Assembly (NCBI GenBank): GCA_964016885.1
Contig: OZ024744.1
Location: forward strand, 65,844,001-65,908,000
DNA: 64,000 bases
Direction: 5' to 3'
From: Eledone cirrhosa
Taxonomy: Eukaryota
Shown: one piece after another, positions 1 to 64,000 of the stretch
How positions within the stretch are numbered: the first letter of the stretch is position 1
How the letters are laid out: each line of letters opens with the position of its first letter
Translations under genes and position numbers: made by a program
The notes under the pieces: model-generated
What the model was told of the DNA's origin: nothing
Seen by the model: the letters and a program-made list of their open reading frames with translations, nothing else
Database searches by the model: none

Positions 1-260
1 CACCACCATCATCATCATCAACATTGTTTTAAAGTCCACTTTACCTGCTAGCAAAGGTTTGATGAGTCTATATAGACCAAGTCAATACTGAAGCGATGGC
101 TACTGATCTCCCAGACAAGCCAAGAATCTGTTGTCTCGCTTATGTACAGTCTCACACACAGCTGAGGGTGCTCTCAACCCTTTATTTGGCAAGTCTTTTA
201 CGGTTTGATGCCCTTTCTATCACCAACTACTTCACAGCATATACTGAGTGTGTTTATCAT
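1..260 (-). mobile_element. 3' end of an RTE-type LINE/SINE with (ATG)n tail (older family; second copy at about 27940-28225)
   Basis: On the minus strand, a GTTGGTGATAGAAAGGGCATC motif and a CTAGCAGGTAAAGTGGAC...(ATG)n end. Clear similarity to 27940-28225. Confidence 0.55.
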
Positions 261-404
261 GGAGATCTCCAACATCAAGGTGACTATCATGTACTTAACA
301 TGACTGAAGGGTTTTCTCGACTCATAATTGTGAAATGATCCACGCAGCAATACCCACTTCCAGGCATTTAAATATGCTTTATTTACTTTATTTTAAAGTT
401 GTGA

Positions 405-745
405 ATTAGAAGAGTCATTAAAAAAGCCGGCCTTACCCAATTGCACCTCTCAAAGGCGTCATGCAGTAATACAGAAGACCTGACTTCCCACAGGTACAAG
501 CCGAAGCTGAAGCATAGAGACAATATGCCCCCACCCCATACTGTGAAGTGGACGTGTAGGTGCCACAGAAAAAAGCACCCATTACTCACTGTAAATGAGG
601 TTTGTGTTAGGACCGGCATCCAGCTGTAGAAATCAAGTCTGAATCAGTTCCTGTATGAGCAAGACAAGGTCAGCCGACTGGACACTGCCCACAACAGGAC
701 AACCCGTCTAACCCATGCTAGCATGGAAAAACGGACGTAAAATGG

Positions 746-780
<35 letters not shown>
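405..780 (+). mobile_element. RTE LINE-A 3' end fragment with (ATG)n tail
   Basis: Matches the 3' ORF end and 3' UTR of the 57-60 kb element (TTACCCAATTGCACCTCTCAAAGGCG...GTACAAGC...CATGCTAGCATGGAAAAACGGACGTAAAA(TGA)n). Confidence 0.8.
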
Positions 781-1205
781 AAAACGTCAGAATGCTTTTT
801 AGGAATTGTTCTGGCTCTTTGCACCCTGAGTTCAAATCCCGCTGGAGTCAACTTCATGTTTTATTCTTTTGAGGTTGCTAAAAAAAAGTGCCAGTCTAGT
901 TTTCTTCTGAATCTTTTCCCCACTTCCTCTCTCTCTTTCTTTGGAAGAAATCATATGTATTCAGTCCCAGAGAGGAATGATCTTGATTAGGCTTCAAATG
1001 CCCGAGACACATTGTATGTCACTACGGTGATCCCACAACTCCACCAGGAGTTATGGGTTAATACATACATACATACACACACATATACACACATACATAG
1101 ATACATACATACACTTTATTTCATCTGAAGAAAAAGTGTTTAACTAGTTATCTTGATTGGTAAGTTAGGTAGGTATGCAGGTAGATATATATATATATAT
1201 ATAAT

Positions 1206-1555
1206 GGAGGCACATGGCTTAGTGGTTAGAGCATTGGCCTTGCAATCGAAAGGTTGTGAGTTCAATTCTCAGACCGGGTGATGTGTTGTTTCCTTGAGCA
1301 AGACACTTTATTTCACATTGCTCCAGTTTACTCAGCTGTAGAATTGAGATGACAGGGACTGGGGTCCATATCATTCCACTGCAAAGTGGTCGTGTAGGTG
1401 CCACGGCAAAAAAGCACCCAGCACTCACTGTAAATGAGGTTGGTGTTAGGAAGGGCATCCAGCTGTAGAAATCAAGCCAAAATCAGTTCCCGTCCCACCC
1501 TTGCAAGCAAGGAAAAAGCGGATGTAAAATGAACTGATGATGATGATGATGATGA
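1206..1555 (+). mobile_element. tRNA-derived SINE family A, full length
   Basis: A box TGGCTTAGTGG, B box GAGTTCAATTC, CORE-like CCTTGAGCAAGACACTT block, RTE-derived tail, (ATG)n end. Many near-identical copies in the window. Confidence 0.9.
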
Positions 1556-1652
1556 TTGATAAATATATAGACAAACAGACAGACAGATAAACAGATAGAC
1601 AAATAGAAAGCTAGCTACAACAGAAACAGTATGAGTTGAAATAATATATTAC

Positions 1653-1797
1653 CTGTGAGGTATATGTCGTTGTCCATTGAGAAGAGCCAGTATAACATTT
1701 CCTAGTGCTGAAAGGCTCAGCGAGACATTATTAGGATCTTTCGACTTTGAGCAACTCCCAAGATCAATGAAATGTAAGCGACTCCTTCCACCAGCCA
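1653..1797 (-). CDS. KIF26: KIF26-like coding exon (switch II region)
   Basis: (V)[47 protein letters not shown](R). TTTAG acceptor, GTAAT donor, 145 nt. The gene continues beyond position 1. Confidence 0.92.
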
Positions 1798-1944
1798 CTA
1801 AATCAACCGAAAAATGTAAATAGTCAGTGAGGTCTATAAGGATTACGCTAGTCTGGTATAAACTAGTTTTAAGCTACTCCACAAGAAACTGAAATGAATT
1901 GTGAAGCATGCAGAACAATTTTCTTCCCACTATGTTGTAACAAG

Positions 1945-2162
1945 GTAGCAGATTAGCAGAATTGTTAGGGTGATGGAATAAATGCTTTGTAATATTTTTT
2001 CTGGCTCTTTACATTCTGAGTTCAAATCCCACTGAAGTCAACTTTGCCTTTCACATTTCCGAGTATAATCGAATAAAGTACCAGTAAATGCACTTGGTCG
2101 ATTTAATCGACTTTCCTCCCCTCAAAATTGCTGGCCTTGTACCTAAATCAGAGACCATTATT
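1945..2162 (+). mobile_element. tRNA-derived SINE family B (diverged copy)
   Basis: TTAGCAGAATTG...GAGTTCAAATCCC...CAACTTTGCCTTTCA...AAAGTACCAGT...TTGCTGGCCTTGT tail. Confidence 0.75.
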
Positions 2163-2715
2163 TGGACACACTGATTCTGAATGTGGTGTACATACCCCAT
2201 GGCGAGGATGTGTGGGTGGGTGTTTATGGGGGAATTTCAAAACTTTTTTTTTTTCTTTAGTAAATTTCTAAATTATAATTTTTGAATGATTTTATATTAA
2301 GTGGGAGGAAATTCATTTTAATCCATTTATCACCTACAGAATAAAAATAAAATATTTAAAACAAAATGATAATTAAAAAATCGGTAATACAGCTGAAATT
2401 TGGGGCTGACTATGCATTTGTTCTGTTTCTCAAGATTATATAAGGGAGAGATGCTAAGAGTGGCTTTGACTATCACTTGGAGAAATTATCTGACCAATGA
2501 GCAGTCATATGGGGACCTTCGTCCAGTATCAGACATTATTAAAGAATGTGGTCAGATTTGCAAGGCAGTACTGGAGAGCTAAAGACAAAACTGTTAGTGA
2601 AGTTTTTTGTGGGAGCTTACACAAGGAAGAGCTAGCAGGGGCCAACAAACCAAGACTTACATCAAGCAGATTTGTAACGACATAAACTGCAATTGCTCCG
2701 ACCTGTTGAATATGA

Positions 2716-3020
2716 ATAATTGTTTCTACTTTTGGTACAAGGCCAGCAATTATCCCAGTGCATTACAGGTACTTTATTTTATCGATCCCGTAAGGATGAA
2801 AGGTAAAGTTAACCTCAACGGGATTTGAACTCAGACCGTAAAGGGATGTAACTATTCTGGAAAGCATGGCGTCAATGACAATAATAATAATTTCTTGTAT
2901 AGGCACAAGGCCAGTAATTTGGGAGGAGGGAAAAGTCAATTAAATCGACTCCAGTGCATTACTGGTGTTTTATTTTATCGAACCCCATAAGGTAAAGTTA
3001 ACCATGGCGGGATTTGAACT
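2716..3020 (-). mobile_element. Two SINE-B fragments
   Basis: Reverse complement of the SINE-B body (TTTCTAC...CAAGGCCAGCAATT...TTTATTTTATCGA...GGATTTGAACTC), twice. Confidence 0.8.
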
Positions 3021-3732
3021 CATGTTGAATATGAATAATGATGATGATCATCATCAACGTTAAATGTCCATTTTCCATGCTAGCATGGGTTAGATGAGTT
3101 GCTCCGTTGTGAGACAAGCCCAGTCTGATGACCATGACTAGCTCATATAGGACTGGTTTGGGCTGGATGCCCTTCCTAACACCAGCTACATTTACACTGT
3201 GTGCTGGGAGCATTTTAAATAGAATTGGATGGTGACAGAGAGTCAAGAGAATCTGTGCAAGTAGAGTAACCTATTAATTAATAAAGATTTTTCAAATATG
3301 ACGTAGTAATACTCTGGTTTGTAGTGTATGTTATTAGCAACTATTTTGAAAATGTATTCATAGACTGTGTGTGATTTGAAGCAAACAGCAGTCAAAGATT
3401 GTGTACCTAACATTCAAGATTAATAATAGGTTTTCAGTAGATATCTTCTGAATGTGCTTTTGGAAAGCCCGCAAAAACCACGAGCTCAAATTTTTTCCTC
3501 CTTACATTGAACAAAAAGAAAATTAAACAAAGATCCCGGATGAACCCACAGCATGTGGTGATACACAAATAAGGGCAGCAGCAACAAACTTCTTTTGCAT
3601 CAATGGCCAACGAAGGAAGGCTGACTATAGAAAGTGTAGCATTGGTAGCAGTGCCCCAGCATGGCCTCAGCCTGTCGGCTGGAACACATACTAGAGTAAT
3701 AGAATATTAGCAAGTAAAATAAACAAACATAC

Positions 3733-3825
3733 CTCCTGGAAGTCCAGATTTATTTGTCTTTTCTACACGATATTGGTAAACATGTAGGGTAAAAAGCAAA
3801 TGAGAGTGGCGTAATTCTTCTTCAT
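3733..3825 (-). CDS. KIF26: KIF26-like coding exon (switch I region)
   Basis: (D)[38 protein letters not shown] acceptor, GTATGT donor, 93 nt, phase 1-1. Not in the ORF track; read manually. Confidence 0.92.
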
Positions 3826-4279
3826 CTGTAAAAGAAAACAAAAGATAAGAAAAAAGATGTCAGAATACATGAATGATTGTAACTAAATTTATATACATAT
3901 AAATATGGTGTTTTACTTTAAAGGTTTATGTGAACTAGATGCGTGAGTGTGTGTCTCCGTAAAACATACACTTACACACCAGGTCCAAACACAAGAGAAC
4001 CAAACTCCCACTGTCATTATCTGCATCTCTCCCACTCTCCCCATCTCTTAATATTATGAGCAAATGGGGACCCTAGCGCTGGCCACCCTGTGGCCCCGGT
4101 GGACAGAATGGAGAAGGTTTTTCCCTGGAGGATGGTGAAGAAGATGCACTGGAAGAGTCATTCCAGCTCGAAGCCATTTATTGTACTTGTTTTCAGTAGG
4201 AGCAAATTTGTTTCTTTTCATTTAGTTCATAATTTTGATGGAGATCTCCAACACAAATGTAGTGTATGAGAGAATTACT

Positions 4280-4835
4280 GTACGGTATTTTGTAGAGAAT
4301 TTCATATATTTTGTGGTGAATCTCAGGTATTTTGTTGAGAATCTCAGGTATTTTGCACAGAACTTCAGATATTTTGTACAGAACCTCAAGTATTTTGTAG
4401 AGAACCCCAGGTATTTTGTGCTGAATCTCAGGTATTTTGTAGAGAACCCCAGGTATTTTGTGGTGAATCTCAGGTATTTCGTGGTGAATCTCAGGTATTT
4501 TGAAGAGAACCCCAGGTATTTTGTAGAGAACCCCAGGTATTTCGTGGTGAATCTCAGGTATTTTGTAGAGAACCCCAGGTATTTTGTGCTGAATCTCAGG
4601 TATTTCGTGGTGAATCTCAGGTATTTTGAAGAGAACCCCAGGTATTTTGTAGAGAACCCCAGGTATTTCGTGGTGAATCTCAGGTATTTTGTAGAGAACC
4701 CCAGGTATTTTGTAGAGAACCCCAGGTATCTTGTGAATCTCAGGTATTTTGTATAGAACCCCAGGTATCTTGTGGTGAATCTCAGGTGTTTTGTATAGAA
4801 CCCCAGGTATCTTGTGGTGAATCTCAGGTGTTTTG
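4280..4835. repeat. 21-bp minisatellite (CAGGTATTTTGTAGAGAACCC / CAGGTATTTCGTGGTGAATCT)
   Basis: About 26 tandem units. Produces the spurious 7-aa-repeat ORFs at 4222-4899 and 4235-4756. Confidence 0.95.
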
Positions 4836-4861
4836 TATATGTGAATGTAAGGTTAATGGTA

Positions 4862-5174
4862 AAGACCCCTTTGGTCACAAATGACCATGGGATTTGCACC
4901 TAGAAAGTTCCCCCTCCAAAGCACAAGTCCGGGCAAGGTTGTTTATCGAAGAGCAGCAGGTACCTTCTCTACGCCACCTTTGTTGTCAAAAGGAAAGGCA
5001 AAGGCCAATACAGCCTGGCACCAGGGACGTTGTAACTCATCTACAGCTGAGTTAACTAGAGCAACATGAAATAAAGTGTCTTGCTCAAGGACACAACGCA
5101 TCACCCGGTCCGAGAATGGAACACACAGCCTCACGATTGCAAGCCCGACACTCTAGCCCCAAAGCCATGCGCCT
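4862..5174 (-). mobile_element. SINE family C (head related to SINE-A, different tail)
   Basis: Head AGGCGCATGGCTTTGGGGCTAGAG, CCTTGAGCAAGACACTTTATTTCA block, tail ...GGTGCAAATCCCATGGTCATTTGTGACCAAAGGGGTC shared with 18056-18380. Confidence 0.8.
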
Positions 5175-5493
5175 TTGTGTGTGTATGAATGTATGTATTA
5201 GATTTATGGAGATGTACTGAATCGTTTTTGCAAAAATTTCTCAGTTAATTGAAAATATGCCCACACATCCTTCTTAGTAGAAGAGAGGAAACATAAACGC
5301 AGTAATAATTATTAGTAGTTCTCTAAGAAAACAACAAAATTTATGCAATTAAAAATTAATTTGCCCCCAAAATATTAATTTGTATATTTAGGTCGAAATT
5401 TGGTTCATAGGAGTTATTTCCCTTAGCTCATATTTTTTTCCTTTTCAAGCTTGAGAGTGATAAAGTCATAAACTCTAACACTCGCTATATAAT

Positions 5494-5592
5494 TGTTTCT
5501 ACGTTAGGCACAAGGCCAACAATTAACCAGTGCATTACTGGTACTTTATTTTATCGACCCCGTAAGGATGAAATAAAGTACCAGTAATGCAC
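5494..5592 (-). mobile_element. Truncated SINE-B with short fold-back and 15-bp target-site duplication (TSD)
   Basis: CACTCGCTATATAAT at 5479-5493 and 5590-5604. Confidence 0.8.
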
Positions 5593-6276
5593 TCGCTATA
5601 TAATGAATGTATGTCGTCTGATAACATTCTATTACATTCCATTAAAAACCAGATTTCCTTATAAGTAAGTAAAATAACTGTGGGAAATTACTTTCTTGAA
5701 ATTATTTTCTGCAACTCTTTCTTTGAGAGTTTATAATAACCAACGCTATGTTTTTGTTTTGTTTTCTTTCTCCAACTAAGAGGCACATAGTTCAACTAAT
5801 TGAAAATCGTTTTTATATACATCATTCAATACATCTTTCTTAACTTATAGATTTAAATATTTACCATTGGCAAACTTGAGTTATTTCCCTTAGATAATTG
5901 CAATATTTGGTGTGTGTGTGTGTTTGCGAGTGTGCGTGTGCGCGTGTATGCATATAGGATGTGAACCATCACTTGATGATGATGATGATATCATCTATGT
6001 ATATACTTATCTGTATATCTATATATATACACAGGCGTACACGTGTTTATGTGTATGTATGAATGTCCTCATATCTATGTATGTGTGTGCGTGTGTGTGT
6101 TTGTATGTATGTATGTATGTGTGTGTGTGTGTGTATGTACATGTATATGTGTGTATGTACATATGTATGTGTGTATCAATGAATGTACGTACATGTGTGA
6201 GTGTGCGTACATGTAAGTTTTAATTGCAACTTAATAAGAGAAGGCTTGAAACCTGTTTCACTCGTAACTAACTCAC

Positions 6277-6435
6277 CAGATGTTGAACGTGCTGCAATTG
6301 CTGCATCGAGGTAGTAAGCAGCCTGATCGGCAGTTGGAGCCCTTAATTCACTTTGATTCTCCAGCTGGGTACCACAAATAGGGTCCTCACGAAGATACAC
6401 CCCTGGGGCAGTAGAGACACCTGTCTCTGTACCAA
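6277..6435 (-). CDS. KIF26: KIF26-like coding exon
   Basis: (V)[71 protein letters not shown] is typical of KIF26. TGCAG acceptor, GTGAGT donor, 159 nt, phase 1-1, in frame with the upstream exon. Confidence 0.93.
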
Positions 6436-6705
6436 CTGCAATGAAAAACACAAAACAGAATTGACAGTTAGATTTGATTGTTTAAGAAATAATTCTTAAT
6501 GTCTTTCGTTACCATATTTCTAATGAAAGACACTGCCTTAAAAGAAATTTGAAATAACCGAAAATTTGGAGGAATTTAGTCTTATAGCTATTAAGACTTT
6601 CATTACTATATTTCTAATTAAAGATACTACCTAGAGTTAAAAAAAAAAAAATCGAAACTAATCAAGAAATTTGGAGGGATTTAATCATATAACTAACCTT
6701 CTCAG

Positions 6706-6899
6706 GGCGGTGGATTGGCAGAATCGGTAGAGGGTCGGACGCCATGCTTTGTAGCATAGAGTTACGCTGCTTTACGATTTGAGTTCAAATCCCACTGAGG
6801 TTAACATTGCCTTTCATCCTTACGGGGTCGATAAAATAATGCACCAGTAATGTACTGGGATAATTGCTGGCCTTGTGCCAAAAGTAGAAACAATTATTA
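6706..6899 (+). mobile_element. SINE-B, full length
   Basis: GGCGGTGGATTGGCAGAATCGGTAGAG...GAGTTCAAATCCC...GCCTTTCATCCTTACGGGGTCGATAAAATAA...GTAGAAACAATTATTAA. Confidence 0.88.
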
Positions 6900-7324
6900 A
6901 CCCTTTCATTCCATATTTCTAATGAAAGACACTGCCTATGATTTTCAAATAATTTTGAAAATAATCAAGAATTTGGAAGGATTTAGTAATATAACTTTCT
7001 CATTATTAACTCTTTCATTACCATATTTCTAATGAAGATATCATGTTACAACAACTTTAGTATGGAACGGGCCATTGTTCTCTCTCTGTATCACACACAC
7101 ACGCACACACATTCACACACACACTAACCTACCTGTAGAACCAAACCAGAAATTAAACAGTTGATTGAGACAAGGTGTAAACTCTGGTTTTATATAGAGT
7201 ACAATTACATGAATAGCCTCTCCAGACCTCACAGTGTATCACCGTATCAAACCCAGTCTTGCAAAAGCAACAATAAATATATTTGTGAACTTTACAGAAC
7301 TGCCACTTCTTAGATTAGGGGATT

Positions 7325-8135
7325 AATAATTGTTTCTACTTTTGGCACAAGGCCAGCAATTACCCCAGTGCATTACTGGTACTTTATTTTATCTACCCCG
7401 TAAGGATGAAAAGCAAAGTTGACCTCGGCGGGATTTGAACTCAGAATGGAAAGGGCCGTAACTCTATGCGTCAAAGCATGACGTCCGACCCTCTACCGAT
7501 ACTGCCAGGGATTAATAATAATAATGGTTTCTGATTTAGGCACAAAGCTAGCAATTTTGGGGGAGTGGAAAATTGATTAAATTGACCCCAGTTTGTGACT
7601 GGTACTTTATCAACCTCGTAAGGTTGAAAGGCAAAGCAAACCTTAGCGGGATTTGAATTCAGAACATAAAGGGCCGTAACTTAAATGTTTCTACTTTTGG
7701 CACAAGGCCAGCAATTACCCCAGTGCATTACTGGTACTTTATTTTATCGACCCCGTCAGGATGAAAGGCAAAGTTAACCCCATAATAATAATAATGGTTT
7801 CTGATATAGGCACAAACAAGGCCAGCAACTTTTGGGGCAGGGAAAGACGATTAAATTGACCCCAGTGTATTACTGGTACTTTTTTTTATCAACCCCGTAA
7901 GGATTTGGATTAAGAATGTAAAGGGATGTAACTCTATGCCTCAAATCATTGTGTCCGATGCTCTACCGATACTGCCAATCCACTACTTTTAATAATAATA
8001 ATAATAATAATAATTGTTTCTACTTTAGGCACAAGGCCAGCAATTACCCAGTGCATTACTGGTACTTTATTTTATCGACCCCGTAAGGGTGAAAGGCAAA
8101 GTCAACCTCGGCGGGATTTGAACTCAGATCGTACA
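7325..8135 (-). mobile_element. Cluster of about 5 co-oriented SINE-B copies and fragments
   Basis: Repeated SINE-B tails separated by (AAT)n. The first copy is flanked by a GGGATTAATAAT duplication. Confidence 0.85.
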
Positions 8136-8198
8136 TATAATAATAATGATCATGTTCTTGCCATGTGTGCTTGGGTTATATGTCTATAGGTTTCTGGC

Positions 8199-8716
8199 CA
8201 GAGGTTTTGGTAGATAGGGCACTCTCAGATATACCCTATTGTGGTCAGAGGTTTTGGTGGTAGGGCACTCTCAGATATACCCTATTGTGGTCAGAGGTGT
8301 TGGTAGGTAGGGCACTCACAAATATACCCTATTGTGGTCAGAGGTGTTGGTAGGTAGGGCACTCACAGATATACCCTATTGTGGTCAGAGGTTTTGGTAG
8401 ATAGGGCACTCATGATATACCCTATTGTGGTCAGAGGTTTTGGTAGGTAGGGCACTCACAGATATACCCTATTGTGGTAAGAGGTTTTGGTAGGTAGGGC
8501 ACTCACAGATATACCCTATTGTGGTCAGAGGTTTTGGTAGATAGGGCTCTCACAGATATACCCTATTGTGGTCAGGGGTTTTGGTAGGTAGGGAACTCAC
8601 AGATATACCTTATTGTGGTCAGAGGTTTTGGTAGATCGGGCACTCACAGATATACCCTATTGTGGCCAGAGGTTTTGACAGGTAGGTCACTCATGGATAA
8701 ACCCTATTCTGGTCAA
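8199..8716. repeat. 47-bp minisatellite, about 11 copies
   Basis: Unit CAGAGGTTTTGGTAGRTAGGGCACTCACAGATATACCCTATTGTGGT, with an internal ATAGGG/CCCTAT inverted repeat. Confidence 0.95.
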
Positions 8717-9234
8717 AATCAACCAGGGAGACATCTTGCAAAGTAGGTGAACCTTGCTTTTGCTTCCTCTATAACAAGTCTCTTGATATATTCAGCAATC
8801 ACTTAGTATATTCAGTGAATAAGTACCAGTAATATATTGGGAAACAGCCTCGTGGGGCTGGGGACTTTGCTGGAAGTATAAGGGTTAGTGACGTCATGAG
8901 GCTGAAGGGTCATTCTGGATAGGATCAATCAGGAAGACATGCTGTGAGGTAGGAGAGCTACATTCTCCCCTCCTCTACAGCAATTAATTAAATCTAGACT
9001 TCTTTATATGAACATTTGATATAAGATATGTTGATTAAACAAAGATAATTTCTGTGATTTACATTTGTTTCTTAATCATTCAAGACATTTCAATGAATAT
9101 TATTTGTAATTTCATCATCTTTATTGACAGTAGGTCAATTTTTAATCAGTTTTATTTTTAATTTTTCTAATAGAAATAATTTATTTTGTAAGTTTGGTAG
9201 AATTACTTCTCCGAATTGAGAGTCACAACTCTAA

Positions 9235-9510
9235 TACTACGGGCATGAGGTTAGAATGTCCCAGGAAAAAAATCACTGGACAGATTTTAAGGGCGAAAAC
9301 AACAGGTAAACCCTGAGCAACTTGGGGATCCAGCTGGATCAGTTGGAGATGGTTGCTTCTGACAGGACCTGCTGGAAGGAGGAGGAGGACGAGGACGAGG
9401 AGGAGGAGGTGGAGAAGGAGAAGAAGGAGGAGGAGGAGGAGGAGAAGGAGAAGAAGAAGAAGAAGAAGAAGAAGAAGAAGAAGAAGAAGAAGAAGAAGAA
9501 GAAGAAGAAG
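9235..9510 (+). mobile_element. RTE LINE-C 3' fragment running into a (GAG)n/(AAG)n tract
   Basis: GGGCATGAGGTTAGAATGTCCCAGGAA...CTTGGGGATCCAGCTGGATCAGTTGGAGATGGTT is shared with 37200-37460 and 62400-62530. Confidence 0.7.
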
Positions 9511-10454
9511 CGTCTGGTAGAATATTCTTTAGAGTGGAGCTGGTTTTCAGACCAGAACACAACAGCCGAACTGAAACGCTCAAATGAGTTCATATTAGTA
9601 ACTTAGTTTCTCTGATATCATCCTAGCTGACTGGCAGTGATGGTGGGTTGGCAGAATCGGTAGAGCAGCATATTGAATGTTTTATAGTACTAGAATTTTT
9701 TTCAACATGCTGAGGCATATGTGTGTATGTGTGTGCAAGTGTGTATGTGTATATGAATACATTTATATGTATGAGTATATAAATATAAACACACAAACAC
9801 AGACACACTTACAGAAATACACACTCACAGACATACATTCACACAAACATACATACACACAAACACACACATACATATGCACACACACACATACATTCAC
9901 ATAAACACATACATTCACACAAACACACACACACACATACATTCACACACACATACATACATACACACAAACACACACATACATTCACACAAACACTCAC
10001 ATACATTCACACAAACACACTCACATTCACTTACACAAACACACACATATATACACATACACTCACGCACAGCGTAGTTTATTTCACCATCCCCTTCCTT
10101 CCTTTTAGACACACATACATTCACACAAGTAGCAGACGTCAAGAGAGAGGAGTAGTATGAGGTAGTCAAACTACTCCTCTCTCTCTTTATGTGTTGTGTC
10201 AGAATCACAGAAATTTACATATAGATTTGATTGCATCTGTTTATGTTCAGAGTTAGAATCCTGTTGAAATCAACATTCCCTTTCATCCCACTGGGGATAA
10301 GAACCATTCAATTTTTGCAATCAATCTTATTGACAGTTTTCTTCACACAGAAAAAAAAAAAAAAAAATGCCTGGCCTTCCTTGTACCAGTGTAAGAAATG
10401 CACATTATCCTGGCAGAAATCAATGAGGGTTTTGTTTCGGTCATAATAGCATCA

Positions 10455-10685
10455 TAATAAGTTTTAAATTTAGGCACAAGGCCAGCAATTTGGGGAAAAG
10501 GATAAGTCGATTAAATCAGTCCCAGTAATTTACTGGTGATTTATTTTATCGACCCCACACTCACCAGAAGGATGAAATGCAAAGTTGACCTTGGCAGGAT
10601 TTGAACTCAGAACATAAAATGCTGTAACTAAATGCTGCAAAGTATTTTGCTTGACACTCTAATGGTACTACCAATCATTCTACTA
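10455..10685 (-). mobile_element. SINE-B (diverged)
   Basis: GGCACAAGGCCAGCAATTT...TTTTATCGACCCC...GGATTTGAACTCAG. Confidence 0.75.
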
Positions 10686-10744
10686 CAATTGCAGTCTTTT
10701 ATCTTTGATCCAATATTGCATAACAGATCAAGGATTTACAGAGG

Positions 10745-11112
10745 ATATGCATAGACTGGAGCAACCATGAAGCAACCATGTTTTGTTGGATATGTAATGT
10801 AAATATGAGAGAAAGGCAGAGCTTAGATGAACTGAGAGAGAAGCTGGGTTTAAGGGGCATCCGGGATGGTGTGAAGAAAAGAAGACTGTGTTTAGTTACA
10901 GAATTTTATGTTCTGAGTTCAAATCCTGCAGAGGTCAACTTTGCATTTCATCTTTTTTTTTTTGAGGGTTGGGGTTGATAAAATAAATCACCAGTAAATT
11001 ACTGGACATGTGATGTGCACGGACAATGACTGATGGGTGAAAAAATGTTAGGAAATCACAGTGGAAGGAAGCCACAGTAGAGGATTACCATGAAAGACCT
11101 GGGCAGAGGTTG
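10745..11112 (+). mobile_element. Degraded RTE LINE C-terminal fragment interrupted by a SINE-B fragment (about 10895-11005)
   Basis: WICNVNMRERQSLDELREKLGLRGIRDGVKKRRL, resuming as GHVM...KKC...KTWAEV after the SINE. Confidence 0.7.
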
Positions 11113-11204
11113 CGTACATAAATTGTACATAAATTCGTACATAAATTGTATTGAAGGATATAGTTGGGTAGAATTAAAGTTGGAAGTTTTCTTTTATTTC
11201 TTAC

Positions 11205-11402
11205 CTTGAGCAACATCAGCTAAAAGATCCTTGAGACACTCTTGCTTCCCTGATACCTCAACTGCTGACACACGGACGGAAAATCGGGCCCCTGTTGCAT
11301 CTCTATGTTCATCAATGAGACGAAAGAGCCAAGCAATGGCACAAGGAATAAGACCTAATGTTTGAGGTGATTGATCTTTACCAAACATTGTGTGTGATTT
11401 GC
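11205..11402 (-). CDS. KIF26: Kinesin-11 / KIF26-like motor domain, coding exon (P-loop end GKSHTM ... DVAQ)
   Basis: Translation (G)[65 protein letters not shown] matches the KIF26A/B motor as I recall it. Pyrimidine-rich CAG acceptor, GTAAG donor, 198 nt, phase 1-1. Confidence 0.93.
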
Positions 11403-11512
11403 CTGGAGGAAAAAAATTAAGAAAAAGAAAAGTGAATGAGAGATAAGCATACGTAAATATCTAGTAAAGTTAATATAATGTAAAAAGTAGTGTGCTCATA
11501 CAGCTGTGTTAA

Positions 11513-11720
11513 CCCTTTAGCATTTACATTACTCTATATATACTATTGTATTTTTGCAGTCACGGCTTTATCTCACATAATATTGAATCTATGAGATTTT
11601 TATATTATTTATTTTGAGAACAATACCTTAACATCTGTATGAGTGGCCAGTTATAGCTGGTTTGAACAGAAAGAGGTGAGAGAATTCTGGTTGGATATGG
11701 CCAGTTTAAATGCTTAAGTG
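11513..11720. mobile_element. piggyBac-like MITE (second copy inverted at 50789-51011)
   Basis: TTAA|CCCTTTAGCATTT ... AAATGCTTAAGTG|TTAA. Internal sequence shared with the 50.8-kb copy. Confidence 0.75.
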
Positions 11721-12717
11721 TTAAAGACATGGCAACATCCATAGTGCTGGTACTATAATAAAATTTACTCAGTAGAGTGCAGGAATCCCTGGCCTGCTTG
11801 AGTACTCATTAAAATATGAAAATGTTAGTAAGGGTCCATTTGAGAGGCCAATAGCTAAGCTTGAGTACGGACTCAGTCTGTGTTGTCCCATCTAACCTTT
11901 ACAAACAAGCAGGGACCTCGTTTGCCTTAAAAATGTGAGGGGGACAAACCAACATTTGTTGATTCTTAAAGGAGTATAAATTACTTATGGTGCCTTTCCT
12001 GGACCCTATCACATAAGTAATATTTTACACTAATTAAATTTTATATATTCAAATGAAGTTCAGATATAAAAAAAATAAGCTTAAAAAGAATTTATTATAT
12101 CAAATAAACAAAAAGTAAAACATAGACATTTGAAAAAGTGTGTATGTGTGGGGTGGGGTGGGGTGGGTGGGGGGTGGGGGGCTTGTCCCCTGGTACCCCT
12201 CTGTGTTAAGGCCCTTGCAAACAAGGAAGAAATGGATGCTGAATGATGATAAATATTTACATACATATTTACACACACACACGCACACGCACATACACAC
12301 ACAAATATATAAACAGAAACACAAACAAAAACACAGACACACATACAAACAAGGACACACATATATACATTAATATATATATATATGTCTACACATATAT
12401 ACACAAACATACTCACACACACACATACTCACTCACACATGCAGCCACACATGGAAATATATAAATATATACACATATATATACACATAAACACACATAC
12501 CCTTTCAAATATGCATACAAGTACATAAATACATGTATCTATTAAGTTCCGGTTAACTGTTGCAGCCAGTCATTGGTGACGTTTGTCTGTGTGTCCATCA
12601 TCGTATTTCAGTGGGTCAACCACCTGAGGACAGGAGAGGAGGGCCATACGATGCAGCACACTGCCTTGTTTGCCCTCTACTACCCAACCAGTGCAGCTTA
12701 AAAGATTTCGCAGAATT

Positions 12718-12910
12718 TAATAATTGTTTCTACTTTTTGGCACAAGGCCAGCAATTACCCAGTGCATTACTGGTACTTTATTTTATCGACCCCGTAAGGA
12801 TGAAAGGCAAAGTCAACCTCGGCGGGATTTGAACTCAGATCGTTAAGGGCCGTAACTCTATGCGTCAAAGCATGGCGTCCGACTCTCTACCGATACTGCC
12901 AATCCACCGC
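12718..12910 (-). mobile_element. SINE-B, full length
   Basis: Reverse complement of 6706-6899 with high similarity. Confidence 0.88.
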
Positions 12911-13239
12911 CTTTTATTTATAATAATGCAAAGGACTGTGTAAGGAAATGGGAAACTGTCATATAACCACATGCTTCGAAGATACGAAAAGAAGAAGTGG
13001 GTCTTAGAAATATTTGGCAGGGCCCATCTCCTCTCCAAGTAATACATATATAGATTCATACAAATAATAGGATTTATTTTAAAAACACGCTGACGCATAT
13101 GTGTATGTGTGTGTGTATGTGTGTGGGTATGTGTATGTGTACGTGCATGTGTGTATATGCATATACATACATTTATATGTATGAGTATATAAATATAAAC
13201 ATGCAAACATAGACACACTTACAAAAATGCTCACTCATA

Positions 13240-15145
13240 GACACACATCCACACAAATACACATACATCCACACAAATACAAACACATACATACATCCAC
13301 ACAAACACACACATACATCCACACAAATACACATACATCTACAGAAACACACACATTCATCCACACAAACACACACATACATCCACACAAACACACATAC
13401 ATCCACACAAACACACACATACATCCACACAAACACACACATACAACCACACAAACACACACATACATCCACACAAACACACACATACATCCACACAAAC
13501 ACACACATACATCCACACAAACACACACATACATCCACACAAACACACACATACAACCACACAAACACACACATACATCCACACAAACACACACATACAT
13601 CCACACAAACACACACATACATCCACACAAACACACACATACATCCACACAAACACACACATACATCCACACAAACACACATACAACCACACAAACACAC
13701 ACATACATCCACACAAACACACACATACATCCACACAAACACACACATACATCCACACAAACACACACATACATCCACACAAACACACACATACAACCAC
13801 ACAAACACACACATACATCCACACAAACACACACATACATCCACACAAACACACACATACATCCACACAAACACACACATACATCCACACAAACACACAC
13901 ATACATCCACACAAACACACACATACATCCACACAAACACACACATACATCCACACAAACACACACATACATCCACACAAACACACACATACATCCACAC
14001 AAACACATACACACATGCATTATATGATGGACGGACAGATGGAAGTTGCTCAAATTTATACAAATACGCACACACAGACACAGTGACAACACACACACAG
14101 ACACAGTAACAACACACACACAGACACAGTAACAACACACATACATACACAGACACAGTGACAACCACACACAGACACAGTGACAACCACACACACAGAC
14201 ACAGTGACAACACACACACAGACACAGTAACAACACACATACATACACAGACACAGTGACAACCACACACAGACACAGTAACAACCACACACACAGACAC
14301 AGTGACAACCACACACAGACACAGTGACAACCACACACAGACACAGTGACAACACACACACACACACAGACACAGTGACAACCACACACACAGACACAGT
14401 GACAACCACACACAGACACAGTGACAACCACACACAGACACAGTGACAACACACACACACACACAGACACAGTGACAACCACACACACAGACACAGTGAC
14501 AACCACACACAGACACAGTGACAACCACACACAGACACAACACACACACACACACATACACAGTGACAACCACACACAGACACGAGCCCCACTCCAGATA
14601 CAGATACAGACACAAATGCAAACAATCCACTACCAAACATATACACACACAACATATAGACACAACATACACGTACACAACACATACACACAAAACACAC
14701 ACACACGCAACATACAGACACAACGCACACACACAACACATACACACACCACACACAATATACACACAACATGCACATACAACACACACACAACATATTC
14801 ACACAACATACACACACATACACATCCACACAACATACACATCCACACACACATACAACACACACACACACACATACAGTTACAACCAAACACTGTCACA
14901 AGCCCCCCTAAGATGAAGATACTGACACAAATACAAACATCCCACCACCAACATACACACACACACTCTGTCTTTCTCTCTCTCTCACATACACACTCTC
15001 TCTCTCACATGCATACACTCACACTCTCTCTCACACACACATACACACACTCTCTCTCTCTCACATGCATACACTCACGCTCTGACACACACACACTCTT
15101 TCTCTCACACGTGCAGACACACACACCACATACACGCACACACAT
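13240..15145. repeat. CA-rich compound minisatellite/microsatellite block (22-bp CACACAAACACACACATACATC array, then a CACAGACACAGTGACAAC array)
   Basis: Directly visible. Source of the Cys/Val-rich and His/Thr-rich pseudo-ORFs. Confidence 0.95.
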
Positions 15146-15255
15146 TTTGTTGAGTTGCTATTCAAAATTTTCTGTTTCTAATTCTCATGCAACTGGTTAA
15201 CTAACTATAAATATAATTAAATGAAATAATTATTTTATGTTATTTATTACATAAA

Positions 15256-15566
15256 TCATCATCATCATCATTTTATTTTACGTCCGCTTTTCCTTGCTTG
15301 CAAGGGTGGGACGGGAACTGATTCTGGCTTGATTTCTACAGCTGGATGCCCTTCCTAACACCAACCTCATTTACAGTGAGTGCTGGGTGCTTTTTTGCCG
15401 TGGCACCTCCACGATCACTTTGCAGTGGAATGATAGCTGAGTAAACTGGAGCAATGTGAAATAAAGTGACTTGCTCAAGGAAACAACACATCGCCCGGTC
15501 TGAGAATTGAACTCACAACCTTTTGATTAAAAGGCCAATGCTCTAACCACTAAGCCATGTGCCTCC
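15256..15566 (-). mobile_element. SINE-A with a short internal deletion
   Basis: Reverse complement of 1206-1555. Confidence 0.88.
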
Positions 15567-15873
15567 ATATATATAAATATAATTAGTTAAAACTGGCTAA
15601 AATTGCTCAGTTCCAACCAAAAAAGAAAAGGGAAGGTCATTTTTTGGAAATGGAAGAAGGACTCTTTAGCTCTATCAAAGACATGACAACCTCAGTAGTG
15701 TTGGTGCCACAATGTATTGTAGAGTGTGGGAACGTTTGTAAACAAGATGTAAGCTCCTGGTCCGTCTGAGAGGTCACTAGTAAGGCTTGAGTACTGACTC
15801 AAGTAGTAACAGTAAAAAAAAAAAACCCACCCTATCCTTGTTAGTAAGGAAGAATGGAGTACATATATAATTG

Positions 15874-16063
15874 TTTCTACTTTTGGCACAAGGCCAGCAA
15901 TTATCCCAGTGTATTACTGGTACTTTATTTTATCGACCCCGTAAGGATGAAAGGCAAAGTTAACCTTGGCGGGATTTGAGGTTAACTTTGCCTTTCGGGG
16001 TCGATAAAATAAAGTACCAGTAATACACTGGTATAATTGCTGGCCTTGTGCCAAAAGTAGAAA
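15874..16063. repeat. Fold-back (palindromic) SINE-B tail doublet
   Basis: Arms of about 90 bp that are near-perfect reverse complements. ATATATAAT on both flanks. Confidence 0.85.
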
Positions 16064-16279
16064 GATATATAATGATGACGGCGATGATGATGGTGGTGCT
16101 GATGATAATGATGATGGTGCTGATGATAATGATGGTGGTGCTGATGATGGTGATGATGATGACAATGATGATGATGGGGAGAATGATGATAATGATGGTG
16201 TTGATGTATTAAACCCTCTATCTGTCCACCAGTTGCAATCAACAGTAAATAACATAGAAGAACAATGAGTTGTGACCAT

Positions 16280-19040
16280 ATGAAATGGTATGTGACAGTA
16301 CGGGATGGTATGTGACAGTACGGGATGGTATGTGACGGTATGTGACAGTACGGGATGGTATGTGACGGTATGTGACAGTACGGGATGGTATGTGACGGTA
16401 TGTGACAGTACGGGATGGTATGTGACGGTATGGAACAGTATGTGACGGTATGGGAAAGTATGTGATGGTATGGGACAGTATGTGATGGTATGTGATGGTA
16501 TGTGATGGTATGTGACGGTATGGGATGATATGTGACAGTATGGGATGGTATGTGATGGTATGTGGCAGTATGGGAGGGTATGTGATGGTATGTGATTGTA
16601 TGTGATGGTATGTGATGGTATATGATGGTATATGGTGGTATGTGATGGTATATGATGGTATGTGATGGTATATAATGGTATGTGATGGTATATGATGGTA
16701 TGTGATGGTATGTGATGGTATATGATGGTATGTGATGGTATGTGACAGTATGTGATGGTATGTGATGGTATGTAACGGTATGTGACAGTATGTGATGGTA
16801 TGTAACGGTATGTGACAGTATGTGATGGTATGTGACGGTATGTGATGGTATGTGACAGTATGTGATGGTATGTGATGGTATGTGATGGTATGTGACAGTA
16901 TGTGATGGTATGTGATGGTATGTGACAGTATGTGATGGTATGTGATGGTATGTAACAGTATGTGATGGTATGTGACGGTATGTGATGGTATGTGATGGTA
17001 TGTGATGGTATGTAACGGTATGTGATGGTATGTGACGGTATGTGATTGTATGTGATGGTATATGGTGGTATGTGATGGTATGTAACGGTATGTGATGGTA
17101 TGTGATGGTATGTGATGGTATGTGACAGTATGTGATGGTATGTGACGGTATGTGATGGTATGTGACGGTATGTGATGGTATGTAACGGTATGTGATGGTA
17201 TGTGACGGTATGTGATTGTATGTGACAGTATGTGATGGTATGTGATGGTATGTGACAGTATGTGATGGTATGTAACGGTATGTGATGGTATGTGACGGTA
17301 TGTGATGGTATGTGACAGTATGTGATGGTATGTGACGGTATGTGATGGTATGTGACAGTATGTGATGGTATGTAACGGTATGTGATGGTATGTGACGGTA
17401 TGTGATGGTATGTAACGGTATGTGATGGTATGTGACGGTATGTGATGGTATGTGACAGTATGTGATGGTATGTGACAGTATGTGATGGTATGTAACGGTA
17501 TGTGATGGTATGTGACGGTATGTGATGGTATGTAACGGTATGTGATGGTATGTGACGGTATGTGATGGTATGTGACAGTATGTGATGGTATGTAACGGTA
17601 TGTGATGGTATGTGACGGTATATGATGGTATGTGATGGTATGTGATGGTATGTAATGGTATGAAATGTTATGTAATGGTATGTGATTGTATGTGACAGTG
17701 TGTGATGGTATGTGACAGTATGTGACAGTATGTGATGGTATGTGACAGTATGTGATGGTATGTGACAGTATGTGATGGTATGTAACGGTATGTGATGGTA
17801 TGTGACGGTATGTGATGGTATGTGATGGTATATGGTGGTATGTGATGGTATGTGATGGTATGTGACGGTATGTGACAGTATGTGATGGTATGTGATTGTA
17901 TGTGACAGTATGTGATGGTATGTGATGGTATGTGACAGTATGTGATGGTATGTGATGGTATGTGATTGTATGTGACAGTATGTGATTGTATGTGACAGTA
18001 TGTGATGGTATGTGATGGTATGTGACAGTATGTGATGGTATTTGATGGTATATAAAGGCACATGGCTTAGTGGTTAGAGCATTATGCTTGCAATCGAAAG
18101 GTTATGAGTTTGATTTTCGGACCGGGTGATGTGTTGTTTCCTTGAGCAAGACACTTTATTTCACATTGTTCCAGTTTACTGAGCTGTAGAAATGATTTGC
18201 GACATCACTAGTGTCAAGCTGTATCGGTCATTGCTTTTCCCTTGGACAACATTGGTGACATGGAGAGGGGAGGCTGGTATGCATGGGTGACTGATGGTCT
18301 TCCACAAACAACTTGTGCCTTGGGGTGGGAAACTTTATAGGTGTTAATCACATGGTCATTCATGACAGGAGGGGGTCAACAAAAATGATGGTATGTGATG
18401 ATATATGATGGTATGTGATGGTATGAAATGGTATGTAATGGTATGTAATGGTAAATAATGGGATGCGATGGTATGTGATGGTATGTGATGGTATGTGATG
18501 GTATGTAATGGTATGTGATGGTATGTGATGTATGTAATGGTATATGATGGCATGTGATGGTATGTGATGGTATGTGACAGTATGTGATGGTATGTGATGG
18601 TATGTGATGGTATGTGATGGTATGTAATGGTATGTGATGGTATGTGATGGTATGTGATGGTATATGATGTATGTGATGGTATGTGACAGTATGTGGTGGA
18701 ATGTGATGTATGTAATGGTATATGATGGCATGTGATGGAATGTGATGTATGTAATGGTATATGATGGCATGTGATGGTATGTGATGGTATGTGATGGTAT
18801 GTGACAGTATGTGATGGTATGTGATGGTATGTAACGGTATGTAATGGTATGTGATGGTATGTGACAGTATGTGATGGTATGTGATGTATGTAATGGTATA
18901 TGATGGTATGTAATGGTATGTGATGGTATGTAATGGTATGTGATGGTATGTAATGGTATGTGATGGTATGTAATGGTATGTGATTGTATGTAATGGTATG
19001 TGATTGTATGTAAAGGTATGTGATGGTATGTAATGGTATG
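16280..19040. repeat. 10-bp satellite (GGTATGTGAT and variants) interrupted by SINE-C
   Basis: About 2.4 kb of 10-bp units. Explains the 715-aa HTITYHHIPS pseudo-ORF. Confidence 0.95.
18056..18380 (+). mobile_element. SINE family C inserted in the 10-bp satellite
   Basis: SINE-A-type head and CORE-like block, then a different body and a tail matching 4862-4950. Confidence 0.85.
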
Positions 19041-20144
19041 ATATTTACGTTGGGTCAGCTTCTTGGGAGAATTTCCTTTCGTTTGTGTTTGTGTGTATAT
19101 GCCTGTCTGTTTCTGTGTGTGTATATATACCTGTGTGTGTGTGTATATGTATGTGTGTGTATTTGTGTTTTTTAGTGATTTTGAAGGATGGTCAAACAGG
19201 ATAGGTTAGGAGAGAATTTGTTAAATGGCTTTGGTTTGTAGATGCATTTATGAATGTGTTTATGTGTGTATGTATATGCGTCTATGTATATGTGTGTATA
19301 TATGTGTGTATGTATGTGTGTGCTCATGTGTGTGTATGTATGTGTGCATATATGTGTCTGTGTGTATACATGATTGAGTATGTGTGTGTGTGTATTTTTG
19401 AACAGTTTATCATTTAATGATTGTTTTCGTGTGAATGATAATTGATGAGTGGTTTCATTGATCCTTATCATGCATGTGCATGTGTTCATGTGTGTGTGTG
19501 TGTTCATGTGTGTGTGTGTGTGTGTTCATGTATGTGTGTGTGTTCATGTGTGTATGTGTGTGGGCATATGTTTGTGTTTGGGATGTGTACATTTAATTAG
19601 GTTAGTGAAAATAGGTGCAGCTCATGAGAAGAAAAAAAAAATCATATAAATGGATTGACCTTTTGAAATCTATTGTTTGTTTGGATCATGGTAGATGAGA
19701 AAGTTTGGAGAATCAATTAATATGAGTTGTGATGATGAGTAAGCCGGATGTAAGATTTAGGACCAGTATTTGTAATGAAGAGAGAAGACTTTATAGCACA
19801 GAAGACTTTAAAACTTTAAAGGGCATTTGCCATTTTTTAAGAGAAGTTGTAGTTTCAAGTATAGGGAGAAGAATTGGATTATATGTGTATGATAGACTAC
19901 TTGTGGAACAGTAAGTGATAGAAGTCACAAAGTCATAAAATTAATTGTACAAGAATGTCTTGACAAAACTTTTGTTTATTTAAAATGCATTATTAGTTTT
20001 AAAAACATTAATGTTAAATCGCTCTGATCAATTGACAAGATCCCAGACCACATTCACTTGCCAAGTGGACCAAGTCAAATGAGACCAAGGAAACGATGTT
20101 TCTATTGCTATTTCCATTGCTATTACTATCTACTGGTTGCAATA

Positions 20145-20272
20145 CCTGGCAGAAAGAGCAATGTGAAATAAAGTGTCTTGCTCAAGGACACAACACATCA
20201 CCTGGTCTGAGAATTGAACTTGCAACCTCACGATTGCGAATCCAATTCTTTAACCTCTAAGGTACACACCTT
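20145..20272 (-). mobile_element. SINE-A/C head fragment
   Basis: GAGCAATGTGAAATAAAGTGTCTTGCTCAAGG...GAGAATTGAACT. Confidence 0.7.
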
Positions 20273-20531
20273 CACTTTCTAAATAAAACAAAATATGTGT
20301 CATCTGTGTAAAAAGAAAATATTTAAATGAAACAAAAAAAGGGAAAGAAAAAAAAAAGAAGTGAATTAAGCAATGAAAGAAAGGGAAAGAGGGTGGTTGG
20401 GGATAGAATCTACACCCAGTCTACATGGTGCTTTGGCCAAGCCCCACAGATACAATGGCAAAGACATTGTCAGTGTTTTTATTAAATAGTTTATTATATT
20501 TGTGGTTTGCCAGAAAGTGAAAAAAAAAATA

Positions 20532-21570
20532 GAGCAGCATCCTTTGTTGCTATAAAGCAGCATCCTTTGTTGCTATAAAGCAGCATCCTTTGTTGCTATA
20601 AAGCAGCATCCTTTGTTGCTATAAAGCAGCATCCTTTGTTGCTATAAAGCAGCATCCTTTGTTGCTATAAAGCAGCATCCTTTGTTGCTATAAAGCAGCA
20701 TCCTTTGTTGCTATAAAGCAGCATCCTTTGTTGCTATAAAGCAGCATCCTTTGTTGCTATAAAGCAGCATCCTTTGTTGCTATAAAGCAGTATCCTTTGT
20801 TGCTATAAAGCAGCATCCTTTGTTGCTATAAAGCAGCATCCTTTATTGCTATAAAGCAGCATCCTTTATTGCTATAAAGCAGCATCCTTTGTTGCTATAA
20901 AGCAGCATCCTTTGTTGCTATAAAGCAGCATCCTTTGTTGCTATAAAGCAGCATCCTTTGTTGCTATAAAGCAGCATCCTTTATTGCTATAAAGCAGCAT
21001 CCTTTATTGCTATAAAGCAGCATCCTTTGTTGCTATAAAGCAGCATCCTTTGTTGCTATAAAGCAGTATCCTTTGTTGCTATAAAGCAGCATCCTTTGTT
21101 GCTATAAAGCAGCATCCTTTGTTGCTATAAAGCAGCATCCTTTGTTGCTATAAAGCAGCATCCTTTGTTGCTATAAAGCAGCATCCTTTGTTGCTATAAA
21201 GCAGTATCCTTTGTTGCTATAAAGCAGCATCCTTTGTTGCTATAAAGCAGCATCCTTTGTTGCTATAAAGCAGCATCCTTTATTGCTATAAAGCAGCATC
21301 CTTTATTGCTATAAAGCAGCATCCTTTGTTGCTATAAAGCAGTATCCTTTGTTGCTATAAAGCAGCATCCTTTGTTGCTATAAAGCAGCATCCTTTGTTG
21401 CTATAAAGCAGCATCCTTTGTTGCTATAAAGCAGCATCCTTTGTTGCTATAAAGCAGCATCCTTTGTTGCTATAAAGCAGCATCCTTTGTTGCTATAAAG
21501 CAGCATTCTTTGTTGCTATAAAGCAGCATCCTTTGTTGCTATAAAGCAGCATCCTTTGTTGCTATAAAGC
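20532..21570. repeat. 23-bp minisatellite (GCAGCATCCTTTGTTGCTATAAA), about 45 copies
   Basis: Highly homogeneous tandem array. Confidence 0.97.
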
Positions 21571-22135
21571 AATGTAGAAATGATGATGAAGCCTTTAGTG
21601 ATGGAGAATTGGACATTTAAACTCAAAGATGAGTTAAACCATAGAATGTTTCTTATCCTATTTGTTAGTAGTATATTTTCTGTTTTCTGTAGTAAATCTT
21701 TTAGCAGTATTTCATAACACTTCCTAGCCCAATCCTAACCTTAACCCTAATCCTTATAATGGTATGAAGTACTACTGAGAGAGATCTCAATAAAAGATAG
21801 AAATGATATTCATTTAATAATGTTAGACACAAGGTCTGTTAAAATTGTTGTAGAATTGTTTGAATTATTGTTGCTGTACTGCCTTTTTTTCATTGGGTTT
21901 CTAATAAGGGCATTATTTATTCTGATCTAAGTTTAAAATGATGTCCAAAAAGTAAGAAAAACAAACTTTAAATCTAATTCTTTAAATATTCCACCATAGT
22001 GAATTTACTCTTAAAAACCCTACTCTCTCTCTCTCTACACACACATATATATATATAAATAGTTTCAGATTGTGTGATTTCAGTTATTCACAATAAAAAA
22101 AAGTACTTACTGAATGCACACACATGCATGCACCC

Positions 22136-22200
<65 letters not shown>

Positions 22201-22264
22201 TATTATATATATATATATTCATATATATATATATATATATATATTCATATTATATATATATATA

Positions 22265-22337
<73 letters not shown>

Positions 22338-22380
22338 CTGTAACAATAGCCTTGTGTAATATGAATATATATATAGATAT

Positions 22381-22704
22381 ATCATCATCATTTCATTTTA
22401 CGTCCGCCTTTTCCCTGCTTGCAAGGGTGGGACGGGAACTGATTTTGGCTTGATTTCTACAGCTAGATGCCCTTCTTAACACCAACCTCATTTACAGTGA
22501 GTGCTGGGTGCTTTTTTGCTGTGGCACCTCCACGACCACTTTGCAGTGGAATGATAGAGACCCCAGTCCCTATCATCTCATTTCTACAGCTGAGTAAACT
22601 GGAGCAACATGAAAATAAAGTGTCTTGCTTAAGGAAACAACACATCACCCGGTCTGAGAATTGAACTCACAACCTTTCGATTGCAAGGCCAATGCTCTAA
22701 CCAC
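22381..22704 (-). mobile_element. SINE-A, slightly 5'-truncated, abutting an RTE fragment
   Basis: Reverse complement of SINE-A starting at GTGGTTAGAGC. Confidence 0.88.
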
Positions 22705-23295
22705 ATACAGCTCTGAGTTTCTCATCCTCAGTGTATACTGATTAATGTTCAGAGCCATCCTCAGCATTCTCGTGTAGCACCCATCCACCATCTGAGTGAG
22801 TCTCTTGGTCAGTGTCCAAGTCTCAGACCCATACAGCAGCACAGACTCCACTACAGCAATGAAGAGGCGGATTTTCAGGTCTCTACGAAGGTCCGACTTC
22901 CACATCGATCTCAAGCTGTGACACGCCGCCCAGGCCTTGCTCTTCCTCTCAACCACATCATCTTCCGTATTCCCAATCTTTGCTCCCAAACACAGGAAGT
23001 CCTCAACCAATTCCAGCGGCTTCCCGCCTACATTAGTGATCCCCTCTGGCTTCTCAACATTCTCTACCAGATATTTTGTTTTAGTCTCATTCATTCTCAG
23101 CCCCACACTCATGTGCTCCAGGGAGATACATTGGCTCCCTACCTTTTTATCATCGTAGTGGACTATTGTATGCGCCTTGCACTGGAGAAACACCAGGACA
23201 CTGGCTTTACTGTAGCACCGGCTCAGAGCAGGAGAGTTGGGCGAAAAAGGTATCGGATGCTGAATTTGCCGACGACATAGTTTTGGTGACAAATG
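22705..23295 (-). mobile_element. RTE LINE-D reverse transcriptase fragment with an inverted 5' segment
   Basis: Minus strand: VGLRMNETKTK...VESVLLYGSETWTLT...YTRMLRMALN. Plus strand, about 23110-23295: VLQGDTLAPYLFIIVVDY...EFADDIVLV. Confidence 0.85.
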
Positions 23296-23302
23296 CAGGA
23301 TT

Positions 23303-23340
<38 letters not shown>

Positions 23341-23342
<2 letters not shown>

Positions 23343-24770
23343 ATAATAATAAATTTGAAGACTAAAATCCAAAGAGGGCTTGATAAGGATAAATATATAT
23401 CAAATATATAAGAACCGTAGAGCAAATATTTATTAAAATAACAGATTAAAGTTTAAGCAAAGAATCGCTGCTTTCACCCTTAACGGGATCTTCTGAAACT
23501 AACAAAGTCAATCTGTAAACGCAGAAGTGGATATTTCAAAAAACGTTGCAACCGGAGGAAGACAAGAAGACGATACTTTGGTTCGTGGAAACGTTCCCTG
23601 GCAAAGAGCGGGAAAAAACGAATATAATACGTCATTAATAGGAGCGGCGAAAAACAATTACGCGCAAAGACAGAACGACGTTTATGGTATAAAAGAAGTC
23701 GTAGACTAATGTTCTCTTAGGTGGTTCATAGAGACGTTCTCTGGCAATGAACGGAAAATACGAAGATAATACGTCATATGTGGAGCGTGGAGAACAATTG
23801 CACGCAAAGACAAAACCACGTAAATGGTATAGCTGACGTCGTAGACTAAATTCTAACTAGGAAACCGAATGAATCTCCGCTTCAGAGTTAAGAATAAAGT
23901 AAATAAATACAATACAGGGGTAATAGAAATTAAATAAATGCATACACACATTCAAATACGTACATACACAAGCATACGCAAAACACTTTCCATAGGTATA
24001 CAAAACCACGCACATATAAATATGTGTGCGTGTGTGTGTGCGTGTATACAAATAAATAATTAAATAAACGTATATAAATAAAGAAATACGTATATAACAA
24101 GCGCGCCCACATACCTACATGTAAATACACAAATGTTCGGAGATGTAAGTCAGCCAAAACATGAAGTACACATATACACACACCTTACATACGGACGAAC
24201 CTGCATACACATGCAGACGCAAACTACCGTATACACATAACCAAACCATATGTACCAGAAAATCTAAAACATTTATACGCCATAATATAATCAATCAAAT
24301 ATACGTATGAGAAAGTATACGTACCCTCACAAAACATACAGGTAATATATACTTACCTATGCAAATAAGTAATGGTATAAACAAAATATATACTTAGCTA
24401 CCACATCAAGACGTAAAACACCCACGTATAGATCGTACTATCCGTTAGGGTATAATGTGGGGCTGTAATACAGGAAAGTTTTGTGCAATTTATGTTTACA
24501 AGCCGAAATTGCCTCAGATTTTTTGTTTAAGATGTGGTCTGTGGCGTAGAGTATTTCCAGGGCCTCAGCGGCGCAGAGGTCACATGGTCTTTTATTTCCG
24601 TTATACGATCTAGCCCTAGCTAGGATCTCCCAGTGTAACTTATATTGGGTGTGGTTGTCTTTTAGACTCCAGATATAAGCTGAAAGTGACGTCATATTCC
24701 TTCTTAGAGGGTAACGAAAAGAATGGGTATGCATGTAAAGACGCTGCTTGAATCTATTGGCGGTTAACCC
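23341..24770 (-). mobile_element. Penelope-like element 3' portion (GIY-YIG endonuclease C-terminus plus 3' non-coding region)
   Basis: ORF 24438-24734 has SLSAYIWSLKD...WEILARARSY...CDLCAAEALEI...LNKKSEAISACKH, typical of Cys-containing PLE GIY-YIG domains. Ends in (TA)n. The terminal segment is repeated at about 33365-33500 and 53275-53330. Confidence 0.82.
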
Positions 24771-25146
24771 TAGTAGTTAGAGCATTGACCTTGCAATCGA
24801 AAGGTTGTGAGTTCAATTCTCAAACCGGGTGATGTGTTGTTTCCTTGAGCAAGACACTTTATTTCACATTGCTCCAGTTTACTCAGCTGTAGAAATGAGA
24901 TGATAGGGACTGGGGTCTGCACCATTCCACTGCAAAGTGGTTGTGGAGGTGTCACGGCAAAAAAGCACCCAGCCCACACTGTAAAGTGGACGTGTAGGCG
25001 CCACAGAAAAAAAGCAACCAGCACTCACTGTAAATGAGGTTGGTGTTAGGAAGGGCATCCAGCTGTAGAAATCAAGCCAGAATCAGTTCCTGTCCCACCC
25101 TTGCAAGCAGGGAAAAGCGGACGTAAAATGATGATGATGATGATGA
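24771..25146 (+). mobile_element. SINE-A (5'-truncated, with a duplicated 3' module)
   Basis: SINE-A sequence with two CCAC..GTGG/CAC..AAAAAAGCA units. Confidence 0.88.
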
Positions 25147-25171
25147 TATATATATATATATATATATATAT

Positions 25172-25811
25172 ATCATCATCATCATCATCATCGTTTAACG
25201 TCCATCTTCCACGCTTGCATGGGTTTGGACGGGAGGTTTCCCACTTGAGGCAAGATTTGTTGTCCTGCTTGTATAGGACTGTCTGGCGGGTTTTCTACGG
25301 CTGGATGCCCTTCCTAACACCAACCACGTTTACAGTGTGGACTGGGAGGTTTTTACCGTGTTACCTACACGGCCACATTACAGCGTGGACTGTGTGTTTT
25401 TTTGTTGGGACACCTACACGACCTCATTTGTTTCGGACTGGATGTTGTGGTACCAACATAACTTCACATTTAAGGGGGTGGTGTGGATGGGGTGGGGGTA
25501 GTGGGACGGGGGACGAGGGGTATTTTGTTAGAGGTGCCTACTGACTGTAGGTTACGCTTTGTACTTAGGCAAGGCGGGTCTTCTGTATGACTGTGTAGCG
25601 CCAAAGATCTCGGTCCAGTGACATTGTTTTGGAGAGGTGTAAGTGTGTGAGGTCGGAATTTATCAAGTCGTCCCAGGTTTTTCTGGGTCTGCCTACTCCG
25701 TGGCTACCGTCTATTTTTATCGCCCTGCACTTTTTTATTATACAGCTATGGTCTTTCAAGCGCATCACGTGGCCGTACCAACGTAGTCTTCTCTCGAGTA
25801 AACAACATCTG
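25172..25811 (-). mobile_element. RTE LINE-A subfamily, 5'-truncated
   Basis: RCCLLERRLRWYGHVMR...GRPRKTWDDLI...QKTRLA plus 3' UTR and (ATG)n. Confidence 0.88.
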
Positions 25812-25824
25812 TATATATATATAT

Positions 25825-25861
<37 letters not shown>

Positions 25862-25864
25862 GAC

Positions 25865-26130
25865 AATAAGCATATAGACAATATACCCCCACACCCTCCC
25901 ACTGCAAAGTGGTCGTGGAGGCGCCACGGAAAAAAAAGCACCCAGCACTCACTGTAAATGAGGTTGGTGTTAGGAAGGGCATCCAGCTGTAGAAATCAAG
26001 CCAGAATCAGTTCCTGTATGAGCAAGACAAGGTCTGCCGACCGGGCACGGCCCACAACAGGGCAACCTGTCTAACCCATGCTAGCGTGGAAGAACGGACG
26101 TAAAACAGTGATGATGATGATGATGATGAT
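25865..26130 (+). mobile_element. LINE-A 3' UTR fragment
   Basis: Matches the reverse complement of 57066-57320. Confidence 0.85.
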
Positions 26131-26236
26131 ATATATATTCATATTACACAAGGCTATTGTTATACCAATGCCCTGCTATAGCAAAGGAAGTTTCTCCAGC
26201 TGTAACATATGTGAAGTGACAATGTATTATCCCCCA

Positions 26237-26982
26237 TAGTTCGTATTTGTAGGATTCATGGAAGAAGTGTCACGGGAGTAGCGAATTCACAAGTGGTCCC
26301 AAAAAAACCCGCACTGGGCTCAACAGTGGTTCCAAAGAGACAAGGCGTAGCTGAGGTCAAGCGTCGCATAGGTGCTGCCAGATCCGCTTTTGGGCGCCTC
26401 TATCGGTGTCTGTGGGACAGAAGAGAGAGATCACCTCGGCGACCAAAGGGAGAATCTACCAGGCCGTCGTTCGAACTATCCTCCTCTATGACTGTGAAAC
26501 ATGGCCTATGAGGGTAGTCGATCAACGAGCGCTGGAGGTCTTCGACAATGACTGTCTCCGCCGCATTCTTCGCTGCCGACACGTTGATCGGGTACCTGCC
26601 ACCAGTCTTCGTCTTCGCCTGAATCTTCGACCTTCAGTGCTTCTGCAACGGGGCTTGAGATAGTTTGGTCATGCAGCCCGGCGCCCTGACGGTGAGATGG
26701 TCTGCGATGTTCTCCTCCCACCTCCACTCCCTAACTGGCGCAAGCGCATTGGCAGGCAACTGAGGACCTGGGCAACGACGATTAAGGAGGACCTCTCCGA
26801 ACTCTCAGGTCCACAGGTGTTCGGCCTGAGCCGATGGAACCGTGACTGGCTCGCTATCTCCAGTGACCTAGCCCAGGACCGTCGTGCGTGGGCTGCCATG
26901 GTTCGGGATGCCGTCAGGACAAGGGAAGAAGCCGGCTCAACCCGTCCAGGGTGAATGTCGACACAAGTACAAGTACAAGTAA
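26237..26982 (+). mobile_element. GC-rich RTE-clade LINE-E 3' portion with (CAAGTA)n tail and 13-bp TSD
   Basis: RRIGAARSAF..LW.RREI..ATKGRIYQAVVRTILLY.CETW...AQDRRAW...AGSTRPG. GTATTATCCCCCA at 26224-26236 and 26983-26995. Confidence 0.88.
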
Positions 26983-28241
26983 GTATTATCCCCCAAAATT
27001 CTGTAGTACATCAAATTGCAAGAATACCTCTAATTCTATCCAACCTGGATATCTACAAGATTCACTGGAAATCAATTAAGGAAGAAACCTGCAGATTGAA
27101 CAAGCCTCAGATTCTTTGTATGAGCTATAATGACATAAAACTGAAGCAATCTATGTTAATAATTTTAGCTATAGGCCTTAAACATGTTCCAAATGCATAA
27201 AATGGAATAAATGGTAAAACATCTGGAAAGAAGAAAGACCCCATCTAAGGATGTCACTTATAGAAATTGCAAATAAAATAAAATAAAGTAAAATGAAATA
27301 TAACAAAATAAAATATAATTTTTCAATGAAAATATCGTATAGTAAAGGAAATTATATCTAGAGAAAATGTAAAAACTAACCCTAAAACCTTCTACTACAG
27401 ACTTATAGAAGAAAGAGTTTTCTGCAGTGCAAAATAGAATCACTGTTTGAAAGAAGAGGATTACTTTGCTGCAGATCTTCACAAGCTAAGTGAAACACTC
27501 AATAAACAATTCAATTGTATTGACAAACCATATAATATCACTATATGACATCGTTACAAAAGCTTTAGAATGAAACTTAGAAGAAGTGAACTGAAGGGAA
27601 GAAGGAAAAAAAAAACAAAAAGGAAAAAAAGGTAAATTTGGTAAAGTAGGAACAGAATTCTCATAGAAATAATTCCATGTCTTATATTTCAGTGTGACAG
27701 AAAACTAGTGTTCCTGTCTCATCTTAAAAATATACTTCTCCACATCACATCCTGGTTAATACAAAAATACTATGTTGTAATTCACACTACCTCACACCAC
27801 ACCCTGTCATGATGCAGAAAAAGTATTAAAAAACTTAATACTCCTGAGTTTTTTTTTTCCCCTCCACGCTAATTAAACCGGATGTATTCTTTGCTATCTA
27901 CCCTCCTGATATTACTAAAGATGAATATTTATTATATCTATCATCATCATCATTGTTGTTTAATGTCCGGCTTTCCTGCTAGCAAGGGTTGGGTGGGTCT
28001 ACATAGACAAAGTCAGCACTGAAGCAGGATTACTGACCTCCTAAACAGGCCCAGGGTAGGGAGGGGAAGAGAGGTTTGCACTTCACTTACGCACAGTCTT
28101 ACATGCTATAGAGTGCACAGGAGAGGTTGTTGTATCTTTGAAACAACTGCAGCATCCTCCCAACCTTCTGTTTGGCATGATTGGATGCCCTCTCTCTCAC
28201 CAAGCACTTTACAGCATCTACTGTATATATGTATATATATA

Positions 28242-28355
28242 AAAAGAGTTAGGACCTGACGGCTGAGCTCCGGCCGTTTCGACAGCTAGATCCAAACAGT
28301 TTGGATCTAGCCCTCGAAACAGCCGGGGCTCAGCCGTCAGGGTCCTAACTCTTTT
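28242..28355. repeat. About 115-bp near-perfect DNA palindrome, probable PLE terminal fold-back
   Basis: AAAAGAGTTAGGACCTGACGGCTGAG...GATCCAAAC-A-GTTTGGATC...CTCAGCCGTCAGGGTCCTAACTCTTTT. Followed by a GAGTACTC-containing tail and flanked by (TA)n. Confidence 0.8.
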
Positions 28356-28448
28356 CCTATTACCCACTCTAATACCCTAAGTATTGAGTACTCTGGAGCA
28401 TTATGGTACACCTGGCATCTTACCACACCTTCTTTGTTATACATACAC

Positions 28449-28477
<29 letters not shown>

Positions 28478-28479
<2 letters not shown>

Positions 28480-29236
28480 GGGTCGGATTTATAACAGGAT
28501 GTATGGGGCATTTGCCTCAAGCCCCCTCTCTCATGAGCTGTGGGCCCTACCAGTGGTGGTGAGGCCTAAGTAAGATAGATGTAGCCTAGGACGGCCAAAG
28601 GCATGTTCCTGATAGGCTTCACCAGAACTAAACCTTTAATAAAATGTACTTAATGTCAACCCTGTGGTCAACAAACCAAAATTTCTCTACTTTAGAGACA
28701 CCAAAACAAGCGTATATGTCTATTTGTGTGTGGATGTATTTATAAGATGTATATATATATATTAGATATTAATCTAACAATGAAAATAATAACAAAGTCG
28801 AATTATTTTATCTATTCATAGCATTATTTTACTGATCTATAGCAGTTATATAATTGTATACTATCAGACATCATATATAGGTTCAATCAAACCGTCTTCT
28901 ATATGTGTGTATATGTATGTTTGCTTGTGTGTGTTTTTACGTATATTTAAGAGTGGAAAGTGCACTTAAAATGAAGGTGGTCAGATGTTTTTCCTTTAAC
29001 ATCTGTATGTATAACTTGATAATTCCAATCATATTTGCCAAGCCAATTTTGAAATGGAAACTTGGGGCTTTGTTGTGTTTTTTATTTTTCAAAAATGTTC
29101 TTTATGTATGAGACCCCGCCCCCACCAACGTAAAGTGCCTTGGGGCCCTTCCCAAATCTGAAGTGCTCCGTGAAGTGCACTTGGCTCCACAAACTTGAGA
29201 TGCTCTGGGCATCCCAAACTTCTAAAACTGGCCCTG
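28478..29236. mobile_element. hAT-like non-autonomous DNA transposon
   Basis: Imperfect terminal inverted repeats CAGGGTCGGATTTA ... TAAAACTGGCCCTG with subterminal GGGCCC motifs. TSD obscured by microsatellite. Confidence 0.6.
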
Positions 29237-29334
29237 TACATATATATATATATATATATATATAGGGTATACAGGGTATATATATAGGGTATATATATAT
29301 ATATAGGGTATATAGGGTATATATATAGGGTATA

Positions 29335-31322
29335 AGAGAGAAGCTAGACGTCAGGTGTACGTCAGGGAGGCTGAGAGTAGGAGGTTTGTCAATGTTCTGC
29401 GTTGGGAAGATCAGAGGCGTGCGGTGTTCCACATTGCAAGACAGTGTGTCAGTGCAAATCAGGATGTTGTTGGAGATAAATGTGTCCAGAATGATGCAGG
29501 TGTACTTAGTGTCACGAATGACCAGAAAAAGGAGGCCTGGAAATGTCATTATGAGAGACTGATGAATGTGGAGAACGAATGGGAGAGAGAGAAATTACCC
29601 TCAGTAGATCCGACAGAGATTGACGAATATAGGGTCCAAGAAGCGATTAAGGAAAAGAAAAATAGTAAGGCTGCTGGACCATCGAGGATAGTTGCTGAGA
29701 TGCTGAAGGCATCAGGGGACGTAGGCACTAAACTGGTTCCACGCATCATCAATCAGGCTATATATGGTGATGTCATCCCAAAGACTGGTGCAGCAGTATT
29801 CTCATAAATTGCTTCAAAGGTAAAGGGGATGCTCTGGAGAGAAGCAATTATAAGGGTATAAAACTGATGGATCAGGTTATGAAAGTGGCAGAAAGGATAT
29901 TAGCATAACTAATTAGAGAAAGGGTCAAACTAGATGAAATACAGTTTGGTTTTGTGCCTGGAAAGAGTACAACAGATGCCCTCTTCTTGGTGAGACAATT
30001 ACAAGAGAGGTTCTTAGAGAAAAATAAGCCACTATACTTAGCCTTTGTTGACCTAGAGAAGGCCTTTGATAGGGTACCCCGATCTGTCATCTGGTGGTCC
30101 CTAAGGAAACTAGGTGTTGAGGAATGGCTTGTGAGGACAGTGCAAACTTTGTACAGAGGTACTGTCAGTAAAGTCAGGGTAGGAATGGAGTTTAGTGAGG
30201 AATTCCAGATACAAGTAGGAGTACATCAAGGTTCGGTCCTCAGCCCGCTCTTGTTCATTATAGTCCTCCAAGTCATAACAGAGAAGTTTAAGACTGGCTG
30301 TCCTTGGGAACTTCTCTATGCTGATGATCTGGTTCTTATAGCAGAATCAGTAGAGGAGCTAGAGAATAAATTCTGGCTACAGCAGTTGGAAGCAAGAGGA
30401 CTGAGAGTGGACCTAGCTAAGACAAAAGTGTTGATGAGTAGAAAAGAGGATAAAACTTTGATTCCGTCAGGCAAATGACCATGTTCGATATGCAGAAAAG
30501 GAACTGGCATAAATTCTATAAAATGCACACAATGCAGATCCTGGGTACACAAGAGATGTAGTGGGATAGCAGGCAAACTAACAGGTGGGGAGAAATACGT
30601 ATGCAGTAGATGTACAGGGAAATTAGACAGTAGAAGTTGCATTGATAGACACATTTTTCAAATGCAGGCGGGTGCTATAGAAGTGGTAGATAGCTCCCGG
30701 TACCTAGGAGATCAGATTAGCATGGGAGGGGGGTGTTCCAAAGCTATAGTATCTAGAATAGGGACGGGTTGAAAGAAGTTTAGGGAGCTGCTTCCTCTGC
30801 TGACGAAGAAGGGTTTCTCCCTGCGTTCGAAAGGCTGGTTATATGATGCCTGTGTGAGGAGCGCGATGCTGCATGGTAGTGAGACATGGGCAGCAACTGC
30901 AGAGGATATGCGACGGTTGTAGGGAAATGAGGCAAGCATGCTCCGTTGGATGTGCAATGTCAATGTGTGTGATCGACCCAGCATAAATGTGTTGAGAGAG
31001 AAACTGTGTCTGAGAGAGAAACTGTGTCTGAGAGGGATAGAATGTAGTGTGTGAGAGAGGAGACTGAGGTGGTATGGACATATGATGCGTATGGAGGATG
31101 CCTGATGGGTGAAGAAGTGCCAGGAAATGCCAGCTGAAGGAAGACGTGGTAGAGGTAGACCACGAAAAACATGGGCAGAGGTAGTGAGAACAGACCTCAG
31201 ATCGCTGAAGCTCACGGTGGAGATGACGAAGGACCGTGACAAGTTGAGAGATGCTGTGCTGAATAAGACCTGTCCCACCCTTGCAAGCAGGGAAAAGCAG
31301 ACGTAAAATGATGATGATGATG
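29335..31322 (+). mobile_element. RTE LINE-B, 5'-truncated and disrupted (RT + PHD-like finger + C-terminus)
   Basis: FVDLEKAFDRVPR, GVHQGSVLSPLLF, LLYADDLVL, CSICRKGTGINSIKCTQCRSWVHKRC, GRGRPRKTW. Internal stops and frameshifts. (ATG)n tail. Confidence 0.93.
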
Positions 31323-31363
31323 TTAGCTAGGAAAAAAGATGTTAAATGATGATGATGATGATG

Positions 31364-32210
31364 ATCATCATCATCTTTGTTTAACGCCCATCTTCCACGC
31401 TAGTATGGGTTAGACGTGAGTTGTCCCACTTGAGGCAAGGCTGGTCGGGTTACCATGTCTCGCTCATATAGGACTATCTGGCAGGTTTTCTACGGCTGGA
31501 TGCCTTTCCTAACACCAACCAAATTTAAAGTGTGGAACTGGGAACTTTTTACCGTGTTATCTACACAGCCACATTACAGTGTGGAATTTTTTTTTTTTTT
31601 GTTGTGACACCTACACAATCTTGATCTCATTATCTCATTTATTTGGACTGGATGTTGTGGTACCAACTCTACAGAGAGAGGGTGGTGTTGGTGGGAGTGG
31701 GAGGATAGGGTAGGGGTAGTGGATTGGAGTGTATATTTGGTTAAGAGGTGCCTACTGACTGTAGGTTTCGCTTTGTACATAGGCAAGGCGGGTCTTCTGT
31801 ATTACTATGACATTGTCTTAGAGAGGTGCAAGCGTGTAAGGTCGGAATTTATCAGATCATCCCAGGTTTTTCTGGGCTACCTACTCCGTAACTACCATCA
31901 ATTTTTATCACCCTGCACTTTTTTATACAGCTGTCGCCTTTCATGCGCATCACGTGACCATACCAATGTAGTCTTTTCTCAAGTAAACAGCATCTGATCC
32001 CTCTTATTCCTAATTTCTCACTTAGTTCATTTATGCTTTGCCGTTCACGTATGTTACTATTACACATCCAACGGAGCATGCATGCTTCGTTCCTTTCCAG
32101 TCTATGCAGGTCCTCTGCACACAATGCCCAAGTCCCACTGCCATGTAGCATTACTGTTCGTATGCAGGCATCATACAGCCTGCCTTTCATTTTTAGAGAG
32201 AAACCTTTTG
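31364..32210 (-). mobile_element. LINE-A subfamily, 5'-truncated, tail-to-tail with LINE-B
   Basis: MKGRLYDACIRTVMLHGS.TW...WYGHVMRM plus 3' UTR. Confidence 0.88.
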
Positions 32211-32362
32211 TATAAATGCATACTTATAAAAAAACTCATAGAAGAGATAACAAAGAACTACAATGAATAGGGGGATGCTGTGCTGGAAAATACTCATCTA
32301 AATCCTGCTTGCATAATGGTGATGATGATGGAGATGAGGATGATGATGGTATATATATATAA

Positions 32363-32402
<40 letters not shown>

Positions 32403-33260
32403 AGAGAGAGAGAAAAGGTGAAATTGGAAATAGCAAGGAAAATACATTTAAGGGTTTGTTTTTCTTTTTTTTCCATTCTTTGATTCTTCAAAGTGACATT
32501 ATTGAAAAAATGAGAGGAACAATTCTTTTAAAAAAGAGTTTTTGTAAAGTATATAAAGTATAACCGGTTTCGATGTATTAGTAAAATTCATCTTATCAAA
32601 TGCTGAGTATTACAATTAAAAAGAGTTAATAAGAATTAAAAACTAAAAATTTAAGATTTTAAATTAAGTGTTGAGGCAAGTTTTTTTTCATCTTCCTTGT
32701 TGAGAAAGATACTGGAAAATGAACTCTTGTGTATAGAGAGAGAGAGGTGTAGTCATGGTAGCAGCAGCAGCAGCAGTGGTTGTAGGTGTGTTTTTTCACA
32801 TAGAACAAAGTTGTTTTTAAGGACAAAGGAGATATTCTGTAAATATGTGTGTGTATCTCAATTGTGTTCTCATGGACAGGTCAAGAGTTTAGATGGGGGT
32901 GGCAAAGAGTGGAATGGTAAGCTAGAGACAAATTCTATGGGATTGACAGCAGTAAGGTTGTAAAAGAAATTTTATTTTTGGAATATGGTTTTAGAGAGTG
33001 TGAGTGTGCACATGTGAGAGTGTATATATAAAAAATACACACATGTGCGAATGTGTGTGTGTGCTTCAGCCTGTCTGTCACAGGTCCCTTTGAGGCAGGA
33101 AATTAAAGAAAACAGAGCAAAGCATCAGTGGTGGTTTTCAATCAGGAATTTTTGGAAATATATATATATATATGTAAAAGGTAAACAGAAATAACAACAC
33201 AATCGGTACAGTATATGGAAGGAATATATTAGGTTAATGCTTGATATAGCAGGAAGAGGG

Positions 33261-33296
33261 TCTTAACGTTTCGGATGCTAGTCCTTCATCAGAAGA
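33261..33296 (-). ncRNA. Minimal type-I hammerhead ribozyme motif (PLE-associated)
   Basis: TCTT-CTGATGA-A-GGA(CTAGCA)TCC-GAAAC-GTT-AAGA. 4-bp stem I, 3-bp stem II, self-complementary AACGTT stem III. Confidence 0.6.
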
Positions 33297-33500
33297 AAGA
33301 ATGAGAAATAAGATAGATTGAGGGGACGGACGGGATGGAATTGGAAAAAATGTCTTTATATATATATATTTATTATAAGAACAGATTGATTAAAGTTTAA
33401 GTAAAGAATCCCTGCTTTCACCCTTAATGAGACCTTCTGAAACTATATATAATCCTTATTGAGCCCTCTTCAGATTTTAGTCTTCATATTTATTATTACT

Positions 33501-34186
33501 ATCATCATCATCATCATCTTCGTTTAACGTCCATCTTCCATGCTAGCCTGGGTTAGACGGGAGTTGTCCCGCTTGAGGCAAGGTTGGTCGGGTGACCATG
33601 TCTTGCTCATATAGGACTATCTGGCAGGTTTTCTACGGCTGGATGCCCTTCCTAACACCAACTATATTTACAGTGTGCAACTGGGAACTTTTTACCGTGT
33701 TACCTACACGACCACATTACAGCGTGGACTCTGTGTTTTTTGTCGTGACACCTACATGATCTCGATCTCATTTATTTGGACTGGATGTTGTGGTACCAAC
33801 TTTACAGAGAGAAAGTGGTGTTGGTGGGAGTGAGAGGATAGGGTAGGGGTAGTGGATTGGAGTGTATTTTTGGTTAAGGGGTGCCTTATGACTGTAGGTT
33901 TCATTTTGTTCATAGGCAAGGCGGGTCTTCTGTACTACTGCGTAGCGCCAAAGATCTCGGTCCAGTGACATTGTCTTAGAGAGGTGCAAGTGTGTAAGGT
34001 CGGAATTTATCAGATCGTTCCAGGTTTTCTGGGTCTACCTACTCCGTAACTACCATCAATTTTGATCGCCCTGCACTTTTTTATACAGCTGTCATCTTCC
34101 ATGCGCATCACGTGACCATACCAATGTAGTCTTCTCATAAGTAAACATCTGATCCCTCTTATTCCTAATTTCTCACTTAGTTCATT
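33501..34186 (-). mobile_element. LINE-A subfamily, 5'-truncated
   Basis: INELSEKLGIRGIRCL...WYGHVMRM...QKTRLA plus 3' UTR. Confidence 0.88.
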
Positions 34187-34195
34187 TATATATAT

Positions 34196-34416
34196 ATATT
34201 TAATGTATAATAAACAATACAATATAATTACCTCGTTCATCAGACAAGGCAATTAGACGAACGAATGTGGACGTTTCTTGTATCCGTCTTATTCGAGAAA
34301 CCTCTGGTAATGAGGTAATTATATTGTATTGTTTATTATACATTAAATATTTAGCTCTGTAACTTACGTAGAGCACTCTTCATTCCTCTGACTTTTTCAA
34401 CGAAAACTTCAACACC
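34196..34416 (+). mobile_element. PLE-derived fold-back remnant with a degenerate hammerhead
   Basis: Inverted arms of about 36 bp (34201-34236 / 34310-34346). GAAACCTCTGGTAATG and the GAGCACTCTT tail are shared with the 46.4-kb and 53.8-kb copies. Confidence 0.7.
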
Positions 34417-34437
34417 TATATATATATATATATATAT

Positions 34438-34772
34438 ATCATCATCATCACTTTACGTCCGCTTTTCCCTGTTTGCAAGGGTGGGACGAGAACTGATTCT
34501 GGCTTGATTTCTACAGCTGGATGCCCTTCCTAACACCAACCTCATTTACAGTGAGTGCTGGGTGCTTTTTTGCCATGGCACCTCCACAACCACTTTGTAG
34601 TAGAATGATAGGGACCCCAGTCCCTATCATCTCATTTCTACAGCTGAGTAAACTGGAGCAATGTGAAATAAAGTGTCTTGCTCAAGGAAACAACACATCA
34701 CCCGGTTGAGAATTGAACTCACAACCTTTCGATTGCAAGGCCAATGCTCTAACCACTAAGCCATGTGCCTCC
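34438..34772 (-). mobile_element. SINE-A, full length
   Basis: Reverse complement of 1206-1555. Confidence 0.9.
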
Positions 34773-34788
34773 ATTATATAGAGAATGA

Positions 34789-34859
34789 TGCATCGGCCAG
34801 GAAACGAACCCGGATCGCACATGTGGGAAGCGTGCATTCTACCATTGAACAACCGATGC
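34789..34859 (-). tRNA. tRNA-Gly-like gene, anticodon CCC, probably a pseudogene
   Basis: GCATCGG TT GTTC AATGGTA GAAT G CACGC TTCCCAC ATGTG CGAT CCGGG TTCGTTT CCTGG CCGATGC A, 71 nt. Intact acceptor, D and T stems. T-loop A58>T and one anticodon-stem mismatch. Confidence 0.75.
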
Positions 34860-34888
34860 TATATGTATATATTTATTTATTTATATGT

Positions 34889-34919
<31 letters not shown>

Positions 34920-35114
34920 AATTGTAATGTCTTACTGCCTGATGGCTAACCTCTTACCATTTTAACAATGGTCTCGCTAGTCAGAACTAGCAACTCCCAA
35001 TCTATCTATATATGTATATGTATTTAAATAAATATATATATATGTCTGTGTGTGTGTATTTATATATATGTGCGTATATATATATATGTATATGTTTATA
35101 TATATATATATCGT

Positions 35115-35460
35115 GGAGGCACATGGCTTAGCTGTTAGAGCATTGGCCTTGCAATCGAAAGGTTGTGAGTTCAATTCTCAGACCGGGTGATGTGTTGTTT
35201 CCTTGAGCAAGACACTTTATTTTTTCACGTTGCTCCAGTTTACTCAGGTGTAGAAATGAGATGATAGGGACTGGGATCCCTATCATTCCACTGCAAAGTG
35301 GTCGTGGAGGTGCCACGTCAAAAAAGCACCCAGCACTCACTGTAAATGAGGTTGGTGTTAGGAAGGGCATCCAGCTGTAGAAATCAAGCCAGAATCAGTT
35401 CCCGTCCCACCCTTGCAAGCAGGGAAAAGTGGACTAAAATGAAATGAAATGAAAAATGAT
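35115..35460 (+). mobile_element. SINE-A, full length
   Basis: Same as 1206-1555. Head-to-head with 34438-34772. Confidence 0.9.
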
Positions 35461-36589
35461 ATATATATATATAAACATATACATATATATATATGTTTAT
35501 ATATGTTTATATATATATATATATATATGTTTATATATATATATATATATATATATAGGGAAAAAGTGGACGTAAAATGAAATGATAATGATGATGATAT
35601 ATATATATATATATGTTTATATATATATATATATATATAAACATATACATATATAAACATATATATATATATATATATATGCATCTGTTTATATTTATAT
35701 ATATATATATGTGTGTGTGTATAAATACATATATGTACAAATAAGAAATACTCTGCAACAAAAAACGTGGAATATGTATATTTATATATTTATTATAAGC
35801 TGAAATTATTCGTTCATCATAACAAGATGAGAAAATCCTCCCATTTCCGACTCTTATGCAATGAAGGTTTGTTAACGAGTAACTGGCTGGATATATTTTG
35901 GGGGGAATTTATATATATATAGACGATTTTTCCCTGTACAAATTAGATTGGTTGGCAGAAAGAATGTGACAGTTGGGCTGAACATGAATTGTAATTGACT
36001 GTGGCACCATAAAGAATATTGTATGGAATTAGGAAATTAAACAAAGCAATTACAAAAGATGGTAAAGATGGGTAACTCGATATGACTCGAGGGCAATATT
36101 TAACTGTCAATATTTATTAATTTGCATTCTTGTAAATAAATACTCACACAAACAAATACTAATATGTTGATGTGTGTTCATACAAGTATGCAGAAATATG
36201 TAAAAACCAGGAAAGGGTGTTGTTAATTTAAAGACACGAAAATAAGAACTAAATAAATGCTAATGCAATAATGGTAATAGAAAATAAATAAATTTGAATG
36301 TAAAGTATAAAGTATATGTATAAACAGAATGAAGCCATACAAGTAAGGTAGCAAGATCATGAAATGTCTTCCCATAGGCAGTTTCAGCTGCCTTAAGAAA
36401 TGCTTCTGTTGATGGGAACAGTGTGAGATTGGTTCAAGGCTGGTTTAATTTATTACAATTCAGGGTTAAAATATTATACTTCTTGGATAAAGAAAACATT
36501 CATCAATGATGGCCATCACTATAAGGTTGTAATTTTGACAATTAACCCATTGATTTAGAGATTCTATATGTATCTCTCCTGTTCATAAT

Positions 36590-37465
36590 TTTCATGGACA
36601 GGATTGACTTGCGGAGCTGGGTTGCAAGGAGTGTTAAGACAGGCAGGTGGTGTGGGGATTAGCTGGTAGTCTGCTGGAATTTGCAGATGACATGGTATTA
36701 CTTAACTTCTCAGAAGGTGATCCCTGACATGTACTTGATAGGTTTGCTGCTGAATGTCCAATTGTCAGAATGAAAATCAGTGCTGCAAAGACTGAGACAC
36801 ATGTTCTCTAAAGGAAATCTGTGCAGTTCGAGTTCCACTAAAGCAGGTGAAGTTCAGGTATTGCGGTGCCATTTTCATGAGTGATGGAAGGCAGGAGGCT
36901 AAATTAAGTGCAATAATTGCAGGAGCTGGTGCATTACTGCATCAGCTTCAGCACTTAGTAATGAGAAGGGAGGAAGGTATAAAAGCCAAAATCACTATCT
37001 TTAATTCAATATTTGTGCCAACCCTTAACTATTGTCATGAATCTTGGGTAATGACCAAACAAATATGATTGCAAATACAAGAGGCCAAAATGGGTTACCT
37101 CTGAAAGGTCTTTGGACTAACATTACTTGATAGAGTGCATAGCGCAATGATCAGGGAGTCACTCCAGGTAGAGTTGCTACTACTCAGAATTGAAAGATCA
37201 CAGTTCAAGTACTATAGATATGTGGTCAGAATGTTGCAGGAAAGAATTACTGGACAGATTTTACTGGCAAAAACCAACTGACAGGAGATCCAGAGGTAAA
37301 CCCTGAGCAAGATGGTTAAATAACAACCATCAGCTCAGGCTGGTCTCACTTGGGGGCCTAGTTGAATCAGTTGGAGACAGTTGCTTCTGGCAGGAACCAC
37401 TGGAAGGTGTGCTTGGAGACTTTTCCCCCCACATCCTCCCAGGAATAAGTGGGCAAAGAAGAAAT
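36590..37465 (+). mobile_element. RTE LINE-C, heavily degraded RT/C-terminal fragment
   Basis: FADDMVLL-like motif, MKISAAKTE, KFRY.G, AKITIFNSIFVPTLNYCHESWVMT. Many stops. Confidence 0.8.
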
Positions 37466-37774
37466 TTTCCCTATATTTCATCAACAATCTACTAATTTTT
37501 TTGTATGGTATTCTATGGAAGAGAGTTGTAGAATTAACTCATTCTTTGTTTGTTCTTGGTTAGATTTGTTTTATTTTGTGTTGTATTGTGTAATGTAATG
37601 TTCAGGAACGGCTTCTTCTGTGTGCATTCCACATGCCCAAGCAGTCAGAAAAGTGTGTCACAAAGTTTACAAACATTCATTCATATATGCATATAAATTT
37701 GTATATTGTATTAGTCATCTAGTTTATTCAGTCACTTGAAAGCTTGTGTTTTGTTATTGTGTTTGGTTTAAAAA

Positions 37775-37889
<115 letters not shown>

Positions 37890-38087
37890 CAATATATATA
37901 TTGTAATATATTATTTATGCCCGCTTATAATACGGTGTAATTCATGTTACATTCCCTGTTTGAAGCGTTTTCTTTTTTGAGAACATTTTCATCTATTCTA
38001 TAGTCACAGTGCATTTGGTTCCTTCACATACTTTTTTTTTACTTGTTGCTTTCTTTCTTTCTCTTTCTCTCTCTCTTTTTCTTTTCT

Positions 38088-38135
<48 letters not shown>

Positions 38136-38509
38136 TTAGTTTTTTTAATAGTATTTTTTCTTTTGTTTCTTTCTCTCTTTGTTACTTTTATTTTTTTTAG
38201 TATTTTTTCCTTCCGTTTTTCTTTTTTATTCTACTGTACTGTTTGTTGTGTGTGTTTAATTTACTGTGTAGAATTTGTTTTAGTATTGTTCTTCAGTTTG
38301 GTCTTACTAAATTATTCCTTATATCTCTTATTGACTCACGTTTGTATTTATTCTATTATTTTCATTGAAAAACTGTTTCCTTTTATGCAGGAAAATCTAA
38401 AAGGTTCCTCTGTGTGTATGTGCAAGTGTCAGTGTGTGTGTGTGTGTGTGTCTGCGAGTGTCCGTGTGTGAGGGTGTCCGTGTCTGCGAGTGTGTGCGAG
38501 TGTCCGTGT

Positions 38510-38548
<39 letters not shown>

Positions 38549-38911
38549 TGTATGTCTGTGTGTGTGTGTGTCTATGTGTGTGTGTCTGCGAGTGTCCGTG
38601 TGTGAGAGTGTCCGTGCGTGTGTGTGTCTGTATGTCTGTGTGTGTGTGTGTGTGTGTGTCTGCGAGTGTCCGTGTGTGTGTGTGTGTGTGTCTGTGTGTG
38701 TGTGTCTATGTGTGTGTAGAGGGGGGGGGAGTGTGTGGGCAGGTTGGTTGAGGTGTGGTGTGGTGTGGATTGCTTTGGCTGACGTTTAATATCCGAGTGG
38801 ACATTCAGTGTCTACATGCATGCATACGTATGTACGTAATACATACATACATATATACATGCATACATACATACATACACACACACACATACATTATATA
38901 TACATGTATGT

Positions 38912-38951
<40 letters not shown>

Positions 38952-39047
38952 GGTAAAATCCTGACCTAGCTTTACAACCACTCTGCATCTCTCCATGCAT
39001 TGAGCACACCATGATTAGTGGTCTCCCTGGTCTCAGCACCACAGACG

Positions 39048-39105
<58 letters not shown>

Positions 39106-39266
39106 CAATATACACAAAATATAAAATACAAAATACATAAATACATACATACCACATACATAGATACATATCATCATCATCATCATCATCATCATTTTAC
39201 GTCCGCTTTTCCCTGCTTGCATACACACACACACACGCATATATAGATATCTACACACACACACAA

Positions 39267-39313
<47 letters not shown>

Positions 39314-39371
39314 CACACAGATATATATATAGATATATATACACACACACACATATATATATATAGAAGTA

Positions 39372-39543
39372 CATCCACACTGTAAACGTGGTTGGTGTTA
39401 GGAAGGGCATCCAGCCGTAGAAAACCCGCCAGACAGTCCTATGCGAGCAAGACAACCAATCTTGCCTCAAGTGGGAAAACTCCCGTCCAAACCCATGCTA
39501 GCGTGGAAGATGGACGTTAAACGATGATGACGATGATGATGAT

Positions 39544-39545
<2 letters not shown>
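39372..39545 (+). mobile_element. LINE-A subfamily 3' UTR fragment
   Basis: GTTGGTGTTAGGAAGGGCATCCAGCCGTAGAAAA...GGACGTTAAACGATGATG. Confidence 0.8.
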
Positions 39546-39586
<41 letters not shown>

Positions 39587-39663
39587 GGTCATTTATTAGT
39601 GTTTTGTGTAATGTATACTGATGTAATATGAATTATTGTTGGTACATTATATTTGAAAAAATA

Positions 39664-39868
39664 TTGGTAGATTCGCAATATCCGTAGAGGGTCGACTGCC
39701 ATGCTTTGCAGCATAGAGTTACGGCCCTTTACGATACGACTTCAAATCCTGCCGAGGTTAGCTTTGCCTTTCATCCTAACGGTGGGGGGGGGGGGGTCGA
39801 TGAAATAAAGTACCAGTAATACACTAGGGATAATTGCTGGCCTTGTGCCAAAAGTAGAAACAATTATG
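39664..39868 (+). mobile_element. SINE-B
   Basis: Similar to 6706-6899, with an expanded poly-G. Confidence 0.8.
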
Positions 39869-40059
39869 TTTGAAAAAAGAAGGGGTGGTGGTGGGGGTGT
39901 GTTGGGGTGCATGTGTGGGGTGGGGTGACTGCTGCTACCCTAAGTTTCTACCTCAGTTGCAATGGATTTTAAAGTGCAAAAGACAAACAAACAAACAAAC
40001 AACAACGATACACGTAGGAGACCCCAAAACTTTAAAACAATGTTGACAGTATATATTGA

Positions 40060-40510
40060 TACACATTCATGCATCCACACACATACACATAACGCTTATA
40101 TACCACTCATGCATACACACATATTCATATACATACACATGCATCCACACACATACACATAACGCTTATATACCACTCATGCATACACACACATTCATAT
40201 ACATACACATGCATCCACACACATACACATAACGCTTATATACCACTCATGCATACACACACATTCATATACATACACATGCATCCACACACATACGCAT
40301 AACGCTTATATACCACTCATGCATACACACACATTCATATACATACACATGCATCCACACACATACACATAACGCTTATATACCACTCATGCATACACAC
40401 ACATTCATATACATACACATGCATCCACACACATACACATAACGCTTATATACCACTCACACATACACACATTCATATACATACACATGCATCCACACAC
40501 ATACACATAA
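40060..40510. repeat. 70-bp minisatellite (about 6 copies) grading into CA/TG/TA microsatellites to about 42.7 kb
   Basis: GCATCCACAC recurs at 40071, 40141, 40211, 40281, 40351 and 40421. Confidence 0.9.
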
Positions 40511-41549
40511 CTCATATACACACACATGCGCACTCACACATACACACACATTCATATACATACACATGCGCACTCACACATACACACATTTATATACATA
40601 CACATACACACATACACACATTTATATACATACACATGCGCACTCACACATACACACATTTATATACATACACATACACACATTCATATACACACACATG
40701 CGCACTCACACATACACACATTCATATACATACACATGCATCCACACACATACACATAACTCATATACACACACACATGCGCACTCACATATACACACAT
40801 TCATATACACACACATGCGCACTCACATATACACACATTCATATACACACACATGCGCACTCACACATACACACATTCATATACATACACATGCGCACTC
40901 ACACATACACACATTCATATACATACACATGCATCCACACACATACACATAACTCATATACACACACACATGCGCACTCACACATACACACATTCATATA
41001 CACACACATGCGCACTCACATACACGCATTCTTATACACACACATGCATACACATACACATGTGTGCTCACACATACACACATTCATATACACACATGCA
41101 CACATTCATATACATACATATGCATCCACACACACATACACACACACAATGCATACATAATGTAAACATACACACACGAGTTTCAATAACATGTATATTT
41201 AGTTGTTTAAACACAAGGCACACACACTCACACACACACACACATGCGCACATACACACAACACACACATATTCACATACATACACTCACGTGTGTGTGT
41301 GTGTGTCTGTGTATGCCTATGTGAGTGTTTGTGTCCGTGAGAGTTTCCAGGTACGTATGCGTGTGCCTACATTTATATGTGTTTGTGTAAGTGTGTGCGT
41401 GTGTCTGTGCTTACGTGTGCATGTATGTGTGTGTGTGTGTGTGCCTGCGTTTGAAAGCGGGTGTGTGTGTCAACGTGTGAGTGTGTGTTGTGGGTGTGTG
41501 AGTGTGTGAGCGTATGTTTGTCGACATGTGAGTGTGAGGTTGTGAGTGT

Positions 41550-41625
<76 letters not shown>

Positions 41626-41716
41626 ACACGTCTATATTATATGTGTATGTGTGTGCCTGCATGTGTGTGTTTTTGCATATATATATATACATATACATTC
41701 ATATATCTGTATCTAC

Positions 41717-41767
<51 letters not shown>

Positions 41768-41849
41768 GTGTATGTGTTAGTATGTATGTGTTTGTATATG
41801 TGTTTCTATATTATATGTGTATGTGTGTGCATGCATGTGTGTGTGTTTT

Positions 41850-41884
<35 letters not shown>

Positions 41885-42225
41885 TCACATACATATATAT
41901 ATATAAACATATGTGTGTGTGTGTTGTGTATGTGTTAGTATGTATGTGTATGTGTTTGTATATGTGTAAATCAAACTAGATAAACACACACATGCATACA
42001 GCACCAGCTTGTCTTGGCACATGATTACCGTATGTGTGTTTGAGAAGGACTGCCTGAAACCTAACGAGAGCTGGTTAGATAAAGTTAATAGGTTTTTATT
42101 TTCTTTTATATACATGCAAGCTTTTTAAACATTCATGTTTTGTGACGTACATAACTTAACACACTGCATACATAAATATACATACATACTTAAATATGAT
42201 ATATATATATATACATACTTAAATA

Positions 42226-42271
<46 letters not shown>

Positions 42272-42368
42272 ATATATATTTATATATACTTATACATACA
42301 TACACATATATATATATATATCATCATCATCATCATCATCGTTTAACGTCTATCTTCCACGCTAGCAT

Positions 42369-42435
<67 letters not shown>

Positions 42436-42472
42436 CACATATTTACATATACACACATATAAATATATAATC

Positions 42473-42544
<72 letters not shown>

Positions 42545-43481
42545 GTAGCTAGATAGATATATATGTACATGTATATGTATATATACATATATTTGCAGAT
42601 GAATATATATATAGTTGCATATATATATATATGTATATATATATACACACACACGCACACACACACACTCAGATATATATATATTCATAACAATACAGAT
42701 ATGTATAAATGCTCTTTCAGTTAGGTAATGTTGTTTTTTAACCTTAGCGTTATTGAGAGCAGATTGCTGATCTTTTTGTTTCCTCTCTGGTGATATTTTC
42801 TTCTTCTTTATGTAATTAGATTTTGATATTTATCATTAAAATATGCTTCAGTTAGGAATCAGTTAGGAAGAATCATGGAATCATGTCCTTGTTACAAAGC
42901 AAATTCTATAACAGTTAACTGTATTCCTATTGCGTATGTCTTTTTTCTTTCTACTGAACGCGATGCATTGTTCATTAGTGTCAATCTCTTGCAGTGTTTT
43001 TATATCGTTTAAGCAACAACAGATAACAGCATTCGTTCTCCAGAGTTTATTATTAGACAAACCTGGCCTTGTGCCTAAAGTAGAAACAATTATTAGACAA
43101 ACCTGTCTTGCTAATAAATAAGTCATTATTTATATAGCCTTCCTGAAGATATTGAAATTCCTAAGTCAAGTCACATTTATTTGGCAGGTGATTGACTTTG
43201 GAAGACAATCTAGTGATAGATTACGGTATCTGTGACCATGAGGCAGATGTAGAGTAAAGAGGACTTGGATAATGTAATATGTTTTATTACAAAATACTAA
43301 TAAAGTGAAAGTAAAACAGATTTCATATATACAATCAAACAAGTTGAGTATATAAGGTCCCTTTTCTTTCTGTCTCAAGGGGTCTATATGCCCAACTTGC
43401 TCAACTATTTTCCATATTAAAAAAAAAAAGAAAGGAAAAAAAAACTGTGTTGAAGCAGCTTACTTCAAGCTAACAAATATT

Positions 43482-43519
<38 letters not shown>

Positions 43520-43579
43520 TGTCACATATATAAGTATACATATGTGTACACACCTTTTATATGTATGTGTGTACGTGTG

Positions 43580-44598
43580 TCATCATCATCATCATCATCA
43601 TCGTTTAACGTCCATGTTCCACGCTTGCATGGGTTTGGACGGGTGTTTTCCCACTTGAGGCAAGAGTGGTTGTCTTGCTCGCATAGGACTGTCTGGCTGG
43701 TTTTCTACGGCTGGATGCCCAACCACATTTACAGTGTGGAACTGGGAGGTTTTTACCGTGTTACCTACACGGCCACTTTACAGCGTGGACTGTGTTTTTT
43801 TTGTCGTGACACCTACACGACCTCATTTGTTTCGGCCTGGATGTTGTGGTACCAACATAACTTTACATAGGAGGGGGTGGTGTGGATGGGGTGGGGGTGG
43901 TGGGACGGGGGTGTATTTTGTTAGAGATGCCTACTGACTGTAGTAGGTTTACTTTGTATTTTGGCAAGGCGGGTCTTCTCTATTACTAAGTACTGCCAAA
44001 GATCTCGGTCCAGTGACATTGTCTTGGAGAGATGTAAGTGTCTGAGGTCGGAATTTATCAGGTCGTCCCAGGTTTTTCTGGGTCTGCCTACTCCGTGGCT
44101 ACCGTCTATTTTTATTGCCCTGCACTTTTTTATACAGCAGTCGTCTTTCATGCGCATCACGTGACCATACCAACGAAGTCTTCTCTCGAGTAAACAACAT
44201 CTGATCCCTCTTATTTCTAATTTTTCTCTTAGTTCGTTTATGCTTTGCCGTTCACGTATATTACTATTACACATCCAGCGGAGCATGCAAGCTTCGTTCC
44301 TCTCTAGTCTGCGTATATCCTCTGCACACAATGCCTAGGTCTCACTGCCATGCAATATTGCTGTTCGTATGCAGGCATCATACAACCTGCCTTTCATTTT
44401 TAGGGAGAACCCTTTAGCAGCTAATAGTGGTATAAGCTCTCTGAACTTTTTCCATCCAGTTCTGACTCTAGCTACTGTACTTTCAGAGCACCCTCCCCCA
44501 CTGCTGATTTTGTCACCCAGGTAACGGAAGCTGTCCACTATTTCTATAGAACCCTCTGCGCAATTGAAAGAGCTAGTATTTTTTGGGCACTTGCTGCA
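43580..44598 (-). mobile_element. LINE-A subfamily, 5'-truncated
   Basis: IEIVDSFRYLGDKISSGGGCSES...KGRLYDACIRTAILHGSET...KTRLA plus 3' UTR. Confidence 0.9.
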
Positions 44599-44962
44599 TG
44601 TATATATGTATATATACTTATATATATATATATATATACATATGTATATATATACACATACATACACATATGTTTGTGTATGTTTTCCATACTGCCAACT
44701 ATATGAGTATACATGTGTACACACCTTATATATGTGTGTGTATGTGTGTATATGTATATATGAATATATGTATATATACATATATGTATATATACATATG
44801 TATATATACATATATCCACACATATGTTTGTGTATGTTTTCCATACTGCCAGCTATAAACACACACACACACTCAAACTATATATGCATGAATATATATA
44901 TATATATATATATATACATACAATATATTAATAAATGGAAACTATATTTATAAAACAATATT

Positions 44963-45028
44963 TATGTTATTATATATATTTCAAGGGCAACCAAGGCAAA
45001 TTATGGTGCGCTTTCATCAGATAAAATA
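44963..45028 (-). ncRNA. Type-I hammerhead ribozyme (mirror arm)
   Basis: Same core on the minus strand, with one mismatch in stem I. Confidence 0.65.
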
Positions 45029-45096
45029 CAGATTTGTTTTATAAATAAATATTGACATTTCCAGGTATGTCAATATTTATTTATAAAACATATCGG

Positions 45097-45162
45097 TATT
45101 TTATCTGATGAAAGCGCACCATAATTTGCCTTGGTTGCCCTTGAAATATATATAATAAAATA
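45097..45162 (+). ncRNA. Type-I hammerhead ribozyme
   Basis: TATTTTAT-CTGATGA-[AAG..GCACCA/TGGTTGC..CTT]-GAAA-TATATA-TA-ATAAAATA. 8-bp stem I. Predicted cleavage after AUA at 45154. Confidence 0.72.
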
Positions 45163-45312
45163 AATATTGTTTTATAAATATAGTTTCCATTTATTAATAT
45201 ATTGTGTATTTACTCCACTAAACTGTTGAGTGCTTTATATCAGTTATAAACATTTTTAGGCTTGTTGAATCCCAACAAATTAAATATAACCTCTGCATAT
45301 ATATATATATAT

Positions 45313-45580
45313 ATCATCATTTCATTTTACGTCCACTTTTTCCCTGCTTGCAAGGGTGGGACGGGAACTGATGCTGGCTTGATTTCTACAGCTGGATGCC
45401 CTTCTTAACACCAACCTCATTTACAGTGAGTGCTGGGTGCTTTTTTGCCATGGCACCTCCACGACCACAGCTGAGTAAACTGGAGCAATGTGAAATAAAG
45501 TGTCTTGCTCAAGGAAACAACACATCACCCGGTCTTTCGATGGCAAGGCCAATGCTCTAACCACTAAGCCATGTGCCTCC
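45313..45580 (-). mobile_element. SINE-A with internal deletions
   Basis: Head and tail intact, two deletions. Confidence 0.85.
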
Positions 45581-45629
<49 letters not shown>

Positions 45630-45869
45630 TTTTATTTTTATTTATTTCAGAATATCTTCATATTCATTTGCTAAAAATGATTTCTTAAAAAACCCCCCCC
45701 AAAAAACAAAACAACCTGTCATTTCAATGTAGTTTATTACACCAGCCACACTTGTTATATTTACCATATATATTCTGTCAAAGAATCCCTATGATAATAT
45801 CTATACTTTGCTGTCTTTTACATATAGAAGATTACTAAGTTTAATAATGGTCTTACTGGTTTCGACTAG

Positions 45870-46405
45870 TTACATATCATCCACCACCATCATACATCAT
45901 ACATCATCGTATTCATCATCATCATCATCATCATCAACATCGTCAATGTCATCGTCGTCTTCATCATCATCATCATCATCATCACCATCATCATCATCAC
46001 CATCATCTTCATCATCATCACCATATCATGATGATGATGATCATCATCATCAATCATCACCATCACCACCATCATCACCATCATCACAATCATCATCATC
46101 ATCATCATCATTAATCATCACCACCATCATCATCATATTTGTCATCATCATCATCAATCATCACCACCATCATCATATTTGTCATCATCATCATCATCAT
46201 CATCACCACCACCATCACCATCACCATCGTCGTCATCACCATCACCATCACCATCACCATCGTCGTCATCATCATCATCACCATCATGATTATCATGATT
46301 ATCATCATTATAATCATCATTATAATCATCATCACCGCCACCACCATCATCACAATCACCATCATCATTATCATATTTGTCATCATCATCATTGTCATCA
46401 TCATC
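45870..46405. repeat. (CAT/CAC)n trinucleotide low-complexity tract
   Basis: Directly visible. Confidence 0.95.
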
Positions 46406-46431
46406 AAACGTCCAGTATGTTCATCAGATAA

Positions 46432-46505
46432 ATATTTATCTGATGAACATACTGGACGTTTCTGTTAAGATCGTCTAGTTTCCTGAAACCTTAGGTAATG
46501 GATAT
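46432..46505 (+). ncRNA. Type-I hammerhead ribozyme in a PLE remnant (about 46406-46602)
   Basis: ATATTTAT-CTGATGA-..ACTGGACG/CGTCTAGT..-GAAAC-CTTAG-GTA-ATGGATAT. Overlaps a perfect 56-bp palindrome at 46406-46461. Confidence 0.65.
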
Positions 46506-46602
46506 AATTATATTGTGTTGTTTATTATGTAATTAAATAGCTCTGTACAATATATAGAGCACTCTTCTTTCCTTTACCTTTTCTACAGAAATACATAACA
46601 CA

Positions 46603-46950
46603 CCCCGACTACTCCATCCTCCCACTTCCACTCACACCACCCTTTCTCTGTAAAGTTATGTTTGTACCACAACGTCCAGTCCAAACTAAAGAGGTTGTGT
46701 AGGTGTCATGACAAAAAAAAAATCACCCCATCCACACTGTAAAGTGGTTGTGTAGGAGACACGGTAAAAAGGCTCCCAGTCCACACTGTAAATGTGGTTG
46801 GTGTTAGGAAGGGCATCCAGCTGTAGAAAACCCGCCAGATACAGTCCTATACAAGCGAGACATGGTTACCCGACCAATCAAGTGGGACAATTCCCGTCTA
46901 ACTCATGTTAGCGTGGAAGATAGACGTTAAACGATGATGATGATGATGAT
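46603..46950 (+). mobile_element. LINE-A subfamily 3' UTR
   Basis: GTACCACAACGTCCAGTCC...GTTGGTGTTAGGAAGGGCATCC...(ATG)n. Confidence 0.8.
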
Positions 46951-47211
46951 GTATGTATATATGCTAGCGTGGAAGAACGAAGGTAAAACGGTGATGATGA
47001 TAATGATATATATATACACAACCTTATTAGCAGGGAAAACTGCTGTTAAATTATGATGATGATGATGATGATGATGATGACTCATACACACACACTTACA
47101 CAGAATATTAAGAATCACGTGGCAATGGCAAGATGGTGTAACCAACAAGAGGAGAGTAAGAGGAATGGTTAATATAACAGAAATTGATAACTTTATATGA
47201 TCAATACAATA

Positions 47212-49880
47212 GAGATGAATGGAATACTCCTGTAGATGACAATGGAATACTCCTGTAGATGAGAATGGAATACTCCTGTAGATGACAATGAAATATACTC
47301 CTGTAGATGACAATGGAATACTCCTGTAGATGACAATGGAATACTCCTGTAGATGAGAATGGAATACTCCTGTAGATGACAATGAAATATACTCCTGTAG
47401 ATGAGAATGGAATACTCCTGTAGATGAGAATGGAATATACTCCTGTAGATGACAATGGAATACTCCTGTAGATGACAATGGAATACTCCTGTAGATGAGA
47501 ATGGAATACTCCTGTAGATGACAATGGAATATTCCTCTAGATGAGAATGGAATACTCCTGTAGATGACAATGAAATATACTCCTGTAGATGACAATGGAA
47601 TACTCCTGTAGATGAGAATGGAATATACTCCTGTAGATGACAATGGAATACTCCTGTAGATGAGAATGGAATACTCCTGTAGATGACAATGAAATACTCC
47701 TGTAGATGAGAATGGAATACTCCTGTAGATGAGAATGGAATACTCCTGTAGATGAGAATGGAATACTCCTGTAGATGACAATGGAATACTCCTGTAGATG
47801 AGAATGGAATACTCCTGTAGATGACAATGGAATACTCCTGTAGATGAGAATGGAATACTCCTGTAGATGACAATGGAATACTCCTCTAGATGAGAATGGA
47901 ATACTCCTGTAGATGAGAATGGAATACTCCTGTAGATGAGAATGGAATACTCCTGTAGATGAGAATGGAATACTCCTGTAGATGAGAATGGAATACTCCT
48001 GTAGATGACAATGGAATACTCCTGTAGATGACAATGGAATACTCCTGTAGAGGAGAATGGAATACTCCTGTAGATGACAATGGAATACTCCTGTAGATGA
48101 CAATGGAATACTCCTGTAGAGGACAATGGAATACTCCTGTAGATGACAATGGAATACTCCTGTAGATGACAATGGAATACTCCTGTAGAGGAGAATGGAA
48201 TACTCCTGTAGATGACAATGAAATATACTCCTGTAGATGAGAATGGAATACTCCTGTAGATGACAATGGAATACTCCTGTAGATGAGAATGGAATACTCC
48301 TGTAGATGAGAATGGAATACTCCTGTAGATGAGAATGGAATACTCCTGTAGATGAGAATGGAATACTCCTGTAGATGACAATGGAATACTCCTGTAGCTG
48401 AGAATGGAATACTCCTGTAGATGACAATGGAATACTCCTGTAGATGACAATGAAATATACTCCTGTAGATGACAATGGAATACTCCTGTAGATGAGAATG
48501 GAATATTCCTGTAGATGACAATGAAATATACTCCTGTAGATGACAATGGAATATTCCTGTAGATGACAATGGAATACTCCTGTAGATGACAATGAAATAT
48601 ACTCCTGTAGATGACAATGGAATACTCCTCTAGATGACAATGGAATACTCCTGTAGATGGCAATGGAATACTCCTGTAGATGAGAATGGAATACTCCTCT
48701 AGATGACAATGGAATACTCCTCTAGATGACAATGGAATACTCCTGTAGATGATAATGGAATACTCCTGTAGATGACAATGAAATATACTCCTGTAGATGA
48801 CAATGGAATACTCCTGTAGATGACAATGGAATATTCCTGTAGATGACAATGAAATATTCCTCTAGATGACAATGGAATACTCCTGTAGATGATAATGGAA
48901 TACTCCTGTAGATGACAATGAAATATACTCCTGTAGATGACAATGGAATACTCCTGTAGATGACAATGGAATATACTCCTGTAGATGACAATGGAATACT
49001 CCTGTAGATGACAATGGAATATTCCTGTAGATGACAATGAAATATACTCCTGTAGATGACAATGGAATACTCCTGTAGATGACAATGGAATATTCCTGTA
49101 GATGACAATGGAATATTCCTCTAGATGACAATGGAATACTCCTGTAGATGACAATGGAATACTCCTGTAGATGAGAATGGAATATTCCTCTAGATGACAA
49201 TGGAATACTCCTGTAGATGACAATGAAATATACTCCTGTAGATGACAATGGAATACTCCTGTAGATGACAATGGAATATTCCTGTAGATGACAATGGAAT
49301 ATTCCTCTAGATGACAATGGAATACTCCTGTAGATGACAATGGAATATTCCTGTAGATGACAATGAAATATACTCCTGTAGATGACAATGGAATACTCCT
49401 GTAGATGACAATGGAATACTCCTGTAGATGAGAATGGAATATTCCTCTAGATGACAATGGAATACTCCTGTAGATGACAATGAAATATACTCCTGTAGAT
49501 GACAATGGAATACTCCTGTAGATGACAATGGAATATTCCTGTAGATGACAATGGAATATTCCTCTAGATGACAATGGAATACTCCTGTAGATGACAATGG
49601 AATATTCCTGTAGATGACAATGAAATATACTCCTGTAGATGACAATGGAATACTCCTGTAGATGACAATGGAATATTCCTGTAGATGACAATGGAATATT
49701 CCTCTAGATGACAATGGAATACTCCTGTAGATGACAATGAAATATACTCCTGTAGATGACAATGGAATACTCATGTAGATGACAATGGAATATTCCTGTA
49801 GATGACAATGGAATATTCCTCTAGATGACAATGGAATACTCCTGTAGATGACAATGGAATATTCCTCTAGATGACAATGA
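47212..49880. repeat. 23-bp minisatellite (GATGACAATGGAATACTCCTGTA) with 25-bp variants, about 115 copies
   Basis: Directly visible. Source of all the YRSIPLSSTGVFH pseudo-ORFs. Confidence 0.97.
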
Positions 49881-49959
49881 AGCTTGTTTGAAAGCCGAAA
49901 AAGAAAAGGTAAATTGTGAGAAAGATTGCTAACAGTTAATATTTTAATATACAGTTAAC

Positions 49960-50310
49960 CATCATCATCATCATCACCACTGTTTGACATCGATTTTTCC
50001 ACACTAGCATGGGTTAGACGAGTTATCCTGTTCTGGGCAATGTCAGGTCAAGTGACAATACCTTGCTTATACAGAATTGATTTGGGCTAGGTTTTACAGC
50101 TGGATGCCCTTCCTAGCACCAACCATATTTACAGTGTGGACTGGGTGCTTTTTACCATGGCGCCCACACGACCACTTTACAGTGAGTATTGGGTGTTTTT
50201 TGTCGTGGCACCTACATGACCACTTTACAGAGTGCGCTAGGTGCTTTTTGTTGTGACACCTACATGACCACTTTACAGTGTGGACTGCATGCTTTTTGTT
50301 GTGACCACTG
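49960..50310 (-). mobile_element. LINE-A-related 3' UTR with about 3.5 tandem 48-bp modules
   Basis: Repeated CCACTTTACAGTG...GTGYTTTTTG..GTG.CACCTACA.GA. Confidence 0.75.
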
Positions 50311-50788
50311 TTGTATAAATCTGGTTTTGTATAATTCTCAATCTAATTTTTTTGTAGTAAGTTCATATTTTGTGTCAAACACAACATGTACATACATAGT
50401 AAATGATAGTTTAAAGACTTTAAACATGCATACATTATTAAAAATAACCAATCCATCCTGTAAAGAGGTGTCGGTGACATGATAAAAAGCAACCAGTCTA
50501 CACTGTAACATAGTTGGTGGCCTTAGGAAGGGCTTCCAGCTGTAGAAACCAAATCAAAATACAGATCCTTTTGAGCCTGACGTGGTCTTCAAACCCGAAT
50601 GGTCTCATAATGTTACAACCTGTCTAATCCATGAAAGTGTGGAAAAATAGATGTTAAAAATAGCCATTACAAATACTTCTCAGGCTTAGAGAATATCGAA
50701 TACTGGGTCAAGGTGAATACCTCAAAGATTTGGGCAGTTCTAAAACTTCTCCCTCCTATCCCTGCCCAAAGCATTGCTATTGATTTAA

Positions 50789-51011
50789 CTCTTTAACATT
50801 CAAACTGGCTGTATTTGGCTTGAACTCTCTCTCGCCTCTTTCTGTTCAAACCAGCTGTAAGTAGCCACTCATACTGATGTTAAGGTATTGTTCTCAAAAT
50901 AAATAACATCAAAATCTCATAGATTCAATATTATGTGAGATAAAAATGTGAAGTAAAGCTTTTACTGTGAAAATATAATAGGAAATATAGAGTAATGTAA
51001 ATGGTAAAGGG
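50789..51011. mobile_element. piggyBac-like MITE (copy of 11513-11720)
   Basis: TTAA|CTCTTTAACATT ... AATGGTAAAGGG|TTAA. Confidence 0.75.
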
Positions 51012-51870
51012 TTAAGAAGCATTGGAAAAAATTGAAATTTGAAATAAGAGTGTCTTTGTCTGCTTTTCACCATCACCATCAGGGGTACCTTGTTTGACAG
51101 ATTCCTATGAGCCTGACATGAGTCTTCAGAACTGTCTTGTCTCATAACGTAACAACTTGTCTAAACCAAGCAAGCATGGAAAAGGGAAGTTAGATGATGA
51201 TGATGATTATTTGTAGTGATAGATTATTATAATTACTAGACAAGGGCAACATCTTCTCCCTCTTTCTGTCACGCACACACACACACATACACACATACTC
51301 ACTGTCTCTTTAAACAAATGGAATTCCTTTTCTCTCTCTCTATCTATGTACATATCTCTCACTTGACACTCCCCCTCTCTCTATATAGATGAGGATGAAG
51401 CCATAACTTTCTGTCACCTTGAAAACACACATCGTTCCCTTTTCTCTCTCTCTCTCTATCTATGTACATCTCTCTTGCTTGGCGCTGCCCCTCTCTATAT
51501 AAAGTGAGCGTGTCTGACAGAGGGGCTGGATAAATGGACGGACAGACAGACAGTGCTCTTATTATAATATAGATTATCATTTCCATTTCAAATTTCAAAC
51601 CCTGATGAGTAAGAACAATATGTCTGGATGTGGGTAAAGGAAGTTGAGATGACTTAACAGGGATGATACAAAACTGTTCCACCATTCTTATCATCATCAC
51701 TGTTTTATGTCAACTCTTCCATGCTTGCCTAGGTTGGATGGATACTCTCCAGCTCAACCCTCAACCTCCCTCTTCTCGCATGTCTGGTGGAAATTCATTG
51801 AAGTGTTATGACATCACATTTGTATGAAAGAATGAAAGAATAAAGAAATATAAAAGCACACACACATATA

Positions 51871-51971
51871 CAGGATGTCCCCCCCAAAATGTATACATAC
51901 TTTCATTACCTGTACAGGCAATATTTATTAGATTGCTGTTGAAGTGTGTATACATTTTTTAGGACACCCTG
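51871..51971. mobile_element. Tc1/mariner-type MITE (101 bp)
   Basis: TA|CAGGATGTCC..AAAATGTATACATACTT ... AAGTGTGTATACATTTTTTAGGACACCCTG. Inverted repeats of about 30 bp. Confidence 0.7.
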
Positions 51972-52199
51972 TGTACAAAGTATTACTGGTTTCGATGTAT
52001 TAGTAAAATTCATCTTATCAAATGTTAAGTATTACAATTAAAAAGAATTAATTCTTATGAATTCTCTTTATATATACTTTATATATATTATAAAACTCTT
52101 TTTTTTCAATAATGTCATTTTGACGAATCAAAGAAAAGAAAAAAAAAAGGAAAAACAGACCCTTAAATATATTTTCAGTGCTATTTCTCTCTCTCTCTA

Positions 52200-52234
<35 letters not shown>

Positions 52235-52469
52235 TATATATATATATATAGATATATATATATATATATATATGTGTCAAATTTTCCTGAGTCGGTTTTT
52301 TAATTGTTCTGGTCCTAGCGGCTTGCTTCAATTTGCATAGCTGACTAAACGTAATGTTATAACTCTAAGGTAAAATTCCTTATTGAGTGCTTTAGCTGCA
52401 CTTTCCGACTGCATGCATTTGTTAGCTTGCCTGCAACCAGAGCTTCGATTATGCTGTACTACCTTCTTG

Positions 52470-53225
52470 TATATATATATATATATATATATAAAAGCGA
52501 GGATGTGTGTGTGTCTGTGGAAAAATTTGGACACCTAAGGCTTTTACAATTCCCAACCGAATTTGACCAAATGTTCTGTGCACGTTGCACCTGTCGCTAA
52601 GATGGTCACATCACAAATTTTTTTCAAATCAACCCACGTTGAGCAATAAAAAATCGATAGCAAAATTTTTTTTTCTAAAGTGCATGATATAAGGGAGATA
52701 ACAATGAAGACAAAATCCTTATGGGATTTTCCATGGAAATTAAAAGTTGCAATTACTTTTACATTTTTCGAGGTTTTTTTACCAAATGTGAGGCAGGCAT
52801 TGCCTATGCCGTCGAGGTAATACAAGAAGATTATTTTTTCTAAAGTGTAGGCTGTAAGGGAGAAATCAATCTAAAAACAATCCTTAAGGGACTTTCCATT
52901 CAAACCGTTGGGACCTACAACTTTTACATTTTTAATGTAATTTCGTCCACATTTGAGGCAGGCATTATCTATGCTTCCAGGATATTGTGAATTTATTAAA
53001 AAAAACTATTATTACAATGAAGAAATCAGTTAAAACAAAATTTTCCTTCATTATCAGCATAGTTTTATGTGTACAAAGATTGAACTAAATATTCGTTTGC
53101 ATTAATTATTGAAGACTTCTGCTTATCTTGACAGGTTGGGGACAAATCATTTTCTTCTTTTACTTCCTAGATGTATATTCTTAGCATAATTTCAAACCCT
53201 GGGCAACGCCGGGTAAATCTGCTAG
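52470..53225 (+). mobile_element. Non-autonomous Helitron
   Basis: 5' (TA)nAAAG...GTGTGTGTCTGT start, internal imperfect duplication, 3' GC hairpin CCCTGGGCAACGCCGGG followed by CTAG|T. Confidence 0.78.
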
Positions 53226-53280
<55 letters not shown>

Positions 53281-53775
53281 TATGAGAACAGATAAAATTT
53301 AAACAAAGAATCGCTGCTTTCACCCTTAATTACGATATATATATATGTGTGTGTGTGTATGTGTGTATGCACACGGACTGAAACATACATCTAGTGGGCA
53401 CCTCAAAACCACTATACCACCCACCCATACACCTTTCATGCCTCAACACCTACTTCTGTTTACACCACCCTTACGCTGTAAAGGTATTGTGTTGATATTA
53501 CAAGAAAAAGCACCCAGCCCACACTGTAAAATGGTTGTGTAGGAGTCACAATATAAAGCACCCAGAATACACTGTAAATGTAGTTGGCATTAGGAAGGGC
53601 ATCCAGCTGTAGAAAGCTAGCCAGAAACAGTTCTATGTGAGCAAGACATGGTCACCTGACCCAACTTGCCTCAAACACATCATGCTAACATTGAAAATGG
53701 ACGTTAAACGATGATAATGATATATATATATATATTTTCAATTTCAGTTTTGCATTTTCATATATTTCATAACCC

Positions 53776-53843
53776 CTCTGTCTGATGAACGAACTAGACA
53801 TATGTTAATACTGTCTAGGGTCCTGAAACCTTTGGTAATGGAG
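53776..53843 (+). ncRNA. Type-I hammerhead ribozyme in a PLE remnant (about 53735-53942)
   Basis: CTCTGT-CTGATGA-..CTAGACA/TGTCTAG..-GAAAC-CTTTG-GTA-ATGGAG. Predicted cleavage after GUA at 53837. Confidence 0.7.
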
Positions 53844-53963
53844 TAATTATATATTGTGTTGTTCACTTTCTAATTAAATAGCTCTGTTTTATACATAGAA
53901 CACTCTTTTTTCGTTTAATTTTTCTTTGGAAATACTTAACACACACACATACACACATACACA

Positions 53964-54192
53964 AGGTTAGCTAGACATGCTCACCGACATCCAGAGTTGA
54001 CACTGCACTCAGTGCTCCTGTGGGAGCCCCTGCATGGACACACTGGAAGAGGAAGACCGAGGTTAACATATGTTGATGCCCTAAGGACAGACAGTGGTCT
54101 GTTGGAGACGCAGGAGATGGCAGCGATAATGAGGGACAGAGATCGCTGGAGAGAACTTGTCCATGGATCTCGGGAATTTTACCTTCCCTAGA
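53964..54192 (+). mobile_element. RTE LINE 3' end (probably LINE-D)
   Basis: H.HRHPEL..HSVLLWEPLHGHTGRGRPRLTYVDAL...MRDRDRWR. Confidence 0.8.
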
Positions 54193-54583
54193 TATATCAT
54201 CATCATCATCATATATATATATAAATGTATATAGTTATATCTGTTTATATACAAAGTGGGTAACCGAGATTGTGACAATGTGTATATAAATGTACACATT
54301 TTTAATATAGAGACATGTAAATATATATATACAGATATGACTTTATCGTATTCTTCATATGTGCTGTGAAACCTAACATAGTCAACACTTTGAAGTCATT
54401 GTCAACCTTTTCTTAGAAAATATAAATTCAATAATCTGTATGTAGAGAGTGTTAATTCAGTTAATGTTTGTTTTTATGTATTGGTCATACACACACACAC
54501 ACACACACATATATATACATACATATTTATATATATATATGTATGTATATATATATAGACACAAACACAGACACACATATACA

Positions 54584-54617
<34 letters not shown>

Positions 54618-54620
<3 letters not shown>

Positions 54621-55790
54621 TCATCATCATCATCAACGTTTAACGTCCGTGTTCCACGCTTGCATGGGTTTGGACGGGGGTAGTCCCACTTGAGGCAAGA
54701 GTGATTGTCTTGCTCGCATAGGACTGTCTGGCAGGTTTTCTACAGTTGGATGCCCTTCCTAGCACCAACCACATTTACAGTGTGGGTCTGGGAGGTTTTT
54801 ACCGTGTTGCCTACACGGCCACATTACAGCGTGGACTGTGTGTTTTTTTGTCGTGACACCTACACGATCTCATTTGTTTCGGCCTCGATGGCGCGGCACC
54901 AACATAACTTTACATAGAACGGGGTGGTGTGGATGGGGTGGGGGTGGTGGTGGTGGGACTGGGTGTATTTTGTTAGAGATGCCTACTGGCTGGAGTAGGT
55001 TTTACTATATATTTAGGTAAGGCGGGTCTTCTCTGTTACTGAGTACCGCCAAAGGTCTCGGTCCAGTGACATTGTCTTGGAGAGGTGTAAGTGTGTGATG
55101 TCGGAGTTTATCAGCTCGTCCCAGGTTTTTCTAGGTCTGCCTATTCCGTGACTACCGTCTATCTTTATTGTCCTGCACTTTGTTATACAGCTATCGACTT
55201 TCATGCGCATCACGTGTCCATACCAACGTAGCCTTCTCTCGAGTAAACAACATCTGATCCCTCTTATCTCTAATTTTTTCCTTAGTTCGTTTATGCTTTG
55301 CCGTTCACGTATATTACTGTTACACATCCAGCGGAGCATGCAAGCTTCGTTCCTCTCTAGTCTGCACACAATGCCCAGGTCTCACTGCCATGCAGCATTG
55401 CTGTTCGTATGCAGGCATCGTACAACCTGCCTTTCATTTTTAGTGAGAACCCTTTAGCAGCTAATAGTGGTATAAGCTCTCTGAACTTTTTCCAACCAGT
55501 TCTGACTCTAGCTACAGTACTTTCAGGGCACCCTCCCCCACTGCTGATTTTATCGCCCAGGTAACGGAAGCTGTCCACTATTTCTATGGAACCCTCTGCG
55601 CAATTGAAAGAGCTAGTATTTTGTGGGCACTTGCTGCTACTTATTGCACCAGAGCACCGGCCACATGTAAAATCTATGTTCTTAGTTAGCTTACCTGTGA
55701 TCCCACTACATCTTTTATGCACCCATACTTTGCATTTAGGACATAAAATGGAGTTTCTACCTACGCCTTTCCTACACACCGAGCACGACC
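54618..55790 (-). mobile_element. LINE-A subfamily, 5'-truncated, including the PHD-like finger
   Basis: CSVCRKGVGRNSILCPKCKVWVHKRCSG...FTCGRC, VDSFRYLGD, C-terminal domain, 3' UTR. Confidence 0.9.
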
Positions 55791-55903
55791 ATATATATAT
55801 ATATATATATAAGTAGAAGTGGTATTTAATTTGTTGGAAGTCCGACAAACATAAATGTTTATAACTGATTTAGAGCACTCAACAGTTTCCTGGAGTAAAT
55901 ATT

Positions 55904-56350
55904 CAATGATATTAAATAAATGGAAACTATATTTATAAAACCATATTTATTTTATTATATATATTTCAAGGGTACCAAAACACATTGGTACGCTTTCATC
56001 AGATAAAATACAAAGTTTGTTTTATAAATAGACACATACCCATGAAAATCATACCTTTTCGGTTGGATATTCTCTGGATAGTGGAAAAATATTAGGGATT
56101 TTCAAACTTATGGGTGAATATGCAAATGAATATGTAAACCCATAAGTTTGAAAAATCCCTAATATATTCTCACAATCCAGAGAATATCCAACCAATAAGG
56201 GATGATTTTCATGGGTATGTCTCTATTTATAAAACAAACTTTGTATTTTATCTGATGAAAGCATACCAATGTGTCTTGGTACCCTTGATATATATATAAT
56301 AAAATAAATATGGTTTTATAAATATAGTTTCCATTTATTTAATATCATTG
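55904..56350. repeat. About 447-bp DNA palindrome (PLE-type fold-back); the element extends left to about 55811
   Basis: Arms of about 210 bp with scattered mismatches and a spacer of about 20 nt near 56116-56135. Confidence 0.92.
55948..56010 (-). ncRNA. Type-I hammerhead ribozyme
   Basis: TATTTTAT-CTGATGA-AAG-C-GTACCAA(TGTGTT)TTGGTAC-C-CTT-GAAA-TATATA-TA-ATAAAATA. The mirror arm (56244-56306) has GAAA>GATA. Confidence 0.75.
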
Positions 56351-56565
56351 TATCATCATCATCATCACCGTTTTACGTCCGTTCTTCCATGCTAGCATGG
56401 GTTAGACGGGTTGGCCTGTTGTGGGCAGTGTCTGGTCGGCTGACCATATGTATGTATATGTATGAGTATATATTGAAACATTTATATGTCTATGTGCTGT
56501 GAGCACACATACACACACATATATATCATCATCATCATCATATATATGTACCTATATATATATGT

Positions 56566-56889
56566 ATCATCATCATCATCATCATTTCATTTTACGTTCA
56601 CTTTTCCCTGCTTGCAAGGGTGGGACGGGAACTGATTCTGGCTTGATTTCTACAGCTGGATGCCCTTCTTAACACCAACCGCTTTTTTGCCATGGCACCT
56701 CCACAACCACTTTGCAGTGGAATGATAGGGACCCCAGTCCTATCATCTCATTTCTACAGCTGAGTAAACTGGAGCAATGTGAAATAAAGTGTCTTGCTCA
56801 AGGAAACAACACATCACTTGGTCTGAGAATTGAACTCACAACCTTTCGATTGCAAGGGCAATGCTTTAACCACTAAGCCATGTGCCTCC
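56566..56889 (-). mobile_element. SINE-A
   Basis: Reverse complement of SINE-A with a short deletion. Confidence 0.88.
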
Positions 56890-57067
56890 ATGTATATATA
56901 TATATATATATATACACAGTGCACACACACACATATATATGTGTGTGTGTGTATGTGTGTACATGCATACATATACATATAACATACGTACATACATATA
57001 TATACATATATACATATATACATATATACATAATATATGTGTGTCAGTCTCTTTGTGTCCCTATATA

Positions 57068-60000
57068 TCATCATCATCATCACCGTTTTACGTCCGTTCT
57101 TCCATGCTAGCATGGGTTAGACGGGTTGTCCTGTTGTGGGCAGTGTCTGGTCGGCTAACCATGCCTTGCTTATACAGGAACTGATTTTGGCTTGATTTCT
57201 ATAGCTGGATGCCCTTCCTAACACCAACCTCATTTACAGTGTGGGCTGGGTGCTTTTTTGCCGTGGCACCTCCACGACCACTTTGCAGTGGGAGGGTGTG
57301 GGGGCATATTGTCTATATGCTTCAGCTTGTACCCATGGGAGGTCGGGTACTCTGTATTACTGCGTGACGCCAGAGGTCACAGTCGTGTGTCATCGCCTTT
57401 GAGAGGTGTAATTGGGTAAGGTTGGCTTTTATCACCTCATCCCAGGTCTTCTTGGGTCTCCCCACTCCGCGGTTTCCAATGACTTCTAGTGCTCTGCACC
57501 TTTTTATGCAGCTGTCATCCTTCATACGCATCCCATGTGCATACCAACACAACCGCCTCTCCTGCACACAGCATTTGATTCCTCTTATGCTCAGTCTCTC
57601 TCTCAATTCATTTATGGGTTGCCATTTGCGTATATTACTATTACACATCCATCGGAGCATGCAGGCTTCGTTTCTTTCTAATCTACGTACGTCTTCCACC
57701 TTCAGCGCCCAGGTCTCACTACCATGTAACATTGCTGTTCGTATACACGCATCATACAGTCTGCCTTTCATTTTGAGGGAAAAGCCTTTTGCAGCTAGCA
57801 GTGGCAGTAGTTCCCTGAACTTCTTCCATCCCGTTCTTACCCTAGTTATTGTACTTTCTGAACACCCACCTCCGCTGCTAATTCGGTAACCTAGGTAGCA
57901 GAAGCTGTCTACTGTTTCTACAGAGCCCTCCCAGAGATTGGTGGTACTTGTTTCCTGTGGCTGTTTGCTGCTTGCTGTCCCAGCACAGCTGCTACATGTG
58001 AAGCCTACATTCTTAATTAAGCTTCCTGAGATTCCGCTACATCTCTTGTGTACCCATTGTTTGCATTTGGGGCAGAGAATGGAGTTCCTACCTACACCTT
58101 TCCTACATACTGAGCAAGGCCATTTCCCTGAGGGGATCTGGGTTCTGTTTTCTAGTCTACTTACATGGACCTTAGTCTTTGTCAGGTTGACTTTGAGACC
58201 CTTTCTTTCTAATCCCTACTTCCAAGTTTGGAATTTCTTCTCTAGTTCTACCATAGATTCAGCTATAAGTGCGAGGTCATTTGCATACAGGAGTCCCTAT
58301 GGGCATCCGGTCTTAAACTCCTCCGTTATTGCCTGCAGGACTATGATGAACAGGAGAAGGCTGAGAACAGAGCCCTGGTGGACACCAACCTGTACGCTAA
58401 ATTCCTCGCTATACTCATTGTTAATCCTAACTTTACTGACTGCTCCCCTATACATGGCTTGTACAGCTTTCACAAGCCATTCATCTACTCCTAGTTTTCT
58501 AAGAGCCCACCAGATTATAGCACGTGGAACTCTGTCAAAGGCTTTCTTGAGATCGACGAATGCCAGGTAGAGTGGCTTACTTTTAGCTAGGTACTTTTGA
58601 TGTAACTGCCTCACAAGGAAGAGGGCGTCAGTGGTGCCTCTTCCTGGTACAAACCCAAATTGCATCTCATCTAATTTCACCCGGTCCCTAATCAAATGTG
58701 CTATAACTCTTTCTGTTACTTTCATGACCTGTTCCATCAGCTTTATACCTCTATAGTTTCCTCTATCTAGTGCATCACCTTTACCTTTGTAGCAGTTGAC
58801 AATGATGCTACTGCACCAATCTTTTGGTATGACACCTAGTATTACCTGGTTAACAATACGTGTGGTTATAGTGTGACCTACAGACCCAGATACCTTCAGC
58901 ATCTTGGCAGCTATACCCGATGGACCGGTTGCCTTCCCCATCTTCATATCTTTGATTGCCTTACTTACTACGCTGCTGCTGACTTGTACTCTATAGGGTC
59001 TACTTGGGGTAGGGTCTCTTCTTCCCATGCATTCTCTTCATTTAGTAATCTATCATAATGGCTCTTCCATGCATCTTTCTTCTCAGCACTTGTGAGGGCA
59101 AGCTCACCTTTATCATTCCGGATACATTTCTCTCCAATGACATCACAACTCTCTCTGACACATTGCCTCGCAATCTTGAACACCTCCTGTTTCTGGTCCC
59201 CACGTTGCAAAACATGCTTGAATTTTCTATCCTTTGCTTCCCTCCTAGCTAAGTATACTTGTCGCCTAGCTTCCCTCTTGGTCTCTATGTAATGTACCCT
59301 GCTTCCCCCGTTCTTCCATTCTTTCCATTCTCTTGGCCTTAACTGCCTCATCTACCTTATTGTTCCACCACCAAGTCACTCTCCTCCTGCTTGTGGTCTT
59401 ACTCCAGCCACAGACCTCATCTGTCGCCTCTAGTAAGTTATTTTTTAGGAACTCCCAGTGCTCTTCTACATTGAATGTCTATCTGTTCTTTACTGTCGTA
59501 GGCGTTGAGTAAAATATCTTTAAATCTAGCTGAGGGGGTCTTTCTTCTCCAGGTTGGTCTCTGTTTCCAGGTTCGTCTAGTTCTGACCGTGAGGTCGCTG
59601 ACAACTAGGCTATGTTGCGAGGTACATTCCTCACTAGGGAAGGCTTTTGTGTTTATGACCGTCCATCTGTCATGTCCTCTGATGAGGATAAAATCTATCT
59701 GACTAGAATGCTCCCCTGATCTATAGGTGATCAGGTGGTTGTCAGGTTTTTTGAAGTTTGTGTTACATATCGACATGTCATTGGCGTCGCAGAATTCTAG
59801 AAGTCTGAATCCTTCTTCATTTCTTGTGCCAAGCCCATGGCCTCCATGGACTCTATTGAAGCCGTCACAGTGTTTACCTACGTGTCCGTTAAAATCTCCT
59901 GCAATGATTAGGAAGTCATTGTCGTTTGTTAGAGCAATAGTGTGCATTAGGGACTCATAAAACCTATCCTTAAGTTCGTCTGGCAACCCCGATTGGGGTG

Positions 60001-60480
60001 CGTAAGCTGATATTATTGTGGTAATTATTTTATTTAGGACTAGTCTGAGTTTAATGATTCTTGCATTTACCCTGTACACTGAGATTACTTTATCTACCCA
60101 CTTGTCAGCTAGTAGTATACCTACACCACCCATCCCATCGTCATTTCCCACCCAGAAAAATTTGTAGCACCGACTTTTTTCCTACAAGGACTCTAGCAGA
60201 CTCTCCTCTCCATCTAGTCTCTTGCACACAGCATACATCTATTTCCTTTCGCTCTAGCATCTCTACAATTTCTCCTGCTCTTCCTTTCATTGTGCTTACA
60301 TTGATTGTACCAACTCGGAGTTTTGGGTAATTGTCAACATTCAATGGTAAGGGTCGATTTTTGCTGGGGTGTGCGTGTACTTCCTGTCTCTGAATTGAAG
60401 CTTCACATGGGTGCTTGGTAGCTCGCGGATTCATATTCATTTTCATTTATTAATTCAAGGTTGCTCCATTTATTCTCAGC
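57068..60480 (-). mobile_element. Near full-length RTE-clade LINE-A (APE endonuclease + RT + PHD-like finger), inactivated
   Basis: APE motifs VGTINV, CVQETRW, SAYAPQ, AGDFNGHVG, SQIDFIL, SQHSLVV. RT motifs YRGIKL, FVDLKKAFDRV, GVHQGSVLS. C-terminal GRPKKTW. (ATG)n tail. Split by several frameshifts and stops. 60480-61050 may be 5' UTR. Confidence 0.95.
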
Positions 60481-61928
60481 TCATCCTTACATAATGGTAG
60501 GAAAATTTAGGGCTAGAAGAACAGTAGTGGTGGTAATAATGGCAGGGTGTGTTGGGCTGGGACGGGGGAGGAGAGAGGTAGGTAGTAGTAGAAATGGCAG
60601 GGTCTGATGGGGTTGGTAGTGGGTGAGAGGGGCATACTGAGGTTTGATTGGTCGAATAGGCTATGGTGGTGTGAGGGGGTGGGTGGGAGGGAAATTGTGA
60701 GGTAGGTAGCCAAATCATGGCCTGTAGCATCTCATGGCAAAATAGACGGATAGGAGTAGATGACTTTGAAGAGAAAGCGAACTGATAAATAAAACAACAC
60801 TAATAATAGTGTAAGAGAGAGGAGGAGAGTAGATGACTTCGTAGAGAGGCAGCATGGTAGAGAAAAAGAGGGTAAAAATAAATGTGTTGTGGAAGCTAGT
60901 GAAGTGATAAATACAGCAATAATTGTGTGAGCAGAACATTTGCAATTGGGGAAATAGAGGGATACCTGGAAGATTTGTATGGATAGATGGCTGGAACGTG
61001 GTTAAGCAGCTCGAGTGATTCATTTTAGCCTTTCAGAGTCAAGTGTGTCTTATCTCTTCAAGAACTTCAAGATGAGTGAGGAAGGAATATACATACATAA
61101 CACACATACACACGCATGCACACACACACAGGCATATATATATTTTTATAAGCAACAGTATCTGTTTTTGTAAGTATAGCAGATTTCATATCATAAACCA
61201 CACACACACACACACATGCACACACACATACAGACACATACACACACACAACCACATATATATACATACACATACACACACATTATATATATATATATGT
61301 ATATATATGTATATATACATACATTTATATATATGGTATCTGAACTGAATAAACAGACCCCACCCTCACCCCGGTAATGTGGTGACACCAAGGTTGTTTG
61401 TTGTTGAGATTGAATTTCTATGGGTCAAAAGTCTTCTAGTTTATCTAAAATATCATGAACAACACTGTTAATACTGATGTATGTTGCCACCTAGACAGAT
61501 AGAAACTTATATTAACTAGTTCCGGTGAGCCAGCCAACCAGCAGAGTTAAACGAGTTTAGTTTAACAGAGCTGAGCTGAGCTGTATGTGCCATATGACAC
61601 ATATGGCACAATCCATAGCCTTTTACTTTGAACTTGGGTTTATGTAGTTGTTATTTATTCCGGGGCATTTGGTACAAGCTAAATATTTAATTACTTCCAT
61701 GTCAACCAACCAGAATTCCTAGAATTGCTTTGATTATACAGTATTGAGTTGCTTACACACTTCCTCTCTTCTTTCTCGTATATATAATATATATTTATAG
61801 TTTAATCTTTTAACCCTTTCAAAAATGTATCTCTATTGAGATACACTGTACTTCAATTAATCATTGGAGATAACTCTAGTTTTAGAACTGTTGAGTGATA
61901 GGAAGTTGTGAATTTGTAATTTAGAAAC

Positions 61929-62224
61929 TCAAAATGAAGGGCAGACTGTATGATGCGTGTATACGAACAGCAATGTTACACGGTAGTGAGACCTAGGTGC
62001 TGTCTGTGGAAGACTTGCGTAGATTAGAAAGAAACGAAGCCTGCACGCTCCGATGGATGTGTAATAGTAACATAAGTGAACGGCAAAGCATAAACGAATT
62101 GAGAGAGAGACTGAACATAAGAGGAATCAAATGTTGTGTGCAGGAGAGGAGGTTGCGTTGGTATGGACATGTGATGCATATGAAGGATGACAGCTGCATA
62201 AAAAGGTGCAGAGCACTAGAAGTG
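61929..62224 (+). mobile_element. LINE-A internal fragment
   Basis: KMKGRLYDACIRTAMLHGSET...RRLRWYGHVM...RALEV. Confidence 0.88.
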
Positions 62225-62289
62225 TACAGCACTACCCTCCAGGGTTTATACACCCAACCTCGAATATTTCTCAGTCAAACAATGTTGCT

Positions 62290-62700
62290 TTTTCTTCTTC
62301 TTCTTCTTCTCCCCCCCCCCCTCCTCCTTCTTCTTCTCCCACTTATTCCTGAGAGGGTCGTGGGGGCAGAGTCCTCAAACACTCCTTCCAACCAGTCCTG
62401 TCAGAAGTAACCATCTCCAACTGATCCAGCTGGATCCCCAAGAAAGACTAGCGAAGCCCTGAGTCTCCAGTCAGTTGGTTTCGTCTGTAAAATCTGTCCA
62501 GCAATTCTTTCCTGAGACATTCTAACCACATAGTATCAGAACTTGATCTTTCAATTTGGAGAAGTAGTGGCTCTACCTGGAGTGACTCTCTAATCTCTGA
62601 GCTACACACTCCATCGAGTAACGTTACTCCAAAGACCCTTTGGAGGAATCTCATTTTTGCTGCTTGTATTTGAGATCGCATTCTTTCGGTCATTATCCAA
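62290..62700 (-). mobile_element. RTE LINE-C 3' end with (GAA)n tail
   Basis: MTERMRSQIQAAKMRFLQRVFGVTLLD...IRESLQVEPLLLQIERS. Matches 37040-37465. Confidence 0.82.
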
Positions 62701-63569
62701 GATAATGGAGCTTCTAAATTTCAAATTTTAAAAAAAAAATCAATGGACAATTTGGAGGGATTTACTAAAATTATTAATCATTTCATTATTAATTTAGTAT
62801 TTGTAACACAACAAAAGGTTCTTATATAAAAAAAATATGTTGGATGATATTAATTTACATAGGAACCTTTTAAAACAGGTTCATAGAACTAGAAGTATTT
62901 GGGGGGGGGGGTATGAAAAGGGTTAAAGTATTCACATTCCTCATGTTATCAAACTTTTGTGCCGCATTCCAGCTGTTAATAAATGCATTAGTCTTTTGGG
63001 GCAATAAAATGTAAAAGCAACAGGCATCAAATTCTCCTTACAAGAAGGTTACACGCAAACACAATGGGACAAAAACTCAGCAAGCAAGTGTGTAACAAGT
63101 GCTACAAAGGGCTGAGCTAAAGAGGCATCTTTAAATCATCCAATGCTATATACACAAATAGGATTTTGATGTTGTGACTCACTCACGAAACTATGCAACA
63201 AATACTACAACACACGCTCAAGTAGACAAAAACAAAAAAAAAGAGAGAAAAAAAATGTGGATATTTAATAACATAAACTAGGAGCCATCTCATCAGTTTC
63301 TGTTCAATTTGTAACCAAAATCAAATTTTAAGAGGAATTCCTTGCTCTGTTGCTCATGCAAAGAAAAGGAGACAGTGAATCACGTTTTTGATAACATTCG
63401 ATGACCTTCCTAATAAATCACTGAAAATAGTGGAGAGGGAGGCATCTGTTAGCATGTACATGACCTGGTGGAAAGGTATTCACCAATGTGCCTGACCTGG
63501 GGAGAGGATATTTCTCTTCTCTTCATATGTACAGACACATGCTTCATAAGCTTAGGAATTTCTATGCAC

Positions 63570-64000
<431 letters not shown>

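What the first reader, a model, noticed from the sequence alone, without database searches (positions are those of the whole stretch)
44920..45297. DNA palindrome carrying a complete hammerhead ribozyme on each strand
Seen: a 286-bp fold-back in which each arm has an 8-bp stem I, CTGATGA, stem II, GAAA, a self-complementary ATATATAT stem III and an AUA cleavage triplet. One arm continues into a ~90-nt tail ending in (TA)n. Transcription from either direction gives one sense ribozyme plus its antisense, so cleavage would compete with long-hairpin formation. On the KIF26 strand the antisense arm is made first and could silence the ribozyme. Established: PLEs carry hammerheads and make inverted termini. 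Inference: these short non-coding units may be a retrozyme-like, self-regulating family in cephalopods. This is the best candidate for an undescribed system in the window.
Basis: partly seen in the sequence, partly recalled or inferred. Interest (0 to 1): 0.75.

Follow-up and report, generated by a model that had tools for sequence, protein, structure and literature searches.

The report
Mirror-image stub of Hydra-clade Penelope
This 286-base mirror-image sequence is two short, back-to-back copies of the ribozyme-bearing end of a protein-coding Penelope-type jumping gene that has thousands of copies in this genome, likely built once when both cut ends of a (TA)n repeat copied the gene's RNA; it is an ordinary footprint, not a separate self-regulating RNA family.

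Summary
The palindrome (44920-45205) and the two hammerhead motifs are real; the left one has a stem I mismatch. They are not a new non-coding family. The unit is the end repeat (pLTR) of a protein-coding Penelope-like element (PLE) found whole in this genome (741-aa ORF with Hydra-clade motifs). A 27-base ribozyme word has 2,542 exact matches. Head-to-head copies have a different axis at almost every site (30 junctions in 32 pairs), so each was built anew; no short tandem arrays were seen. 46 of 54 pairs join a short end to a long, tailed end, the published PLE signature; the (TA)n is the target, not a tail. Opposite-strand hammerhead pairs are already reported for PLEs, including a Hydra-clade element. 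What the copies add: 5' ends stop at a sharp edge 45 bases before a donor-like site (a likely transcription start), none stop at the ribozyme cut, both arms share rare variants, and the ribozyme sits inside a predicted 179-base intron. No RNA data were available. This scan noted the same architecture and a two-ended priming reading many times on other DNA. Verdict: new member of a known kind; interest low to moderate.

The parts
44920..45058 (-). Short arm: inverted, 5'-truncated pLTR copy (family positions q1-q139; q1 = window 45067), ending at the family's short end
44963..45028 (-). Type I hammerhead motif of the short arm; core intact, stem I mismatch at 44966 (private change); predicted cut after 44971
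45058..45059 (.). Head-to-head junction of the two arms (about 1 base of overlap); differs from site to site in the family
45059..45297 (+). Long arm: 5'-truncated pLTR copy plus tail (q-8 to q231)
45097..45162 (+). Type I hammerhead motif of the long arm; palindromic stem III (dimer type); predicted cut after 45154
45206..45297 (+). Tail, 92 bases: in the parent element this is leader sequence between the pLTR and the ORF; holds a small hairpin at about 45261-45277
45065..45243 (+). Predicted 179-base intron (GTATGT ... TATCAG) enclosing the hammerhead; inferred from motifs only
   Evidence: parallel in PMC2377424
44895..44919 (.). (TA)n-rich left flank, part of the target microsatellite
45298..45314 (.). 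(TA)n right flank, part of the target microsatellite
   Evidence: all 30 loci run into TA-rich sequence at this point
55812..56351 (-). Second head-to-head insertion of a related subfamily (about 80% alike), longer arms, hammerhead core at 56002

Best explanation
The palindrome is two 5'-truncated copies of the hammerhead-bearing end repeat of a protein-coding Hydra-clade Penelope-like retrotransposon, joined head to head inside a (TA)n repeat, and was likely made in one insertion event in which both cut strands of the target primed reverse transcription on the element's uncut, unspliced RNA. Shown: family membership, parent ORF, variable axis, one short and one long outer end, (TA)n targets, variants shared by both arms. 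Inferred: the two primers start at two fixed internal sites (about q139 and q231), each next to a UAU-type word that can pair with the (TA)n end; the two cDNAs run towards the RNA's 5' end (a likely transcription start near q-46) and are trimmed and joined. This copy has lost the upstream promoter-like motif and the likely start site, so it would be dead on arrival; any read-through RNA is predicted to fold into the long hairpin and not cut. In the parent the ribozyme would work, if at all, as a dimer or with protein help. Confidence in the identity is about 0.95; in the building mechanism about 0.65.
For: Parent: L066 (G000:C7) reads hammerhead unit, ORF (743 codons stop to stop), about 1.4 kb untranslated, pLTR; longer family copies L031 and L032 run from the unit through that region into the ORF end; most of the 30 ORF-start loci fetched run into family sequence upstream. 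ORF motifs RWR, DKT, CxCX5C, CxxC and CxH fit the Hydra definition and read alongside Hydra-1_Obim by eye; Atlas look-alikes score 0.96-0.98 and carry GIY-YIG, RVT_1 or HTH_animal on part of their members. 2,542 exact matches of a 27-base core word, control 0; among the first 100 listed, 13 head-to-head pairs within 5 kb with 13 different spacings (78 to 3,917 bases), 0 tail-to-tail, 0 same-strand pairs under 1 kb. In 75 distinct sites: 54 head-to-head pairs, 46 short+long, 7 long+fragment, 1 long+long, 0 short+short; in the core-only sample 16 of 17 short+long; 30 different junctions in 32 close pairs. The short arm reaches further 5' in 20 of 32 pairs, the long arm in 5, 7 ties, which simple fold-back of one cDNA cannot give. 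A stem III A/G variant agrees between arms in 25 of 29 pairs, p 0.00015; the window's two arms share a T at q102 seen in 1 other of 143 arms. 38 of 118 arms start at q-46 to q-37, none at q-48 to q-130; D. virilis Penelope has its intron 46 bases after its start site (PMC2377424). 0 of 30 tail-selected loci start at the predicted cut.
Against: No RNA data: start site, intron, transcription and cleavage are all untested. 11 of 118 arms, the second window element and about a third of the 30 ORF-start loci run past q-46, so longer or tandem templates also exist and the edge is not a limit for all copies. 4 of 29 pairs disagree at the A/G site, and a G at q29 disagreed in all 4 pairs that had it. 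Shared variants could also come from later arm-to-arm conversion or from one source copy being active at a time. Pfam and PDB sequence searches found no RT or GIY-YIG match for the ORF. Frangieh et al. report priming at RNA sites not homologous to the cut DNA, unlike the short pairing inferred here. Samples are the top-scoring 30 of each search, not random draws.
Confidence: 0.78

Rival explanations
1. Same element, but the second arm is made by self-priming: one cDNA (or an antisense template) folds back on a small hairpin and copies itself, as proposed for Adineta PLEs.
For: Proposed in PMC3846280 (passages). Arms share variants. A hairpin is predicted at about q-44 to q+2, and L005, L010, L023 and L024 have only a 30-35 base inverted piece at the axis.
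Against: The tail-less arm reaches further 5' in 20 of 32 pairs; a copy of the long arm cannot hold sequence that the long arm lacks, and a copy of the short arm cannot supply the tail. In L031 the short-ended arm is about 0.8 kb longer and holds the ORF end. Junctions do not sit at one hairpin.
Confidence: 0.12
2. The sharp 5' edge near q-46 is a reverse-transcriptase stop or an RNA processing site at the 5' base of a hairpin, not a transcription start; the template is a longer tandem or circular RNA.
For: The predicted hairpin begins at about q-44; many ORF-linked copies run through the edge.
Against: A polymerase moving 3' to 5' on the RNA would meet the hairpin at its other side (about q+2; inference). 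A conserved ATTTGCAT word lies about 50 bases upstream and a donor-like site 45 bases downstream, as at a promoter.
Confidence: 0.2
3. One reading: the short palindrome is itself the mobile unit, a retrozyme-like non-coding family whose cutting is controlled by its own antisense arm.
For: Short units are abundant; the hairpin is predicted to block the ribozyme; retrozymes are argued to derive from PLE pLTRs (bioRxiv 2026.07.22.740005).
Against: 30 junctions in 32 pairs; the two repeats include a pair 80 kb apart on one contig. No head-to-tail neighbours with two hammerheads among 138 arms and none under 1 kb among 100 listed matches. Opposite-polarity ribozymes cannot release a monomer. This copy lacks the upstream motif and the q-46 edge.
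Confidence: 0.03
4. This copy has been kept by the host as a regulatory ribozyme or hairpin in a kinesin (KIF26-like) intron.
For: Kinesin exons lie on the - strand of the window; both cores are intact.
Against: The copy is young (96-98% like others); core changes across 97 arms (8 of 1,067 bases) are not significantly rarer than in flanks (44 of 3,464; p 0.19); the arm that is sense on the kinesin strand has the damaged stem I; the nearest exon seen is over 33 kb away.
Confidence: 0.03

Closest known systems
Hydra-clade Penelope-like elements (Craig et al. 2021, PMC8557442; section 11, passages and supplement rows read), e.g. Hydra-1_Obim and Penelope-13_HM
   Same: C-terminal endonuclease ORF with RW(K/R), DKT, CxCX5C, CxxC and CxH; canonical hammerhead; (TA)n targets. 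Penelope-13_HM is listed with a 5'-truncated inverted copy and the same hammerhead on both strands.
   Different: A different family: hammerhead sequence unlike that of Hydra-1_Obim; about 1.4-1.5 kb of 3' untranslated DNA makes the element near 4 kb, not under 3 kb; stem III is all A-U.
Inverted pLTR with one-sided tail in EN+ PLEs (Adineta Pen2a, PMC3846280, passages; D. virilis Penelope, PMC2377424, passages)
   Same: Head-to-head inverted, 5'-truncated pLTR; tail on one arm only; a donor-like site about 45 bases after a likely start.
   Different: Tail about 90 bases rather than 30-40; no target-site duplication can be read in (TA)n; most copies have no ORF at all.
Minimal PLE hammerheads (Cervera and de la Pena 2014, PMC4209133; parts 1-2 of 4 read)
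   Same: Type I motif with palindromic helix III, dimer-type; the paper already notes dual motifs 100-700 bp apart on opposite strands and ties single motifs to truncated PLEs.
   Different: Longer stem I (8 pairs) and an imperfect, long stem II; activity untested here.
PAc internal initiation (Frangieh et al. 2024, PMC11167929; parts 1-2 of 4 read)
   Same: Two internal start sites bounding the tail, both strands cut and extended, uncut RNA as template.
   Different: Poseidon clade, in vitro; there the start is said not to be homologous to the cut DNA, here both ends abut TA-like words of the parent.
Metazoan non-LTR retrozymes (PMC7229834, passages; bioRxiv 10.64898/2026.07.22.740005, part 1 of 5)
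   Same: Short, AT-rich, non-coding, type I hammerhead, PLE-related.
   Different: Retrozymes are head-to-tail arrays of same-strand ribozymes that yield circles; this family is head-to-head and continuous with a coding element.

Membership tests
EN+ Penelope-like element | Single ORF with RT and GIY-YIG endonuclease flanked by pLTRs | tested here: met
   L066 unit-ORF-UTR-pLTR; motifs and Atlas look-alikes. Pfam and PDB sequence searches were blank.
EN+ Penelope-like element | Type I hammerhead in the pLTR | tested here: met
   core intact in 90 of 97 arms
EN+ Penelope-like element | Inverted 5'-truncated copy at the 5' end; tail on one end only | tested here: met
   46 of 54 pairs short+long
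EN+ Penelope-like element | Retained spliceosomal intron | tested here: inconclusive
   Donor-like and acceptor-like words kept in most copies; all 5 upstream ATGs of L112 lie between them; no RNA to show splicing
Hydra clade | RWK-type motif, DKT in place of DKG | tested here: met
   RLRWRAF and SDKTNNLY in L066 and L068; definition
Hydra clade | CxCX5C linker; CxxC and CxH near the C terminus; no CCHH | tested here: met
   CNCRNKSNC, CSLC, CKH in L069 and others; L066 itself lacks part of the linker; absence of CCHH judged by eye
Hydra clade | Insertion into (TA)n | tested here: met
Hydra clade | Placement in the RT tree | not tested
   Published proteins were compared by eye only
Hydra clade | Generally under 3 kb | tested here: not met
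   About 4 kb in L066; the paper gives this as a tendency
Non-LTR retrozyme | Head-to-tail tandem units, at least two consecutive same-strand hammerheads | tested here: not met
   0 among 138 arms and 0 under 1 kb among 100 of 2,542 listed matches; one 104-base head-to-tail duplication in L043, 1 of 12 loci
Non-LTR retrozyme | Non-autonomous, no link to an ORF | tested here: not met
   Continuous with the ORF element
Non-LTR retrozyme | Expressed as circular RNA | not testable with these tools
   No RNA holder listed
Hammerhead ribozyme (activity) | Self-cleavage | not testable with these tools
   Active monomer fold -4.0 against -7.7 kcal/mol for the best fold of the 66-mer; full hairpin about -193

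The most novel reading that the evidence does not exclude
In this Hydra-clade family the hammerhead lies wholly inside a 179-base first intron that also holds every upstream ATG, so splicing would yield a ribozyme-free message while the unspliced, uncut RNA is the template; both ends of a cut (TA)n repeat pair with two fixed UAU-type sites on one RNA and copy to its capped end, so the thousands of short palindromes are a genomic record of the element's transcription start and of two-ended priming.
Probability: 0.35. Interest if true: 0.55.

Novelty: new member of a known kind. Interest (0 to 1): 0.3.

Why it matters
As a feature it is an ordinary retrotransposon footprint and should not be counted as a new ribozyme system. 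Its value is as a natural data set: how PLEs make inverted ends and what their hammerhead is for are both open. This family gives sharp coordinates to test (two start sites about 90 bases apart, a 5' edge, an intron around the ribozyme, no ends at the cut site) in the little-studied Hydra clade.

Tried and rejected
Rfam scan: only microRNA-type hairpin matches below their cut-offs, no hammerhead. Pfam (6 proteins in 2 calls) and PDB sequence search of the ORF: nothing relevant. Whole-unit folding of a family copy: z -0.97, no special stability. Sequencing runs: no RNA holder listed; three contig runs of one sample and unknown kind showed no joint with GT..AG ends at the predicted intron, and their summed depth, which rises about tenfold across the q-46 region, is not a copy number and is not used as evidence. 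The counts held duplicated loci (removal of duplicates failed) and were replaced; only its per-locus list for the tail-selected set is used. One search is an earlier, smaller count on 58 loci. Pile-ups of 5' ends at q12, q30 and q-131 to q-140 were set aside as likely alignment breaks against the reference copy. Idea that copies stop at the ribozyme cut: 0 of 118 arms at q85-93, 0 of 30 tail-selected loci. Idea of selection on inserted cores: not significant (p 0.19). Target-site duplication: unreadable in (TA)n. Paper searches listed no paper on this family; the search for Penelope-like, twin priming and inverted listed 2 papers, neither read. Repbase, Dfam and most subscription papers are not searchable here, so the family may be catalogued. 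Supplements of the bioRxiv preprint were not seen.

Full report
Observation. The inverted repeat is there: arms 44920-45058 and 45067-45205, three mismatches, 8 bases apart. Each arm holds a type I hammerhead motif, on opposite strands and facing outwards. The right one has an 8-pair stem I, CTGATGA, an imperfect stem II, GAAA, the palindrome ATATATAT and a predicted cut after 45154. The left one has a private change at 44966 that breaks one stem I pair. Such motifs are not chance: 3 in the window against 0.017 per shuffled window. Rfam does not recognise them. I number the family from q1 = window 45067.

It is a repeat family tied to a coding element. The right arm has 40 scored relatives at 96-100% identity out of 1,024 candidates; a 27-base core word has 2,542 exact matches. 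Some copies run on upstream through about 1.5 kb of AT-rich DNA into the end of an ORF. Locus L066 holds the whole layout: unit with tail, ORF of 741 residues from its ATG, untranslated region, second pLTR ending near q143. The 'tail' is therefore the leader that lies between the 5' pLTR and the ORF. Pfam and PDB searches missed the protein, but it shows the marks that Craig et al. give for the Hydra clade: RW(K/R), DKT, CxCX5C, CxxC and CxH, and it reads alongside their Hydra-1_Obim (by eye, no tree). L066 reads YRDY at the catalytic motif; L068, L071 and L073 read YRDD. Atlas look-alikes carry GIY-YIG or RVT_1 on part of their members. The host is likely a cephalopod; I did not test this.

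The palindrome is not the mobile unit. In 75 distinct sites from three searches I found 54 head-to-head pairs; 32 close short+long pairs have 30 different junctions. Among the first 100 of the 2,542 matches, listed by position, 13 head-to-head pairs have 13 different spacings, and there is no tail-to-tail pair and no same-strand pair under 1 kb. One short head-to-tail duplication (L043) and one tail-to-tail pair (L146/L152) were seen elsewhere. The defining retrozyme feature, tandem same-strand ribozymes, is not met. The architecture is in print: inverted truncated pLTR with a one-sided tail, opposite-strand hammerhead pairs 100-700 bp apart, and a Hydra-clade element with the motif on both strands.

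How it was likely built. Outer ends are fixed: about q134-147 (short) or q231 (long); 46 of 54 pairs have one of each, and 16 of 17 in the sample chosen on the core alone. This matches the two internal start sites and two-strand extension shown in vitro for PAc. In the parent, q231 is followed by TATAT and q139 by GTAT, so a cut (TA)n end could pair there (inference). Either arm may reach further 5' (short 20, long 5, tie 7), which argues against fold-back of one cDNA. The arms share a source: a stem III variant agrees in 25 of 29 pairs and this copy's arms share a T at q102 found in 1 other of 143 arms; four discordant pairs, later conversion or one active source at a time limit the claim of a single RNA. 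Both cDNAs pass through the ribozyme, and none of 30 tail-selected loci begins at the cut, so the template was uncut.

The 5' edge and the predicted intron. 38 of 118 arms begin at q-46 to q-37 and none at q-48 to q-130. An ATTTGCAT word about 50 bases upstream is kept in diverged subfamilies, and GGGTATGT follows 45 bases after the edge, with TATCAG at q177. D. virilis Penelope has an intron 46 bases after its start site. In L112 all five upstream ATGs lie between the two sites. I infer a transcription start near q-46 and a 179-base intron around the ribozyme. Against this, 11 arms, the second window element and about a third of ORF-start loci run past the edge, so longer templates exist, and no RNA was available.

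What this copy does. It starts at q1 and q-8, so it lacks the upstream word and the edge; it would not be transcribed from its own promoter. On either strand the antisense arm comes first, and folding gives stem I a pairing probability of 0 when the sense ribozyme is complete. Even alone, the active fold is 3.7 kcal/mol above the best fold, and PLE hammerheads of this type are reported as weak, dimer- or protein-dependent. Cores of inserted copies are not significantly better kept than flanks (p 0.19).

Earlier notes. 556 findings of this scan hold the same words in at least 48 genomes, several with a two-ended priming or run-off reading, and some in this genome; a look-up by sequence found none for this family. 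They are unchecked notes, not support; my counts of ends and the edge were noted before I read them.

Verdict. Real feature, known architecture, new family of a known clade. Interest 0.3.

Noticed in passing
window 55812-56351: Second head-to-head hammerhead insertion of a related subfamily; stem II keeps its pairing with a different sequence; both arms reach past q-46; the inverted arm has a changed GAAA. It interrupts a LINE-like fragment.
   Followed up: partly
window 1649-1873, 6176-6481, about 11274 (- strand); G000:C28:65840003-65840143: Kinesin motor exons with KIF26-like words (motifs recalled); a Pfam kinesin match lies 4 kb before the window.
   Followed up: partly
L032:5269-6390, L033:7011-8811: A second Hydra-like ORF family (37-48% identical to L066) with an asparagine-rich linker; the protein search had 77,347 first-look candidates, so this clade may be very abundant here.
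   Followed up: no
L104, L105, L110, L117, L124: ORF-linked copies whose far 5' end is a short inverted piece of the tail (about q183-231), a small long-end arm.
   Followed up: no
L004 (junction upstream of the match): 72 bases of unrelated DNA sit between the two arms, as if captured during joining.
   Followed up: no
L136 and L137 (G000:C12, 80 kb apart): Identical junctions, likely one insertion inside a duplicated segment.
   Followed up: no
window 46927-49954: About 3 kb array of 23-25 base repeats.
   Followed up: no
window 57322-60446 and fragments near 30000, 32000, 44000, 55400, 62000: Broken copies of a LINE-type element with endonuclease and RT remnants (judged by eye from translations).
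   Followed up: no
L031:6354-9901: Long minisatellite array of about 45/90-base units beside the longest palindrome found.
   Followed up: no
family position q29 (window 45095): A T/G variant that differed between the two arms in all 4 pairs carrying it; unexplained.
   Followed up: no
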